A DNA stretch of 64,000 bases from assembly GCF_963921235.1 (NCBI RefSeq), contig NC_086108.1:8246001-8310000 (forward strand). The letters run 5' to 3'. Position numbers and translations under genes: made by a program. The notes under the pieces were generated by a model that made no database searches, was not told where the DNA came from, and saw nothing but the letters and a program-made list of their open reading frames with translations. Positions 1 through 64,000 of this stretch are shown here, piece after piece. The stretch is from Mobula hypostoma. Taxonomy: Eukaryota. The first letter of the stretch is position 1. Each line of letters begins with the position of its first letter.

Positions 1-269
1 CCTTAATCTAAAACAGATTATCTGGTCACCCTCACACTGCAGTTGTGCAACTTTGTGTACAAATTCTCTTTAAAGCCATGGGCCAGCCAAACACAATACA
101 TAAAATTATTACAGCACTGTGCTAGGGTGCCCAAGACTTTTGCACAGTACTGTAATCATTTTACGTATTGCACTGAACCACTGCCATTAAAGAAAAACAC
201 ATTTCACAACATAGGTGAGTGATTATAAACCTGATTTATCATCACTCGTAAAAAAGGAAGTCATAAAGA

Positions 270-795
270 AATCTTTTGGCACATTGGCCTTCAGGAGATG
301 GGATGTTATGTTGAAGACATTGACAAGGCCTAATTTGGAGTATTGTGTGTAGTTTTTGTCACCCACCTACAGGAAAGATGTAAATAAGGTTTGAAGAGTA
401 CAGAGAAAATTTACATGGATGTTGCTGGGCCTGGAGGACCTGAGTTATAAGGAAAGATTGAATAGTTAGGACTTCATTCCTTGGAATGTAGAAGATTGAG
501 GGGAGATATGGTAGAGATATACAAAATTATGAGTTGTATAGATAGGGTAAATGCAAGCAGGTTTTTTCCACTGAGGTTGGGTGGGACGACAACCAGAGGT
601 CATGGGTTAAGGGTGAAAGGTGAAAAGTTTAAGAAGAACATGAGGGGAAACTTCTTCACTCAGAGTGTGGAATGGGCTGCCAGTGCATGCGAGCTTGGTT
701 TCAAAGTTTGAGAGAAGTTTGGATAGGTACATGGATGGTAGGGGTATAGAGAGCAGGTCGATGGGAGAAGGCAGTTTAAGTGGTTCAGCGTGGAC
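270..795 (+). mobile_element. CR1 LINE 3' fragment (decayed ORF2 C-terminus)
   Basis: Translates to RRLRGDMVEIYKIM...TRGHGLRVKGEKF..NMRGNFFTQ, the typical CR1 ORF2 end; frameshifted. Confidence 0.85.
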
Positions 796-2119
796 ACAAA
801 TTGCTGGAGGAATTCAGCAGGTCAGGCAGCATCTACGGAAGGAAATGACAGTCAGTGTTTCGGACCGAGACCCTCCATCAAGGCAGGAAAGGAAGCAATC
901 GGAATCTGGTTTAATATCACTGGCAGATATCATGAAATTTGTTGTTTTGTGGCAGTAGTACATTGCAATACATCATTTAAAAAAAACATCATTTTTAAAG
1001 CAATATTATATGTTTATATTTAAATAAGTAGTGCAAAAGAAGAAAAAATATAGTGAGGTAGTGTTCATGGGTGGTTTGAGAAGGGGAAGGCGGCAAAATA
1101 AGACAGTGGGGGTGGGAGGATGATGTAAATGCTATAAAATCTATAAATTACAATAAGATGTATATATAAATTAAATAGGTAGTGCAGAAGTTCAAAGTTT
1201 AAAGTAAATTTATTATCAGAGTACATACATATCACCATATACAACCCTGAGATTCATTTTCTTGTGGGCATACTCAGTAAATCTATAGAATAATAACCAT
1301 AACAGGATCAATGAAAGACCACATCAGCTTGGGCATTCGACCAGAGTGCAAGACCGTCGGGGATGGGGGGGTTGTGAAGACTGTGTAATTAAGAGATTTA
1401 ATAGTGATAGCAAGGAAACAGCAAGTAAATAGTTAAAGACATTCTATTTTCCCCAGCAGTGTGACCCGCGGGCAAGATAACCTACGCCAGGCAGTCCATT
1501 CGAACCTCCAATTGACTAAAGGGTGTGTGTACTGTTCCAAACCTCATTCGAGTGGCCCGGCAGCGATTCATTTTCAGTACACGTTCTTAACACGGGCAGG
1601 GCTGCATTTGTGGTATCTCCTTCTATGAGCAACGATTCGAACGGCAGGCAGTTAGGGTGGGAGCATGGGAACTTGGCACACTCACTCTGCCTTCTCACAC
1701 AGCGTCCGGCCTTCACCCAAGTGGAGCAGGTTCCAGGAATGCAGTGGGGTCTTGGAGCCAGCCAAGCCACCTGAACGACTTGCTTGCTGTGTCTTACACC
1801 ACAGCCCTGTCCAGATGGACTCAGCACCCTGCAGTCTGCCAGGAACACAGGCAGTTGGCAGTCTGCTGCGTTCCTTGAAGGCAGTGTGAGGACATGAGGT
1901 TGTGACTCTCTCTCGTTTTCAGTAAGATGATCTCAGTTGAACTTACTTTCTGGGGTGAAAACTTCACCTGATTAAATCAGATTGGGATGGATTTCAATAG
2001 TGCTGGAAAGAAAAACCGCCACTCCTGCTGAATGTAGGAAATTACAGCACAGTATAGGTCCCTTGGCCCATGAAACTATGCTGACATTTTAACTTATTAA
2101 CCCTTCCACCTACATCTTT

Positions 2120-2495
2120 CATTCAGTTTGTGCCATGTTGTATGACATAGGCGATCATGGTCTTTCCATGACCATGATGTTCTTGGCAAATTTTCCTACA
2201 GAAGTGGTTTGCCATTGTCTGGGCAGTGTCTTTACAAGATGGGTGACCCCAGCTATTATCAATACTCTTCAAAGATTGTCTGCCTGGTGTCACATAACCA
2301 GGACTTGTGATATGCACTGGCTGCTCATATGACCATCCACCACCTGCTCCAGTGGCTTCACGTGACCCTGATTTTTTGGGGGGAGGGTGTGCTAAGCAGG
2401 TGCTACACCTTGCCAAGGGTGACCTGCTGGTTAGTGGAGGAAAGGAGCACCTTACACCTCCTTTGGTAGAGATATATCTCCACCCTGCCACCATT
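2120..2495 (-). mobile_element. Non-autonomous SINE-like element with an RTE-type 3' part
   Basis: Same ~370-400 bp sequence recurs at 16874-17285, 32900-33175, 43707-44065 and partly 18085-18185; contains CAATGGCAAACCAC, a Bov-A/RTE-like motif. Confidence 0.65.
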
Positions 2496-2689
2496 CCTCC
2501 TACATAACCCTCCATAACAGTCTCTTATATGTCCCTAATGTATCTACCCCTACCACCACCCCGGGATGGCGTCCACACATCCACCACTCTGGGTAAAAAA
2601 TAAATACCTCTGACATCCCACCATACTTGCTCCTGGTACCTTAAAATCATGCCCCCTCATAATAACGTCCAAGAAGACCACAACCTCAT

Positions 2690-3050
2690 TTTTGGGTTTG
2701 GAGGCTTGTGTGCCTCGACGACCTGGAGAACTATGCTGGCTGAAGTCAGGACTTTATGCTTTGGCTCTTGGTAGGGTCACCCATACCAAGCAGGTCAAAG
2801 GGTAGAGGCCAGACAGACTAAGAGTGGTCCACCGGTCCTCCAGGTTTGGGGTTCAGCTCAGGGCTAACAACCCCAACTGGTAAAACAAAATTGTTACGGA
2901 AACAGCAATGAAGATTCCTTCTCCATCTGAGTGCGGCTGAGGACCTGAACCACACCTGGGGCACATTAGAGAAGATGGCCCAGGACAGGCAGAGATGGAG
3001 GATCTTCATTGCTGCCCTGAATGCCAGTGGGTAATGGGCAGTAACTATCA
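2690..3050 (+). mobile_element. Internally deleted (bipartite) RTE-clade element
   Basis: RTE-like 5' UTR (GGGCTAACAACCCC...GTAAAAC) joined to ORF end LNHTWGTLEKMAQDRQRWRIFIAALNASG*; second copy at 61600-61905 (-). Confidence 0.6.
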
Positions 3051-3064
3051 TTGTATGAACAGTG

Positions 3065-3437
3065 AAAGTCAATAGACAATAGGTGCAGGAGCAGGCCATT
3101 CAGCCCTTCAAGCCAGCACCACCATTCACTGTGATCATGGCTGATCATCCACAATCAGTACCCTTTTCCTACCTTCTCCCCATATCCCTTTGTTCCGCAA
3201 CCTTTAAGAGCTCTATCTAACTCTTTCTTGAAAGAATCCAGAGAATTGGCCTCCACTGCCTTCTGAGGCAGAGCATTCCACAGAACCACAACCCTCTGTG
3301 TGAAAAAGTTTTTCCTCAACTCCATTCTAAATGGTCTACCCCTTATTCTTAAACTGTGGCCTCTGGTTCTAGACTCCCCCAACATCGGGAACATGCTTCC
3401 TGCCTCTAGCGTGTCCAATCCCTTAATAATCTTATAA
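3065..3437 (-). mobile_element. CR1 LINE 3' fragment
   Basis: ORF 3155-3520: YKIIKGLD...SRTRGHSLRIRGRPF...NFFTQRVV.LWNALP. Confidence 0.9.
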
Positions 3438-3754
3438 GTCAAAATAAGACTGCAGATGCTGAAAATCTGAACTAAAAACTGTGAGTGCAATAAACACTCT
3501 GCAGGCCATGAAGCGTCCATGGACAGAATACTCCCAGCGTTCTGAGTGCTTGATGAAGGTGCTTAAGGTATGAACACCAAGCTGACTCAGAAGACTATGA
3601 CTGGAAGGAGGGAAGAGATCCTAGAGGGTGATGAGGAGGGTGTGGCTGAGGGAGGAGAGAGAAGGGTGAGGAGGGAATCTGAGGTCAAGTTTAGCAGAAG
3701 AGGCAGCTTTTTATTAACACTGTTAATTCAATCCACACCAATCTGATTTATTCA

Positions 3755-4250
3755 CTTATTGTTTATAGGGTTGTTCGCCAAGCCTGGAGGTCAGATCACA
3801 AATGTTTCATCGCCAGATGAGGTGACATCATCGTGCGCCATGAAGAGATGTTTCTGCTGAGTGCTCGTTTTCATTGGTCCAACTCGTCATTCTGATTGGT
3901 CGGCTGTCACGTTGGCCGTTAGTTTCCGCCTGGTCCCAGCCAACCCGACAGCTGAGTGATCCCTGGTTATCGCTCGTTGTGAGCACTGGTTCCACGGGTG
4001 TCCTCGGGCCCCGATCCCACAGACACATCGGTTTGCAGATTGCATGCATTCCATATGCTTGTTAATAGAGTCTTCCACTCAGAACCAAGCTTCTAAGAAT
4101 TCTCTCGATTTCTTGTTTTGTGCTTCAGCCAGGATTTTCGTAGATTCCCCAGATGAACCCGTGTCCTTCTTGGTCTTCATGAGAGAGGATCATGGCTTCT
4201 TACGGTTAGCTCATGTTCATCTCGTCTCTCTCTGACTGTCCCAGATCATG
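3755..4250 (-). mobile_element. Penelope-like element remnant (GIY-YIG C-terminus plus decayed hammerhead)
   Basis: Minus-strand peptides EHELTVRSHDPLS / HEDQEGHGF / TKILAEAQNKKSREFLEAWF*VEDSINKH, followed by CGATGA-T-GTCACC...GGCGAT-GAAAC. Confidence 0.7.
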
Positions 4251-4374
4251 TAAGTTTAATTGAGATCACCTTTTGAAAATGAGAGGCTTTCTCCCAGGAT
4301 GGAAATAGCCACTACAGGAGGGACATAATTTTCCAGTGATTGGTGTGGGGGGGGAGGGGGTTGTCAGAGGTAAG

Positions 4375-4895
4375 TTCTGCGGGTCAAAGGTGTCCTGGGA
4401 CTCAGGACGGCTGGCATTTACAGGATCTCCCGTGTAGTGGAAACCAGCATCAAGGTGTGTCCATTGGGTTACCCAGAGAAATCAGCGGTAGCAGAACACT
4501 GCATTCGCGATGACCATAGGATTTACTTTGACGGCACAGAACTACTGGTGCTGTGCCAATGGTTTCTGGGGCTACCTGGTAAGGAAGCCATTGAGATAAG
4601 ACTAGAGAATAAGAACTTCAACAAAGATGAAGGTCTTGCTCTAAGTAAAAACTGGGATATGATTTTAAACAAGGTGGGACAGCGGAAACCTGATTGGTTG
4701 AAGATTAACCAATCAGGAGGGATGGATGACGGGAGTTGAGTTTATATACCACCGGACTAGACATGCCTAGCATCATCCCTGATGAAGATGACGGAGTTTG
4801 TCATTGAGACGACCATTAAAATCAACACCTGGAACCGGCTGGAAACCCGAGAAGAGTTCAGGTGTTATATACGCCAGGAAAACACTAGATCCTTA
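4375..4895 (+). mobile_element. Penelope-like element remnant (second family)
   Basis: ORF 4437-4739 KSAVAEHCIRDDHRIYFDGT...KEAIEIRLENKNFNKDEGLALSKNW resembles a GIY-YIG C-terminus; downstream CTGATGA-A-GATGAC...GTCATT-GAGAC. Confidence 0.75.
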
Positions 4896-7029
4896 TTCAG
4901 GGGCAAGTTCTTTACACAGAAAGTGGTGGGTGCACGGAACACCCTGCCTGGGGTGATGGTAAAGGGCAGATACATTAGGGACATTTAAGGGACTTTTAGA
5001 TAAGCACACAGATAAAAGAAAAACAGAGGGCTATGTGCGAAGGAAGAGTTAGATTCACCTCAGAGTAGATTAAAAGGCCGGCACAACATTGTGGGCTGAA
5101 GGGCCTGTCATGTACTGTAACTGTTCTATGTTCTGAAAGTGAGGGATCTCAACTCCAAACATGGGCAAGTAGATTTTTGTTTTTTTTTTCTCGACATGGG
5201 GAGGTCTCAGTTTAACATCTAGTCCAAGAGGAGGCATCTATCAGTGCAGAGGCCCTTTTGTACTGAACGCACCCTCTCAGTCGAGGGGAACCAGCACTCT
5301 TATCAGGGAGGAGACAGCATCCAAGCCTGGACCACCAGACTCAAAAACAGTTACTTTCCCCAAGCAGTGAGGGGAACCTCCACAACCCAACCACCACTAC
5401 GTTATCATATCCTCTCAGTCACCTTATGTACAAACACTCCTGTGCCTAGCGTCACTTTACAGACGTATAATCAATCTATGTATATAAGGCATCTTAAATA
5501 TCTGTATTTTTTTATTACTATTGGGTTCTTTATCTTACTGTATTTTCCATGCAGCCTCTGATCTGGAGTAACGATTATTTTGTTTTCCTTTACACTTGTG
5601 TACTCGAAATGACATTAAATAGAGTCATAGAAAAGTACAGACACAGACCCTTCAACCCATCTAGTCCGTGCTGAACCATTTAAGCTGTCTACTCCCATCG
5701 AGCTGCACCGGGACCATAGCCCTCCAATTCCCTGCCATCCATGGACCTATCCAAACATTGGAATGGTGCTGGCATGCACCACTTGTGCTGGCAGCTCATT
5801 CCACACTCCCAGCACCCTCCGAGAGAGTTTACCCTCATGTTCCCCTTGAACTTTACACCTTTCACCCTAGCACATGACCTCTAGTTGTAGTCGTAGAATC
5901 TTGAATCCTTTTGGACCGTGGTGGGAGGGAGTGGCTTACAGAGAGGAGAGACTCACGCTCGTCTGCTAGGAATGAATCCTCTTGTTACACGTAAGGCAAG
6001 CATCGAGGAACGCTCGGTCCCAGCGTCCGGAACACACTGACGAGCTGGACAGAGGTGTCCGTGGGGAAGCAGGGGGAGCCAGGGTAGCTGACGGGCAGCA
6101 GCTGACATCAGGCTGGGCTTGGGCTCAGCGGCACAGGATGTGAACTGCAGCGAACAGGAAGTCACACAGCGTGGCAAGCGTCTCTCTTCCTGAACCATGG
6201 GCTAACCGCACTCACCTGCCTTTGTTCTGCTGATCGAGGCAAGCCGCTCCCCATGCAAACCCAGAGATTAGCTCTGAAACACCAGACGGTCCCCCCCCAC
6301 CGCCAAAAAGAGGCAAAGAAAGGAACAAACTGCAATTTACCTGTGCACCCTACCCTCCCGCCACTTTGGCACACAGACCTTCAGGTAAAAGCTACAGGAA
6401 GCACAGCCTGCCCTGGGATCCAGGCAGATGAAGTACTCCAGCGGCCGCAGGCTCTCTCCTGCACCTCCCTGTGCGCGGATGGCACCACACTTTAGGTCTC
6501 AGCATCGAAACTACACACTAAATAACCGCACCGCAGCACCACATCAGCTACTGAGCGAGAGGGAAATACTCACAGTTGCCAAGCAACCAGACGAAAGAGA
6601 TTTACTAATGTCAAGGATGGGGAATGGATCTGGGTTTTGGCACTCAGCTTCTGACAACATTTTTTAACCCCTCTTAATGACAATTGAAGCAAGTTTTGCC
6701 AGCAACTGTTCTGGTGCAGTTGTATGATATCCTGGTGCAAACTCTTTCCTGTTCACTCCCTACCACGAAATCCAGAGAATCAAATTCTCTCCCATTCAGT
6801 TCCTGCACAAAATCCTACAGATTACACCCCTTCCCAGTTACTGCAGTATAGAAAAGGCCAGTGAAATATCAAGTTCAAGTTTAATTGCCAAGCAACCATA
6901 CATACATATGCAGTAAATGAAACAATGTTCATCCCAAACCAAGAGGTAGAACAACGACACACAGCACATGTAGTTACGATAGCACATACAGTCACAAAAT
7001 AACGTTAGCACAAGCCTCTGAGAGGCATG

Positions 7030-7240
7030 GCTTGAAGACTGATGGTGCACAGGATGTTGTCCTGGAGCCACGTTTCCACAAGAACAAGTACGCAGCAGTT
7101 CCTCATCTCGCTTTGGGTCAGCCACACCTGAAGGCAATCCAGTTTGTCTTCCAGGGAGTGAACACTGAAGAGCAGCACTGAGGGGAGAGTGTGCCTGCAG
7201 GGGCCACCCCCAACCCAGCTGCGGCGTGAGGAACTGCTCC
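7030..7240 (-). mobile_element. Rex1/Babar LINE 5' (endonuclease N-terminal) fragment
   Basis: LPSVLLFSVHSLEDKLDCL...EMRNCCVLVLVETWL. Confidence 0.65.
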
Positions 7241-7659
7241 ACAAACCAACCGAGACCACGCAGCTTTCCCGCCTACGGGCTTACAGTGTTTTATATTGCC
7301 AACATCTCCCAGGGTGTAGCAATCACAAAAAAGTGTTTGAGACACACATTTGCACCATTTGTTAGACCCAAAGAGGCTGCTGTGACCAAGCAACCCACCA
7401 TTTTACCAGGAGGAGGTTTGGTTGGGTATGGAATTAAAACCCAACCCAAAACACTAGCCAAAGATTCAGAGTTTTCCAGTTCCACACCTGGAGATGTTTA
7501 GAGGATACTGGGCCAGGATACTGACCCAAATACAACAGGACACCCATGGGAACATGACTGAGAGATCAGTGGTGCAGAGAGTCAGCAGTATTAAATTCCT
7601 TGGTGTTAACATCTTGGGTGACCTCGATCATAAGACAATAAGACATAGGAGCCCTATCC

Positions 7660-8600
7660 TCAGTCCTACCTTCCGGTTCCTATCCTCCTGCTAAATTAGT
7701 TTAAACCCTCCTGAACAGCTCTAGCCATCCCCTCAGATATTGGTCCCCCTTGGGTTCACGTGTAACCCAGCCTTTGTGTACAGGTCATACCTTCCCCAGA
7801 AGAGATCCCAATAATCAGAAAACTGAACTTCTGCCTCCCCCAACACAAGTTCCTCAAATAAGCGTTCACCTGCCAAATCATCCTATTCTTACCCTCACTG
7901 GCACGGGGCACAGGCAGCAATCCAGAGATTACTACCCTGTTTCTCAGCTTTCTACCCGACTCCCTGTATTCTCTCCCCAGTACCACCTGCCCTTTCCTAC
8001 CTATGTTGTTGGTACTAAAATGTACCACGACTTCTAGCTGTTCACCCTCCCGCTTTGGAATGCCATGGATCCAATCCGGGACATCCCTGACCCAAGCATC
8101 TGGGTGGCTATTTCACATCCATAGAATCTGCTTTCTTCTCCTCTAACTATGCAATCCCCAATTACTACTGCAAACTTCTTACTCCCCCCACCCCCTTACC
8201 TTCTCTGCGATAGAGGCAGACTCGGTGCCAGAGATCTGGCACTGCATCTTGCCCCCGGTAGATCATTCTCCCCCCACCCCCTTATTGTTGGGAAAGGCCA
8301 TCGGGGTACTCTGCACTAGCTACCCATTCCCCTTCTCTCTCAGTCACCCAGGTTCCTGCCTCCGACAACCTAGAGGTGACTACCTCCCTATAGCTCCTAT
8401 CCATCACTTGCTCAGCCTCCCGTACGAGCTGAAGATCAGCGAGCTAGAGCTCCAGTTCCTTAACACAGTCTCTAACAAGCTGCACCTCGGCACACTTCAT
8501 GCAGGAGCAGTTACCAGGGGAGGCTGGAGGTCTCCCAGAGTTCCAACATCTCACACAAAGATACCATGAAATGTGGACCCACTCTCATCGCACTAGCTAT
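7660..8600 (-). mobile_element. CR1 ORF1 remnant (SGNH/esterase domain and upstream Cys motif)
   Basis: VHFSTNNIGRK...VVISGLLPVPRASEGKNRMIWQVNAYLRNLC; upstream CSCMKCAEVQLVRDCVKELEL. Confidence 0.75.
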
Positions 8601-8760
8601 GTAGTAACAGAAAAAGAACTTGCCAGAAACTTATTCACTTAATTACTTAGAACTTCTACCGATACTTGCCTACACCAAAGCCTGGCCACTCTGACCCGTC
8701 CTGAGCCCAGCCCGTACGTCCAATCAAAGGGAAGGCAGAGTACTTTCTCAGGAAGTTTCG

Positions 8761-9388
8761 CAGTGATGAATATCTATTATCTGTCAAGTAGGATGCCATG
8801 CACAATCCTGATTTGATGGAGACGGACGTAAGAGCACGGAGGAACATCTGGTGAAACTTCTGAAATACCTGCTTCGCTGCTGCTGCTACTGTGTGATCCA
8901 GAATCTCCGGAGGGGAAGGCCCCAAGTCCTCGGCTTTGCTTGTTGCTCGGCGGCCGGGGCGGGGTCAAAACGCTCGGCAGAGGACGGCACTCGATGCTCG
9001 GTGTTGGAGGCTCGAAGTTTTCGAACGGACTGAGTCCGCTGCAGTCGGATGCTTCCAATGGCGCTGCATCGGCAAGTTTGCGGCGCTTGGAGGTTCATGG
9101 CAGGGAGAGTTTCCCCTTCTACCATCTGCGTGAAGATGGGGCTATCGGGACTTTGAGACTTTTTTTTTTACCGTGCCCATGGTCTGCTCTTATCAAATTA
9201 CAGTATTGCTTCGCACTGTTGTAACTATATGTTATAATTATGTGGTTTTTGTCAGATTTAGTCTTGATTTGTCTTGTGTTTCTGTGATATCATTCTGGAG
9301 GAACATTGTATCATTTTTTAATGCATGCATTTCTAAATGACAATAAACGAGGACTGAGCGTCCTCATAATCTAATCTAATCTAATCTA
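8761..9388 (+). mobile_element. 5'-truncated copy of ~670-bp non-coding retro-element with (ATCTA)n tail
   Basis: Colinear with 38179-38845; 3' hairpin GAGGAC-TGAGC-GTCCTC at 9349-9365, then (ATCTA)4. Confidence 0.8.
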
Positions 9389-9729
9389 AGGAGGATTGGC
9401 TTGTCACCAAACACTCCCTAGCAAATTTCTACAGACATACCGTTGAAAGTATCCTGACTGGTTGCACTGTGGTCCGGTACGACAATCTGAATGCACAGGA
9501 ACATATGAAGCTGCAGACAGCAGTGGAGTCTGCCCTCATGATTTTATAGACCTCTGTAATATCACCCCTCATTCTCCTATGCTCAAATGCATAAGGTCCT
9601 TGCCTCCTCAGCTTCTCTCTATAACTCCAACCCTCCAGTCCTGGCAACATCCTCGTACATCTTTCCTGTACTCGCTTCCAGCTTAATGGCATTTTCCTGA
9701 TAGCAGGACGACCATAAGTGAACACGCAG

Positions 9730-9985
9730 TATGCAGCACGGTTAGCAAAACGCTTTCACCGTTCTGGCATCCTGGGTTTAATTCCCGCCAGTGCCTATAA
9801 GGAGTTTGTAGATTCTGCCCTGTCTGGTTTCCTCCGGGTGCTCCGGATTACTCCCACAGTCCAAAGATGTACCGGTTGGCAGGTTAATTGCCCCGTGATT
9901 TGGGCTGACATTAAATTAGTGGATTTCTGGGCGCTGTAGCTCAAGGGACCAATTCCACGCTGTGTCTCGATAAATTAATAAATAA
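9730..9985 (+). mobile_element. tRNA-headed SINE (HE1/V-SINE-like), decayed
   Basis: Box-B-like GGTTTAATTCC, body shared with 46367-46652, (AATA)n tail. Confidence 0.65.
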
Positions 9986-10260
9986 ACAATAATCCAAACA
10001 CAAATTGCTGGAGGAACTCAGAGGGTCAGGCAGCCTCTCCAGAGGGGAATAAACAGCCAATGCTTCGGACCAAGACCCCACAAAACATTGACTAGTTACT
10101 CTTTGCCACAGATGCTGCCTGACCTGCTGAGATCCCCCAGCATTTTGTGTGTGCTGCTCTGGATTTCCAGCATCTGCAGATTGCCGTGTGTTGGAGATAC
10201 TACTACTGCTGAGAAGTCTTTTCCAGGGAAGCCTACCCTGAAGACGTTTAAATCTTCTCT

Positions 10261-10761
10261 TTAGATTAGATTAGATTATGAGGACACGCAGTCCTCCTTT
10301 ATTGTCATTTAGTAATGCATGCATTAAGAAATGATACAATATTCCTCCGGTGTGATATCACAAAAACACAGGACAGACCAAGACTGAAAATCTAACAAAA
10401 ACCACATAATTATAACATATAGTTACAACAGTGCAACAACACCATAACTTGATGAAGAACAGGCCATGGGCACAGTAAAAAAGTTCAAAGTCTCTCGAAA
10501 GTCCCACATCTCACGCAGACGGGAGAAGGAAGAAAACTCTCCCTGCCATGCCCGACCACAGTCCGACTCTGAGTCGTCCGAAAACTTCGAGCTCCGATCA
10601 GCCCTCCGACACCGAGTACCGAACACCATCTCTGCCGAATGCTTCGACCCCAGCCTCGGTCGCCAGCAGCAGGCAAAGCCGGGGATTTTGGGGCCTTCCC
10701 TCCGGAGATTCTCGATCGCACAGTAGCAGCGGCAGCGAACCGGGCATTTCAGAAATTTCCA
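10261..10761 (-). mobile_element. 5'-truncated copy of the ~670-bp (ATCTA)n-tailed element
   Basis: (TAGAT)3 tail at 10262-10276, hairpin 10280-10296, body homologous to 38179-38845. Confidence 0.8.
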
Positions 10762-10789
10762 TTTAACAGGAATTCAGAAAAACCCTCTC

Positions 10790-11015
10790 TCCCTGCTCCT
10801 TTTCTGTGAACATCTGCCGCCTTGTACTTCTTCCTCCCCTCCCACCACCTTCTTACTCTGAATTCTCCTCTTCCTTCTCAGTCCTGATGAAGGGTCTCGG
10901 CCCAAAACATCGACTGTTCACTCTTTCCCATAGGTGCTGCCTGACCTGCCGAATTCCTCCAGCATTTTGTGTGTGTTGCTCTGGATTTCCAGCATCTGCA
11001 GAACCACTTGTGTTT
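10790..11015 (+). mobile_element. Penelope pseudo-LTR fragment with decayed hammerhead
   Basis: CAGTC-CTGATGA-AGGGTCTCGGCCC-AAAA-CA-TC-GACTG at 10879-10916 (G12 mutated). Confidence 0.75.
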
Positions 11016-11187
11016 AGAACACTCTATGCAACTTCATCAACATCTTGTACAACTGCAATGTAGCATCCCAACTTCTGTACTCAATGTCTTGGCTAATGAA
11101 GGCCAGCATGCCAGATGTCTTCTTCACCCTGTCTACCTGTGTCATCACATTTGGGGAACCTTGCACTTGGACTCATCAACTCCAAAC

Positions 11188-13365
11188 CGCACAAAATGCT
11201 GGAGGAACTCAGCAGGTCAGGCAGCGTCTTTGGAAATGAATAAACAGTCGACATTTCGGGCTGAGACCCTCCTTCAGGTCTGGAAAGGAAGGGAGAAGAT
11301 GCCAGAATAAAAATGTGAGGGGAGGGGAAGGAGGATAGCGAGAAGGTGACTGGTGAAACTGGGTGGATGGCAAAGATAAAGGGCTGGAGAGGAAGGAATC
11401 TGAGAGGAGAGGACAAGTTTGCTGATGATACAAAGATTGGAGGTGTAGTAGACAGTGAGGAAGGTTTTCAGAGTCTGCAGAGGGACTTGGACCAGCTGGA
11501 AAAATGGGCTGAAAAATGGCAGATGGAGTATAATACTGACAAGTGTGAGGTATTGCATGTTGGAAGGACAAACCAACGTAGAACATACAGGGTTAATGGT
11601 AAGGCACTGAGGAGTGCAGTGGAACAGAGGGATCTGGGAATACAGATACAAAATTCCCTAAAAGTGGCGTCACAGGTAGGTAGGGTCGTAAAGAGAGCTT
11701 TTGGTGCATTGGCCTTTATTAATCAAAGTATTGAGTATAAGAGCTGGAATGTTATGATGACATTGTATAAGGCATTGGTGAGGTCGAATCTGGAGTATTG
11801 TGTTCAGTTTTGGTCACCAAATTACAGGAAGGATATAAATAAGGTTGAAAGAGTGCAGAGAAGGTTTACAAGGATATTGCCGGGACTTGAGAAACTCAGT
11901 TACAGAGAAAGGTTGAATAGGTTGGGACTTTATTCCCTGGAGCGTAGAAGAATGAGGGGAGATTTGATAGAGGTATATAAAATTATGATGGGTATAGATA
12001 GAATGAATGCAAGCAGGCTTTTTCCACTGAGGCAAGGGGAGAAAAAAAACAGAGGACATGGGTTAAGGGTGAGGGGGGAAAAGTTTAAAGGGAACATTAG
12101 GGGGGGCTTCTTCACACAGAGAGTGGTGGGAGTATGGAATGAGCTGCCAGACGAGGTGCTAAGTGCGGGTTCTTTTTTAACATTTAAGAATAAATTGGAC
12201 AGATACATGGATGGGAGGTGTATGGAGGGATATGGTCTGTGTGCAGGTCAGTGGGACAAGGCAGAAAATGGTTCGGCACAGCCAAGAAGGGCCAAAAGGC
12301 CTGTTTCTGTGCTGTAGTTTCTATGGTTTCTATGGACAGTGGACCATTGGAGAAGGGGAAGGGGAATGGGATGCAGGGAGAGCTGCTAGGCAGTTGAGGA
12401 CGGGTAAGAAGCTAGAGTGGGAACTAGAAGAAGAAATGCGTTGGGGGGGGGTGGAATTTTTGTTCACCAGAAGGAGAAATCAATATTCATGCCGTCAGGT
12501 TGGAGGCTACCCAAATGGATTACAAAGTGTAGCTCCTTCACCAAGGGTGGTCTCATCATGCCACAAGATGAGGTCATGAACCGACATGTTGGCACAGGAA
12601 TGGGAATTAAAATGTTTGGCCACCGGGAAGTCCCACTTGTGGCGATGGACCAGAGGTGCTCAATGAAGCGGTCCCCCAATTTACGACTGGTCTCACCAAT
12701 GTAGAGAAGGCCACATCAGGAGCACCGGACACAACAGACGACCCCAGCAGATTCGCAGGTGAAGTGTTGCCTCACCTGGAAGGGCTGCCTGGGGCCCTGA
12801 ATGGAGGTGAGTGGACAGGTGTAGAAGTTAGGCTGCTTGCTGGGATAAGTGCCGGGAGGGAAATTAGTGGGAAGGGACTAATGGACAAGGGAATCACCGG
12901 GGTGGGGTGGGGAAGTAAAGATATGTTTAGTGGTAGGATCTGTTTGGAGATGGCAGAGGTTGTGGAGGCTCATGGCGTGGTAAGCAATGACAAGAGGAAC
13001 TCTATCACTATTGAGGTAGCAGGAAGGTGGGGTGAGTGTGGATGTCTGGGAAATGGAGGAGCTGTGCGTGAGGACAGCATCAATGGTGGAGGAAGGAACC
13101 TCATTCTTTCAAGAAAGAGGACATCTCTGACGTGGGAACAGATGTGGCAGAGGCGAAGGAAGTGAGAAAAGGGAATGACATTTTTCCAGGAGACGGGGTG
13201 GGAAGGGGTGTGTGTAGTCGTTAACTGTGGGAATCAGTAGGTTTATAAAAGGTGTCAGTAGGCAGTTTGTCTCCAGAGATGGAGAGAGAAATCGAGAAAG
13301 GGGAGGGAGGTGTCAGAGATAGATCAAGTGAATTTAAGGGCAGGGAGGAAGTTAGAGGCAAATTT
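11188..13365 (-). mobile_element. Penelope (Neptune-like) element 3' half, interrupted by a CR1 insertion
   Basis: Minus-strand HLGSLQPDGMNIDFS end, GIY-YIG-like region near 12690-12780, pseudo-LTR with hammerhead remnant at 11245-11282. Confidence 0.8.
11416..12333 (+). mobile_element. Young 5'-truncated CR1 insertion with open ORF2 C-terminus
   Basis: KFADDTKIGG...LQRDLD.L..WA.KWQM...; about 300 codons without a stop; TTTCTATG-type tail; flanked by GGACA at 11411-11415 and 12334-12338. Confidence 0.93.
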
Positions 13366-13884
13366 GTAGTAATTTACATGCTTAATGTGCTGGATTTTCA
13401 GGAGAGGGAGAAACTGTCCTCCTAATATCCAATACGGGATATAAGGGATATGGAGTCAGGGCAGTCCACACCAATACAACAACAACCTTGATGTTATTTA
13501 ACAGAACAGCAAAGAGGGGCAGAATGGCCCTCTATTCTACTTCCACATTACAAATACTTAAACACCCAAACCCAAGTGCCCATTACCATATTCAGCAGTA
13601 AGGGTCAATAAAACTGAGAGGGCAAGCATGCATTTGAGAGACGCGACACTGCCTGGGTCCAAACAGCCTCCAGCACACTGAACCTCACATCCGGTCTTTT
13701 GTGGACAACTTGCCTTTGATAGCTGGCTCAAACCCTGGCAAGGATGAGAAACCACAAACCACAGGAGAATAAATTGCAAGGACACTGAACTGAATTGCAC
13801 AGGGAGTCATTTATTTTGAGACCACTGTGGATGTTTTCACTTCGGCCAGCAAAACCGTGAAATCAGGAGTTTTCACAAAAAATC

Positions 13885-14580
13885 TGGTTAATTGGGACAC
13901 ATCGGGACCAGTACATTTTGGCCCAATTAGGTGGCTACCCCAATCAGCCAGTTTCATGGAAATAGATAAAAAGGTATAAAAAGACAAACTACAGTTAAAC
14001 TGAGTAACAAATTATGTGTTTAAATGAAATACCAGACAAATTAGAGCACTACCAATACTCCTACAATACTATAAAACTGTATATTGGTTCCTAATAGTTA
14101 TCGACTGAGGAATTCATCCTTTGTACATTGCCATGTTCTTTTGATTGACTGTGAATGAATAAAATCATTGCAGACATCTAGGGTAGATAACAGATTGCCT
14201 TCATACAATGCTTCAATTATTTCATCCTTGAAATCTTCATTTTCATTGTAACATTCAAGATAATTGTCAATATCTTCAAATTCTTCGTAGTTCCTAAACG
14301 TAGTGAAGTCGTTTAATTTTCACTCCCACCCATTACTGGCATCGCCAAGCATGAATGCTTGAAACCCCAGGGAGCAAAACAGTTCTGAATTGCCTTACTG
14401 CTAATTTCTCACCAAATATCAGTGACAAAAATTACTGCTTTTTTAACACAGACACACGCAACTAACACTATTTTAAAAACAATTGCTCCAAGCACAGTGT
14501 AGTGTCTAACAACCGCACAAGCACACGTGACTGACTCTAGTTAGGAACTGTTTGGCAACAGTCTCCTGTCCCAACTGAAG
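13885..14580. mobile_element. pogo/Tigger-like DNA transposon remnant
   Basis: GTTAATTGGGACAC/GGCCCAATTA subterminal motifs; minus-strand acidic NYEEFEDIDNYLECYNENED resembles a pogo transposase C-terminus. Confidence 0.45.
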
Positions 14581-14617
14581 TTCAAAGTTCAATGTTCATT
14601 TATTATCAAAGTATGTA

Positions 14618-15140
14618 CTGTACCATGCAAATATCTCAGGCAGATATATACAGTTTGGGTGCCTAAGACTTTTGCCCTTTTACAGTACTGCAGTAATTTT
14701 GTGTATTGCATTATACTGCTGCCGTAAAGAAAAAGAAATTTCATACATAAGTGAGTGATGATAAACCTCATTTGGATATGGGTCTTTATTGTGGACTGAG
14801 AGTGGGAAGGGGACAGGGAGAGGGGAATCATGGTTGTGAAAAGGGGAAGGGAGAGGGAAGCACCAGAGAGACATTCTGTAATGATCAATAAGCCAATTAT
14901 TTGGAATCAAATGACCTTGCCTGGTGTCTCAGGGCTGGGTGTGTCTGCACCCACACCACCCCCAGCCCTGGCACTCCTTCTCTGCCACCTGTCCCACACC
15001 CCTCCTGCGCCAGCCCTCCCTCACCATTCCCAACATCCTCTGCTCCCACTAGACTGCTCCACACTAACAAATATAGTACCGTGGAAAAGTTTTAGGCACC
15101 CCAGCTATACATACATATGCCTAAGTCTTCACACTGTATA
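14618..15140 (+). repeat. Composite repeat: tiny Tc1-like MITE, LINE-like tail and unique body
   Basis: GTGCCTAAGACTTTTGC..CAGTACTG TIR-like motif; body repeated at 24395-24715 (-) and partly at 110-240. Confidence 0.55.
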
Positions 15141-16873
15141 TAACCTGTATATACTTCATACAGTATACAACCTTGAGATTCAACTTCTTATAGGCAGCCT
15201 CAAAACTGAGAAACATAAATAGAAACTGCTTAAAGGAAAACTCCCACACAACAAAGGCCATCGAACACCCAGCGTGCGAAAAAAGAACAAATTGTGCAAG
15301 TGATAAAAGGCAAACAAACAGCATTAACTGCAGAGCCCCCAAAAGTGAGTGGACAGTCATGGAGCTGCTGAGGTGAGTGGAGCCAGTCCAGGATCCCCAT
15401 GGCTGCTGACAAGTTCAGCACAGAGGTGAGAGACACGACCGAAGGCCTGAGGTATGGGGGCGCGGCTTATCCTCCTCGTCAAAAGCCGCTCCCGTTGTGA
15501 TTGGTCAGTTTAGAAACTGCAGCTGCTCTTCCCATTGGTCCAGGAGCCCAATGGCCGCAGGGCAACAGCTGCTCCCGAACCGGGTGCCGTAGGACCCAAG
15601 ACTCCGACACCTCCTGCCCAACAGCAGCAGCAGGGAGAAGAGAGGGGACCAGTCAAATGCAGTCAGACAGTGCTGAACACCTGCTCGTTCGCTTTCCACT
15701 CTCGTCCTTGACAATTTCAATCTTGCTCGACGCTTTAATCGATGCACATTGGAGCCAACTGCGGGTTCCTGTTCTGCCATGAGGAATCAACGCAGCCACC
15801 CCAAGCGATGGCTGCTGCATTCTCCGCTCTCATCCACGCCGGATCTAACAGGAAATTGCAAAAGCGCCATTTTGTTTAGTCAGCTTAAAAGGGAAATTAC
15901 AGACTGCAGTCAGCGGCAGTATAAGAGAAAGAAGTATACTTAGAAAAAGAGAATCCAGAGATCTTGTAAGCTGCCTGCAAGATTGGTCGCTGGCGCCATC
16001 TTGCCTGTACCACCATAGTGTCCCAAATAAATGAAAGGAATCCTCACTGCTCCTGAAGAAAGGTCCTTCCATTCAAAAGGACTCTCTCTCCCTCTCGCTC
16101 AATGCCATTGGAGGATGGTGCCGGAGAAAATAGGTCTTGGGCAAGGTTTAATCAGCGTGGATTGTGGACTGGACTCTTTAGTTCACATTATGATGTGCTT
16201 CTGGTCACTATTTTCGGTGATATTAAATCGTGGCAGCCTGCAGATACCAAACTGAACATGCCTGGACTCTTTCAGTTTTGTGCTTTATATTCTGTGTTTT
16301 TCACTCATTTCTTTTATCTGTTTGCATAATTTGCTTTTTTTGTGAATGAGGGTGGGGGTTGATGTTTTTCTTTGAATGAGTTCCATGGGGTTTTCTTTGT
16401 TTCATGACCGTCTGTGGGGAAGACAAATCTCAGGGTTGTATACTGCATACATAATTTGGTGATAAATGTACTTTCATTCTTTGGATTCCCAGCTATTTTC
16501 TCAATTAGTTTTTGGTCTTTAAGAGCTGTTAACCAATGGCTTAATTAACCAGAATCCATTGTGTACAGTTTCTTCAATCAATATGGAGAGCTCAGGAAGG
16601 TAGGCATTGATCCAAGCAAAGAGAAAAAGAAACAAGTCACTCTAACCAGTTGATGGGTTCTGGTGGTTGGGTCATTTGGCTAGATAAACATGTTTCCAGC
16701 TAGACTTCAAACTGTTAATTGTTTCACTTCACCCAGACCTTACGTCATTCAGTTTTTATTTCAGATTTCCAGCATCTGCGACTTCAATGTCAACAAAAGT
16801 GGTAGTCGTTGACTTCTGGAAGGTGGTAGGACAGCGCACATGCTCCTGTCTACATCAACCATGCTGAGGTTAT

Positions 16874-17285
16874 GGGTGGTGGGGTGGAGATATGTCTCTA
16901 CCACAGGAGGTGCAAGACACTCCTACCCTCTGCTAGCCTGCAGAGCAGCCTTGGGTGAGGTGTAGCACTGCTTAGCAACTCCACCCCCCCACCCCGATCA
17001 GGGTCACGTGAAGCCATGGGAGCAGGTGGTGGATGGTCGTATGAGCAGCTGGTGCGTATCGCAAGTCCTGGTTATGTGACCACTGACACCAGGCAGACAA
17101 TCTCTGAAGAGTGTTGATAATGGCCGGGGTCACCCGTCTTGTAAAGACACTGCCCAGAAGAAGGCAATGGCAAAGCACTTCTGTCAAAAAATTTGCCAAG
17201 AACAATCATGGTCATGGAAAGAGAAAAGAATAAGCAGATGGAAGACAGATGGAAAGACCATGAACACCCATGTCATACGACAGGG
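16874..17285 (+). mobile_element. SINE-like element with RTE-type 3' part
   Basis: Homologous to 2120-2495 and 43707-44065. Confidence 0.65.
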
Positions 17286-18454
17286 AACGTATTAAATGAA
17301 GTGCTGAGGTCGGGAGGGTTGAGAACTTGAAGTTCCTGGGTTGAATATTACCAATAGCCTGGCCTGGTGTAAGCAGGTGGATGGCAGAGCCAACGTATCT
17401 CACCAGCATCTCAGGAGGCCAAAGGTGCGATGCAAAGTAAAAAAGGGGCCGAGGCGAAGAAAAGTCAAACTGAAGCAGTTTCAGAGCCTGTCCACCTAAA
17501 CCAAGAGTGAGATCTGAGTGCCAAGCCGATTTGGAAGGGTCGAGTACAGGCCAGAACCTGGCAGCGGCTTCGGGGCCCAGAGCGTGTCGATGTGACAGGG
17601 CTCTGGTCTTCGAGTGAGAAACAACCTGCTATTGGGACGATTTAAACGTCGGGACCGGAGGTGAGGGTCAGGCCAGTTCTGCTCGTTGCTCCATGATGTT
17701 TGCTCCTCTCTCCACTACACCGAGGCTGAGGCTCCGGGCCTGCTCTGGGCTTCCTGTCTGCAAGCTCCACAGTGTGATGAACTGAGGCCGAGGCCCCAGG
17801 CTGTGGGCCTGCTCTGGGCTTCGTGTCTATGGACGCACTTTATTTCTGAATAAATTTATTGCTGTTGCTTGCATTGTTTGCACGATTTGTGTTTTTTTTC
17901 TTCTCTCTCTCTCTCTCTATTGGCTGATTAGTCCTTTTACTTGTGGGTTCTTTTGTTTTGGGTTTCTTTTGTTGTGGCTGCCTGTCAGGAGATGAATCTC
18001 AAGGTTGTATAATGTAAACATACTTTGAACTTTGAATTTGACATATTTCTTTCTGCAATTTCAGCATAGAATTCATCCTCTCAGGTTATGTGCCACATCA
18101 TATGACGTGGGTGATCGTGGTCTATGGCCGTGATTGTTCTTGGTCATTTTTTCTACAGAAGTGGTTTGCCATTGCCGCCTCCTGGGTCGTGTTTTATAAT
18201 AGAGGCAGTGTCCCAATATAATAGATTGCAAATCTCAACTTCACATCTACCTATTATGGCCTTCTGGCTTACTTGTACTTCACTTTCTCTGTGGCTATTA
18301 CATTTATCCTGCATCCAGTTATTGCCCACTATCATCAGGAAGGAGGTACAGGAGCATCAGGACTAGGACTGCCAGACTGGGGAACAGCTTCTTCCCTCAG
18401 GCTGAGAGGCTAAAGAAAGCCCTGTCACCACCGAGATCTCATCACTAGAACAGC

Positions 18455-18842
18455 GTTCAGCCTCCACACTGATAGCACGAATATTGATTTCTTTTTCCAG
18501 TTAAAAAAAATCCATCCACCTCCTTCCTTCCTCTAGTTCCCACCCTGACCCTTTTACCTCTCTTCACCTGCCTATTACCTCCCTCCATATACCCACTTCC
18601 TTCCCTTTCTCCTAGGGTCCACTCTCCTCTCCTATCAGATTCCTTCTTCTCCAGCCCTTGACTTTTCCCACCCACTTGGCTTCACCCGTTATCTTCCAGC
18701 CATCCTCCTTCCCCCTCCCTCCACCGTTTTATTCTGATTTCCTCCCCCTTCCTTTCCAGTCCTGATGAAGGTTCTCAGCCCGAAATGTTGACTGTTTATT
18801 TATTTCCATGGATGGGGCCTGACACGCTGAATTCCTCCAGCT
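18455..18842 (+). mobile_element. Penelope 3' end / pseudo-LTR with hammerhead motif
   Basis: CAGTC-CTGATGA-AGGTTCTCAGCCC-GAAA-TG-TT-GACTG at 18757-18794. Confidence 0.75.
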
Positions 18843-18899
18843 GAGTAGGTGTGTGTGAACTTTATTCACAAGAACAAACCATTCAACAACTTCACAGAC

Positions 18900-19200
18900 G
18901 TTGTCAATACTGTTTAAACACTGCTGCTGCTCGCGCCACGCCTTCTTCGCAAGCGCACAGCGTGCGAAGAGGTGAGTTACTGCTTTGCGGGCAGCAGGTT
19001 GTGGGGAAGATGCCCCGGGCATGCAGGAGGGATCTGACTGGGAGGGCCCCTCTCACCCCCAGCCAGGCTAGACCCTGGTGCCTCAGCCCCACTGTATCCT
19101 TCACATCCTTCTCCTCTAGTGTCTGCTGGGCATTCTGTGTTGACCATTGTCTAATGGTCTTGTGGTCAAGGCTATTTGCTTTGGCTTTCCAGAATCTCTT
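18900..19200 (-). mobile_element. Tx1/L1-clade LINE ORF2 C-terminal fragment
   Basis: LRHQGLAWLGVRGALPVRSLLHARGI...CP and VTHLFARCALAKKAWREQ (zinc-knuckle region). Confidence 0.7.
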
Positions 19201-19219
19201 GTGGTGATGATTAGAGAAG

Positions 19220-19460
19220 TCAGTAGCGTAATGGTTAACAGAACACTTTACAGCACAGGTGACCCGGGTTCAATTCCCTCCACTGCCTGTAAGGAGTTTG
19301 TATGTTCTCCCCATGACTGTGTGGGCTTCCTCCCACAAGACATACCAGTTGGTCACTGTAAATCATTCTGTGATTTGGCTAGGATTAACTCAGAAGATTG
19401 CTGGGCAATATACCTGAAAGGTATAGTAAGGGCCTATTCTGGGCTGCGTCTCCATAATAA
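19220..19460 (+). mobile_element. tRNA-headed SINE
   Basis: TAGCGTAATGGTTA box-A-like and GGTTCAATTCC box-B-like head; conserved body. Confidence 0.7.
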
Positions 19461-20064
19461 ATTTACTGTTCTGTTAACCTGTGCTGTGCACTACATACAT
19501 CTTGAATTATGTTTTGTTCACTTATTTACAGAGATAGCCTGGCTTATGTCCTGCCTAGTGGGTACGCCGTGACTGGAAGGAACATTGTTTCGTTTGGTTG
19601 TATATATGTACAGTCAGATGATAACAAACTTGAGCTTAACTTTGTTCGACCTCAATGTACTGTGTGTACTGATCTGATCTGTATGAACAGTTTTCCAGCC
19701 AAACTTTTCACTTTCTCTTGGACATATGACAATAATAAATCAGTTTTACCAACTTTGATTTCTCTTGGGTTCTGACCAGAAGATTTTATTTAAGATGAAT
19801 CATTTATTCTCACATTCTCCAGGGCCTCCTGAGGCTGGACACAGAGATACCAGATTGCAACATTACCCTGGGGAAGGCCTTAGAGTGATTGTGACAGACA
19901 AATGCCATAGATTTGATTCCACAGATAATCGACTCTGGAAGAAGGCAACCAGCATGGACACACTGACTGAAGAGTGCAATTTCTATGAGACGTTTACGTA
20001 GGTATTTCACATAACGAAGGAGATATATGATTTATAATAGAAAGAAAGAAAACAATGGCTTTCA

Positions 20065-20880
20065 TCAACACAAGAAAATCTGCAGATGCTATAAATCCAA
20101 AGCAACACATACAAAATGCTGGAGGAACAGCGTCCATGGAGATGAATAAACAGTCGACAACTCAGGCCGAGACACTGCTTCAGGACTGAGAAGGAAGGGA
20201 GAAGACGCCAAAATAAAATGGTGGGGAAAGGAAGGAGGCTAGTTAGAAGGAGATAGGTGAAGCAAGATGGCTGAGAAAGGGAAAGGGCTGGAGAGGGGGG
20301 AATCTGATAGGGGAGGAGAGTGGACCATAGGAGAAAGGGAAGGAGGAAGGGACCCACAGGGAAGTAATAGGCAGGTGAGAAGAAGTGAAAGGTCAGAGTG
20401 GGGAATAGAGGAGTGGGGGGGGGGGGAGAGTAGATTAGTTCACTGGAAGGAGAAATCGATATTCATACCATCAGGTTGGAGGCTACCCAGACAGAATACA
20501 AGGTGTTGCTCCTCCACCCTGAGGGTGGCCTCGTCTTGGCACAAGAGACCATAGATCGACACACCGGAAGGGGAATGGGAATAGGAATTAAAATGTCTGG
20601 CCACTGGGAAGTCCCACTTGCGGCAGATGGTGCGGAGGGGCTCGACGAAGTGGTCCCTGATTTACGACGGGCCTCGCCAACGTAGAGGAGGCCGCATTGG
20701 GAGCACTGGACACGATAGACGACGCCAGCAAATTCACAGGTTGAGTGTTCCCTCACCTGGAAGGACAGTCTGGGGCACCGAATGGAGGTGAGGGAGGTGT
20801 GAATGGGCAGGTGTAGCACTGAGGCCGCTTAGAGGGGATAAGTGCCAGGAGGGAGATTAGGGGGAAGGATAAATGGATAG
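20065..20880 (-). mobile_element. Penelope (Neptune-like) 3' fragment
   Basis: SFQVREHSTCEFAGVVYRVQCSQCGLLYVGEARRK GIY-YIG motif plus pseudo-LTR. Confidence 0.85.
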
Positions 20881-21411
20881 GGGCAAGTAAAGACAAACAT
20901 TATATAGAATAAATGTAATTAAACATACAAAATCATATAATTAACTTCACCAAGCATTAAGAAATTCTATAAGTAGGCTGAATTAATAAAGTAGGTTTAT
21001 TAATAAGAGTTTTGAAATGTTCCACAGTACTACCCTGGCCTATCTCACTCATAGAAGAGAATAGGCCCTTCAGCCCACAATGTTGTGCCAAACCAGCTAA
21101 AAAGCAAATCAAAAACACACAAATACTAATCCCTCCTACCTACACAATGTCCATATCCCTCCACCTTCCTCACATCCATGTGCCCATCGAAACATGTCTT
21201 AAAAGCCTCTGATGTACTTGACCCTACCACCAAACCAGGCAGCACATTCCAGCACCCACCACTCTCTAAGAAACTTACCCCTCAGTCCCCCCTTAACCTA
21301 CCCCCTCTCACCTTCAATTCGTGCCCTCTGGTATTAGACATTTCTACCCTGCCAGGTTTTGATGCACAAGAACAAAAGGCTGCAATACTGTTAGAATCAG
21401 GTTTAAAATCA

Positions 21412-22115
21412 CAAACAAGAGAAAATCTGCAGATGCGGGAAATCCGCGCAACACACACAACACGCTGGAGGAACTCAGCAGGTCAGACAGCGTCTGTGGA
21501 GGAGAGTAAACAGTCAATTTTTCGGGCCCAGACACTTCATCAGGACTGGAGAAAAAAAGATGAGAAGCCACATTAAGAAGGTTGTGGGGTTGGGGGAGAG
21601 GTGAAACTGGGAAAGGGAGAGGAGTGAAGTAAAGAGCCAGGAAGTGAAATGGTGAAAGAGATAAAGGACGAGAGAAGTATGGAAGAAAGGGAAGGGGGAG
21701 GAGCACCAGAGGGAGGTGATGGGCAGGTAAGGAGATAAGGTGACAGAGGGATATGGGAATGGAACGTTGAAGGGGGGGCAATTACAGAAAGTTCAAAAAA
21801 ATCGATGTTCATGCCATTAAGTTGGAGGCTACCCAGATGTTGTTCCTCCAACCTGAGTGTGGCCTCATCACGATATAGAGGAGGCCACACCGGGAGCACC
21901 GGATGCAATAGATGACCCCAACAGACTCACAAGTGAGGTGTCGCCTCACCTGGAAGGACGGTTTGGGAGTGAGGGAGAAGGTGTAGGGGCAGGTGTGGCA
22001 TTTGTTCTGCTTGCAAGGGCAAGTACCAGGAGGGAGATCAGCGAGGAGGGAGAAATGGACAAGGGAAAACTGAAAGTGGGAGGGGAGGGAAAGATGTGCT
22101 TTGTGGTGGGATCCC
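21412..22115 (-). mobile_element. Penelope (Neptune-like) 3' fragment with hammerhead
   Basis: PCKQNKCHTCP...SFQVRRHLTCESVGVIYCIRCSRCGLLYI; hammerhead core at 21511-21548. Confidence 0.85.
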
Positions 22116-22445
22116 ATGGCGGAGGAAGGAATCTAAGGGGATGAACAGTGCAAAAATGATGACAATTAACTTAAAACCTGAATTACAAATTGATGCTAAA
22201 TATTAATCTTTGCCAACAATAAACAAGATCGTTTTGAAAGCACAGATAGCAGGCAGACCACAGTGAGAGGAAACACACTGACATTTACTGCAACGGTGGA
22301 ATTTATGAGGCCAACGTTCTGACTTGTCGGTGGTTCCTGCCAGCCTGCTAGGTTGTAAATGGCTGCAGATGGCAGAGACTTTCTGGTTAATGAAAGGGAG
22401 ACACAGCACAGGAGTTAGACCAAACTGAACTGAGCTGTGACCAAC

Positions 22446-23483
22446 TGGGGGGGGGGAGAGAAGGGGCAGGGGGAGAGAGGGGCAGAATGGGTGGGGGGGA
22501 GAGAGAGGGGCAGAAGGGGGGAGGGAGAGAGGAGGGGGAGGGAGAGAGGAGGGGAGGAGGGAGAGGGGGGAGGAGGGAGAGAGGGGGGAGGAGGGAGAGA
22601 GGGGGGAGGAGGGAGAGAGGGGGAGGAGGGAGAGAGGGGGGAGGAGGGAGAGGGGGGAGGAGGGGAGGAGGGGAAGAGGGGGAGAGAGGGGGGAGAGGGG
22701 GGAGAGAGGGGGAGAGAGGGGGAGAGAGGGGGAGAGAGGGGGGAGAGAGGGGGAGAGAGGGGGAGAGAGGGGGGAGAGAGGGGGGAGAGAGGGGGGAGAG
22801 AGGGGGGAGAGAGAGGGGGGAGAGAGGGGGGAGAGAGGGGGGAGGAGGGAGAGAGAGAGGGGGGAGAGGGGGGAGAGAGAGGGGGGAGAGAGAGGGGGGG
22901 AGAGAGAGGGGGGAGAGAGAGAGGGGGAGGAGAGAGGGGGGAGAGAGAGAGGGGGGAGAGAGAGAGGGGGAGAGAGAGAGGGGGGAGAGAGAGAGGGGGG
23001 GAGAGAGAGAGGGGGAGAGAGAGAGGGGGGAGAGAGAGAGGGGGAGAGAGAGAGGGGGGAGAGAGAGAGGGGGGAGAGAGAGAGGGGGGAGGGAGAGAGG
23101 GGGGAGGGAGAGAGGGGGGAGGGAGAGAGGGGGAGGGAGAGAGGGGGGAGGGAGAGAGGGGGGAGGGAGAGAGGGGGGAGGGAGAGGGGGGAGGGAGAGA
23201 GGGGGGAGGGAGAGAGGGGGGAGGGAGAGAGGGGGGAGGAAGAGAGGGGGGAGGAAGAGAGGAGGGGGGAGGGAGAGAGGGGGGGAGGAAGAGAGGAGTG
23301 GGAGGAGAGGAGGGGGAGGGGGAGCGAAGGGGAAGAGAAAGAGGGCAGACAGAAGGGGCAGGCAGGGCACGTGGGGTAAAGTGGGGGCAAGGTGGGAAGG
23401 GAGGGGGTGGGGGGGAAGTAGCAGGGGGAAGGGAGGGGAGGTGGGGGGAAGTAGCAGGGGGAAGGGAGGGGAGGTGGAGGGGG
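22446..23483 (+). repeat. Polypurine (G/A) low-complexity tract
   Basis: About 1 kb of GnAGAG-type units; no pyrimidine seen between 22512 and 23298. Confidence 0.97.
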
Positions 23484-23494
23484 AATGGTGGGAC

Positions 23495-23762
23495 AGCGAA
23501 GAAACGGTCCATCTGGCCCTTCAAGCCGCCCCCCCCCCCACCATCAATCTCCTGATTTAACCTTAGCCTAATAATGGGACAATCCACAATGACCAATTAA
23601 CCGACCAACCAGCACATCTTTGGACTATGGGAGGAAACCAGAGCACCCGGAGGAAACCCACATGGTGACGGGAAGAACGTACACACTCCTTGCTAGCAGC
23701 GGTGGGAATTGAACCCAGGTCACTGGTACTATAAAGCATTGTGCTCAGCACTACCTGCCATG
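23495..23762 (-). mobile_element. tRNA-headed SINE
   Basis: Minus-strand GGTTCAATTCC box B; body GGAGGAAACCAGAGCACCCGGAGGAAACCCAC. Confidence 0.75.
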
Positions 23763-25649
23763 CCATCTCACCCACACATTGGGGGACAATTTGCCAACGA
23801 GCCCCACACATCCTTGGAATACGGGCAGGAAACACCGATGTCACAGAAAGACCAAGCAAGCTCCACACAGCCGGCATCCGTGCTATCCGGCTGAACGAGA
23901 GAGCCAGGATGAGGGGCTGGACTGTCTATTCTTCTTAGACACCATCTGCCCGTGACCTCAGAATAAATTTCCCAACAAGTTAAAATCCCAGAGTTCAGCG
24001 GCTTAAGAACTTGGCAGCTCTCACGTCAGCATGCCTAGAAATCACCCCAGCCTCAACCCAAAAGAAAAATCGAGCCTCTGAAGCTTGGATGTGGAGTTCT
24101 GTTGGAAAATTCTCAATGTAAACAGGAAGGAATCAGCTCAGATCCAGATGGTTGATGTAAAGAAACGAGTGGCAACGGAGAGGGCAGTCAAAGCTGACAC
24201 CTCACCTACTTAGACAGAGGGGGCGGGGATACAAGGCCTCTCTGTCCTCCAGAAGTGTTGCTCAGTCCCCCTCTCTGAAACACTGGAAGGTCGAAGCCTT
24301 TTAAAAATGACCCCATAAACACTCATTACAGTATATTTTTCTCTTTTTGCACTACTTAAATAATTTAGTTTTAATACAAGAGTTCCAGAGACGGGGGTGA
24401 CGCAGGTGCAGACACACTCAGCCCTGAGACACCAGGCAAGGTCATCTGATTCCAAACAATTGGTTTATTGATCATTGCAGAATGTCTCTCTGGTGCTTCC
24501 TGCTCCCTCCCCTCTCCCTTCCCCTTTTCCCAACCATGATTCCCCTCTCCATGTCCCCTTCCCACTCTTAGTCCACGATGGAGACCCATATCAGAATCAG
24601 GTTTATCATCACTCACAGAAGACATGAAATCTGTTTTTTTTTCCGTGGCGGTACAGTGCAATACATCACACTACTAAAGTACTGTGCTGTATAGATGTGC
24701 CTATGACATTTGCAGTCTTGTATATATTTCCTACTGCAGGTTTTAGTTTTTATTATTATTATATACCGCAATGTAACGCTGCCACAAAACAACAAGTTTC
24801 ACGGCGTACGCCTGTGATATTAAACCCGATTCTGAACTTGCAGACATCTGTAGCCTACAAAGTCTCGGCAGATTCTGCTGTGAAAACAATTTGGAGCTGG
24901 CTGTGTTCAGGAGGGGTGAGGGCTACTGACAGGGGGAGGGATACTGCTGGCTCTCCCTGGGCCAACATGATTCTGTGCCGAGTGGTATCATGGGGTCTAA
25001 TCAAGGGGGGGGTTGAGGCCCTTCCCGCAGGCCTGACCCTCAGCACTTGCAGCTGGGACCGAGCCGTCGGAGGAAGCGGTGAGGGCCATATGTTAACAAC
25101 ATTGGAGAACAGAGATGAGGAGGAATTTGCTTAACCAGAGTGGCATGAATTTATGGAATTCATTGCTACAGACAGCTGTGGAGGCCAAGTCATTGGGTAT
25201 ATTTATAGCAGAGATTAATAGGTTCCTGATTAGTCAGGGTGTCAAAGATTACGGATGGAAGGCAGGAGAATGGGGTTGAGAGAGATAATAAATCAGCCAT
25301 GATGGAATGCCAGAGCAGACTCAATGGGCCAAATGGCCAAATTCTGCTCCGATGTCTTACGGTCTCATTTTGATGCTGAGGCATCTGAAGTGCTATTTTT
25401 CGAGTGAGATGTGAAGTTTGTCAATGACTCGATGGGCTGAATGGCCTAATTTTGCTATGTCTTAAGGTCTTATTTAAAGGGCACTTGGACAGGTGTGTGG
25501 ATAGGAAAGGGTTATGGGGTCAGGGGACAAATGCAGGCAAATGGGACTGTCCTCCGTGGGCATCTGGTTAGCATGTACCAGATTCGACAAACGGCCTTTC
25601 TCCATGCTGTGTGACTCTAACGTACAAGGGAAGCAAGGAAGTGTAGTGG

Positions 25650-26180
25650 GCAGTGGTCTCTTTGCTGAGCACCTTCACTCTGTTCCACTCCAAAAGGCAG
25701 GACTTCCCGGTGACCACCCATTTCAGATCGACTTCACAGTCCCATTCCAACATGTCTGTCCATGGCCTCCTCTTCTGCCACGATAAGGTCAAGTTGGAGA
25801 AGCAATGTCTCATATTCCATCTGGATACCCTCCAACCTGATGGCATGAACATGCAATTTCTAGCATGTTCTCACCCTCCTAATTTCTCCCTGTTTGCATT
25901 CCCCACTCTAACTCCCCTTCTCATTACCTTCCCCTGGTTCCCCTCCTCCTTCCTTTTCTCCCATGGTCCACTCTCCTCTCCAATAAGCTTCCTCTTCCTC
26001 CAGCCCTTTACCTCTTCCACCTCTACCTCCCAGTTTCTCCGATCATTCCCCTAAACGACTCACCCACCTCCCCCACCTTCTTAGTCTGGCTTTCCCAAGA
26101 AAAGGTCTCAGCCTAAAACACCAACTATATAGACGCTGCCTGACTTGCTGAGTTCCTCCAGCATTTTGTGTGTGTTGCAT
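25650..26180 (+). mobile_element. Penelope 3' fragment
   Basis: FAEHLHSV...HGLLFCHDKVKLEKQCLIFHLDTLQPDGMN. Confidence 0.75.
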
Positions 26181-26227
26181 AGATGGCTTTTGAGCTAGGT
26201 ACAGTTCAAATGCCCATATAGAAATTT

Positions 26228-26870
26228 GCACTCAATGTCAGTAAGCCCAAAGAACTGACTGTGGGCTTCAGAAAGGGTGAGATGAGGGAACACACACCAG
26301 TCCTCATAGAGAGGTCAGAATTGGAAAAGGTGAGCAGTTTCAAGTTCCTGGGTGTTAACAACTCTGAGGATCTAACCTGGACCCAACATAGCAAAGCAAT
26401 TACAAGACAGTGGCTATATTCCATGAGGAGTTTGAGGAGACTCGATATGTCACTAAACACACTCGCAAACTTCTACATATGTACCATAGAGAGCATCCTA
26501 ACTGGCTGCATCACCGTCTGGTATGTAGTGGCCACTGTACAGGATTGAAATAAGCTACATAAAGTTGTAGTCAGTCAGCTCCATCATGGGCACCAGCCTC
26601 CCCAGCATCCAGGGCACCTTCAAAAGGCAATGCCTCAAAAAGGTGGCTTCCATCATTCAGGACCCCCATCACCCAGGACAAGCCCTCTTCTCATTGCTGC
26701 CATCAGGAAGGAGGCACAGAAGCCTAAAGATACACAATGATTCAGGAACAGCTTCTTCCCCTCTGCCATCAGATTTCTGAATGGACAATGAACCCATGAA
26801 CACTACCCCTCTCCTTTTTTTTCCCCCTCTTTTTGCACTACTTGTTTAATTTAACTATTTAATGTACATA
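26228..26870 (+). mobile_element. Rex1/Babar LINE 3' fragment
   Basis: EKVSSFKFLGVNNSEDLTW...LANFYICTIESILTGCITVWY. Confidence 0.85.
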
Positions 26871-27499
26871 TAGAGGAGATAGCAGAGCATAGGAGATTGG
26901 GGTATGAAACTTTAGATGTGTGTAAAATCATGCAGGCATAGATAAGGAGAATGCACAGCCCTTATTAGGGTTAGAGAATCAAGTTCTAAGGTTTAATGTG
27001 AGAGAGGAGAGATTTAATAATAACCTGTGGGGATACTTTCACCCAGAGAGTGGTCAGTGAAGGAATGAACTGTTGGAAGAAGTATTTGAGGCAGGTACAT
27101 TAACAATATTTGAATGACACTCGTACAGGTACACGAGTAGGAAAGGTTTAAAGGGACCACAGACATAGGGGTGGAATTCGTCCATTCGGCAAATTGATAC
27201 TGCAACATTATTCAATCATGGCTGATTTACTTTCCCCCTCAACTCAATTCCAGTTATTTTTTTAATATATTGGAAGGTACTGCTGTCACAAAACAACGAA
27301 ATTCACAGCATATGCTACTGCCATTAAACCCAGTTCAGAGTCTGACACTTGCAGGCTGCTCAGCAGAACCCGCGTTGATTTGATTTGACACATCTCACTG
27401 TATGTCTTTGATGTACATCTGACAAATAAATCTAATCTTCTTCATCCCTGCTTGCTGACACAAGGAATGGCAGATACTGGAATCCGAATCAACAAAGTC

Positions 27500-28665
27500 C
27501 ACATCCACCCTAAAGTTTACTTGGTCCAATTCTCACACCTGCCTCCCCTTTCTCGATCTCTCTTTGTCTCCATCTCTGGAGACAAACTCTCTACCGACAT
27601 CTTTCAGAAACCATTCTGTCTCCTGTAAAAGTGCTATTCCCTTTTCTCAGTTCCTTCATCTCCACATATCTATTCCCAGGATGAGGCTTTCCTTTCCAGG
27701 ACAGAGATATCCTCCTCCTTCAAAGAACTGGGTTTCCCTTCCTCCAAGACTGATGCTGACCTCACCAGCCTCCATTTCCCGAGCTTCCGGCTCACCCCAT
27801 CTTCCCAATGCCTTAACAGTGATAGGGTTCCTTGTGTCCTTACCTACCACCCCGTGAATCTCCACATCCAACACATCATCCTCCACAACTTCCACAATCT
27901 CCAAAGGGACCCACCACTCCACGTGCCCCTCCACTTTCTGCAGCGATTGTTGCCCCTGCGATTCCATTGTCCCTCCCCACTAATCTCTCACCCGGCACTT
28001 ACCCCTGCAGACGGCCGAAGAGCCACACCTGCCCATTCACCTCCTCCCTCACCTCCATTCAGGCCCTTCCAGGTGAGACAACACTTCACCTGTGAACTTG
28101 CTTGTGTTGTCTATTGTGTCCGGCGCTCCCAATGCAGCCTCCTCTACATTGGCGAGGCCCGTCGTAAATCGAGAGACTGCTTCTTTGAGCACCTCTGCAC
28201 TATCTGCCACAAGCAGGACTGTCCAGTGGCCAAACATTTTAATTCCAATTCCCATTATGGAGTGCTAGCCCATGGACTCCTCTTGTGCCCAGAGAAGGCC
28301 ACCATCAGGATGGAGGAGTGACACCTTATATTCCATCTGGGTAGCCTCCAACCTGATGGCATGAATATCGATTTCTCCTTCCAGTAAACAAATTCCCCCC
28401 CCCCACAGTTATTCCCCACTCTAACCATTTACTTTTTCTCACCTGCCTATTATTTCCCACTGTGCTCCTCCTCTTTTCCTTTCTCCGATGGCCCATTTTT
28501 AGCTCCTATCAGATTCCTTCTTCTCCAGACCTCTACCTCTCCCACCCTCTTGACTTCACCTATCACCTTCTAGCTATCCTCCTTCCCCTCCCTTACCTTT
28601 ACATTCTGGCATCTTCCCCCTTCCTTTCCAGTCCTAAAGGAGGGTTTTGGCCCAAAATATCAAGT
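27500..28665 (+). mobile_element. Penelope (Neptune-like) RT thumb, GIY-YIG and pseudo-LTR fragment
   Basis: CKSAIPFSQFL; PFQVRQHFTCELACVVYCVRRSQCSLLYIGEARRK...FEHL. Confidence 0.85.
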
Positions 28666-29269
28666 ATTTATTTGTAGACAGAGACAGAGAGTGTGTCTGT
28701 GTGGCATTCTGGACCTCAGTGGGTCTGGAGGGAAATGAACAGTCAACATTTAGGTCACTACCCTGAAGTCTATCCAAGTCCAGACAAAAGGGCTCATTCT
28801 GAAATGTCAACTGTCCACTTTCTTCCAAAGATGCTGCCTAACCCAAACCCCAACAAGCTTGGTCCCAGCCTTCTCATTCCATCCTCCTAAGACCACCTTC
28901 AGTGCAGGAATCAAACTCAGGGGTCTGTCTCCACTGGCAACACATTCCCCCTCCAGTAAGCTGATCGAAGTTGTAGTTCAGTGCCCGTCTCACCAGTGCC
29001 CTGTGGGGAGACTTCTCTATGTTACAACATCCATTCCCAGCCTACTTGTGATCCCTGCAGATCATCGTTCATCCCTTTGTGAGACACGGGTGTGGTATCC
29101 CAATTTCCCTGGGATCAATAAAGTATGTCTATCTATCTATGCCACCCCCTTCAACCAGCAAATTTGTTTATTTAGAGCAAGGTTTCCCAATTTGGGGTAC
29201 ATGGACCCCTCGGTTAACAGTAAAGGAACTGCCAATTTAGAGTTACAGTAACGTTATAAGCCTTTAAGA

Positions 29270-29475
29270 CTCAACAAACCAACGCTCCCCCATCACACCC
29301 ACGTGACCAATTAACCTACTAACCCGTACATCTTTGGACTGTGGGAGGGAACCGGAGCACCCGGAGGAAATAGACGCGGTCATGGGCAGAAGGTACAAAC
29401 TCCTAACAGGCAGCAGCGTGTTGCCGGTACTGTAAAGCATTGCACAAGCCACTGTGTTACCGTGCCTTCCCCATG
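29270..29475 (-). mobile_element. SINE (HE1/V-SINE-like)
   Basis: CCAATTAACCTACTAACCCGTACATCTTTGGACTGTGGGAGG body shared with other SINE copies. Confidence 0.7.
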
Positions 29476-29678
29476 CTGGGCTATTTCAGAGTGAACACTA
29501 AGTCTACAGTAGGGATTCCCAACCTGGGCTCTGCAGATCCCTTGATTAATGGGAAAGGGTCCAAGGTCATGTGTAGATCAAACCAGATATGGACAGCAGA
29601 CCTCATTACACAGAGGATCTTCATCATCTACTCCACCTTGTCATGGCCTTGCGATTTATCTCTAACTTTGATAAGATA

Positions 29679-30895
29679 CATCATCATGTGCTGTGCCCAG
29701 TTTGAGCTTTGACTGCCATGGCCCACACACTCCTGTTTCGGGTCAAGTGGATCAATTCATTGGTACTCATTTCCAGTTCTCTGGCTGCTGTCTCCATCAT
29801 TTGTCTTTGTCTTCCTCTTGTTTTCTTCCCTTCAATCTTTCCCATAATTACTGTGCATTCTAACTCCTCTTTCCTAATCACATGTCCAATGAAGTTACGT
29901 TGCCTTTTCATGATCTCATACATTATTTCTCTTTTTGTGTTTGCTCTGTTCATGACATCCTCATTAGATATTTGTTTCATCCACGATATTCTTTGCATCC
30001 TCCTCAAAAACCACATCTCTGCTGCTACAATTTGTTTCCGCATGTTACTAGATATTGTCCAACATTCTGATCCATATAACATAACTGGATAAACGTAACA
30101 TTTCAGTACTCTGAGGCAGGTTGTCATGCCTAGTTCAGTGTTGGTCAGTATACTCTTCATTCTCGTAAAGGTGTCTTTTGCAATCCCTATTCTTCTTTTG
30201 ATGTCCATGTCGCACCTGCCATCTGATGTCACCTAGCTTCCTAAGTAGCAAAAGTTCTTTACTTGTTTTATGTCTTCCCCATTTATTCTCACCCTGCAGA
30301 TAGGATTCTCCTTCTTTTTGGATATCATCATACATGCTGTCTTTTTGAAATTGATAGATAGACCCATTTTTGCACTTTCTTCAACAATTATATCAATTAA
30401 GTTTTGTAGTTCCTCCTCCGTACTTGCAATTAACCGTGTCATACGCATATCTGAAATTATTGTTTTCACCACCAACTTAGATTCGCAAGATGTCTCTTAT
30501 TTTTTGTAATATTGTTTCACTGTACACGTTAAATGAATCAGGGGAGAAAACACACCCTTATCTAACACCTCTCTTGACATTTATGAGACTGGAATAATAC
30601 TTCCAGAAGAGATGAAAAAAATCAGTATTTATCACCCTTCCCAAGAAACCTGGAGTAATAGGATGTGAATTACGTAGGACCATAAGTTTAATGAGTCATA
30701 TCACTAAGCTACTTCTAAGAATTTTGATAACAAGAGATAAAAGTAAGATACAAGCTGAAATAGGTAAAGAACAATGTGGTTTTGTGAAAGACAAAGGTAC
30801 AAGAAATGCGATATTGATGTTAAGGATACTATCAGAACGAGCTATTCAAGTGCAAAAGAATTGTTTGTTTTATCGACTACACAAAAGCATTTGGT
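29679..30895 (-). mobile_element. RTE-clade LINE with inverted 5' segment
   Basis: Minus strand 30577-29679: KRGVR*GCVFSP...SDGRCDMDIKRRIGIAKDTF...VMLYGSECWT and (ATG)3 tail. Plus strand 30575-30895: DIYETG...RTISLMSHITK...GKEQCGF...DYTKAF. Confidence 0.9.
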
Positions 30896-31329
30896 AATAT
30901 ATGTACTTTGAACTTTAGAATAAAATGGGATTAGAGCAGGATGTGTGTAAATGGGTGGTCAGGACAAAGTCAATGGGCCGAAGGGCCTGGTTCAGGGCGT
31001 AGCTCAATGACACCATGACTCTAAATTGGGTCAAAGGTCAGAAATTTCAACTAAATTTGTAGACAATGCATTCTGTCTACAAGTTTGTCAACATTACGTC
31101 AGCACACGCGGTTTGGGTTGTACATTGCTCCAATTAGCAAGTTTTGGATGTGAAAGGGCCAGGAATTTGTCAGAGGGTTTATGTGCCACATTACAACTGA
31201 AGACTGTTTCAACTCTCAAGGAAAGGGTTGAATTTAGACTTGTACTAATACATGCAATGATTGAGAAAGATCCAGTCTAAGTCATTCAGACAAAAGATAA
31301 AATATGCCTGTGAAGATCAGGAGAAAATA

Positions 31330-32125
31330 TCACCGCTGTCATTGGCCAAATGAAAGGTGGTGATGAATCAGCATACAGGAGGGAGATTGAAAATCTGACC
31401 GAGTAGTGTCATAACAACAACCTCTCACACAATGTCAGCAAAACCAAGGAGCTGATTATTGACTTCAGGACAAGGAAATTCATGAGCCAGTCCTCATCGG
31501 AGGATGAGAAGTGGAGAGGGTCAGCAACTTTAAATTCCTCAGCGTTAGTATTTCAAAGGGCCTCTCCTGCTCCCAGCATGCAATTACCAACAAAGCATGG
31601 CAGCGCCTCTACTTCCTCAGGAGCTTAAGATTCGGCATGACACCTAAAACTTTGACAACCTTCTATAGATGTGTAGTGGACAGTATACTGACTGGCTGCA
31701 TCACAACCTGGTATCAAAACACCAATGCCCTTGAATGGAAAATCCTACAAAAAGAAGTGGATTCAACCCAGTCCATCATGGGTAAAGCCCTCCTCACCAT
31801 TGAGTACATCTACACGGAGAGCTGTCGCAGGAAAGCAGCATCCATCATCAGGGACCCCCACCGTCCAGGCCACTGATGCCATCAGGAAGGTACAGGAGCC
31901 TCAGGACTCACACCACCAGGTTCAGGAACGTCAGACTCTCGAACCAGAAGATAACTTCACTCAACTTCACTTGCCCCATCATTGAAATGTTCCCACAACC
32001 TATTGACTCATTTTCAAGGACTCTTCATCTCATGTTCTTGATATTTATTCCTTACTTATTTCTTCTTGTATTTGCAGAATTTGTCATCTTCTACACTCAG
32101 GTTGGTGCAATCTTTCATTGAGTCT
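31330..32125 (+). mobile_element. Rex1/Babar LINE 3' fragment; its tail resumes at ~32685 after the Hero-like insertion
   Basis: ERVSNFKFL...RLYFLRSLRFGMTPKTLTTFYRCVVDSILTGCITTWY. Confidence 0.85.
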
Positions 32126-32684
32126 ATAGTCCCCTGGGAAGACAACATCGATGAAGCCCATGGGTGCAAGTTAACCAAGTATGCAGAATTAAGATCAGAG
32201 TGCAGAGACAGAGGGTGGAAGGTCTCATGCTATCCATTCGAAGTAGGTTGCCGTGGGTTTATTGTATTCACTTTCCAGAAGTGGCTGCGTGACCTTGGCT
32301 TCACTAGAAGAGAGATCAAGTCAACCAGCAGGGCTGTAGCTGAGGCAGCAGAGAAAGGATCAGCATGGGTGTGGACCAAGTACGTCCAGAGGGGCAGATT
32401 GTTAGACAGTGTATCTATCTTTTGCAAACCCTTCAGTAGTTGCATAGACACCTGAAGAGCAGACTATCTGTTGGATGGAAGTGACCAACAACTCTGATAG
32501 AGGCAGATGCCAAGTTTTTAAGCTCACCAGTGGGAGGTGGTGCTTTAGCACTGCTGGCCCACCATCTCGAGGGAGTCTTGATCATAAGCGGGCCGAAACT
32601 CCTGAAGACAGGTGGCAGATCAACTGATGATCCCACTGGTGATAGCACAGGACAGTTAACATCTTAGTCCATGTGTATTTTTAA
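32126..32684 (+). mobile_element. 5'-truncated R2-group (Hero-like) non-LTR retrotransposon: restriction-like endonuclease C-terminus plus 3' UTR
   Basis: VPWEDNIDEAHGCKLTKYAELRSECRDRGWKVSCYPFEVGCRGF...AVAEAAEKGSAWVW matches the VPWE..K..KY..L....GW....P.EVGCRGF pattern I recall for Hero endonucleases. Confidence 0.8.
32524..32642 (+). ncRNA. Candidate non-circularly permuted hammerhead ribozyme
   Basis: Stem III GGGAGT(32571-76)/ACTCCT(32598-603); C17 at 32577; stem I TTGATC(32578-83)/GATCAA(32618-23); GAA 32595-97; CTGATGA 32624-30; plus four flanking helices. Confidence 0.7.
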
Positions 32685-32899
32685 TTCTGGTTATTATTCT
32701 ATAAATGTATTGACTATGCCCACAACAAAATAAACCTCAGGGTTGTATATGGTGACATATACAGTACGCACTTTGATAATAAATTTCCTTTGAACTTTGA
32801 GCTCTGGTGTTAAAGGAAGTTAGAATTTCCTTCCTCACCAACGGAGGGGCGGTGGTGCTGGGGAAATTCTGAAACCCTTTCCTCATTCCTCCCCCCCCC

Positions 32900-33175
32900 G
32901 CAAATGTTTCTACGGAAGTGGTTTGCCATTGCCACCTTCTGGGCAGTGTCTTTACAAGATGGGTGCTGCTTGACTTCTGTGGTCACACAACCAGGACTTG
33001 TGATATGCACCAGCCGCTCCCGTGGCTCCACGTGATGCTGATCCCGGGGTCGGGGGGGGGGACAGGGCGGGCTAAGCAGCTGTAACGCCTTGCCCAAGGG
33101 CGACCTGTAGACTAGCGGAGGTAAGGAGTGCCTGATACCTCCTTGGGTAGAGGGGCATCTCCACTCGGCTACCCA
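32900..33175 (-). mobile_element. SINE-like element with RTE-type 3' part
   Basis: Homologous to 2120-2495. Confidence 0.65.
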
Positions 33176-34231
33176 GGGTGAATAGTACTCCTCAAAAATT
33201 CAATCGTTCAATGGTTCCATTTAATATCAGAGAACATATACAATATACAACCTGAAATTCTTGTTCTTCGCAGATATCCACAAAAACAGAAGAGCGCCCC
33301 AAAGAATGAGCGATAGTAGAAACACGAGAACTCCAAAGCCCCCTTCTCCCCCCCCACCACCCAAGCAATAGCAAAGCCCCCAAGAGAGCCCATGATCTGC
33401 AGTACAATAAAAACTCATTGTTCACTCGACAATTCCACATACCACAGGCTCCCTCTCTCCCTAAGAAAGGGGCAGAGAGGTGTCACACAGCCGAGGGAAG
33501 GTTAACAAGACAATGCAATTCTCTCAGAAAGAACATTTTTGGGGCACCGAGGTGTACCAAATTACAAAAAGAATTCTTCACGCAACTCTGCCATTCCCTG
33601 CTTAGATCAGTGTCTCCATCGTCGGATCAAGGCAACAAGAGCCAAAGAAATCTTCCCCAGATTGCAAAGAGAAAACAAGCAGCTGGAATGCTGGAGTCTA
33701 TCCGATCTCTAATCCACTCCTTGCTGCTTTGCAGTAAAAATTCTTTCCACTTCCGATTAAAATTGCACTGAAACCCACAACCAAGTTCACTGGGAGGCAG
33801 TGCGAACTCACAGGGGGCTGTGTGGATTTCAATTGCCAAGAGGTGATTGGTTACCAGATAACTCCTGTCAACTGCAGTTAACAGCAAGATTTATTAGGAA
33901 CAATATGTAACTGGTAAATTGCGGTAGGAATTCATCAAAATAATCCCACTGAGCACCAAGGCTCGAGGCCCGGTTATTAGGAGAATTTTATTCTGATTTC
34001 CCTTTCCAAAGTCATAAGCACCTCTTTGGTAGCCTCCCGCCAGAAGGCTCCCCTCACAGAAGGTCGTGGATCACTGGACTTTGCCGCCAGTGAGGAAGGC
34101 AGGATTCAGAAATAGAATCAGGTTTATTATCACTGGCAAATGTCATCAAATTTGTTGTTCTGTGACAGCAGTACAATGCAATACGTAATAATAAAAAATG
34201 TAAATTATAGTTAAAAGTATTTTTTTTTAAT

Positions 34232-34680
34232 TGCTGGGCTGGAGTAATAAGCAAAGACTGAATAGGTTAGGACTTTATTCCTTGGAACGTAGAAGATTTA
34301 GAGAAGATTTGATAGAGGGATACAAAATTATGAGGGGTATATTTTGGGTAAATGCAAGCAGGCTTTTTCCACTGAGGTTTGGTGGTGCTACAACCAGAGG
34401 TCGCGGGTTAAATGTGAAAAGTGAAAAGCTTAAGGGGAACATGAGGGGAAACTTCTTCATTCAGAGGGCGGTGAGAGTGTGGAGTGATCTGCCAGCGGAA
34501 GTGGTGGATGCGAGCTCGATTTCAACAGGTTAGAGAAGTTTGGATTGGTACATGGATGGTAGGGGTATGGAGGGCTATGGTCCCGGTGCAGATCAAAGGG
34601 AATAGGCAGTTCAAATGGTTCAGCATGGACTGGATGGGCCAAAGGGCCTGTTTCTGTGCTGTACTTCTCTGTGACTCTCC
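34232..34680 (+). mobile_element. CR1 3' fragment
   Basis: RLNRLGLYSLERRRFREDLIEGYKIM...NMRGNFFIQRAVRVW. Confidence 0.85.
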
Positions 34681-34764
34681 AAATGAGTGGTGCAACGAAA
34701 GTAGTGAGGTAGTATTCATGGGTTCAATGTCCATTCAGAAACCAGCAGTTGGACCTTCCAGATA

Positions 34765-35112
34765 CAGGTGTATTTTTACTACAATCAATTGAAACACCTT
34801 GACTGCACACAGTGATCTCCATTTAACTAATTAAGTGTCTTCTGAAACCAATTGGCTGCACCAGTGATGATTTGGTGCGTCATATTAAGGGGGGGGGTTA
34901 ATACTTATGCAATCAATTATTTTGTGTTTTATATTTATAACTAATTTAGATCACTTTGTAAACATCTGTTTTCACCTTGACACAAAGGACTCATTTACTG
35001 TTGATCAGTGTCAGAAAAACAAATTAAATCCACTGTGATTAATGTTGTAAAACAATAAAACACGAACACTTCCAAAGGGGTGGGGGGGGGTGACTACTTT
35101 TTATGGGCACCG
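34765..35112 (+). mobile_element. Tc1-like DNA transposon right-end fragment
   Basis: Two GGGG(T)GAATACTT-like direct repeats; end ...GGGCACCG followed by TA. Confidence 0.6.
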
Positions 35113-35719
35113 TATTTCTACAGATGCACTGTGGGGAACATTTTGACTGGCTGCTTCACTGTCTGGTGTGAAGGCTCCAATGTGCACGTTGGCAAGCGGC
35201 TGCAGTCTCGGCCGGCTCCACCACAGGCACCACCCTCCGCACCATCGAGGACATCGTCTCGAGGCAGCGTCTCAAGACAGCAGCATCCATAAGCAAGGAC
35301 CCTCACTGGCTGGAAGTGCCTGCTTCTTGCTATTCCTGTCAGGAGGGAGATGCAGGAGCCAGAAGGCACACACACACACTCAATAACTCAGCAACAGCTT
35401 CTTTCCCACTCCCATCAGATTTCCAAATGGTCCGTGAGTCGATGAGCACGGCCTCGTTTTTCCTTTTGTTACACTAATTATTTGTTTTGTAATTTATAGC
35501 AATTTTAAGATCCCACAAAACAAATTTCACATTTCAAGACAGTTACAATAGACTTCAATATAATCACACCACAATCTGCTAAACTCCACAGAGTGCAGAT
35601 CCAATCCAATCTGCCTCTCACAACAGGACAATCCTCTCATTCCAGCAGTTATCCTGCTGAATCTCTTTTGGACTGGCTCCAATACCAATGTGTCCCTTCC
35701 CAAATAACAAACGTGATCA

Positions 35720-36375
35720 GGTTGATAGGGTGGTTAAGGCGGCTTATGGAATACTTGCTTTTATTAGTTGAGACACGAGTTCAAAAGTCAAGAGGTTATG
35801 TTGCAACTTTATAAAACTCTGGTTAGGCCACCTCTGGAGTCTTATAGTACAATTCTGTTGCCCCACTATAGGAAGGATGTTGAGGCTTTGGAGAGGGTGC
35901 AGGAGAGGTTCACCAGGATGCTGCCTGGTTTAGAGGGTATATGCTATCATGAGAGGCTGGATAAACTTGGGCTGTTTTCTCTGGAGAGTTGGAGGCTGAG
36001 GGGAGATCAGACAGAAGTCTACAAGATTTGGAGGCGCATAGTGAGAGTAGACAGAGAGCATCAGTTTCCCAGGGTTGAAATGTCTAATACCAGGGGGCAT
36101 GCATTGAACGTGAGGGGGGGGAGGTTCAAGGGGGATGTGAGGGGTAAGTTTTTTTTAACTCAGAGAGTGGTGGATGCCTAGGATGGTGGTAGAGGTAAAT
36201 ACATTAGAGGCTTTTAAGAGACGTTTGCATAGGCACATGGATGTAAGGAAAATGAAGGGATATAGACACAGTGTAGGTCGGAGGGATTAGTGTTTGGGTA
36301 TTTTTCATTTGCTTTTTAGCTGGTTGGGCACAACACTGTGGGCTGAATGGCCTGTTTCTGTACTGTACTGTTCTA
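35720..36375 (+). mobile_element. CR1 3' fragment
   Basis: MLQLYKTLVRPPLE...ALERVQERFTRMLPGLEG...FFLTQRVV. Confidence 0.88.
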
Positions 36376-37171
36376 GGAAAACAACCCTGTGCACACTTCT
36401 CCAGGTGTGGACTCACCAACACTCTGTCGAGTAGGAACAATTTATCCCTGTTTCTAGGGTGCCACACTTTTGTGAAAGTAGCTTTGACGTAGACAGGGGA
36501 AGAGGGCTAGCATGGATCCCCCAATGATAGGGCAGGCTTGAGGGGCCGAGTGGCTAACTCCCATTGTCAAACCCTTGTTGTCAAGCAAATACATTGCCCT
36601 CGTGGTGGAAAACAGCCTTCACTTCTCGTTGGGACGGACTCCAAGACCCAGTAATGAAGGCCACCAAGCAATATCCTGGTGAACTCCCTCTGCACCACCC
36701 CCAGAACAACCATGTACTTCCTCCAGCAGAGTGAACACAACTGCTTTCAGTACTCCAACAGGAGCTAAACAGAGTCTCGTCAATTTGCAACAGAAAATCC
36801 CAACTCTTGTATTTCAACGTGTGGCCCTTGGATTGAAGGGACAAGGTTGGTGGTTCGGCTACTAGCACTGGCAGTAGAGTGGATTTAATGGGGGGGGGTG
36901 GTGGTGATCGACTTTATGGGGTGAAGCCTATTGGGATGGGGTTAGTTCTATGTAAACAGGACACTAGGTGCTCCGGTAGGGCTCGGCTTTAGGGCGTGTG
37001 CAATGAGCTCAGAGTTAAGGGGTTTAGGGTGACGTCAATGGGGTTTGGGGCGATGAGTTTAGTGTGAGGGCGAGGGTTGATGGTGCTTAGGGTGAGGATG
37101 TGATGGTCGATGGGTTTAGTGTAACAGTCAATGGGTTTAGACTGACGACTGATGGTGTTTGGGGTGGCGGT

Positions 37172-37322
37172 GAGGGTTGATGGGTGAGAGTGGGGGTGAG
37201 GGTGGATGGGTGAGGGTGAGGGTGGATGGGTGAGGGTGAGGGTGAGGGTGAGGGTGGATGGGTGAGGGTGGATGGGTGAGGGTGGATAGGTGAGGGCTGA
37301 TGGATGAGGGTGAGGGCTGATG
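37172..37322 (+). repeat. (GGGTGA/GGGTGGAT)n G-rich microsatellite
   Basis: Directly visible tandem GGG-tract units. Confidence 0.9.
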
Positions 37323-37404
37323 GAGAAAAGTGAGGATGTATGGCTACCTGCCATCACATCTGGGTTCAATATTTCCTTTTAACAGTGCTGCAATGCCATA
37401 ACCA

Positions 37405-37546
37405 TGCCCCCTAAGGGGCCACCCTCCCTATCCAGTGCCCCTCCCCAAGGGGCCCCTCTCCCTACCCAGTGCCCCCCAAGGGGCCACCCTCCCTACCCAG
37501 TGCCCCCCCAAGGGATCAGTCCCCTATCCAATTGCCCCCAAGGGGC
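37405..37546 (+). repeat. Minisatellite of ~31-34 bp, about 4.5 copies
   Basis: Unit TGCCCCCCAAGGGGCCACCCTCCCTACCCAG. Confidence 0.85.
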
Positions 37547-38178
37547 TGGGCTGTATACATACCACTCATCCAATAATGCACCGTTCCCTCACTACCAGTA
37601 ATGCACCATTCCCTGCCCACCACCCCTTCAATAACACATCACCCCCTCCCTACTACTGGTCCAAAACCACGTCGCTCCCAACCCCCAAGCCCTGCCTTCC
37701 TACGAATGTGTCACTCCCTGGGACTTCTGGATCCGCAGCTCTCCAGCATAAGAACTGACCTCGATTGCAGACCTGGCTTTCACTGGCACTCTCTGCTCCT
37801 TCCGGCATTTTGAGCTTGTCAAAGCGGAGGGGACCTAAGAGAGGAGAATAAAATTATTAGTGCCAATTCGAGCGGATACTAGTGGAGGTGATGAGCTCAG
37901 TTTGATCAGAGGGCTTCCTGCTTTCTCCCAAGTCACCATCCCTAAACCCAGATAACTCACAGGAGAGGTGGAGCTTTTTCAGATGAAATATTAATTTAAA
38001 TCCCACCCACCCTGGATCAAGATTCAACCTAATTTATCAATGTTCAAATAAAATTAATCAAAGTACAGATAACTAACTCTGAGATTCATGTTCTTGCAGA
38101 TGTTCACCGCAAAAGAAACAATAGAATCAATGAAGGACCACCAACAGCAAGATGGACAAATAACCAGCGTGTAAAGGA

Positions 38179-38845
38179 GGAGGAGAAGATGGCGGTGCAA
38201 CACAGCGCGCACCGGCCTCTCCAGTGAATGATATCTGTAATCTGTCAAGTAGGGTGCCGTGCACAATCCTGATTTGTTGGAGACAGATGTGAGAGAACGG
38301 AGGAACATCTGGAGAAACTTCTGAAATGCCCTCTTTGCTGCTGCTGCTACTGTGCGATCGAGAATCTCCAGAGGAGAAGGCCCCGAGTCCTTGGCTTTGC
38401 TTGTTGCTTGGCGGCCGGGGCGGGGTTGAAGCGCTCGGCAGAGGACGGCGCTCAGGAGGCTGTATCGGAGGGCTGGTCGGAGGCTCGAAGTTTTCGGATG
38501 GACTCAGAGTCCGCTGTGGTCGGGTGCTTCCAATGCATCGGCAGTTGTCAGTGCCTGGACATTTATAGCAGGGAGAGTTTCTCCCTTTTGCTGCCTGCTA
38601 TCGGGAGTCGATCGGGACTTTGAGACTTTTTTTTTACCGTGCCCATGGTCTGCTCTTTATCAAATTATGGTATTGCTTTACACTGCTGTAACTATATGTT
38701 ATAATTATGTGGTCTTGTCAGTGTTAGTCGTTGGTTTATCCTTTTTTTTTGTGATATCACTCTGGAGGAACATTCTATCATTTTTTAATGCATGCATTTC
38801 TAAATGACAATAAACGAGGACTGAGTGTCCTCATAATCTAATCTA
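38179..38845 (+). mobile_element. Apparently full-length ~670-bp non-coding retro-element (GGAGGAGAAGATGGCGG head, hairpin plus (ATCTA)n tail)
   Basis: Same 17-nt start as 63625; hairpin GAGGAC-TGAGT-GTCCTC at 38816-38832; interrupts an older repeat. Confidence 0.8.
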
Positions 38846-40644
38846 AAAGACAACACTGTGCAAATAGAAAAAGAAAAATACTTGATTATAAATAAATAAA
38901 CAATAAATATCGAGAACATGAGTTGAAGAGTCCTTGAAAGTGAGCCCATTGGTTGTGGACGACAGCAGCGAGAAGAGAGCGTGTCCTGGGTGGTGGGGTC
39001 CCTGAGAATGGATGCTGACATGCAACATCACTCCTTGTAGATGAGTTCAGTGGTATGATTTTCCCTTCAAGGGTATTTTGAAGAGTGGAAAAGCCTAAAA
39101 AAAGTATTGGATACAGTCCAACACAAGGGAATACTGTATATTGAAACATCCAGTGAAATATGTTGTTTGTGTTTACACTCAACACACCTGAGAATGTGCT
39201 GGGAAAGGCCTGCAACTGTTGCCACACATTCCTGCGTCAAATGCACAACTCCCCAGAGCCACCATCTGCAGGAGGGAGGTGGACATGCCGAATTCTACCT
39301 CAGCGTCCTGAGGTCGATATTTACGACGTGTCACCATTACCGGAGAGCACAGCTCTTTACAGCACCCATCAGGGTTCAAGTCCTGTACACCAATAGACTG
39401 CCAGTACTGACCGAGTTCTGTGGGATCTTGCTGTGCATGGGCCGGCTGCCATGCTGCTCCCCTTGTCACTGCAAGACACTTCGGGGTGTCTCCAGGCCAG
39501 GGAAGACCGCGGCAGAAACAAGTCGCTGCTCCACAGAGCGCCACACGATAAAACCCGGCTCCAGCTCCAGAACTGGGCCAACCCTGGGGAAGACACCCCA
39601 GAATGCAACTCCGGATTCTGGGCTTGATTCTGTTCTACAGCTGAAGTAAAAGGACCAGCATCTCCTAAACCTCGGGATTGCCCATTCCTCACTGCCAACG
39701 TGCGCTGAACTGCGACTTAAAAGGAGCAACCAACTCAGCTCTGGAGACCCGGGTTCAATCCCGTCCTCTCGGTGCTGTCCATGTGGAGTCTGCACGTTCC
39801 CGTGTACTCCAGTTACATCTCAAAGGCATGGGACATGTTGGGTTAATCGTCCCCAGTCTGTGGGTGAGGGAGAGAATCGTGGGGAGTCGATGGGAATGGG
39901 GAGAAGAATCGATTTCCGGGATTGATCTGTGAGCTGACACGGGGCTAATGGGCCGGCCTGCCTCCTTCCGTGTCATCAGGAAATCTACTCTGCAAAGACA
40001 CAGCAACTCAAAGCTCTTGTGAAACTACAAACCGATAACGTCACCGACAGCTACAGAGTTAGACATGCGTCTAGACAAAGTCCAAATATTGCAGGCTTAA
40101 CAACTTGTGAATAAACTTGTCATCAAGCACTCGGGTCAATGATGGATGAGATCGGGTAACTCTCAGTAATTGCCTCGTGTACTCACAGGGTGATTTGTTA
40201 ACAACAGGACCATGGGAAAGCCATGGTACACAGACCGAAACACGGGCCGGTGCCTGCCTGTTTGAAACACAAGCCAGAGGCTGCATGTGAGCACTTGTCC
40301 CATCTTGTACTTTCCTGGCTCAGTTGCCCCGCTGTGCTTCTGTCCCACACCACCCTCCTTTCCATCTCCTCCATTCCCATCTCACCCCTACACCCCTGTG
40401 CGTTTATCTGAGCTTCTCCTGGACCAACATTTTCCCTGGTGACCGGGCGAAAGTGGTTCTCCTGAAAAGGTCCCCAGGGAAAGAATCGTCAATGTAGAAC
40501 TTCTGTACGAGCTTGAAACACTGCCTCGTGTCTGAGATTCAGATTTATTCACTTATCAAGTTCAGGTTTACTGACATTCAACAATGCTGGTCCTCCGTCG
40601 TGCCTGATGATGACGGGAAACCTGCGTGGGAAAGTTTTTCCTAT

Positions 40645-41483
40645 TGTGACGCCAAACCAAGCTAACCAAGACGATTGATGCTAATGAGAGAGATAAGAGA
40701 GACAATGGAGAAACATTCAAAATGCCAATAAGAGAGGAGGGAGGGATTAACGGAAAAGAAACACAATTCAGGATATTGACAGACCGGTTGCTTTGAACCT
40801 GAACTGTTTGAAGTTTGATGGACAGGTGATACCCCAGCAGGGGATAAAAAGAGCAGGTTCGCTAAGGCACGGAACACCACGAGACCACGAGACAACGAGA
40901 CCCTGGAAAGAGCGGTGTGCCCCCACAAGTGGTGGGAGTTTGGAGGTCCAGTTCGCAGGAACCGACCAGAGGCTCACAGGGTGTAAAGGTACGATCGGTG
41001 GGAACCTGGGGTGTGTGTCCGCCCTTGCCTGGGTGCTGGGTTCACCACGGAAGAACGATCGTATCCGGAACAGAGGGGTCATAGTCGATGACCACAGCGG
41101 GATAGAAGACATAAAAGGGTCTGCCCGAAACCAACTGCGAAGACATCAAAGGTCTGCCTGAACCAAATTGCATTCCCCCTCTCTCTCTCTAACGGTAGTA
41201 CAGCGATTACTGCGAACTGCACTAAGCTGAAATGAATTCTGCGTCACTGTTTAAGACTGATCATTTTACCCCTAGACTGTGATAGAGCTTGGTTGATTCC
41301 TATTACCCTAGTTCTGTGTATAGGTGTGTATTATCATTGCTAACCTGTTACATTTATATCTTTACAATTAGAGCACTGTATTATTTGTTTCTTTAATAAA
41401 ACTTTATTAGTTCCTAGTAATCCAGATTCCAACGAGTGTTCCATTTCTGCTGGTTTGGCAACCCAGTTACGGGGTACGTAACA
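40645..41483 (+). mobile_element. Solo LTR, 839 bp, with 4-bp TSD (Gypsy-like)
   Basis: TGTGACG...CGTAACA termini; CTAT at 40641-44 and 41484-87; GATAAAAA near 40843 and AATAAA near 41396. Confidence 0.85.
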
Positions 41484-41489
41484 CTATCA

Positions 41490-41948
41490 AATCCGACGAT
41501 GACAGGAAACCTGTGTGGGAGAGCTTTTAAAGTGGAAAAGCTGTTACACTGGGGCAGTTTCACTCTCTCGAACTCAGGGGTCAGGGTCCAGTGGTACGAA
41601 CAAGCGTCACAAACTGGGGTCTTCCCTGATTGCAGTGGATGACCATGACGTCTCCTGTGCCTCGTCATGCTCTTCGCTCTCCACAGAGCAGAATGGCCTT
41701 ACGGCCGTTGGATCTCACTGTAGATCGCATCCGCCCAGTCCGATAGAGCTGACTTCAAATGCTGGGATGGGTATATCCCTGTCTCACCGTGGGGCGAGTC
41801 CCGCCGGTTACCCGCACCTGGTTTAGCCAGCCTGTCGAAGCAGTGTACCGGGGCGTGGCCGCTGTCACAGGCGAACAGTTACGTGCAGCCACAGGTGACA
41901 GCCGAGCGTCCAGTGGGGACTGAAGGTGAGTGAGCTGTCCCAGAAGCC
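41490..41948 (-). mobile_element. Probable RTE-related non-autonomous element; 3' end duplicated at 40590-40640
   Basis: GATGACRGGAAACCTGYGTGGGARAG occurs on both sides of the solo LTR; family assignment is tentative. Confidence 0.4.
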
Positions 41949-42387
41949 CCCCCCTCACCAGAATTGCTACCCCTCCCCTCAATACCCCACACTCCTCCCT
42001 CGGCGGCCCATAAACCTCACATCGTCGTTGGCATACGTTTATACCGCCAAATGAAACAGCGGTCCTCCGGACCAAGGTGCACAACACAGTACCTATAACT
42101 CACACAGAAAGAGTGGCCACTGCGACTGCGCATACCACCATCCTGTTTCTTAAACATGTAAATCAAAATTATACAGTGAAACAAGTCACTTACGTCAACA
42201 GCCAACACAACCCAAGGATGTGCTGGGGTCTGGGAGTCTTGTCAGGAGAATTCTCTCATGGTCCTAATGGTCTCAGGCCAAAACATCGACTGTTTATTCC
42301 CCTACATAGACGCTGCCTGACCTGCTGAGTTCCTCCAGCATTTTGCGCATGTCACTCTGGATTTCCAGCATCTGAAGTATTAAATAC

Positions 42388-42935
42388 AGGTCTGGTTTCC
42401 CCACTACAGGAAGGATGTTGAGGCTTTGGAGAGGGTGCGGGAGAGGTTTACCAAGGAGCTGTCTGGTTTAGAGGGCATGAGCCATCATGAGAGGCTGAAT
42501 AACCTTTGGCTGTTTTCTCTGGAGTACCAGAGGCTGACGGGAGATCTGATGGAAATTTATAAGATTATGTGAGGCACAGATAGATTAGACAGGGAGTATC
42601 TGTTTCCCTGGGCAGAATTGCCTAATACCAGAGGGCATGCATTGAAGTGAGGGAGGTGGGGGTAGGTTCAAAGGAGATGTGAGGGGTAAGCATTTTACTC
42701 AGAGAGTGGTGGATGCCTGGAATGTGCTGTCTGGTACGGCATTAGAGGCAAATACATTAGGGGCTTTTAAGAGACGTTTGGATAGGCACATGGATGTTAG
42801 GAAGATGGAGAGATATGCTCATGGTGTTGGGAGGAGGGATTAGTGTTTGGGTGTTTTTGATTTGCTTTATAGCTAGTTCAGCACAACACTGTGGGCCGAA
42901 TGGCCTGTTCCTGTGATGTACTCTTCTATGTTCTG
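42388..42935 (+). mobile_element. CR1 3' fragment
   Basis: Homologous to 35720-36375 including the 3' UTR. Confidence 0.85.
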
Positions 42936-43706
42936 TCCGCAGAATCTCGTGTTTACTTATTTCCACCGACGCTGCCTAGCCTGCTGGGTTCCTCGAGCAT
43001 TTTGTGTGTGTTGCTCTGGATTTCCAGCGTCCACAGACTCTCTCATGGGTTCACGATTCCTTGTTGCATTGAGTACAGTTCACAAACTTGCTGTAATGCA
43101 GGAAACAGTTCAGCCCATCGGGCCCCATGATAGCCCCCTGCAGAGCAATCCTCATCCTCAGTCCCACTCTCTCACACATACCCCCTCAACTTCCCTTTGC
43201 CAATTACCGTCAATAGGGGTAATTAACAGCAGGCAATCAACTTACAAGCACCTCTTTACAAGGTGGGAGGAAAACCAGAGCACCTGGTTCGGGGTGTGGA
43301 CCAATGTGGTCACAGGGAGAACGTGCAAACTGTACATAGACAGTGCCAGAGGCTAGAATTGAACCCAGGTCCGAGGACTACCACACACAAGGTGCTGGAG
43401 GAACTTAGCAGGTCAGGCAGTATTTATGGAGAGGAATAAAGAGTCGACATTTCAGGCCGAGACCCTTCATCAGAACGAACTGATGCATCAACCGTTTCCA
43501 GGGAGTCTCTGATTCAAACAGCACTCAGTATTGTTTCTGTGGCCTCAAGGCAGACAAGATCCTCAGGCAACGTCACACAAGAACCTCAGGCAACGTCACA
43601 CAAGAACCCCAAATAAAAAGGGACGTTCAGCCATCGACAGACGAAAGGCAATGCCCCCAAAAAAGACAGCATCCGTTAAGGACCCTCATCACCCAGGATG
43701 ACGTGT

Positions 43707-44065
43707 CAGGGTGGAGATGCGTCTCTACCAAAGGAGGTGTGAGGCACTCCTTTCCTCCGCTAACCTGCAGGTCACCCTTGGGCAAGGTGCAGCACCTGCT
43801 TAGCCTCCCCTCCCCAATCACTACTCCAGTCAAGGTCAAGTGAAGCCACGGGAGCAGGTGGGTGGATGGTCATCTCAGCAGCCAGTGCAGATCACAAGTC
43901 CTGGTTATGTGAACAATGATAAACTCTGAAGAGTATTGATAACGGCTGGGGTCACCTATCCCAGAAAGTGATAGGCAAACCACTTCTGTAGAAAGACTTG
44001 CCAAGAACAGTCATGGTCACGGAAAGACCACGATCGTACACGGCACAGAATGAATGAATGAATGA
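43707..44065 (+). mobile_element. SINE-like element with RTE-type 3' part and (AATG)n tail
   Basis: Homologous to 2120-2495; (AATG)4 at ~44048-44064. Confidence 0.7.
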
Positions 44066-44614
44066 TCACCCAGGTCATGCCCTCTTCTCATTGTTACCAT
44101 CAAGGAAGGAAAGGAAGGAGGTACAAAAGCCTGAAGACACACACTCAGAGATTCAGGAACAGCTTCATCCCCTCTGCCATCTGATTCCTGAACGGACATT
44201 GAACCTAAGAAACTAAACCACGATTGTATTTTTCCTCTTTTTTGCACTACTTATAGATACACATCTTATTGTGCTTGACAGGTTTGTTTGCATTGTAGTG
44301 CTGCCGGAAAACAACGAATTTCACCAGCATATCACTGTGAAATTAAACACGATTCCGATTCAGACAGGTGACCCAAGGGCTTAACGAGGGAGGTCTTTAC
44401 GGAGGTGAAACTTCACGGAAAGTTGGCCTGATCTCTGTCAATAAATAAAGTGTACAAAGCTGCAGTCTTGAGCACAGAGTGAGGCTTTGATTTACAGAGC
44501 GAGGAGTGGAAAATTCCAGAAGGGAGCTCCTGAGCTCAGGGTCACAGCTTCCCAGTGAAGAAGCAACCAGAACTGGAATGCAAGAGAGGCTGGGAGTGAG
44601 CAGCGGCTGGGCGT

Positions 44615-45140
44615 GACCATAAGATATAGGAGCAAAATTCGGCCATTTGGCCCATCGAGTCTGCTCCGCCATTTCATCATGGCTGGTCCATTTCCCTCTC
44701 AGCCCGTCTCAAGCTCCCTCATCCCTGTATGCCTTCATTCCCTTACTAATCAAGAGTCTATCAACCTCTACCTTAAATATACCCCATGACTCGGTCCCCG
44801 CAGCCGCCTGTTTCAACAAATCCCACAGATTCACCACTTTCTGGCTAAAGAAATTCCTCCTCATCTCCGTTCTAAGTGGATGTCCCTCTATTCTGAGGCT
44901 GTGCCCGCTGGTCCTAGAACCCAGAGGAAACATTCTCTCCATATCCGACTCTATCGAGGACTTTCAACATTCGATAGGTCTCAATGAGATCCCCCCCCTC
45001 ATTCTTCTGAATTCCAGTGAGCACAGGCCCAGAGCCATCAAATACTCCTCATATGAAAGTCCTTCAATCTCGGAATCATTTTCGTGAGCCTCCTTCATAC
45101 CCTCACCAATGTCAGCACTTCTTTTCTTAGATAAGGTGTC
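44615..45140 (-). mobile_element. CR1 3' fragment
   Basis: SRTSGHSLRIEGHPLRTEMRRNFFSQKVVNLW. Confidence 0.85.
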
Positions 45141-45289
45141 CTTATGAAATTGGAGAGAGCGAGGAGAGATCAAGGATTAATGTGAAAAGGACAGGCAAGG
45201 ATTTCATTAAGAGATACAGCACAGTCATAAGCTCTTTGGGCCCAACAAGCCCACGCCAACCATGTGACCAATTAACCTTCCAATCCATG

Positions 45290-45936
45290 TGTATCCAGAG
45301 AGCGGTGCCTGTCATGGCTCAGCACTGCCCTCTACCTGCTCGGAAGGCACACCACATGCCACCCCTCCCAACTAATCAATGCACACTTAACCATTGGCCA
45401 CCTTAACTGGATTAAACCGTCTAGCACCAAGCCGTTGCCCCCCCCCCGCCCGGTGAATCACCTGGGCCAGACCCTCCAGCCCCCCCAACCTATAAAGGGC
45501 GCTACATGTGCTTGGCTCGCTCTCTTTTTTGCCATCCTCGAGGGACCACCCTGCTTCACTCCAGGCTGAAGACTGCAGAACAGCGCTGGAGATACATGGT
45601 GAGCTATGCATTGAATAGGGTTTTGGGAGCATTTATTGTTGTCCCTGTAGCAGAGAGCCGTGCCTGCCCATTGTCAAGGGGTGGCAGGTATCATAGTTAC
45701 TTTTCCCTTGTATATGTACCTGTACTCTGTCCCAACACCGTTTTCCTGTGTATTGTACTGCCAACCCAACTTTTCCCACGCTCATCTATTCTAAGCGTGT
45801 TTGTGCAAATATTGTAGCCGCCTTGTGTTGTCCCCAAGCTCTTCTCCCCTTGTAGATAAACTCCTTATTGTTAAAACTGTGTGTCCAGAATCCTTGCCTT
45901 GAGACCCACAGAATCTGCCTCATTTCCATCACAACA
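45290..45936 (+). mobile_element. Solo LTR, 647 bp, with 5-bp TSD, inserted in a SINE
   Basis: TG...CA ends; CCATG at 45285-89 and 45937-41; TATAAA at 45491; the SINE body is restored when the insert is removed. Confidence 0.8.
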
Positions 45937-46366
45937 CCATGTCTGCAGACTGTGGGAGGAAACCAGAGCACCTGGAGGAAACCAACATGGTCACAGGGAG
46001 AACATACAAACTCCTTACAGGCAGTGGCGGGAAATTAACCCCGGTGGTGGAAAATCAAAGAACTGTTGGCCCCAGGTCTGCCTGAGGGCTACCCCTTCGA
46101 ACTGGCTCTACATTTGAGGGGAAATCTCTGGCGCAGTTTCCACAAACTCACTGCGTAAAGGGGTTGAGGCAGAGAGCGCCTCAGAGCAGGGGAGCAGAGA
46201 GGAGGGGAGGCAGAGAGAGAAAAAGAAAAGGCAAATTTATGCTCGTTCACATGATCACACGCACACACGCCATACCTTCCTGCTCACACACTTGTGCAGA
46301 CAGCTGCGCCCACAATTAGAGTGAGCTGGAATACGGGGAACCCCAATGACCATTTTCGGGAAAATT

Positions 46367-46652
46367 GGACAGCATGGTGGTGTAGCGGTTAGCACGACGC
46401 TTTACGATCCCAGCAACACGGGTTCGATTCCCGTCACTGCGTGTAGGGAGTCTGTTCTTCCCATGATGGCATGGATTTTCTCCGGGTGCTCCGGTACCCT
46501 CCCACAGCCCAAAGACCTAACGGTTGGTAGGTTAATTGATCATTGCAAATTCGTCCCGTGATTAGGCTAAGGTTAAATCGGTGTTTGCTGGGTGCCGTGT
46601 CTCGAAGAGCTGGAAGGGGCTGTTCTGCACAGCATCACAAGTAGTAAATAAA
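46367..46652 (+). mobile_element. tRNA-headed SINE (well preserved)
   Basis: TGGTGTAGCGGTTAG box A, GGTTCGATTCC box B, conserved body, (AATA) tail. Confidence 0.85.
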
Positions 46653-48552
46653 TGGGCTGCCTAGGTGGGAAGGAGTACATCTCTCAGCAGTACTGAGACA
46701 CCGCGGGTAAAATGCCTCGGCAGGTTTCTGCTAATGTGTCACACGCACCAGTAATTACATCAGCGGTTACAATGCACTCATTAACGCAGCAATCAAACGC
46801 CTCGGCTCAAACACAGCACCCAGAGGCAGTTGGACAGAAAACTTCTGGCTGCTTCCTCTCAGAGTTGTGCGGTCCAAGAATCTATTTAATTAGGATTTAA
46901 CTCAGAAATTATGCAGATCTCTGACGGGGTTTTATAGTTACGCCACCTCACTGGATTAAACAATACCCACGTTCCTCAGACTGTCATAGTGAATTTCTTT
47001 CCAGATCAGTCACAAGCGAACTTACCTCTGAACAAGAGATAGTAACAGTTCAGTGAATCTGTCACCTTCCCCGTACAGGTTTACTCTGTACATACTGTAC
47101 AGTATTCACAGACCTACCCACACACAGTTCGGTACCAACAGCATCACAGGAGATGCCAGTCAGCACTGAACTCAATGTAGAACTGCATTAGTGACACCAG
47201 CTCCAGATTTTCCCCTTGGAATCCTTCCCCATGAGCGTGTATAATCACAAGGCAGTGGAGGTTTGAGATCAGAGTTTTCCCACTTCTAAATGAGCTGCCA
47301 AACACAGCTAACAAGCCCCATCTACCCAAAGCAACTAGTTTTAAGGTGCCAGTAATCCGCTTTTGCCCCTTTTCCTTCAGTATAGATAGTTCTGCCGAGT
47401 TTAAAAGCCAAGCCACACGTTTGAAGGTCAGGAAACATCTATGGAGAAGAATAAAGAGCCGACCTTTTGGGCCAAGACCCTTCATCGGGACCTGAGCTGG
47501 GAGCAAGATGTCCAACCCGCTACTGTGTCCCACACTTTGGTCCAGGCTTGACTCAGTCACCAGTCATTCTGTGTCTCAACAAAATGCTGCTCATCTCATT
47601 TAAACTGATAGTAAAGATCTCTTGTTTCTCTCTATTGCACATCCTGAAACCATTCTCCTAGTACACAGCAACTACAGTGTCTGCAATGAATTTCTCCTCC
47701 TTCAGTCCAAACATGACTTCACCCATCTGGCCTGTAACTCCAGAAAATCCCCAGATATCTGCAGTTCCTCAACAGAAGCCTTAGATGGGACCTGTCATTT
47801 GTCAGGAATCTCTTTTAGAAAGAACTCCAATCAAATTGTTCCCATAATGAGGCCATTTCCACAAAATGATCCCCCTCCACAGGGAGGGAAATACCCTGGT
47901 ATGGGAACACTAATGCCTTTGGACTTTGTAGTGGATTTGGCTCAGTACATCACAATGAAAAACCCTCCCAACCATTGACCACATCTACATGAAATACTGT
48001 CATAGGAAAGCAGCATCCATCATCAGAGATCCTCACCACCCAGGCCATGCTCTCTTCTTGCTGCTGCCATCAGGTAGAAAGTCCAGGAGCCTCAGGACTC
48101 ACACCACCAGGTTCAAGAACAGTTACTACCCCTCAACCATCAGGCTCTTGAACAAAAGGGAATAACTCCCGTCACTTGCCCATCTATTGAGAACCAGTGA
48201 TCTCACTTCAAGGACTCTTCATCTCATGTTCTCATTTTTTTTTTCCACTGTTCGTTTATATTTTCATTTGCACAGTTTGTTGTCTTCTGCACTCTGGTTA
48301 TCCTACATCAATCCTGTTATAATTACTTTTCTGTAGATTTGCCAAGTATGCCTGCAGGAAAATGAATCTCACGGTTGTATATAGTGACATTTATGTACTT
48401 TCTGACGATAAAATTTACTTTGAACTTCAGAAACAGGCCCTTCAGCCCATTGAATCTATAGGATCAACACCCATTTACACTAAACCTACACCAGTCCTGC
48501 TATATTCAGCTACATTCATCACCTAGCCCTATACACTAGGAGAATCTTTGTG

Positions 48553-48845
48553 GTGGCATCTGTTAGTCTCGCGAGACCATGGATCTGCGCCTGGAAAGTC
48601 TTGCTTCAGTCTGTGTTAGAGCAACGTCTGTTGTGGCTGTAGAGGCCCACACGGGAGTGACAGTCTCGGCTGCAGCGACTGCACTTGAAGGCTCTGTCCT
48701 CCAGTGTTGTCTTGGTGCTGTTTTTCCGACGAGTGCGCCTTTCTTCAGCAGCCTCAGCTTCTCTTCTCCTCTTTTTAGTCCTCTGCGTAGTTCCAGCCTC
48801 CAGTGAGAGCGATCGCTTGCGATGTCCTCCCACATCTCGACGTTC
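48553..48845 (-). mobile_element. RTE-clade LINE 3' end with terminal C2H-type zinc finger
   Basis: WEDIASDRSHWR...; FKCSRCSRDCHSRVGLYSHNRRC. Confidence 0.85.
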
Positions 48846-49179
48846 ATTGACCAGTTCACCTAACATGGACATCTTGGGATGTGAGAGGGAACCGAAACAC
48901 CCAGGGGAAACATGGAGAGAACGTGCAAATTCCGCATACACAGCGTCGTACATCAGAACTGAACATGGATACCTGGGGCTGTGAGGCAGTGGTCACTGAA
49001 GCCCACTCAAGCCATATATTAATCTGAAACCAGAGGGGTTTAGATGGAAGACACAAAGGGCAGTTGCATTTTCAGGCTTAGAGTCCCAAGATTATTGCAA
49101 GGAAAATAGTTGATTCCTTGAGGCAAGAGGTGAGAATTCTTTGAAATGTTCTTCCCCAGTGGTCAGGGGTATTGGGCTA

Positions 49180-49660
49180 CAGAATTAGGCCATTTAGCCC
49201 ATCGAGTCTGCCCCACCATTTTATCATGGCTGATCCATTTCCTTCTCGGCCCCAGTCTCCTGCCTCCTCCCCGTATCGCTTCATGTTCTTGACAAATCAA
49301 GAATCTATCAACCTCTGCCTTAAAGTGACTTAGCCTCCACAGCCGCCTGTGACAATGAATTCCCCAGATTCAACACCCTCTGGCTAAAGAAATTCCTCCT
49401 CATCTCCGTTCTAAAGGGACGCCCTCTACTCTGAGGCTGTGTCCTCTGGTCTTAAAATCCTCCATCACATGAAACACTCTCTCCGCAGCCACTCGATCAA
49501 GGCCTTTCAATATTTGATAGGTTTCAATGAGATCATCCCTCATTCTTCTGAATTCCAGTGAGCAGAGGCCCAGAGCCATCAAAAGCCTCTCGTATGACAA
49601 GCCTTTCAATCCCAGAAACATTTTCATAAACCTCCTTTGCACCCTCTCCAAAGTCAGCAC
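49180..49660 (-). mobile_element. CR1 3' fragment
   Basis: LERVQRRFMKM...LEFRRMRDDLIETYQILKGLD. Confidence 0.85.
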
Positions 49661-51184
49661 AGGTGCGTTGAAATTTGTTGTTATACAGCAGTGGCACATC
49701 GCAATATATCACAATCAAAACTGTAAACTGAAGTACAAATATATATTTTAAAAGTTAAATTAAATAAGTAGTGCAAAAATAAAAGTTAAAAAATGTAATG
49801 AGGTAGCATTCATGGGTTCATTGTCCATTCGGAAATCTGATGGCAGAGGGGAAGAAGCTATTCCTGAATCTTTCAGTGTGTGCCTTCAGGCTCCTGTACC
49901 TCCTCCCTGATGGAGTTGTTTCCGATGAAAGGTGTCCGAGTTCTGACATCCCATTAACCCTTCCTTCCAACTTCATCTGTCCCACTCAGAGGTCCCTTCC
50001 ATCTCCCACTCGGAATCACAGAAATCCCACTCCATATCAAGAGATTTTCAAGGAATCGATTGAGTCAGTGTTCAAAGTACGTACGCAGTACACAACCCCA
50101 AGATTCATATTCCCACAGACAGCCACGAAACAAAGCAACAACATGGAATCCATTCAAAGAAATCAAACACCCATCGCACAAACAATGAAAAACACAAAAT
50201 ATAAACATCAAACCACAGGGCCCTCGAAACAACCTAGGAAAACGTTTGGTGTAGTTCAGTTCAGTGCTGAGTTATTCATTGGCAAAAGGCCACAGAGTCA
50301 GTCCGCCCAGATCAAAATGCCCAAAATAGCAATTTAAAAAACGGGAGTAACCAGAAACACACAGCCCGTAAGGTGCAGGAGCAGAATTTGGCCATTTGGT
50401 CCATTGAGTCAGCTCCACCATTTCATCATGACTGATCCATTTCCCTCTCAGCCCCAATCTCTGGCTTTCACACCCTACCTATTCAACCTGTTTTAAATAT
50501 GCCCATGATTTGGCCTCCACAGCAACCCCCCCCCCGGCCCCCCTGTGGCAATGAATTCCACAGGCTCACATCATTATCTGAACTACAGCGTCAAATCCAC
50601 AGACCTCATCAACAAACCTTGTTCCAAGATCCAAGACCAGGTAAGAACCATTCCCGTAATCCCCTGAGAAATGCCACTGACAGACCATAAAACATAGGGG
50701 CCGAATCAGGCCATTCGGACCATCACCTCCAAGATACACTGATAAGTTTTTCTTTGCACATCATGTAGACAGGTCATTCCATACACAAGTACATCAGGGA
50801 GGAAAGAGGAAAACAGTCCTCAGAATGTAGTACTAGTCTGAGAAACAAAATAAGAAGAAATTAAGTTCAAAGGTCATGGTGAGGTAGTTTGGGAGATATT
50901 TAATGTATGGGAGGTCCATTCAAGTCTGATTGTGGGTTAGAAACCTGTGCTCAAGTCTGGTCGTTCTTAACGGTAATATTTTTACACAGTTGGAAGAAAA
51001 AGATTCCACTGTTGAGGAAAGTGGCCATAGTGAGGTTGTGATTAGGGTTGTGCTAGATGGTTCAAGAACAAAATGGTTGAAGGGAAATAGCCATCGTTGA
51101 ACCTGTTGGTGTGGGACTTCAGGATGATAGCTGAGAGAAACTTGCATGGCCCGGATGATTGGGACATTCAATGATAGATGTTTA

Positions 51185-51730
51185 AGTTTGCTGATGACAC
51201 CACTGTCGTTGGCCACATCTAAGATGGTGACACATCAGCACATAGGAGGGAGATTGAGAACCTGGCTGAAGGGTACCACAGCAACCACCTCTCAGTCAAT
51301 GTCAGCAAAACCAAAGAGCCGATTATTGACCACAGGTGGAGGAAACTAGAGGTCCATGAGCCAATCCTCACTGGGGGATAAGAGATGGAGAGGGTCAGCA
51401 ACTTTAAATTTCTCAGTGTTATCATTTCAGAGGAGTAGACCTGGGTCCAGCACGCAGCTGTCACTAGAGAGAAGACACAAGAGTGCCTCTACTTTCTCAG
51501 AGGCTTGCAAAGATTTGGCATGTTATCCAAAACTTGGACAAACTTCTATAAATGCACGGTGGAGAGTATGTTGACTGGTTGTACCACGGCCTGGTATGGA
51601 AATACCAATGTCCTTGAATGGAAAATCCTACAAAAAGTAGTGGATACAGACCAGTCCATCACAGGTAAAGCCCTCCCCACCATTGAGCACATGTGCACAG
51701 AGCACTGTCTCAGGAAAGCAGCATCCATCA
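51185..51730 (+). mobile_element. Rex1/Babar 3' fragment
   Basis: KFADDTTVVG...NFYKCTVESMLTGCTTAWYG. Confidence 0.85.
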
Positions 51731-51834
51731 AAGTTCAAAGTAAATTTTTAATCGAAGTATATATATGTCACCGTATACAACCCTAGGATTTATTTTCCTG
51801 TGGGCATCCTCAGCAAGTCTATAGAAAAGTAACC

Positions 51835-53650
51835 ATATTGAATTAAATTGACTTTATTTCTTACATCCTTCACATACATGATTAAAAATCTTTACATTAT
51901 GTCTGTCTGAATGTGCAATGTGCAATTTGTAGTAATTTATATTTATTATGTACAACAGGACAGTCAATATAGCTCAGAAATACAAACGTGTCAGCATGAA
52001 TTAATCAGTCTGACGGCCTAGTGGAAGAAGCTGTCTCAGAGCTTGTTAGTCCTGGCTTTTATGATACGGTAGTTTCCCGGATGGCAGCAGCTGGAACAGT
52101 TTGTGGTTGGGGTATCTTTGTAAATGTCCTGAATAGTGGGAAGTTCACATCTACAGATGTGCTGGGCTGTCCGCACCACTCTGTGCAGAGTCCTGCGATT
52201 AGGGGAGGTACAGTTCCCATACCAGGCAGTAATGCAGCCAGGCAGGATGCTCTCAATTGTGTTCCTGTAGAAAGTTCTAATGATCTGGGGGCCCACACCA
52301 AACTTCAACCATCTGAGGTGAAAGAGGTGCTGTTGTGCTTTTTTCACCACACAGCTGGTGTGCACAGACCACGTGAGGTCCTCGATGATGTTTATGCTGA
52401 GGAACTTAAAAGTTGTTCACCCTCTCAACCTCAGATCCGCTGACATCAATAGGGGTTAGCCTGTCTCCATTTTTCCTGTAGTCCACAACCAGCTCTTTTG
52501 TTTTTGCAACATTGAGGGGAGGTTGTTTTCTTGACACCACTATGTCAGGGTGATGACTCTTTCTCTGTTGGCCACCTCGTTATTATTTGAGATTAGGACA
52601 ATCAATGTAGTAATTTAATTCGCAGATTGGAGTTGTGGGTGATGATACAGTCATGGGATTGATTCCTGGGATGGCAGGACTTTCATATGAAGAAAGACTG
52701 GATGAACTGGGCTTGTACTCGTTGGAATTTAGAAGATTGAGGGGGGATCTGATTGAAACGTATAAGATCCTAAAGGGATTGGACAGGCTAGATGCAGGAA
52801 GATTGTTCCCGATGTTGGGGAAGTCCAGAACGAGGGGTCACAGTTTGAGGATAGAGGGGAAGCCTTTTAGGACCGAGATTGGGAAAAACTTCTTCACACA
52901 GAGAGTGGTGAATCTGTGGAATTCTCTGCCACAGCAAACTGTTGAGGCCAGTTCATTGGCTATATTTAAGAGGGAGTTAGATATGGCCCTTGTGGCTACA
53001 GGGGTCAGGGGGTATGGAGGGAAGGCTGGGGTGGGGTTCTGAGTTGGATGATCAGCCATGATCATAATAAATGGCGGTGCAGGCTCGAAGGGCCGAATGG
53101 CCTACTCCTGCACCTATTCTCTATGTTTCTATGTATACAGAGAGTAAAGGAGGGGGCTTAGTACTCATCCCTGAAGGGCTCCTGTGTTGAGGGTCAGAGG
53201 TGAGGAAGCCCTATCTTGCCTCCTTCCGGTGATCTGACAGGAAGTCCAGGATCCAGCTGTACAAGGCCGAGGTCTCTGAGCATCTTGTCGAGTCCGGAAG
53301 GAATTATGGTGTTGAATGCTGAACTGTAGCCCAAGAACAGCATTCTCACATAGGTATCCTTCTTCTCCAGATGTGTAAGGACAACGTGGCTGTTGTGTCA
53401 TCTGTCGATCAGTTGTGTCGGTAGGCAAATTGTAGGGGGTCCAGTGTGGATGGTAGCAGGCTGCAGATGTAGTCCTTGACCAGCCTCTCAAAGCATTTGC
53501 TTATTATTGAGGTGAGTGCGACAGGACACCAGTCATTAGGTACAGGAACAATGGTGGATGTTTTGAAACAGGAGGGCACTCTACACTGGAAGAGGGAGAG
53601 ATTAAAAATGTCTATAAACACACCTGCCAGTTGGGTTGCGCACACTCTGA
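51835..53650 (-). mobile_element. Rex1/Babar RT plus 3' end, interrupted by CR1
   Basis: [17 protein letters not shown]...[16 protein letters not shown]...[21 protein letters not shown]...TIESILPGCITAWYG. Confidence 0.88.
52658..53133 (+). mobile_element. Young CR1 3' insertion
   Basis: Open LIPGMAGLSYEERLDELGLYSLEFRRLRGDLIETYKIL...; TTCTATGT-type tail. Confidence 0.92.
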
Positions 53651-54844
53651 GTATCACAACAGAATCAATGAAACACCGCACCAACTTGGGTGTTCAGTCA
53701 GTGGACAAAAGGCAAAAAACTGTGCAAATAGAAAAAGAACGAAATAATAAATATCGAGAACATGAGGTGAGGAGTCCTTGAAAGTGAGTTCATTGGTTGT
53801 GAGAACAGTCCAATGATGGGGCAAGTAGAGTTGAGTGAAATTATCCCCACTGGTTCAAGACCCCTGATGGTGGAGGGGTAGTAACTGTTACCCCTCCCCC
53901 CCCACCACCTCAAAACCAGGCCATGCTCTCTTCTCACTGCCGCTATCTGAAGAAGATACAGAAGCCTCAAGTCCCGTAACCACCAGGTTCAGGAACATTT
54001 ACTACACCTCAACCATCAGACTCTTGAACCAGAGGAGATAACTTCACTCATCCCCATCATTGAAATGTTCCCACAACCATTGGACTCATTTTCAAGGACT
54101 CTTCATCTCATGTTTTCAGTATTTCTTATTTCTTATTTGTTATTATTTTTTCTTTTCCTTCCATATTTGCACATTTCTTGTCTTCTGCACATTGTTTTTC
54201 TTGCCCATTTTTGTCTAGCGCATTTAAAAAAAAATTCTATTATGTTCTTCGTATTTACTGGGAATGCCCACAAGAATCTCTGGGTTGTATATGGTGACGT
54301 AAATATACTTTGACAATAAATTTACTTCGAACTTCTTGAGAGAGTGGCACCCGTAGATACTCTCAATGGTGGGGAGGTAAATGTGGGATTGCGAAGTTTG
54401 CACAGTTGACAGCGTTACAAAAGTGTATAATTAAACGTCATGCCCTTAGGGATGTTTTGAGGTGTGACTGGTGCTGCAGGAATGCATACGTCTAACGGAT
54501 CCATTGAAAAACTATCACAGCCTCCTGACCCGGATCTGGGAACTCAGAGGCAATGAGTTCCCCAGGGCTGGTGGTCCATTCCAATCCCACCACACTGTTC
54601 CTGAGGATCACTTGCGAACATTCCCTGCACAGTCAGAATTCCTCACATTACATTTCTGTTCACACACAATTAGAACCGTCCGTTTGTCTCCCTCTGTCCA
54701 GCGACAAAAAAATGCAGCATCGTCTGGCCAGGAAATGCCAGGGAGAAAGAATGCCCCCCATCTAATTTAGCTCCAATTGGAAATGATTTTGCTATTTTGA
54801 GCACAGTTGTTGGCTACAAGGTCTGTGGACATATTTTTAGGTTC

Positions 54845-55620
54845 AGAATCAGAATCAGGTTTAATATTGCAGGCATTCTGTATGTTGTGAAATTTGTTAA
54901 CTTTGCTGCAGCAGTACAGGACAAGCCATAATAATAAAAACAGAATTACAGTAAGATACAGAGATAATAGTACAAAGTGAATACTGTAAATATATATTCA
55001 AAATAGTTAAATTAAATAAGTAGCACAAAAAGAGAAAAACAAATAGTAAGATGGTGTTCATGGGTTCAATGTCCATTTAGAAATCTGATGGCAGAGGGGA
55101 AGAAGCTGTTCCTGAATCGCTGAGTGTGTGCCTTCAGACTCTATACCTCCTAACAGTGGGAAGAGAGCATGCCCTGGGTGACAGGGGTCCTTAATGCTGG
55201 ATACTGCCATTTTGAGTTGTTGCTCCTTGAAGATGTCCTGCTTACTATAGAGCCTAGTGATCGTGATGCAGCTGACTGAGTTTACAACTCTCTACAGCCT
55301 GCTTCTTAATACAATCCTGTGCAGTAGCTCCCCCCCCCCGCTCTCCCATACCAGACGGTAATGCAGCCAGTTAGAATGCTCTCCACGTACATCTGCAGAA
55401 GTTTAAGAGTCTTAGGTGACATACCAAATCTCCTCAAACCCCTAGTGAAATATAGCTGTTGTTCTGCCTTCTTTGTAACTGCATCGATATGTTGGTACCA
55501 GGTTATATCCTCAGATATAGTGACACCGAGGAACTTGAAATTGCTCACTCCCTCCACTTTCTGACCCCTCTATGAGGACTGGGGTGTGTTCCCTCGTCTT
55601 ACCTTTTCTGATGTCCACAA
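54845..55620 (-). mobile_element. Rex1/Babar 3' fragment and tail
   Basis: EGVSNFKFLGVTISEDITW...VESILTGCITVWYG; (ATTCTG)n tail. Confidence 0.8.
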
Positions 55621-55964
55621 TGGATTCTTTAACTTAAAACTTTTATTCAGAACTTTAAGATGTGGTTGATACGTTCTGTTCTCCAGGCACTGTTGTCGTC
55701 TAGTAAGCACCTGGAATGGTCTGGACTTTTTAACCCACACTAGGTTATAAGTCACTAACAGTTGACCAGGACCTCCCACCAGCAACTGTGGGTTACTGTG
55801 CTCATCTTTTCCTTTATTAAAAATTTGGCCAACAGTTCAACTGTAAAGGTTTTGAGGGACACGGGCTCTAGTGGTTACTTGACAACAAACAAACCAGATC
55901 GGCTCAGAGACTAAGCACAGGGCAGCTGACGCTCTACCCACAGTAATGAAGATGTAAAGTCAAA

Positions 55965-56555
55965 GAGTTATAGAAAATTACAGACAAAAACAGGCCCTTT
56001 GGCCCAGCTAGTCACGCTCAGCCATTTAAACTACCTACTCCCGTTGACCTGCACCAGGAGCATAGTCCTCCATACCACTACCATCCATGTACCTATCCAA
56101 ACTTCTTAAACATTAAAATCGAGCTCGCATGCACCACTTGTGCTGGCAGCCCTCACCAACCTCTGAGTGAAGTTCCTCCTCATGTTCCCCTGAAACTTTT
56201 CACCTTTCACCCTCAACCCATGACCTCTAGTTGTAGTCTCACCCAACCTCAGTGTATAAAGCCTGGTTGCATTTACCCTATGTATACCCCTCATAACTTT
56301 GTATACCTCTATCAAATCTCGTCTCAATCTTCTACGTTCCAATGAATTAAGTCCTAACCTATTCAATCTTTCCTTATAACTCTGATCCTATGTCCTGGTA
56401 ACATACTTGTAAATTTTCTCTGTACTCTTTCAATCTTCCTGTAGGTTGGTGACCAAAACGGTACCCAAAGTAAGCCTCACCAATGTCTTATACAACTTCA
56501 ACACAACATCACAACTCCTGTGCTCAATACTTTGACCTACGATACGCCAAAAGCC
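55965..56555 (-). mobile_element. CR1 3' fragment
   Basis: NRLGLNSLERRRLRRDLIEVYKVM. Confidence 0.85.
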
Positions 56556-56825
56556 CTCTTTATGGATTGAAGAAAGTACATTCGATCCTTTACTAAGAAA
56601 CTAGCAAAGACAATCTTGTAACAGTAAAAACAAACAAATGAAACTAAAACTAGTGTTATTGAACTAAACGGTCTAAATGGTCGCGTTAGTGATCTTAGGG
56701 TATTTAAGGGGTCAACAGAAAATCATTCTGGCTGCTTTTCTGGTTCTATCTAGACTAAGAGCATGAAAACGTAACAATACTCCTCAGTTCTACCACACCC
56801 CAACCCATGTGACAAATTATCCTTA

Positions 56826-57447
56826 TGTAGGGCTCTCAGTAATACTAGATGGACTGTTAACTGTTGATTGCTTATTACCAAAATGGCTTCTCTGAAGTGT
56901 TATATTAAAATGGCTTCTCGTAATGTTAACTGCTGAGCAAGGGGTTCTCTGTAACAGCAATGTTTGGGTTATACAGTGTGATAATGGAAATTTTATTCAT
57001 TTGTTAGCCAATGGAAGTCATGTTCTGTTATCTTGTATATGTGTGCTGAGTTGAGGAGCGCGGGCTTTTTTGGGAGGCGAGCAGAAAGGATGGACGTGTG
57101 AGGAACAGACAGTGGTTCCAGGGCGGTGGACACCGGACCTCGGGGGTTCGGAGGGTGGCTGGAGTCTCGGAAGGGCGTTGTACATTATGTGCACAAGATT
57201 GATAAGTTACTTATGTGGCACCTTTTCTTGTAGTTGTTTCTACCAACCCATCACCAAAAATTTGCTATAAAGTATAATTCTTTACTTGCACTTTGTATAT
57301 TGTTTCATATTTGTGTCGTGGCTGATCATTGAGCGACTCACACCTTATCTGCACCAAAGCAATTGCACTGTTTGGCAGGGTTGACAGCTATTCACCCTAG
57401 GCAATGGGGGGGTGGGGGGGGCGGGGTCCAGAGAGGCAACCGTTACA
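56826..57447 (+). mobile_element. Possible solo-LTR-like element
   Basis: TGTA...TACA ends, duplicated AAAATGGCTTCTC, CCAAT box; no TSD found. Confidence 0.35.
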
Positions 57448-58042
57448 CAACACTGAATACAATACAGACACAATACTGAATACAATACAGACACAAAATA
57501 GATACTCGGCTCCTACATGGGCCAAGCACAGGCAAACGGAACAAGCCTCGATGGCCATCTTCATCGCCATGGACGATTTGGGCTGAAAAGTGAGCAATTT
57601 CAAGTTTCTGGGTGTCAACATCTCTGAGGCTCTGTCCTGGACCCCACATAGTGATGCATCATAGAGAGCATTCTAAATGGTTGCATCACTGTCTGGTATG
57701 GGGGGGGGATGGGGGGAGAGGCTACTGCACAGGACCGAAATAAACTGCAGAGAGTTGTAAACTCAGTCAGCTCCATCATGGGCACCAGCCTCCATAGTAC
57801 CCAGGTTATCTTCAAGGAGCGATGCCTCAAAAAAGCAGCGTTCATCATCCAGGACAAGCCCTCTCTTCATTGCTACCATCAGGGAGGAGGTACAGAAGCC
57901 TGAAGACACACACTCAATGATTCAGGAACAGCTTCTTCCCTTCTGCCATCTAATATCTGAATGGACGTTGAACCCATGAACATTACCTCACAACTTTCTT
58001 TATTTCTATTTTTGCACTATTTATTTAATTTAACTATTTTGC

Positions 58043-58570
58043 GCAGAGGCTGGAAATCCAGGGCAACACACACACAAAGTGCTGGAAGAACTCAGTAAGT
58101 CAGGCAACATCTACAGAGAGGAATAAACAGTCAACATTTTGGGCCCTGGCCCTTCTTCAAGACTGGAAAGAAAAGGGGAAGATGCCTGAATAAGGTGGTA
58201 GGAGAAGTTACAAGCTAGGTGAGGTCAGGTGGGTGGGGTTGGGGGGGAGGGGGGATAAGGCAAGAAGCTGGGAAGTGATAGGAGAACAGAAAAGAGGAAG
58301 GTCACCAGGGGCAGGTGATGGGCAAGTGAAGAACTGGGCCCCATCCTATCAAATTCCTTCTTCTCCAAGCCGACCCACCTGGCTTCACCAATCACCTTTT
58401 ACCTATCCTCCTTCCCCTTTTTTTGGCATCTTCCCAGTGCTGATGAAGGGTCTCGGCCCGAAACGTCGACTGTTTATTCTTTTCCATAGATGCTGCCTGA
58501 CCTGCTGAGTTCCCCCAGCATTTTGTGCATGTTGCTCTGGATTTCCAGCATCTGCAGAATCCCTTGTGTT
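58043..58570. mobile_element. Two Penelope pseudo-LTR fragments in inverted orientation
   Basis: Minus copy ~58043-58330 and plus copy ~58340-58570 are reverse complements. Confidence 0.8.
58435..58472 (+). ncRNA. Minimal type-I hammerhead ribozyme motif (Penelope-associated)
   Basis: CAGTG-CTGATGA-A-GGGT-CTCG-GCCC-GAAA-CG-TC-GACTG; catalytic core intact, G-G mismatch at the base of stem I. Confidence 0.75.
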
Positions 58571-60267
58571 CCTGGTGTGTTTCCTGCAATTTATTGGCTG
58601 TAAAGTCTTTGGAGCTACCACAAAGGGTCAGAGACCCTTGTTCGATTCCCACCGCCATCTGTCAGGAGTTTGCATGTTCTCCCTGTGTCTGTTTCCTCCC
58701 GGTGTTCCGGTTTCCTCCCACATTCCCAAGACCTACGGGTTAGGATTCGCGAGCTGCAGGCACGTTACATTGGCACTGGAAGTGTGGGACCACTTGCAGG
58801 CTCTCCCTGTGTTAGTTGTTGACAAAAATGGCGCATTTCCCACTGTACAGTTCAATGTACATACGACAAACAAAACTAATCCTCTCTAAAGGAGTTACGA
58901 GTCTGTACCGCTGGACTGGCTTCCAGGCATCTGCGCCTCTAAACTTGTGCTCCTTACGGTGGATAGAGCTGCTCCCTCACAAATCCTGAGATCCAAGCTC
59001 AAGCCTCACCTTCAGCGCTGAAATGGAAGGTGCAGACAAACCATCCCCCTCTGTGCAGTCACGGATGCACTAAGTTCCTGGAAGTTCAGGATAAGGACAA
59101 CCTCACCTGGTTCCTCAAGGTCATCTCCCTGAACATGAAAGTACAGCAGCGCCTCCACTTCCTGAGGAGATGGAGGCAAGCAATACTCCCCTACAATCTT
59201 AACTGAATTTTATAGAGAGCGTCCTGACAAACTGCTGCTCCCCCTGGTCCGGGAGCAGCCGAGCCTCAAGTTCAAGCCTCAGGAGGTCAAGTTTATGACA
59301 ATAAACTCGAGTTGCCTGCGTGGAGCTTGCTTGTTCTTCCTGCGACTGAGTGGGCTCTCCCCTCGGGGGTTCTGGTTTCTTCCCACGTCACAAAGCCGTG
59401 TGGGTCGGTGGGTTAACTAGCCACTAAGTGTGAGAGTGAGGGGCAGAATCGGGGGGGGGGGTCATTGGACTTGTGGGAAACAAGTGAGGAAATGGGGAAG
59501 ATGGGATTGCACCAAGAGCTGGCATGGATTTGATGGGCTGAATCTCCTCCTACGCCATATGATAAACGTACAGGCTTCCCAAAATACATCACCAGTTCCT
59601 GGATGATTTCACTGCGTCACTTTCCCACGAGGTTAAAAGTGAGTTAGTGTTTGCTAGTACTAGTCAAAGAATGAAAAAAATTCTGTTGATTAAAGGAACT
59701 GGGGTGGGGGAGGAAGGGGGAAGGAGGGGGTGGTTTGTACAAACACCCTCTACATTCCCACTCCCCCGAGCTGGGAGACAGGCCCCTGTTCCCCCAGCTG
59801 TTTGCGGTAGTTTAACCGTCAGAGGCAGGCTCCAGCAGTCTGACCCCAGTCTCCTCCAGATGGAACTCATTACCTCGTCCAACAGACAGGCGGCAAGGAC
59901 CAGATTGTTACACACTAATAAAAAATAATCCCTGTGGGTACGCGACCAGGGTCACATGGAAACTAAGAACCTGTCTAAGTATCAGCCACCCTATAAAGCT
60001 CGTCACTAAAGCCTCGTCAGCGAACGGGGGATGTTAGGGCTTAGTCTCACACCCCAACTTCCACCACAGCTCCCCTCCCGTCCCATCACACAGGGAAAAC
60101 CAGAGAAACTAGTCTCAGTTCTTGCCCTCTCCTGGTTGCACACACAAGTCCAAACCTCACCAAGACAGACGGGGGCCAGGGACTAATCATGCGGGGGCTC
60201 CCAAACTGGGATCCACAGACCCCTCGGCTAATCGTAGGAGTCCATGGCATAAAAAAGGTTGGGAACC

Positions 60268-60670
60268 TTTTGATGGCTCTGGGCCTGTACTCACCGGAAT
60301 TTGGAAGAATGAGGGTGGGCGGGGGGGGCAGTCTCATTGAAACTTATTGAAAGACCTAGATAGATTGAATGTAGGGAGGCTGTTTCCTATAGTGGGGGAG
60401 TTTAGGACCAGAGGGCACAGCCATAGAATAGAAGGATGTCCCTTTAGAACAGAGACGAGGTGTAAATCTGTGGAATTCATTCCCACAAACAACTGTGGAG
60501 CCCCAGTCACTGGGTGTCTTTTCTGTGGAGGTTGGTAGGTTCTTGATTTGTAAAGGTGTCAACAGTTATGGGGAGAAGGTAGGAGAATAAGGTTGAGAGG
60601 ATTAATAAAATCAGCCATGAAGGAAAGACTCGATGGGCTGAATGGCTTAACTCTGCTCCTGTGTTTTATG
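60268..60670 (+). mobile_element. CR1 3' fragment
   Basis: DLDRLNVGRLFPIVGEFRTRGHSHRIEGCPFRTE. Confidence 0.8.
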
Positions 60671-61599
60671 ATTAAAATGTGGACCCAGTCTGAAACCACT
60701 CAGTTCCTCTGGCATCTTGCTCGTTGCTGCAGAGTCCGGCGTCTGTACTCATAATGGTTTTATTTTTGATTCGCGACTGCATTCCCAAACGGGTTCTCTC
60801 ATCCCACTTCAGTGGCGGGCGAGGGAAAGCTGCAATCTGGACCCCTGCCCTCGGCACCCACCCTGAACTTGGCACATCCAGTGAGAGTATCTTACTTGGG
60901 TCAGAGGTCGGCTTCTTGAGGATTAATTCAAAATAGAACAGCCAGAAAAATGCTCAAAATACCGAAAGCAGAGTTGTTAGTGTTGAGCCCCCCTGGGGAC
61001 TGACAGCTGTAAGAGATCTATCTTGACTCGTGGTCGATGGTGGGGGTGTTAGGGGATCACGCAAGAAGCCTTCAGGGATGGAAATAGCTCAAAAAATCTC
61101 CTGATATCTGTCCTCTCCAAGGAAGGGGTGAGGGTGCTTGGTGCCGTTGGGGATGACAGCCCAATGAAAATTGGTGCTGACTGCCAGAGAGGTGGGAGGA
61201 AAGTTGCAATATTTAAGACAGATTTATCTTCTCCCCAAGTGCCCAAAGCAACTTCGGAAATAATGTAGGGAAGTGAGCTGGAATGCAGGCAACCACACGA
61301 CCCGCTGTAACACTGGATCCCAGAAACGGCAATGAGGTAACGTCCAAGGAATTTGGTGATTTTTTTTGGGGGGGGGAGGAGCTCAGGATGTGAGGAGAAT
61401 TTCCCTATTTTTGGGAACTTTGAGAACCAGAATCAAGTTTATTATCACTGACAGATGTCCTAAAGTTTGCTGTTTTGTGGCAGCAGTACGATGCAACACA
61501 TTAAAAAGTTACTTTTAAAAATGAAATAAATTGTACATGAGGGGAACATAGTATTTGTGGTTCATTCAGAATTCTGATGGCAGAGGGGAAGAACTTATT

Positions 61600-61905
61600 T
61601 ACTGCTTGTTATGCCACTGGCATTTAGGGAAGCAAAGCAAGATCTCCAGCTCTGTCTGTCCTTGGCCACTCAGATATAGAAGGATTTTTCATTCATGTTT
61701 CCGTAACAGTTTTGTTTTACCAGTCAGGGTTGTTGGCCCTGCGCTGAACCCCCCCAACCTGGAGGACCAGTGGCCCACTCTTAGCCTGGCCTCTGCCCTT
61801 TGAGTCTGTTTGGCATGGCTGACCACACCAAGAGCCAAAACATAAAGCCCCAACTCCGCCAACATAGTTCTCCAGGTCACTGAGGCACGCAAGCCTCCAA
61901 ACCCT
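61600..61905 (-). mobile_element. Internally deleted RTE-clade element
   Basis: Reverse-complement homolog of 2690-3050. Confidence 0.6.
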
Positions 61906-63624
61906 TCGAAAAGGTTGTGGTTCTCTTGGAGGTGAGGGGAAGGAGCTATTCCTAAAACAATGTGTGTAGGTCTTCAGGCTCCTTCCTGCACCTCCTTCCC
62001 TAATGACAGTGATGAGAAGAGGGCATGACGTTGCCCTGTTGATGCGTTGCCTTTTGAAGATGTCCCTGTCCATGACGGAGCAGAGTGAATCTACAACCCT
62101 CTGCAGCCAATCTTGTGTGTTGGAGGCCCCTCATCAGGCAAAATATTCAAAGTACATTTATTATCAATGTATGCAGTATACAACCCTGATTTTTATATTC
62201 TCACAGACAGCCATGAAACAAAGAAACAGCATGGCACCTGTTTAAAGAACCCCCAGAAGTGCAAAGAACAAATGATGCAAATGATCAAAAAAAACACAAT
62301 AAAACATGAAACTATAAAGCCATTGAAACAGTCAAGGAAGGTTGAGTTTCAGCTCAGTTCAATCTAGCGCTGTGTCATTGATTAACTGCAGGCCGTACAG
62401 CCAGGCTGCCTGGATCAATATCTCACAAAATAGCAATAAAAAAAAAAGAGTAATCAGAAACACATCATAACCTGACCTACAGCATCCAATCCACAAACCA
62501 CGTTGATTAAGCCTTGCCAAGACCCAAGACTCCAGCAGCATCGAGCAAGAGGGGCAGAGACTGATTGAAGATGGTCACCTTCCTCCGGGAGCAGCAAAGA
62601 AGAGAGACCAACAATGGCACAACCAGATCGCTCACCAAAGTACATCTGTAGAATTTTGCTGGAGTCTTTGGTGACATACCAGATCTCCTCAAATTCCGAA
62701 TGAAGTCTAGCCTCTGGCCTTTCTTCCTGATTGTATTTATGTGTTGGTCCCAGGATCAGATTTACCCTGTGCCCAACACGTTGATGCCACAAGTGCAGGA
62801 CACCAGCAGCTAAATGTCATTATGAGGTTGTCTTCACTTCAGCCCACCCCATCTGACCATGTTTGACCCATCTCCCTCTCTTCTCACTACCACCATTGGG
62901 TGTGAGGTGCAGGAGTCTTGAATGGCTGCACTCACCCCATCACTGAACTGACTTCGTGTCTGTGGCCTGCAGCCATCAGGTTCCTGGTCCAATTTCACCC
63001 GCCCGAGCGCTGAACTGACTCCATGCTGTAGACACGCTTTCTGGACTCTGCCGTTCATGTTCCAGGTATTGTCTATTTACTTCTTCATTCTTTGCACAAT
63101 TTGTTCTTTTTTTTTGTTTGTGACAATGTTTGTGTTGTTTGTTGTGTGGGGATTCCATTGTGCTTGCTTTCTGGCTCAGGCCCCAGAGCACAAACCAAAC
63201 TGGCGTTTGGCCAATTTAAGCGCTCAGTCAGATTAAAAGGATTAAGGCGTGAAGGCCGAGGGTGGAGGGCAAACCGTTGTTCACCTCACAGCTCCATGTC
63301 AGCCAGGGTACCCCCAACCCTGGCTGCCTTTTTTCACACATTGCATGTTTGATAGTCTGATAGTCTTTGCTGTGGGGGGGGGGCGGGCGGTTCTTGGGGA
63401 TTCTTTTGGGTGCTCTCAATATTTATTGCTTATTTATTAATATTTCTTTCTTTTTGTATTTGCACAGTTTGTTGTCTTCTGCACTCTGAACACCCTAGGT
63501 GGGTGGTCTTTCATTATGTTATGCTTATTATTCTATCGATTTGCTGAGTATTCCCACAACAAAATGAATCTCAAGGTTGTATCTGGAGACATGTGTACTT
63601 TGATAATAAGTTTATATGATGGCG

Positions 63625-64000
63625 GGAGGAGAAGATGGCGGCACGTCGGAGCGCGCGCGGCTGCTCCAAAATGATATCGTATGTATTAACTAGGAGCCAA
63701 GCACAATCCTGGTTTGATGGAGACAGACGTGAGAAGCACAGAGGAACACCTGGAGAAACTTCTGAAATGCCCGCTTTGCTGCGGCTGCTACTGTGCGATC
63801 GAGAATCTCCGGAGGGGCAGGCCCCAAATCCTCGGCTTTTCCTATTACTGGGGCCGGGGTCGAAGCGCTCGGCAGAGATGGTGCTCGGTGCCGGAGGGCT
63901 GGTCGGAGGCTCGAAGTTTTCGGACGGACTCGAGAGGTGGCTGTGGTCGGGTGCTTCCAGGGTGCTGCACCGACAAGTTTGCGGCGCTGGAAGCTCATGG
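63625..64000 (+). mobile_element. 5' part of the ~670-bp non-coding retro-element (runs off the window)
   Basis: Starts GGAGGAGAAGATGGCGG; colinear with 38179 onward. Confidence 0.8.

What the first reader, a model, noticed from the sequence alone, without database searches (positions are those of the whole stretch)
32524..32642. Complete hammerhead core in scrambled (non-circularly permuted) strand order in the 3' UTR of a Hero-like retrotransposon
Seen in the sequence: all conserved hammerhead residues are present. Substrate strand C is GGGAG-U-C17-UUGAUC (32571-83). Strand B is GAA-ACUCCU (32595-603). Strand A is GAUCAA-CUGAUGA (32618-30). Stem I (6 bp) and stem III (6 bp, one G-U) pair fully. 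The 5'-to-3' order is C,B,A, whereas types I, II and III are only the cyclic orders ABC, BCA and CAB. Stem II appears replaced by a junction: a 12-bp helix TCACCAGTGGGA(32524-35)/TCCCACTGGTGA(32631-42) right after A9, a hairpin at 32536-55, and GGCCC(32556-60)/GGGCC(32590-94) right before G12. A further helix CCATCT(32562-67)/AGGTGG(32610-15) extends stem III across a GA-rich, possibly k-turn-like loop. Nearly the whole 119 nt is accounted for by these helices and core motifs. Established: R2-type elements use 5' HDV-like ribozymes. From memory (verify), natural non-circularly permuted hammerheads were reported by Eckert et al., NAR 2023, so this fold may be related to those. Inference: a ribozyme at the 3' end could trim or nick the RT template. 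The genomic copy keeps sequence on both sides of the predicted cut, so the template must be uncleaved, re-ligated or read across a nick.
Basis: partly seen in the sequence, partly recalled or inferred. Interest (0 to 1): 0.88.

Follow-up and report, generated by a model that had tools for sequence, protein, structure and literature searches.

The report
Rewired hammerhead ribozyme in LINE tail
The reported motif is real: a whole group of jumping genes carries, just behind its protein-coding part, a hammerhead self-cutting RNA motif whose pieces are wired in an order, and around a junction, that I found described nowhere.

Summary
Chance alone could give the core plus stems I and III about 0.04 times per window, so statistics do not prove it; conservation does. 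I fetched 80 distant relatives of the element's protein (35-49% identity) from metagenomes. A covariance model finds the same RNA downstream of the ORF in 63 of them. All hammerhead core bases are kept (A13, A14, A15.1 in 62/62; position 17 never G; N7 free). Six helices covary (94% of cells paired against 57-63% in shuffles). A kink-turn signature folds a further helix back to tie stems I and II. The wiring is a circular permutation of the type-SGC hammerhead of Eckert et al. 2023, with their "block C" split. The host element is an R2-group LINE that sits in partial head-to-tail tandems, as Penelope-like elements do. Self-cleavage is untested, and 0 of 35 sampled copies start at the predicted cut. 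I found no paper describing this.

The parts
32128..32688 (+). 5'-truncated copy (561 bp) of an abundant LINE: end of the ORF (RLE-like C-terminus), the whole 3' UTR and the fixed 3' end ..GTGTATTTT(G)TAA(C/T)TC
   Evidence: other copies extend further 5' and share the same 3' end; at least 1443-1508 first-look candidates in the genome. RVT_1, zf-RVT and the C-terminal ELTVPWE..K..Y motif.
32524..32535 (+). Pa 5' strand (closing helix, 12 bp with 32631-42)
   Evidence: Covaries in relatives: all 12 pairs have double changes and 82-96% of cells are paired. Own against swapped partner: 8.7 against 4.3 bp.
32536..32555 (+). Hairpin Ph (8 bp, UUUA loop), flush between Pa and stem II; third arm of the four-way junction
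   Evidence: A flush closed hairpin in 33 of 41 non-redundant relatives. 97.6% of cells paired, with all 7 pairs showing double changes.
32556..32560 (+). Stem II 5' strand GGCCC (G32556 = G10.1), not contiguous with A9
   Evidence: helix 1: 91.9% paired, 4 of 5 pairs with double changes, first pair GC 51 / GU 7 of 62. This helix was not used to fit the alignment.
32562..32567 (+). Px 5' strand (pairs with 32610-15); helix that ties the far ends of stems I and II
   Evidence: helix 2: 95.4% paired, 6 of 6 pairs with double changes. It sits 0-2 nt from stem II and 0-3 nt from stem I in most relatives.
32568..32570 (+). Kink-turn, non-bulged strand C-G-A (G32569 = 2n, A32570 = 1n)
   Evidence: A at 1n in 53/62 rows, G at 2n in 45/62.
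32571..32576 (+). Stem III 3' strand GGGAGU (U32576 = U16.1)
   Evidence: helix 3: 93.9% paired. 15.1-16.1 is A-U in 61/62 rows and 15.2-16.2 is C-G in 58/62.
32577..32577 (+). C17; predicted cleavage between 32577 and 32578
   Evidence: By analogy with hammerheads. Position 17 is U 23, C 20, A 19, G 0 in 62 distinct rows. Cleavage itself was not tested.
32578..32583 (+). Stem I 3' strand UUGAUC
   Evidence: helix 4: 94.8% paired, 6 of 6 pairs with double changes. This helix was not used to fit the alignment.
32584..32589 (+). A-rich linker from the far end of stem I to the far end of stem II
   Evidence: 0-8 nt in relatives, mostly (U)UAAA-like. This is the same connection as in type-SGC hammerheads.
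32590..32594 (+). Stem II 3' strand GGGCC (C32594 = C11.1)
   Evidence: helix 1.
32595..32598 (+). G12 A13 A14 A15.1
   Evidence: G12 in 61/62 rows; A13, A14 and A15.1 in 62/62.
32598..32603 (+). Stem III 5' strand ACUCCU
   Evidence: helix 3.
32604..32609 (+). Kink-turn, bulged strand: bulge GAA, then G32607 (1b), A32608 (2b), C32609
   Evidence: G at 1b in 42/54 rows, A at 2b in 46/54. Links are of the form NNN-GA-N in most relatives.
32610..32615 (+). Px 3' strand AGGUGG
   Evidence: helix 2.
32618..32623 (+). Stem I 5' strand GAUCAA
   Evidence: helix 4.
32624..32630 (+). C3 U4 G5 A6 U7 G8 A9
   Evidence: C3 in 58/61 rows; U4, G5 and A6 in 61/61; G8 and A9 in 60/61; all four bases occur at N7.
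32631..32642 (+). Pa 3' strand, flush after A9
   Evidence: First pair after A9 is formed in 39/41 relatives. Model R2 matches the window at exactly 32524-32642.
32643..32688 (+). 3' tail: small hairpin, UGUAU, then the end of the element where copies stop
   Evidence: for the ends. UGUAU lies within 75 nt after A9 in 19 of 38 relatives, against 1 of 41 control windows.

Best explanation
The 119 nt at 32524-32642 are a hammerhead-class ribozyme motif with a wiring not described before. It lies in the 3' UTR, which is also the spacer between units, of an R2-group (RLE-type, Hero-like) LINE clade.

The catalytic core is built from CUGAUGA (32624-30), GAAA (32595-98) and U-C17 (32576-77). Stems I, II and III surround it in block order S-G-C. 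The 5' strand of stem II (32556-60, G10.1) lies upstream of everything else. A9 and G10.1 are joined only through a perfect four-way junction made of the 12-bp closing helix Pa and the hairpin Ph. A kink-turn at the end of stem III folds helix Px back so that it ties the far ends of stems I and II.

The predicted reaction is cleavage after C32577. Both products would stay held by about 29 base pairs, so the nick can be kept closed or rejoined.

The most likely role follows from the genomic layout. Full-length units are always preceded head-to-tail by part of another unit. Two such ribozymes would therefore cut a longer-than-unit or read-through transcript to exactly one unit with clamped ends, possibly rejoined to a circle. 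That RNA would then serve as message and as template.

Shown: the motif, its conservation, the covariation of six helices and the tandem layout. Inferred: cleavage, its site, ligation and the role.
For: Relatives:
- Of 80 metagenome loci encoding relatives at 35-49% identity, 54 carry a strict S-G-C core with stems I and III of at least 4 bp. It lies 70-250 nt behind the ORF, in 50.9 kb scanned. The remaining 342.6 kb of the same loci, both strands, gives 6 mixed-order hits.
- Model R1 finds the motif in 63 of the 80 loci plus the window, all on the ORF strand. The full model R2 finds it in 57 loci plus the window.

Core:
- All hammerhead positions are conserved, position 17 is never G in 62 rows, and N7 is free.

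Helices:
- 94.1% of cells are paired against 62.9% in shuffles (0/500) and 38-48% when slid. 21 of 23 pairs have double changes. Stems I and II were not used to fit the alignment.
- Pa and Ph: 94.1% against 57.1% for the whole structure, and 30 of 31 pairs have double changes.
- Own-against-swapped controls agree.

Junction and turn:
- Junction geometry is flush in most sequences.
- The kink-turn signature is conserved.

Wiring:
- The connections stem I 3' to stem II 3', and the interaction helix beside I 5' and II 5', are the same as in the published type-SGC alignment.

Tandem layout:
- 20 of 20 sampled full-length 5' ends in the genome follow a partial upstream unit (14 to >=1500 bp) at one constant junction.
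- 13 metagenome loci show the next ORF on the same strand behind the motif.

Templates read through the site: 0 of 35 copies start at it.
Against: - No cleavage data of any kind. The runs found are contigs of unknown library type and show no molecule ends.
- No natural or engineered hammerhead known to me has the A9-G10.1 link broken, so activity of this wiring is an assumption.
- Every genomic copy contains both sides of the cut, and 0 of 35 copies begin at 32578-equivalent. The templates were therefore uncleaved, rejoined or bridged. This result would equally fit a non-cutting RNA.
- In Penelope-like elements, the closest parallel, hammerhead mutants did not change insertion in vitro and no RNA-seq reads ended at the cut (PMC11167929, passages).
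- Six relatives carry a single or double core substitution, and six loci with at least 235 nt downstream have no motif.
- Tandems can also arise by template jumping without any ribozyme.
Confidence: 0.55

Rival explanations
1. The RNA does self-cleave, but its job is that of the 5' HDV-like ribozyme of R2. The copy lying upstream of a full-length unit frees the downstream RNA from read-through transcripts, about 286 nt before the start codon, and may help cap-independent translation. No circle or ligation is involved.
For: 12 of 20 sampled full-length units have an upstream partial unit long enough (>=165 nt) to hold the whole motif. R2-group elements are known to use 5' ribozymes for co-transcript processing (PMC3774820, search listing and abstract only). 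The motif lies between two ORFs in 13 tandem metagenome loci.
Against: The same ribozyme in the unit's own 3' UTR would cut off the last 111 nt that every insertion contains. 8 of 20 full-length units lack a complete upstream motif. The strong clamp (Pa of 12-16 bp) is not needed for simple release.
Confidence: 0.15
2. The RNA keeps a hammerhead fold but does not cut. It is the structured 3' UTR handle that the element's reverse transcriptase recognises, as R2 proteins recognise pseudoknotted 3' UTR RNA. The core bases are kept for shape.
For: It sits where R2-group elements carry their protein-binding 3' RNA (PMC12222951, abstract only). All insertions read through the site and none of 35 starts there. 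The A9-G10.1 break might disable catalysis. In Penelope-like elements the hammerhead was dispensable for insertion in vitro.
Against: The conservation pattern is exactly that of active hammerheads: never G at 17, free N7, G10.1-C11.1, A15.1-U16.1, C15.2-G16.2. The related type-SGC wiring cleaves in vitro (PMC10085705, section 14). A mere protein handle rarely keeps 13 single-stranded bases invariant across elements whose proteins are 35-49% identical.
Confidence: 0.25
3. Chance: a structured 3' UTR that happens to contain CUGAUGA, GAAA and UC in pairing register.
For: Core plus stems I and III arise about 0.04 times per 64-kb window in random sequence. The scan covers very many windows.
Against: The same motif is found in 63 of 80 distant relatives, with covariation in all helices and an invariant core. 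Controls give 6 mixed-order hits in 342.6 kb.
Confidence: 0.01

Closest known systems
Type-SGC (HRIMA-1 and variant) hammerhead ribozymes, Eckert, Friedrich, Weinberg & Weinberg, NAR 2023 (PMC10085705; sections 13, 14, 15 and 18 read, supplement passages seen)
   Same: Block order S, G, C. A short linker from stem I 3' strand to stem II 3' strand. A helix that ties the strand before I 5' to the strand after II 5'. Two pseudoknots in the core. All core bases kept.
   Different: In theirs, CUGAnGA runs directly into the stem II 5' strand, and the interaction helix brackets block C. Here the stem II 5' strand and its interaction strand lie upstream of block S. A9 is joined to G10.1 only through a four-way junction (Pa + Ph). 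The link from the interaction helix to stem III is a kink-turn. It is thus a circular permutation of their topology, opened inside block C, which they assumed cannot be interrupted. Theirs come from metatranscriptomes next to hairpin ribozymes. This one is in a LINE in an animal-size genome.
Hammerhead motifs in the pseudo-LTRs of Penelope-like elements (PMC4209133, listing and abstract; PMC11167929, outline and passages)
   Same: A hammerhead in the untranslated stretch between ORFs of a retroelement that lies in tandem or partial-tandem copies. Templates are read through the cut site. The role is unknown.
   Different: PLE hammerheads are minimal type I motifs, PLE RT is telomerase-like and the nuclease is GIY-YIG. 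Here the RT is LINE-like with a C-terminal zinc knuckle and RLE-like motif, no GIY-YIG was found, and the ribozyme wiring is different.
5' HDV-like ribozymes of R2 and other LINEs (PMC3774820, listing and abstract only)
   Same: A self-cleaving RNA built into an R2-group LINE that is likely transcribed by read-through.
   Different: A different ribozyme class. It cuts at the exact 5' end of the element, not 111 nt before the 3' end.
Retrozymes (PMC7229834; bioRxiv 10.64898/2026.07.22.740005; listings and abstracts only)
   Same: Tandem copies with hammerheads that could delimit unit-length RNA with ends fit for ligation into circles.
   Different: Retrozymes are small and non-autonomous with classical type I or III hammerheads. 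This element encodes its own RT and nuclease.

Membership tests
Hammerhead ribozyme (class) | Core bases C3 U4 G5 A6 N7 G8 A9, G12 A13 A14, A15.1-U16.1, and H (not G) at 17 | tested here: met
   Present in the window. Kept in 58-62 of 61-62 distinct related rows. Position 17 is never G.
Hammerhead ribozyme (class) | Three helices I, II and III abutting the core, supported by covariation, with G10.1-C11.1 | tested here: met
   helices I, II and III are 94.8, 91.9 and 93.9% paired with double changes. The 10.1-11.1 pair is GC 51 / GU 7 of 62. The stem II 5' strand is not contiguous with A9.
Hammerhead ribozyme (class) | Site-specific self-cleavage 3' of position 17, giving a 2',3'-cyclic phosphate and a 5'-OH | not testable with these tools
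   The sequencing runs found are contigs only.
Hammerhead ribozyme (class) | Match to the Rfam hammerhead models (types I, II, III and variants) | tested here: not met
   No hit at gathering score or at E <= 10. This is expected, because covariance models cannot represent this strand order.
Type-SGC hammerhead (Eckert et al. 2023) | 5'-to-3' order block S, block G, block C | tested here: met
Type-SGC hammerhead (Eckert et al. 2023) | Block C uninterrupted: CUGAnGA followed directly by the strand that pairs with the strand before GAAA | tested here: not met
   After A9 comes UCCCAC.., which cannot pair flush with ..GGGCC (U-C and C-C mismatches). In relatives the strand after A9 pairs with Pa 5' instead.
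Type-SGC hammerhead (Eckert et al. 2023) | Short linker from I 3' to II 3', and a helix tying the other sides of stems I and II | tested here: met
   The linker is 0-8 nt. Px lies 0-2 nt after II 5' and 0-3 nt before I 5' in most sequences. Compared with their alignment.
Kink-turn | Three-base bulge followed by tandem G.A / A.G pairs between a regular helix and a second helix | tested here: met
   The sequence signature only: 1b G 42/54, 2b A 46/54, 1n A 53/62, 2n G 45/62. The k-turn consensus itself is recalled, not taken from a call.
Kink-turn | Kinked geometry, or binding by an L7Ae/SNU13-type protein | not testable with these tools
   No RNA 3D tool was available.
R2-group LINE, Hero clade | Single ORF with RT followed by a C-terminal zinc knuckle and a PD-(D/E)XK restriction-like endonuclease | tested here: inconclusive
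   RVT_1 and zf-RVT hits. The RT is nearest to R2 and L1 ORF2 among solved proteins. The nuclease motif (RPD..ELTVPWE..K..Y) was seen by eye, has no Pfam hit, and is invariant in 27 relatives.
R2-group LINE, Hero clade | RT groups with reference Hero elements in a tree | not tested
   No reference Hero sequences were at hand. The relatives' taxa (amphioxus, sea urchin, teleosts, bivalves) and the lack of an obvious target site fit what PMC4640811 says of HERO.
Penelope-like element | GIY-YIG endonuclease and telomerase-like RT | tested here: not met
   No GIY-YIG hit in any translated piece.

The most novel reading that the evidence does not exclude
An autonomous LINE clade found across deuterostomes and molluscs multiplies through ribozyme-delimited, unit-length RNA. 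Two copies of a four-way-junction hammerhead cut any read-through transcript to one unit. The clamp holds the ends and the hammerhead or a host ligase closes them into a circle. Reverse transcription runs round the circle, which would explain why every full-length copy is preceded by part of another. The ribozyme also shows that the hammerhead core tolerates a break between A9 and G10.1, so there are more than the six permutations thought possible.
Probability: 0.25. Interest if true: 0.92.

Novelty: new variant of a known kind. Interest (0 to 1): 0.85.

Why it matters
1. It would be the first hammerhead tied to an R2-group (RLE) LINE. It would also bring the non-circularly permuted hammerheads, so far known from metatranscriptome RNAs of unknown hosts, into animal genomes with a clear genetic context.
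2. The wiring breaks the rule that CUGAnGA and stem II are contiguous. It offers a natural four-way-junction and kink-turn solution to the geometric puzzle that Eckert et al. left open, namely how the interaction helix reaches stem III.
3. Two unrelated retroelement classes (Penelope-like elements and this LINE clade) now share hammerheads plus partial-tandem copies. This makes the long-open question of what retroelement hammerheads do more testable.
4. Motif searches that assume three uninterrupted blocks will miss such ribozymes.

Tried and rejected
- Rfam at gathering score and at E <= 10: no ribozyme family at the site, nor at the unit junction or 5' UTR of a full-length copy. No known HDV-like or other ribozyme was detected there.
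- A direct stem II between the bases after A9 and those before G12: only 2-3 shifted pairs, not conserved. Rejected in favour of 32556-60/32590-94.
A kink-turn fold-back was adopted instead. This is my reasoning, not a computation.
- RNA evidence: no RNA holder listed. All 24 runs are Logan contigs of guessed kind. I laid four of them. There were no places where molecules begin or end and no joint at the site. Contig depth rises 3' of about 32594-32616-equivalent in three runs, but per-contig depth cannot be read as RNA level. I draw nothing from it.
- 5' ends of genomic copies as a footprint of a nick. One search listed 40 places. I fetched 35 of the 39 other than the window. The 4 left out had been met; two of them (L009, L021) reach at least 32128-equivalent. 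Result: 29 of the 35 extend more than 150 nt upstream, 6 start at 32447-32563, and none starts at 32578.
- MAFFT alignments A2 and A4 were too poor at helix ends for pair counts. I used model-based alignments A5 and A7 instead.
- tRNA-like look of some relatives' 3' UTRs: ARAGORN finds none.
- Earlier notes of this scan: nothing for this sequence or genome.
- Literature: searches found no paper on a hammerhead in an RLE LINE, or one with a four-way junction or kink-turn of this kind. Searches did not retrieve the recalled Zebulon paper, and searches found it not held.
- Recalled and unverified: the link of relative P0067 (Tetraodon 'polyprotein') to 'Zebulon, a non-LTR element with tandem structure' (Bouneau et al. 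2003).
Full report
**Observation.** The blocks run in this order:
- site block: GGGAGU-C17-UUGAUC
- GAAA block: GGGCC-GAAA-CUCCU
- CUGANGA block: GAUCAA-CUGAUGA

Stems I and III are 6 bp each. The stretch folds well (-53.5 kcal/mol, z = -3.55). Rfam reports nothing here at gathering score or at E <= 10, which is expected because covariance models cannot represent this strand order.

My own scanner asks for CUGANGA, GAAA and U-H, with stems I and III counted outward from the core, in any block order. It finds this site and no other in the window on both strands. In 20 Mb of Markov-1 random sequence it finds 30 hits at >=5/5 bp and 6 at >=6/6 bp. That is about 0.04 per 64-kb window. The bare observation could therefore be chance in a scan of many windows, so the decision had to come from relatives.

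**Context in the genome.** The genome held is 3.48 Gb, and the first look finds at least 1508 candidates for the 161 nt around the motif.
- Comparing loci with each other shows a LINE with variable 5' truncation and one fixed 3' end (..GUGUAUUUUGUAACUC). The window copy is only 32128-32688.
- T32565 is private to the window copy. The other 40 of 41 sampled copies have C, so helix 32562-67/32610-15 is normally six Watson-Crick pairs.
- Longer copies encode an RT (RVT_1), a zf-RVT region and a C-terminal RPD..ELTVPWE..K..Y motif. No GIY-YIG domain is found.
- The nearest solved proteins are R2 and L1 ORF2.
- The nearest named proteins come from amphioxus (59-65% identity), a sea urchin, teleosts and bivalves.

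This fits an R2-group, Hero-like element. PMC4640811 and PMC3636483 describe that clade (passages). I had no reference Hero sequence to test membership. ORF fragments further upstream in the window belong to other repeats.

**Relatives.** An alignment of 27 proteins retrieved 80 metagenome loci encoding relatives at 35-49% identity.

The scanner finds an S-G-C core in 54 of them, 70-250 nt behind the ORF, with constant spacing (H17 to G12 13-18 nt). This is in 50.9 kb of downstream sequence. The remaining 342.6 kb of the same loci, both strands, gives 6 hits of mixed order.

The other 26 loci break down as follows:
- 6 have an intact core but one stem mismatch: L067, L100, L103, L105, L128, L081.
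- 4 are cut by the contig end: L057, L083, L091, and L078, which ends exactly at C17.
- 6 carry one or two core substitutions: C3U in L050 and L075, A6U in L084, G12A in L089, G8U in L123, C3G+A9G in L107.
- 4 have too little downstream sequence.
- 6 have no motif.

A covariance model built from 14 sequences, with only Px and stem III as structure, finds the window and 63 of the 80 loci, all on the ORF strand.

**Core and helices.** In the 62 distinct rows of that alignment:

| Position | Count |
|---|---|
| A13, A14, A15.1 | 62/62 |
| G12 | 61/62 |
| U4, G5, A6 | 61/61 |
| G8, A9 | 60/61 |
| C3 | 58/61 |
| N7 | all four bases |
| Position 17 | U 23, C 20, A 19, G 0 |

This is the textbook hammerhead pattern.

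With stems I and II added as pseudoknots, 94.1% of cells pair. Shuffles give 62.9% (0 of 500 reach the observed value) and slid partners give 38-48%. 21 of 23 pairs show changes on both sides. Stems I (94.8% paired) and II (91.9%) were not used to fit the alignment.

A second model that includes the closing helix and the hairpin matches the window at exactly 32524-32642 and matches 57 loci. On its alignment, all 12 pairs of Pa and all 7 of Ph show double changes. That alignment is fitted to those helices, so it leans towards them.

An independent control pairs each strand with the partner region of another sequence under the same search freedom:

| Helix | Own partner | Swapped partner |
|---|---|---|
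| Stems I + III | 11.4 bp | 2.6 bp |
| Pa | 8.7 bp | 4.3 bp |
| Px | 6.8 bp | 4.2 bp |
| Stem II | 5.2 bp | 3.4 bp |

**Anatomy.** GGCCC/GGGCC is stem II. Its core-proximal pair is G-C in 51 and G-U in 7 of 62 rows, as for G10.1-C11.1 in hammerheads.

What is unusual is the backbone. A9 runs into the 3' strand of Pa. The 5' strand of Pa runs into hairpin Ph, and Ph runs into G10.1. There are no unpaired bases in most sequences: the first Pa pair is formed in 39/41 and Ph is flush in 33/41. The core, Pa, Ph and stem II thus meet in a perfect four-way junction.

The loop between stem III and Px has the kink-turn signature. The k-turn consensus itself is my recollection.
- One strand carries a 3-nt bulge, then G-A.
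- The other strand carries G-A next to stem III.
- Counts are 42-53 of 54-62 rows.

Px lies 0-2 nt after the stem II 5' strand and 0-3 nt before the stem I 5' strand. Only a sharp fold-back lets it tie the far ends of stems I and II. That last point is inference, because no 3D tool was available.

**Comparison with what is known.** Eckert et al. 2023 (PMC10085705) define blocks S, G and C. They describe type SGC as cleaving in vitro, with a linker from stem I to stem II and a helix tying their other sides (sections 13, 14 and 18). Their Stockholm alignment (supplement passages) reads S, linker, II 3', GAAA, III 5', optional hairpin, Int 5', I 5', CUGAUGA, II 5', Int 3'.

The present RNA keeps all these local connections with three exceptions:
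- II 5' and its Int strand lie before S.
- The Int strand is joined to stem III by the kink-turn strand.
- A9 is joined to II 5' only through Pa and Ph.

It is therefore a circular permutation of their topology, opened inside block C. They state that no known alignment has more than one or two inserted bases between CUGAnGA and its stems, and they assume the block cannot be interrupted. So it works like a type-SGC hammerhead but fails one defining feature of that type. I file it as a new variant of the hammerhead class. My literature searches found no paper describing such a motif.

**Layout of the element.** I sampled 20 genomic loci through the 5' UTR of the element. In all 20 the 5' UTR is preceded, at one constant junction (..GUAACUCU|UUUGUUCUGG..), by the 3' end of another unit. 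The length of that upstream part runs from 14 to >=1500 bp. In 13 metagenome loci the next ORF follows the motif on the same strand within a few hundred bases.

Complementary DNAs longer than one unit are thus the rule. This is the partial-tandem layout known from Penelope-like elements, which also carry hammerheads between ORFs (PMC11167929, outline and passages).

**Mechanism.** Shown: a conserved hammerhead core and fold, and the tandem layout. Inferred:
1. Cleavage occurs after C32577.
2. The two products stay together through Pa, stem II, Px and stem III (about 29 bp), so the nick can be held or rejoined.
3. In a transcript spanning a partial upstream unit and a full unit, the two ribozymes delimit exactly one unit whatever the promoter or terminator.
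4. That RNA, perhaps as a circle, is the template for longer-than-unit copies.

Against a frequently open nick in templates: of 35 sampled copies that contain the last 111 nt, none begins at 32578-equivalent. This fits rejoined or uncleaved templates equally well, and also fits a non-cutting RNA.

No usable RNA data were available. The runs are contigs of guessed type.

My odds:
- about 0.95 that this is a selected hammerhead-type RNA
- about 0.7 that it cleaves in vitro at the predicted bond
- about 0.3 that unit-length processing or circularisation is its role

**Limits.**
- The organisms behind the metagenome loci are unknown, and some loci are near-duplicates (identical rows were merged).
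- Alignment A7 and part of A5 are fitted to the model.
- The k-turn consensus and the 'Zebulon' link are recalled.
- I saw Eckert's supplement only in passages.
- Several papers cited for context were seen only as listings or abstracts, as marked.

Noticed in passing
Own genome loci L129-L148 (junction at locus position 1500/1501); also L047:5705-5993 followed by 5994 onward: Every sampled full-length 5' end (20 of 20) is joined head-to-tail to a partial upstream unit at one constant junction. The upstream parts are 14 to >=1500 bp long. The unit is about 3.86 kb.
   Followed up: yes
L078 (whole contig, 1279 nt), last base: This metagenome contig ends exactly at the predicted cleavage base C17, after Pa 5', Ph, stem II 5', Px 5' and stem III 3'. 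Model R2 matches positions 1-57 and is cut at the 3' end. One case among about six contigs ending inside the motif, so at most a weak hint.
   Followed up: partly
window 32643-32688; relatives, within 75 nt after A9: A small hairpin followed by UGUAU lies between the motif and the 3' end in 19 of 38 relatives, against 1 of 41 control windows. It may mark where reverse transcription starts.
   Followed up: partly
L047:5994-6040; L087, L090, L093, L096, L106 about 15-25 nt after UGUAU: The start of the next unit carries a conserved CUGG..CCAGUGAC..CCAGGAA(A) stretch across distant relatives. Rfam finds no known ribozyme there. Function unknown.
   Followed up: partly
L050:2219-2287, L075:2169-2237, L084: One lineage has UUGAAGA (C3U) or CUGUUGA (A6U) in place of CUGANGA while all helices are intact. 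These may be weakened or inactive variants.
   Followed up: no
L068, L070 (downstream of the ORF): These relatives lack the hammerhead motif and instead carry repeated GGGAUUAA-containing hairpins in the 3' UTR.
   Followed up: no
L079, L081, L101, L104 (3' UTRs): Stretches that look tRNA-like by eye (GGUUCGA/GGUUCAAAA arms) precede or overlap the motif region. ARAGORN calls no tRNA. L081 still has the full hammerhead motif with one stem I mismatch.
   Followed up: partly
L130:1397-1477 (window-equivalent about 32594-32665): In three runs of guessed RNA type the summed contig depth is 10-40 times higher over the last ~80 nt of the element than just upstream. In a fourth, larger run it is about 1.3 times. 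Per-contig depth cannot be read as RNA level. Unexplained.
   Followed up: partly
window 31508-31876 (+): An ORF fragment with a PF09004 (ALKBH8_N) hit sits just upstream of the truncated copy. It does not match the sampled copies of the element carrying the motif. I take it to be a fragment of another LINE, because I recall this Pfam family matching fish LINE reverse transcriptases.
   Followed up: partly
window 32843-32900 (+): Hairpin with a sub-threshold match to mir-877 (25 bits against a gathering score of 47, E = 0.014 for a 601-nt search). Probably chance.
   Followed up: no
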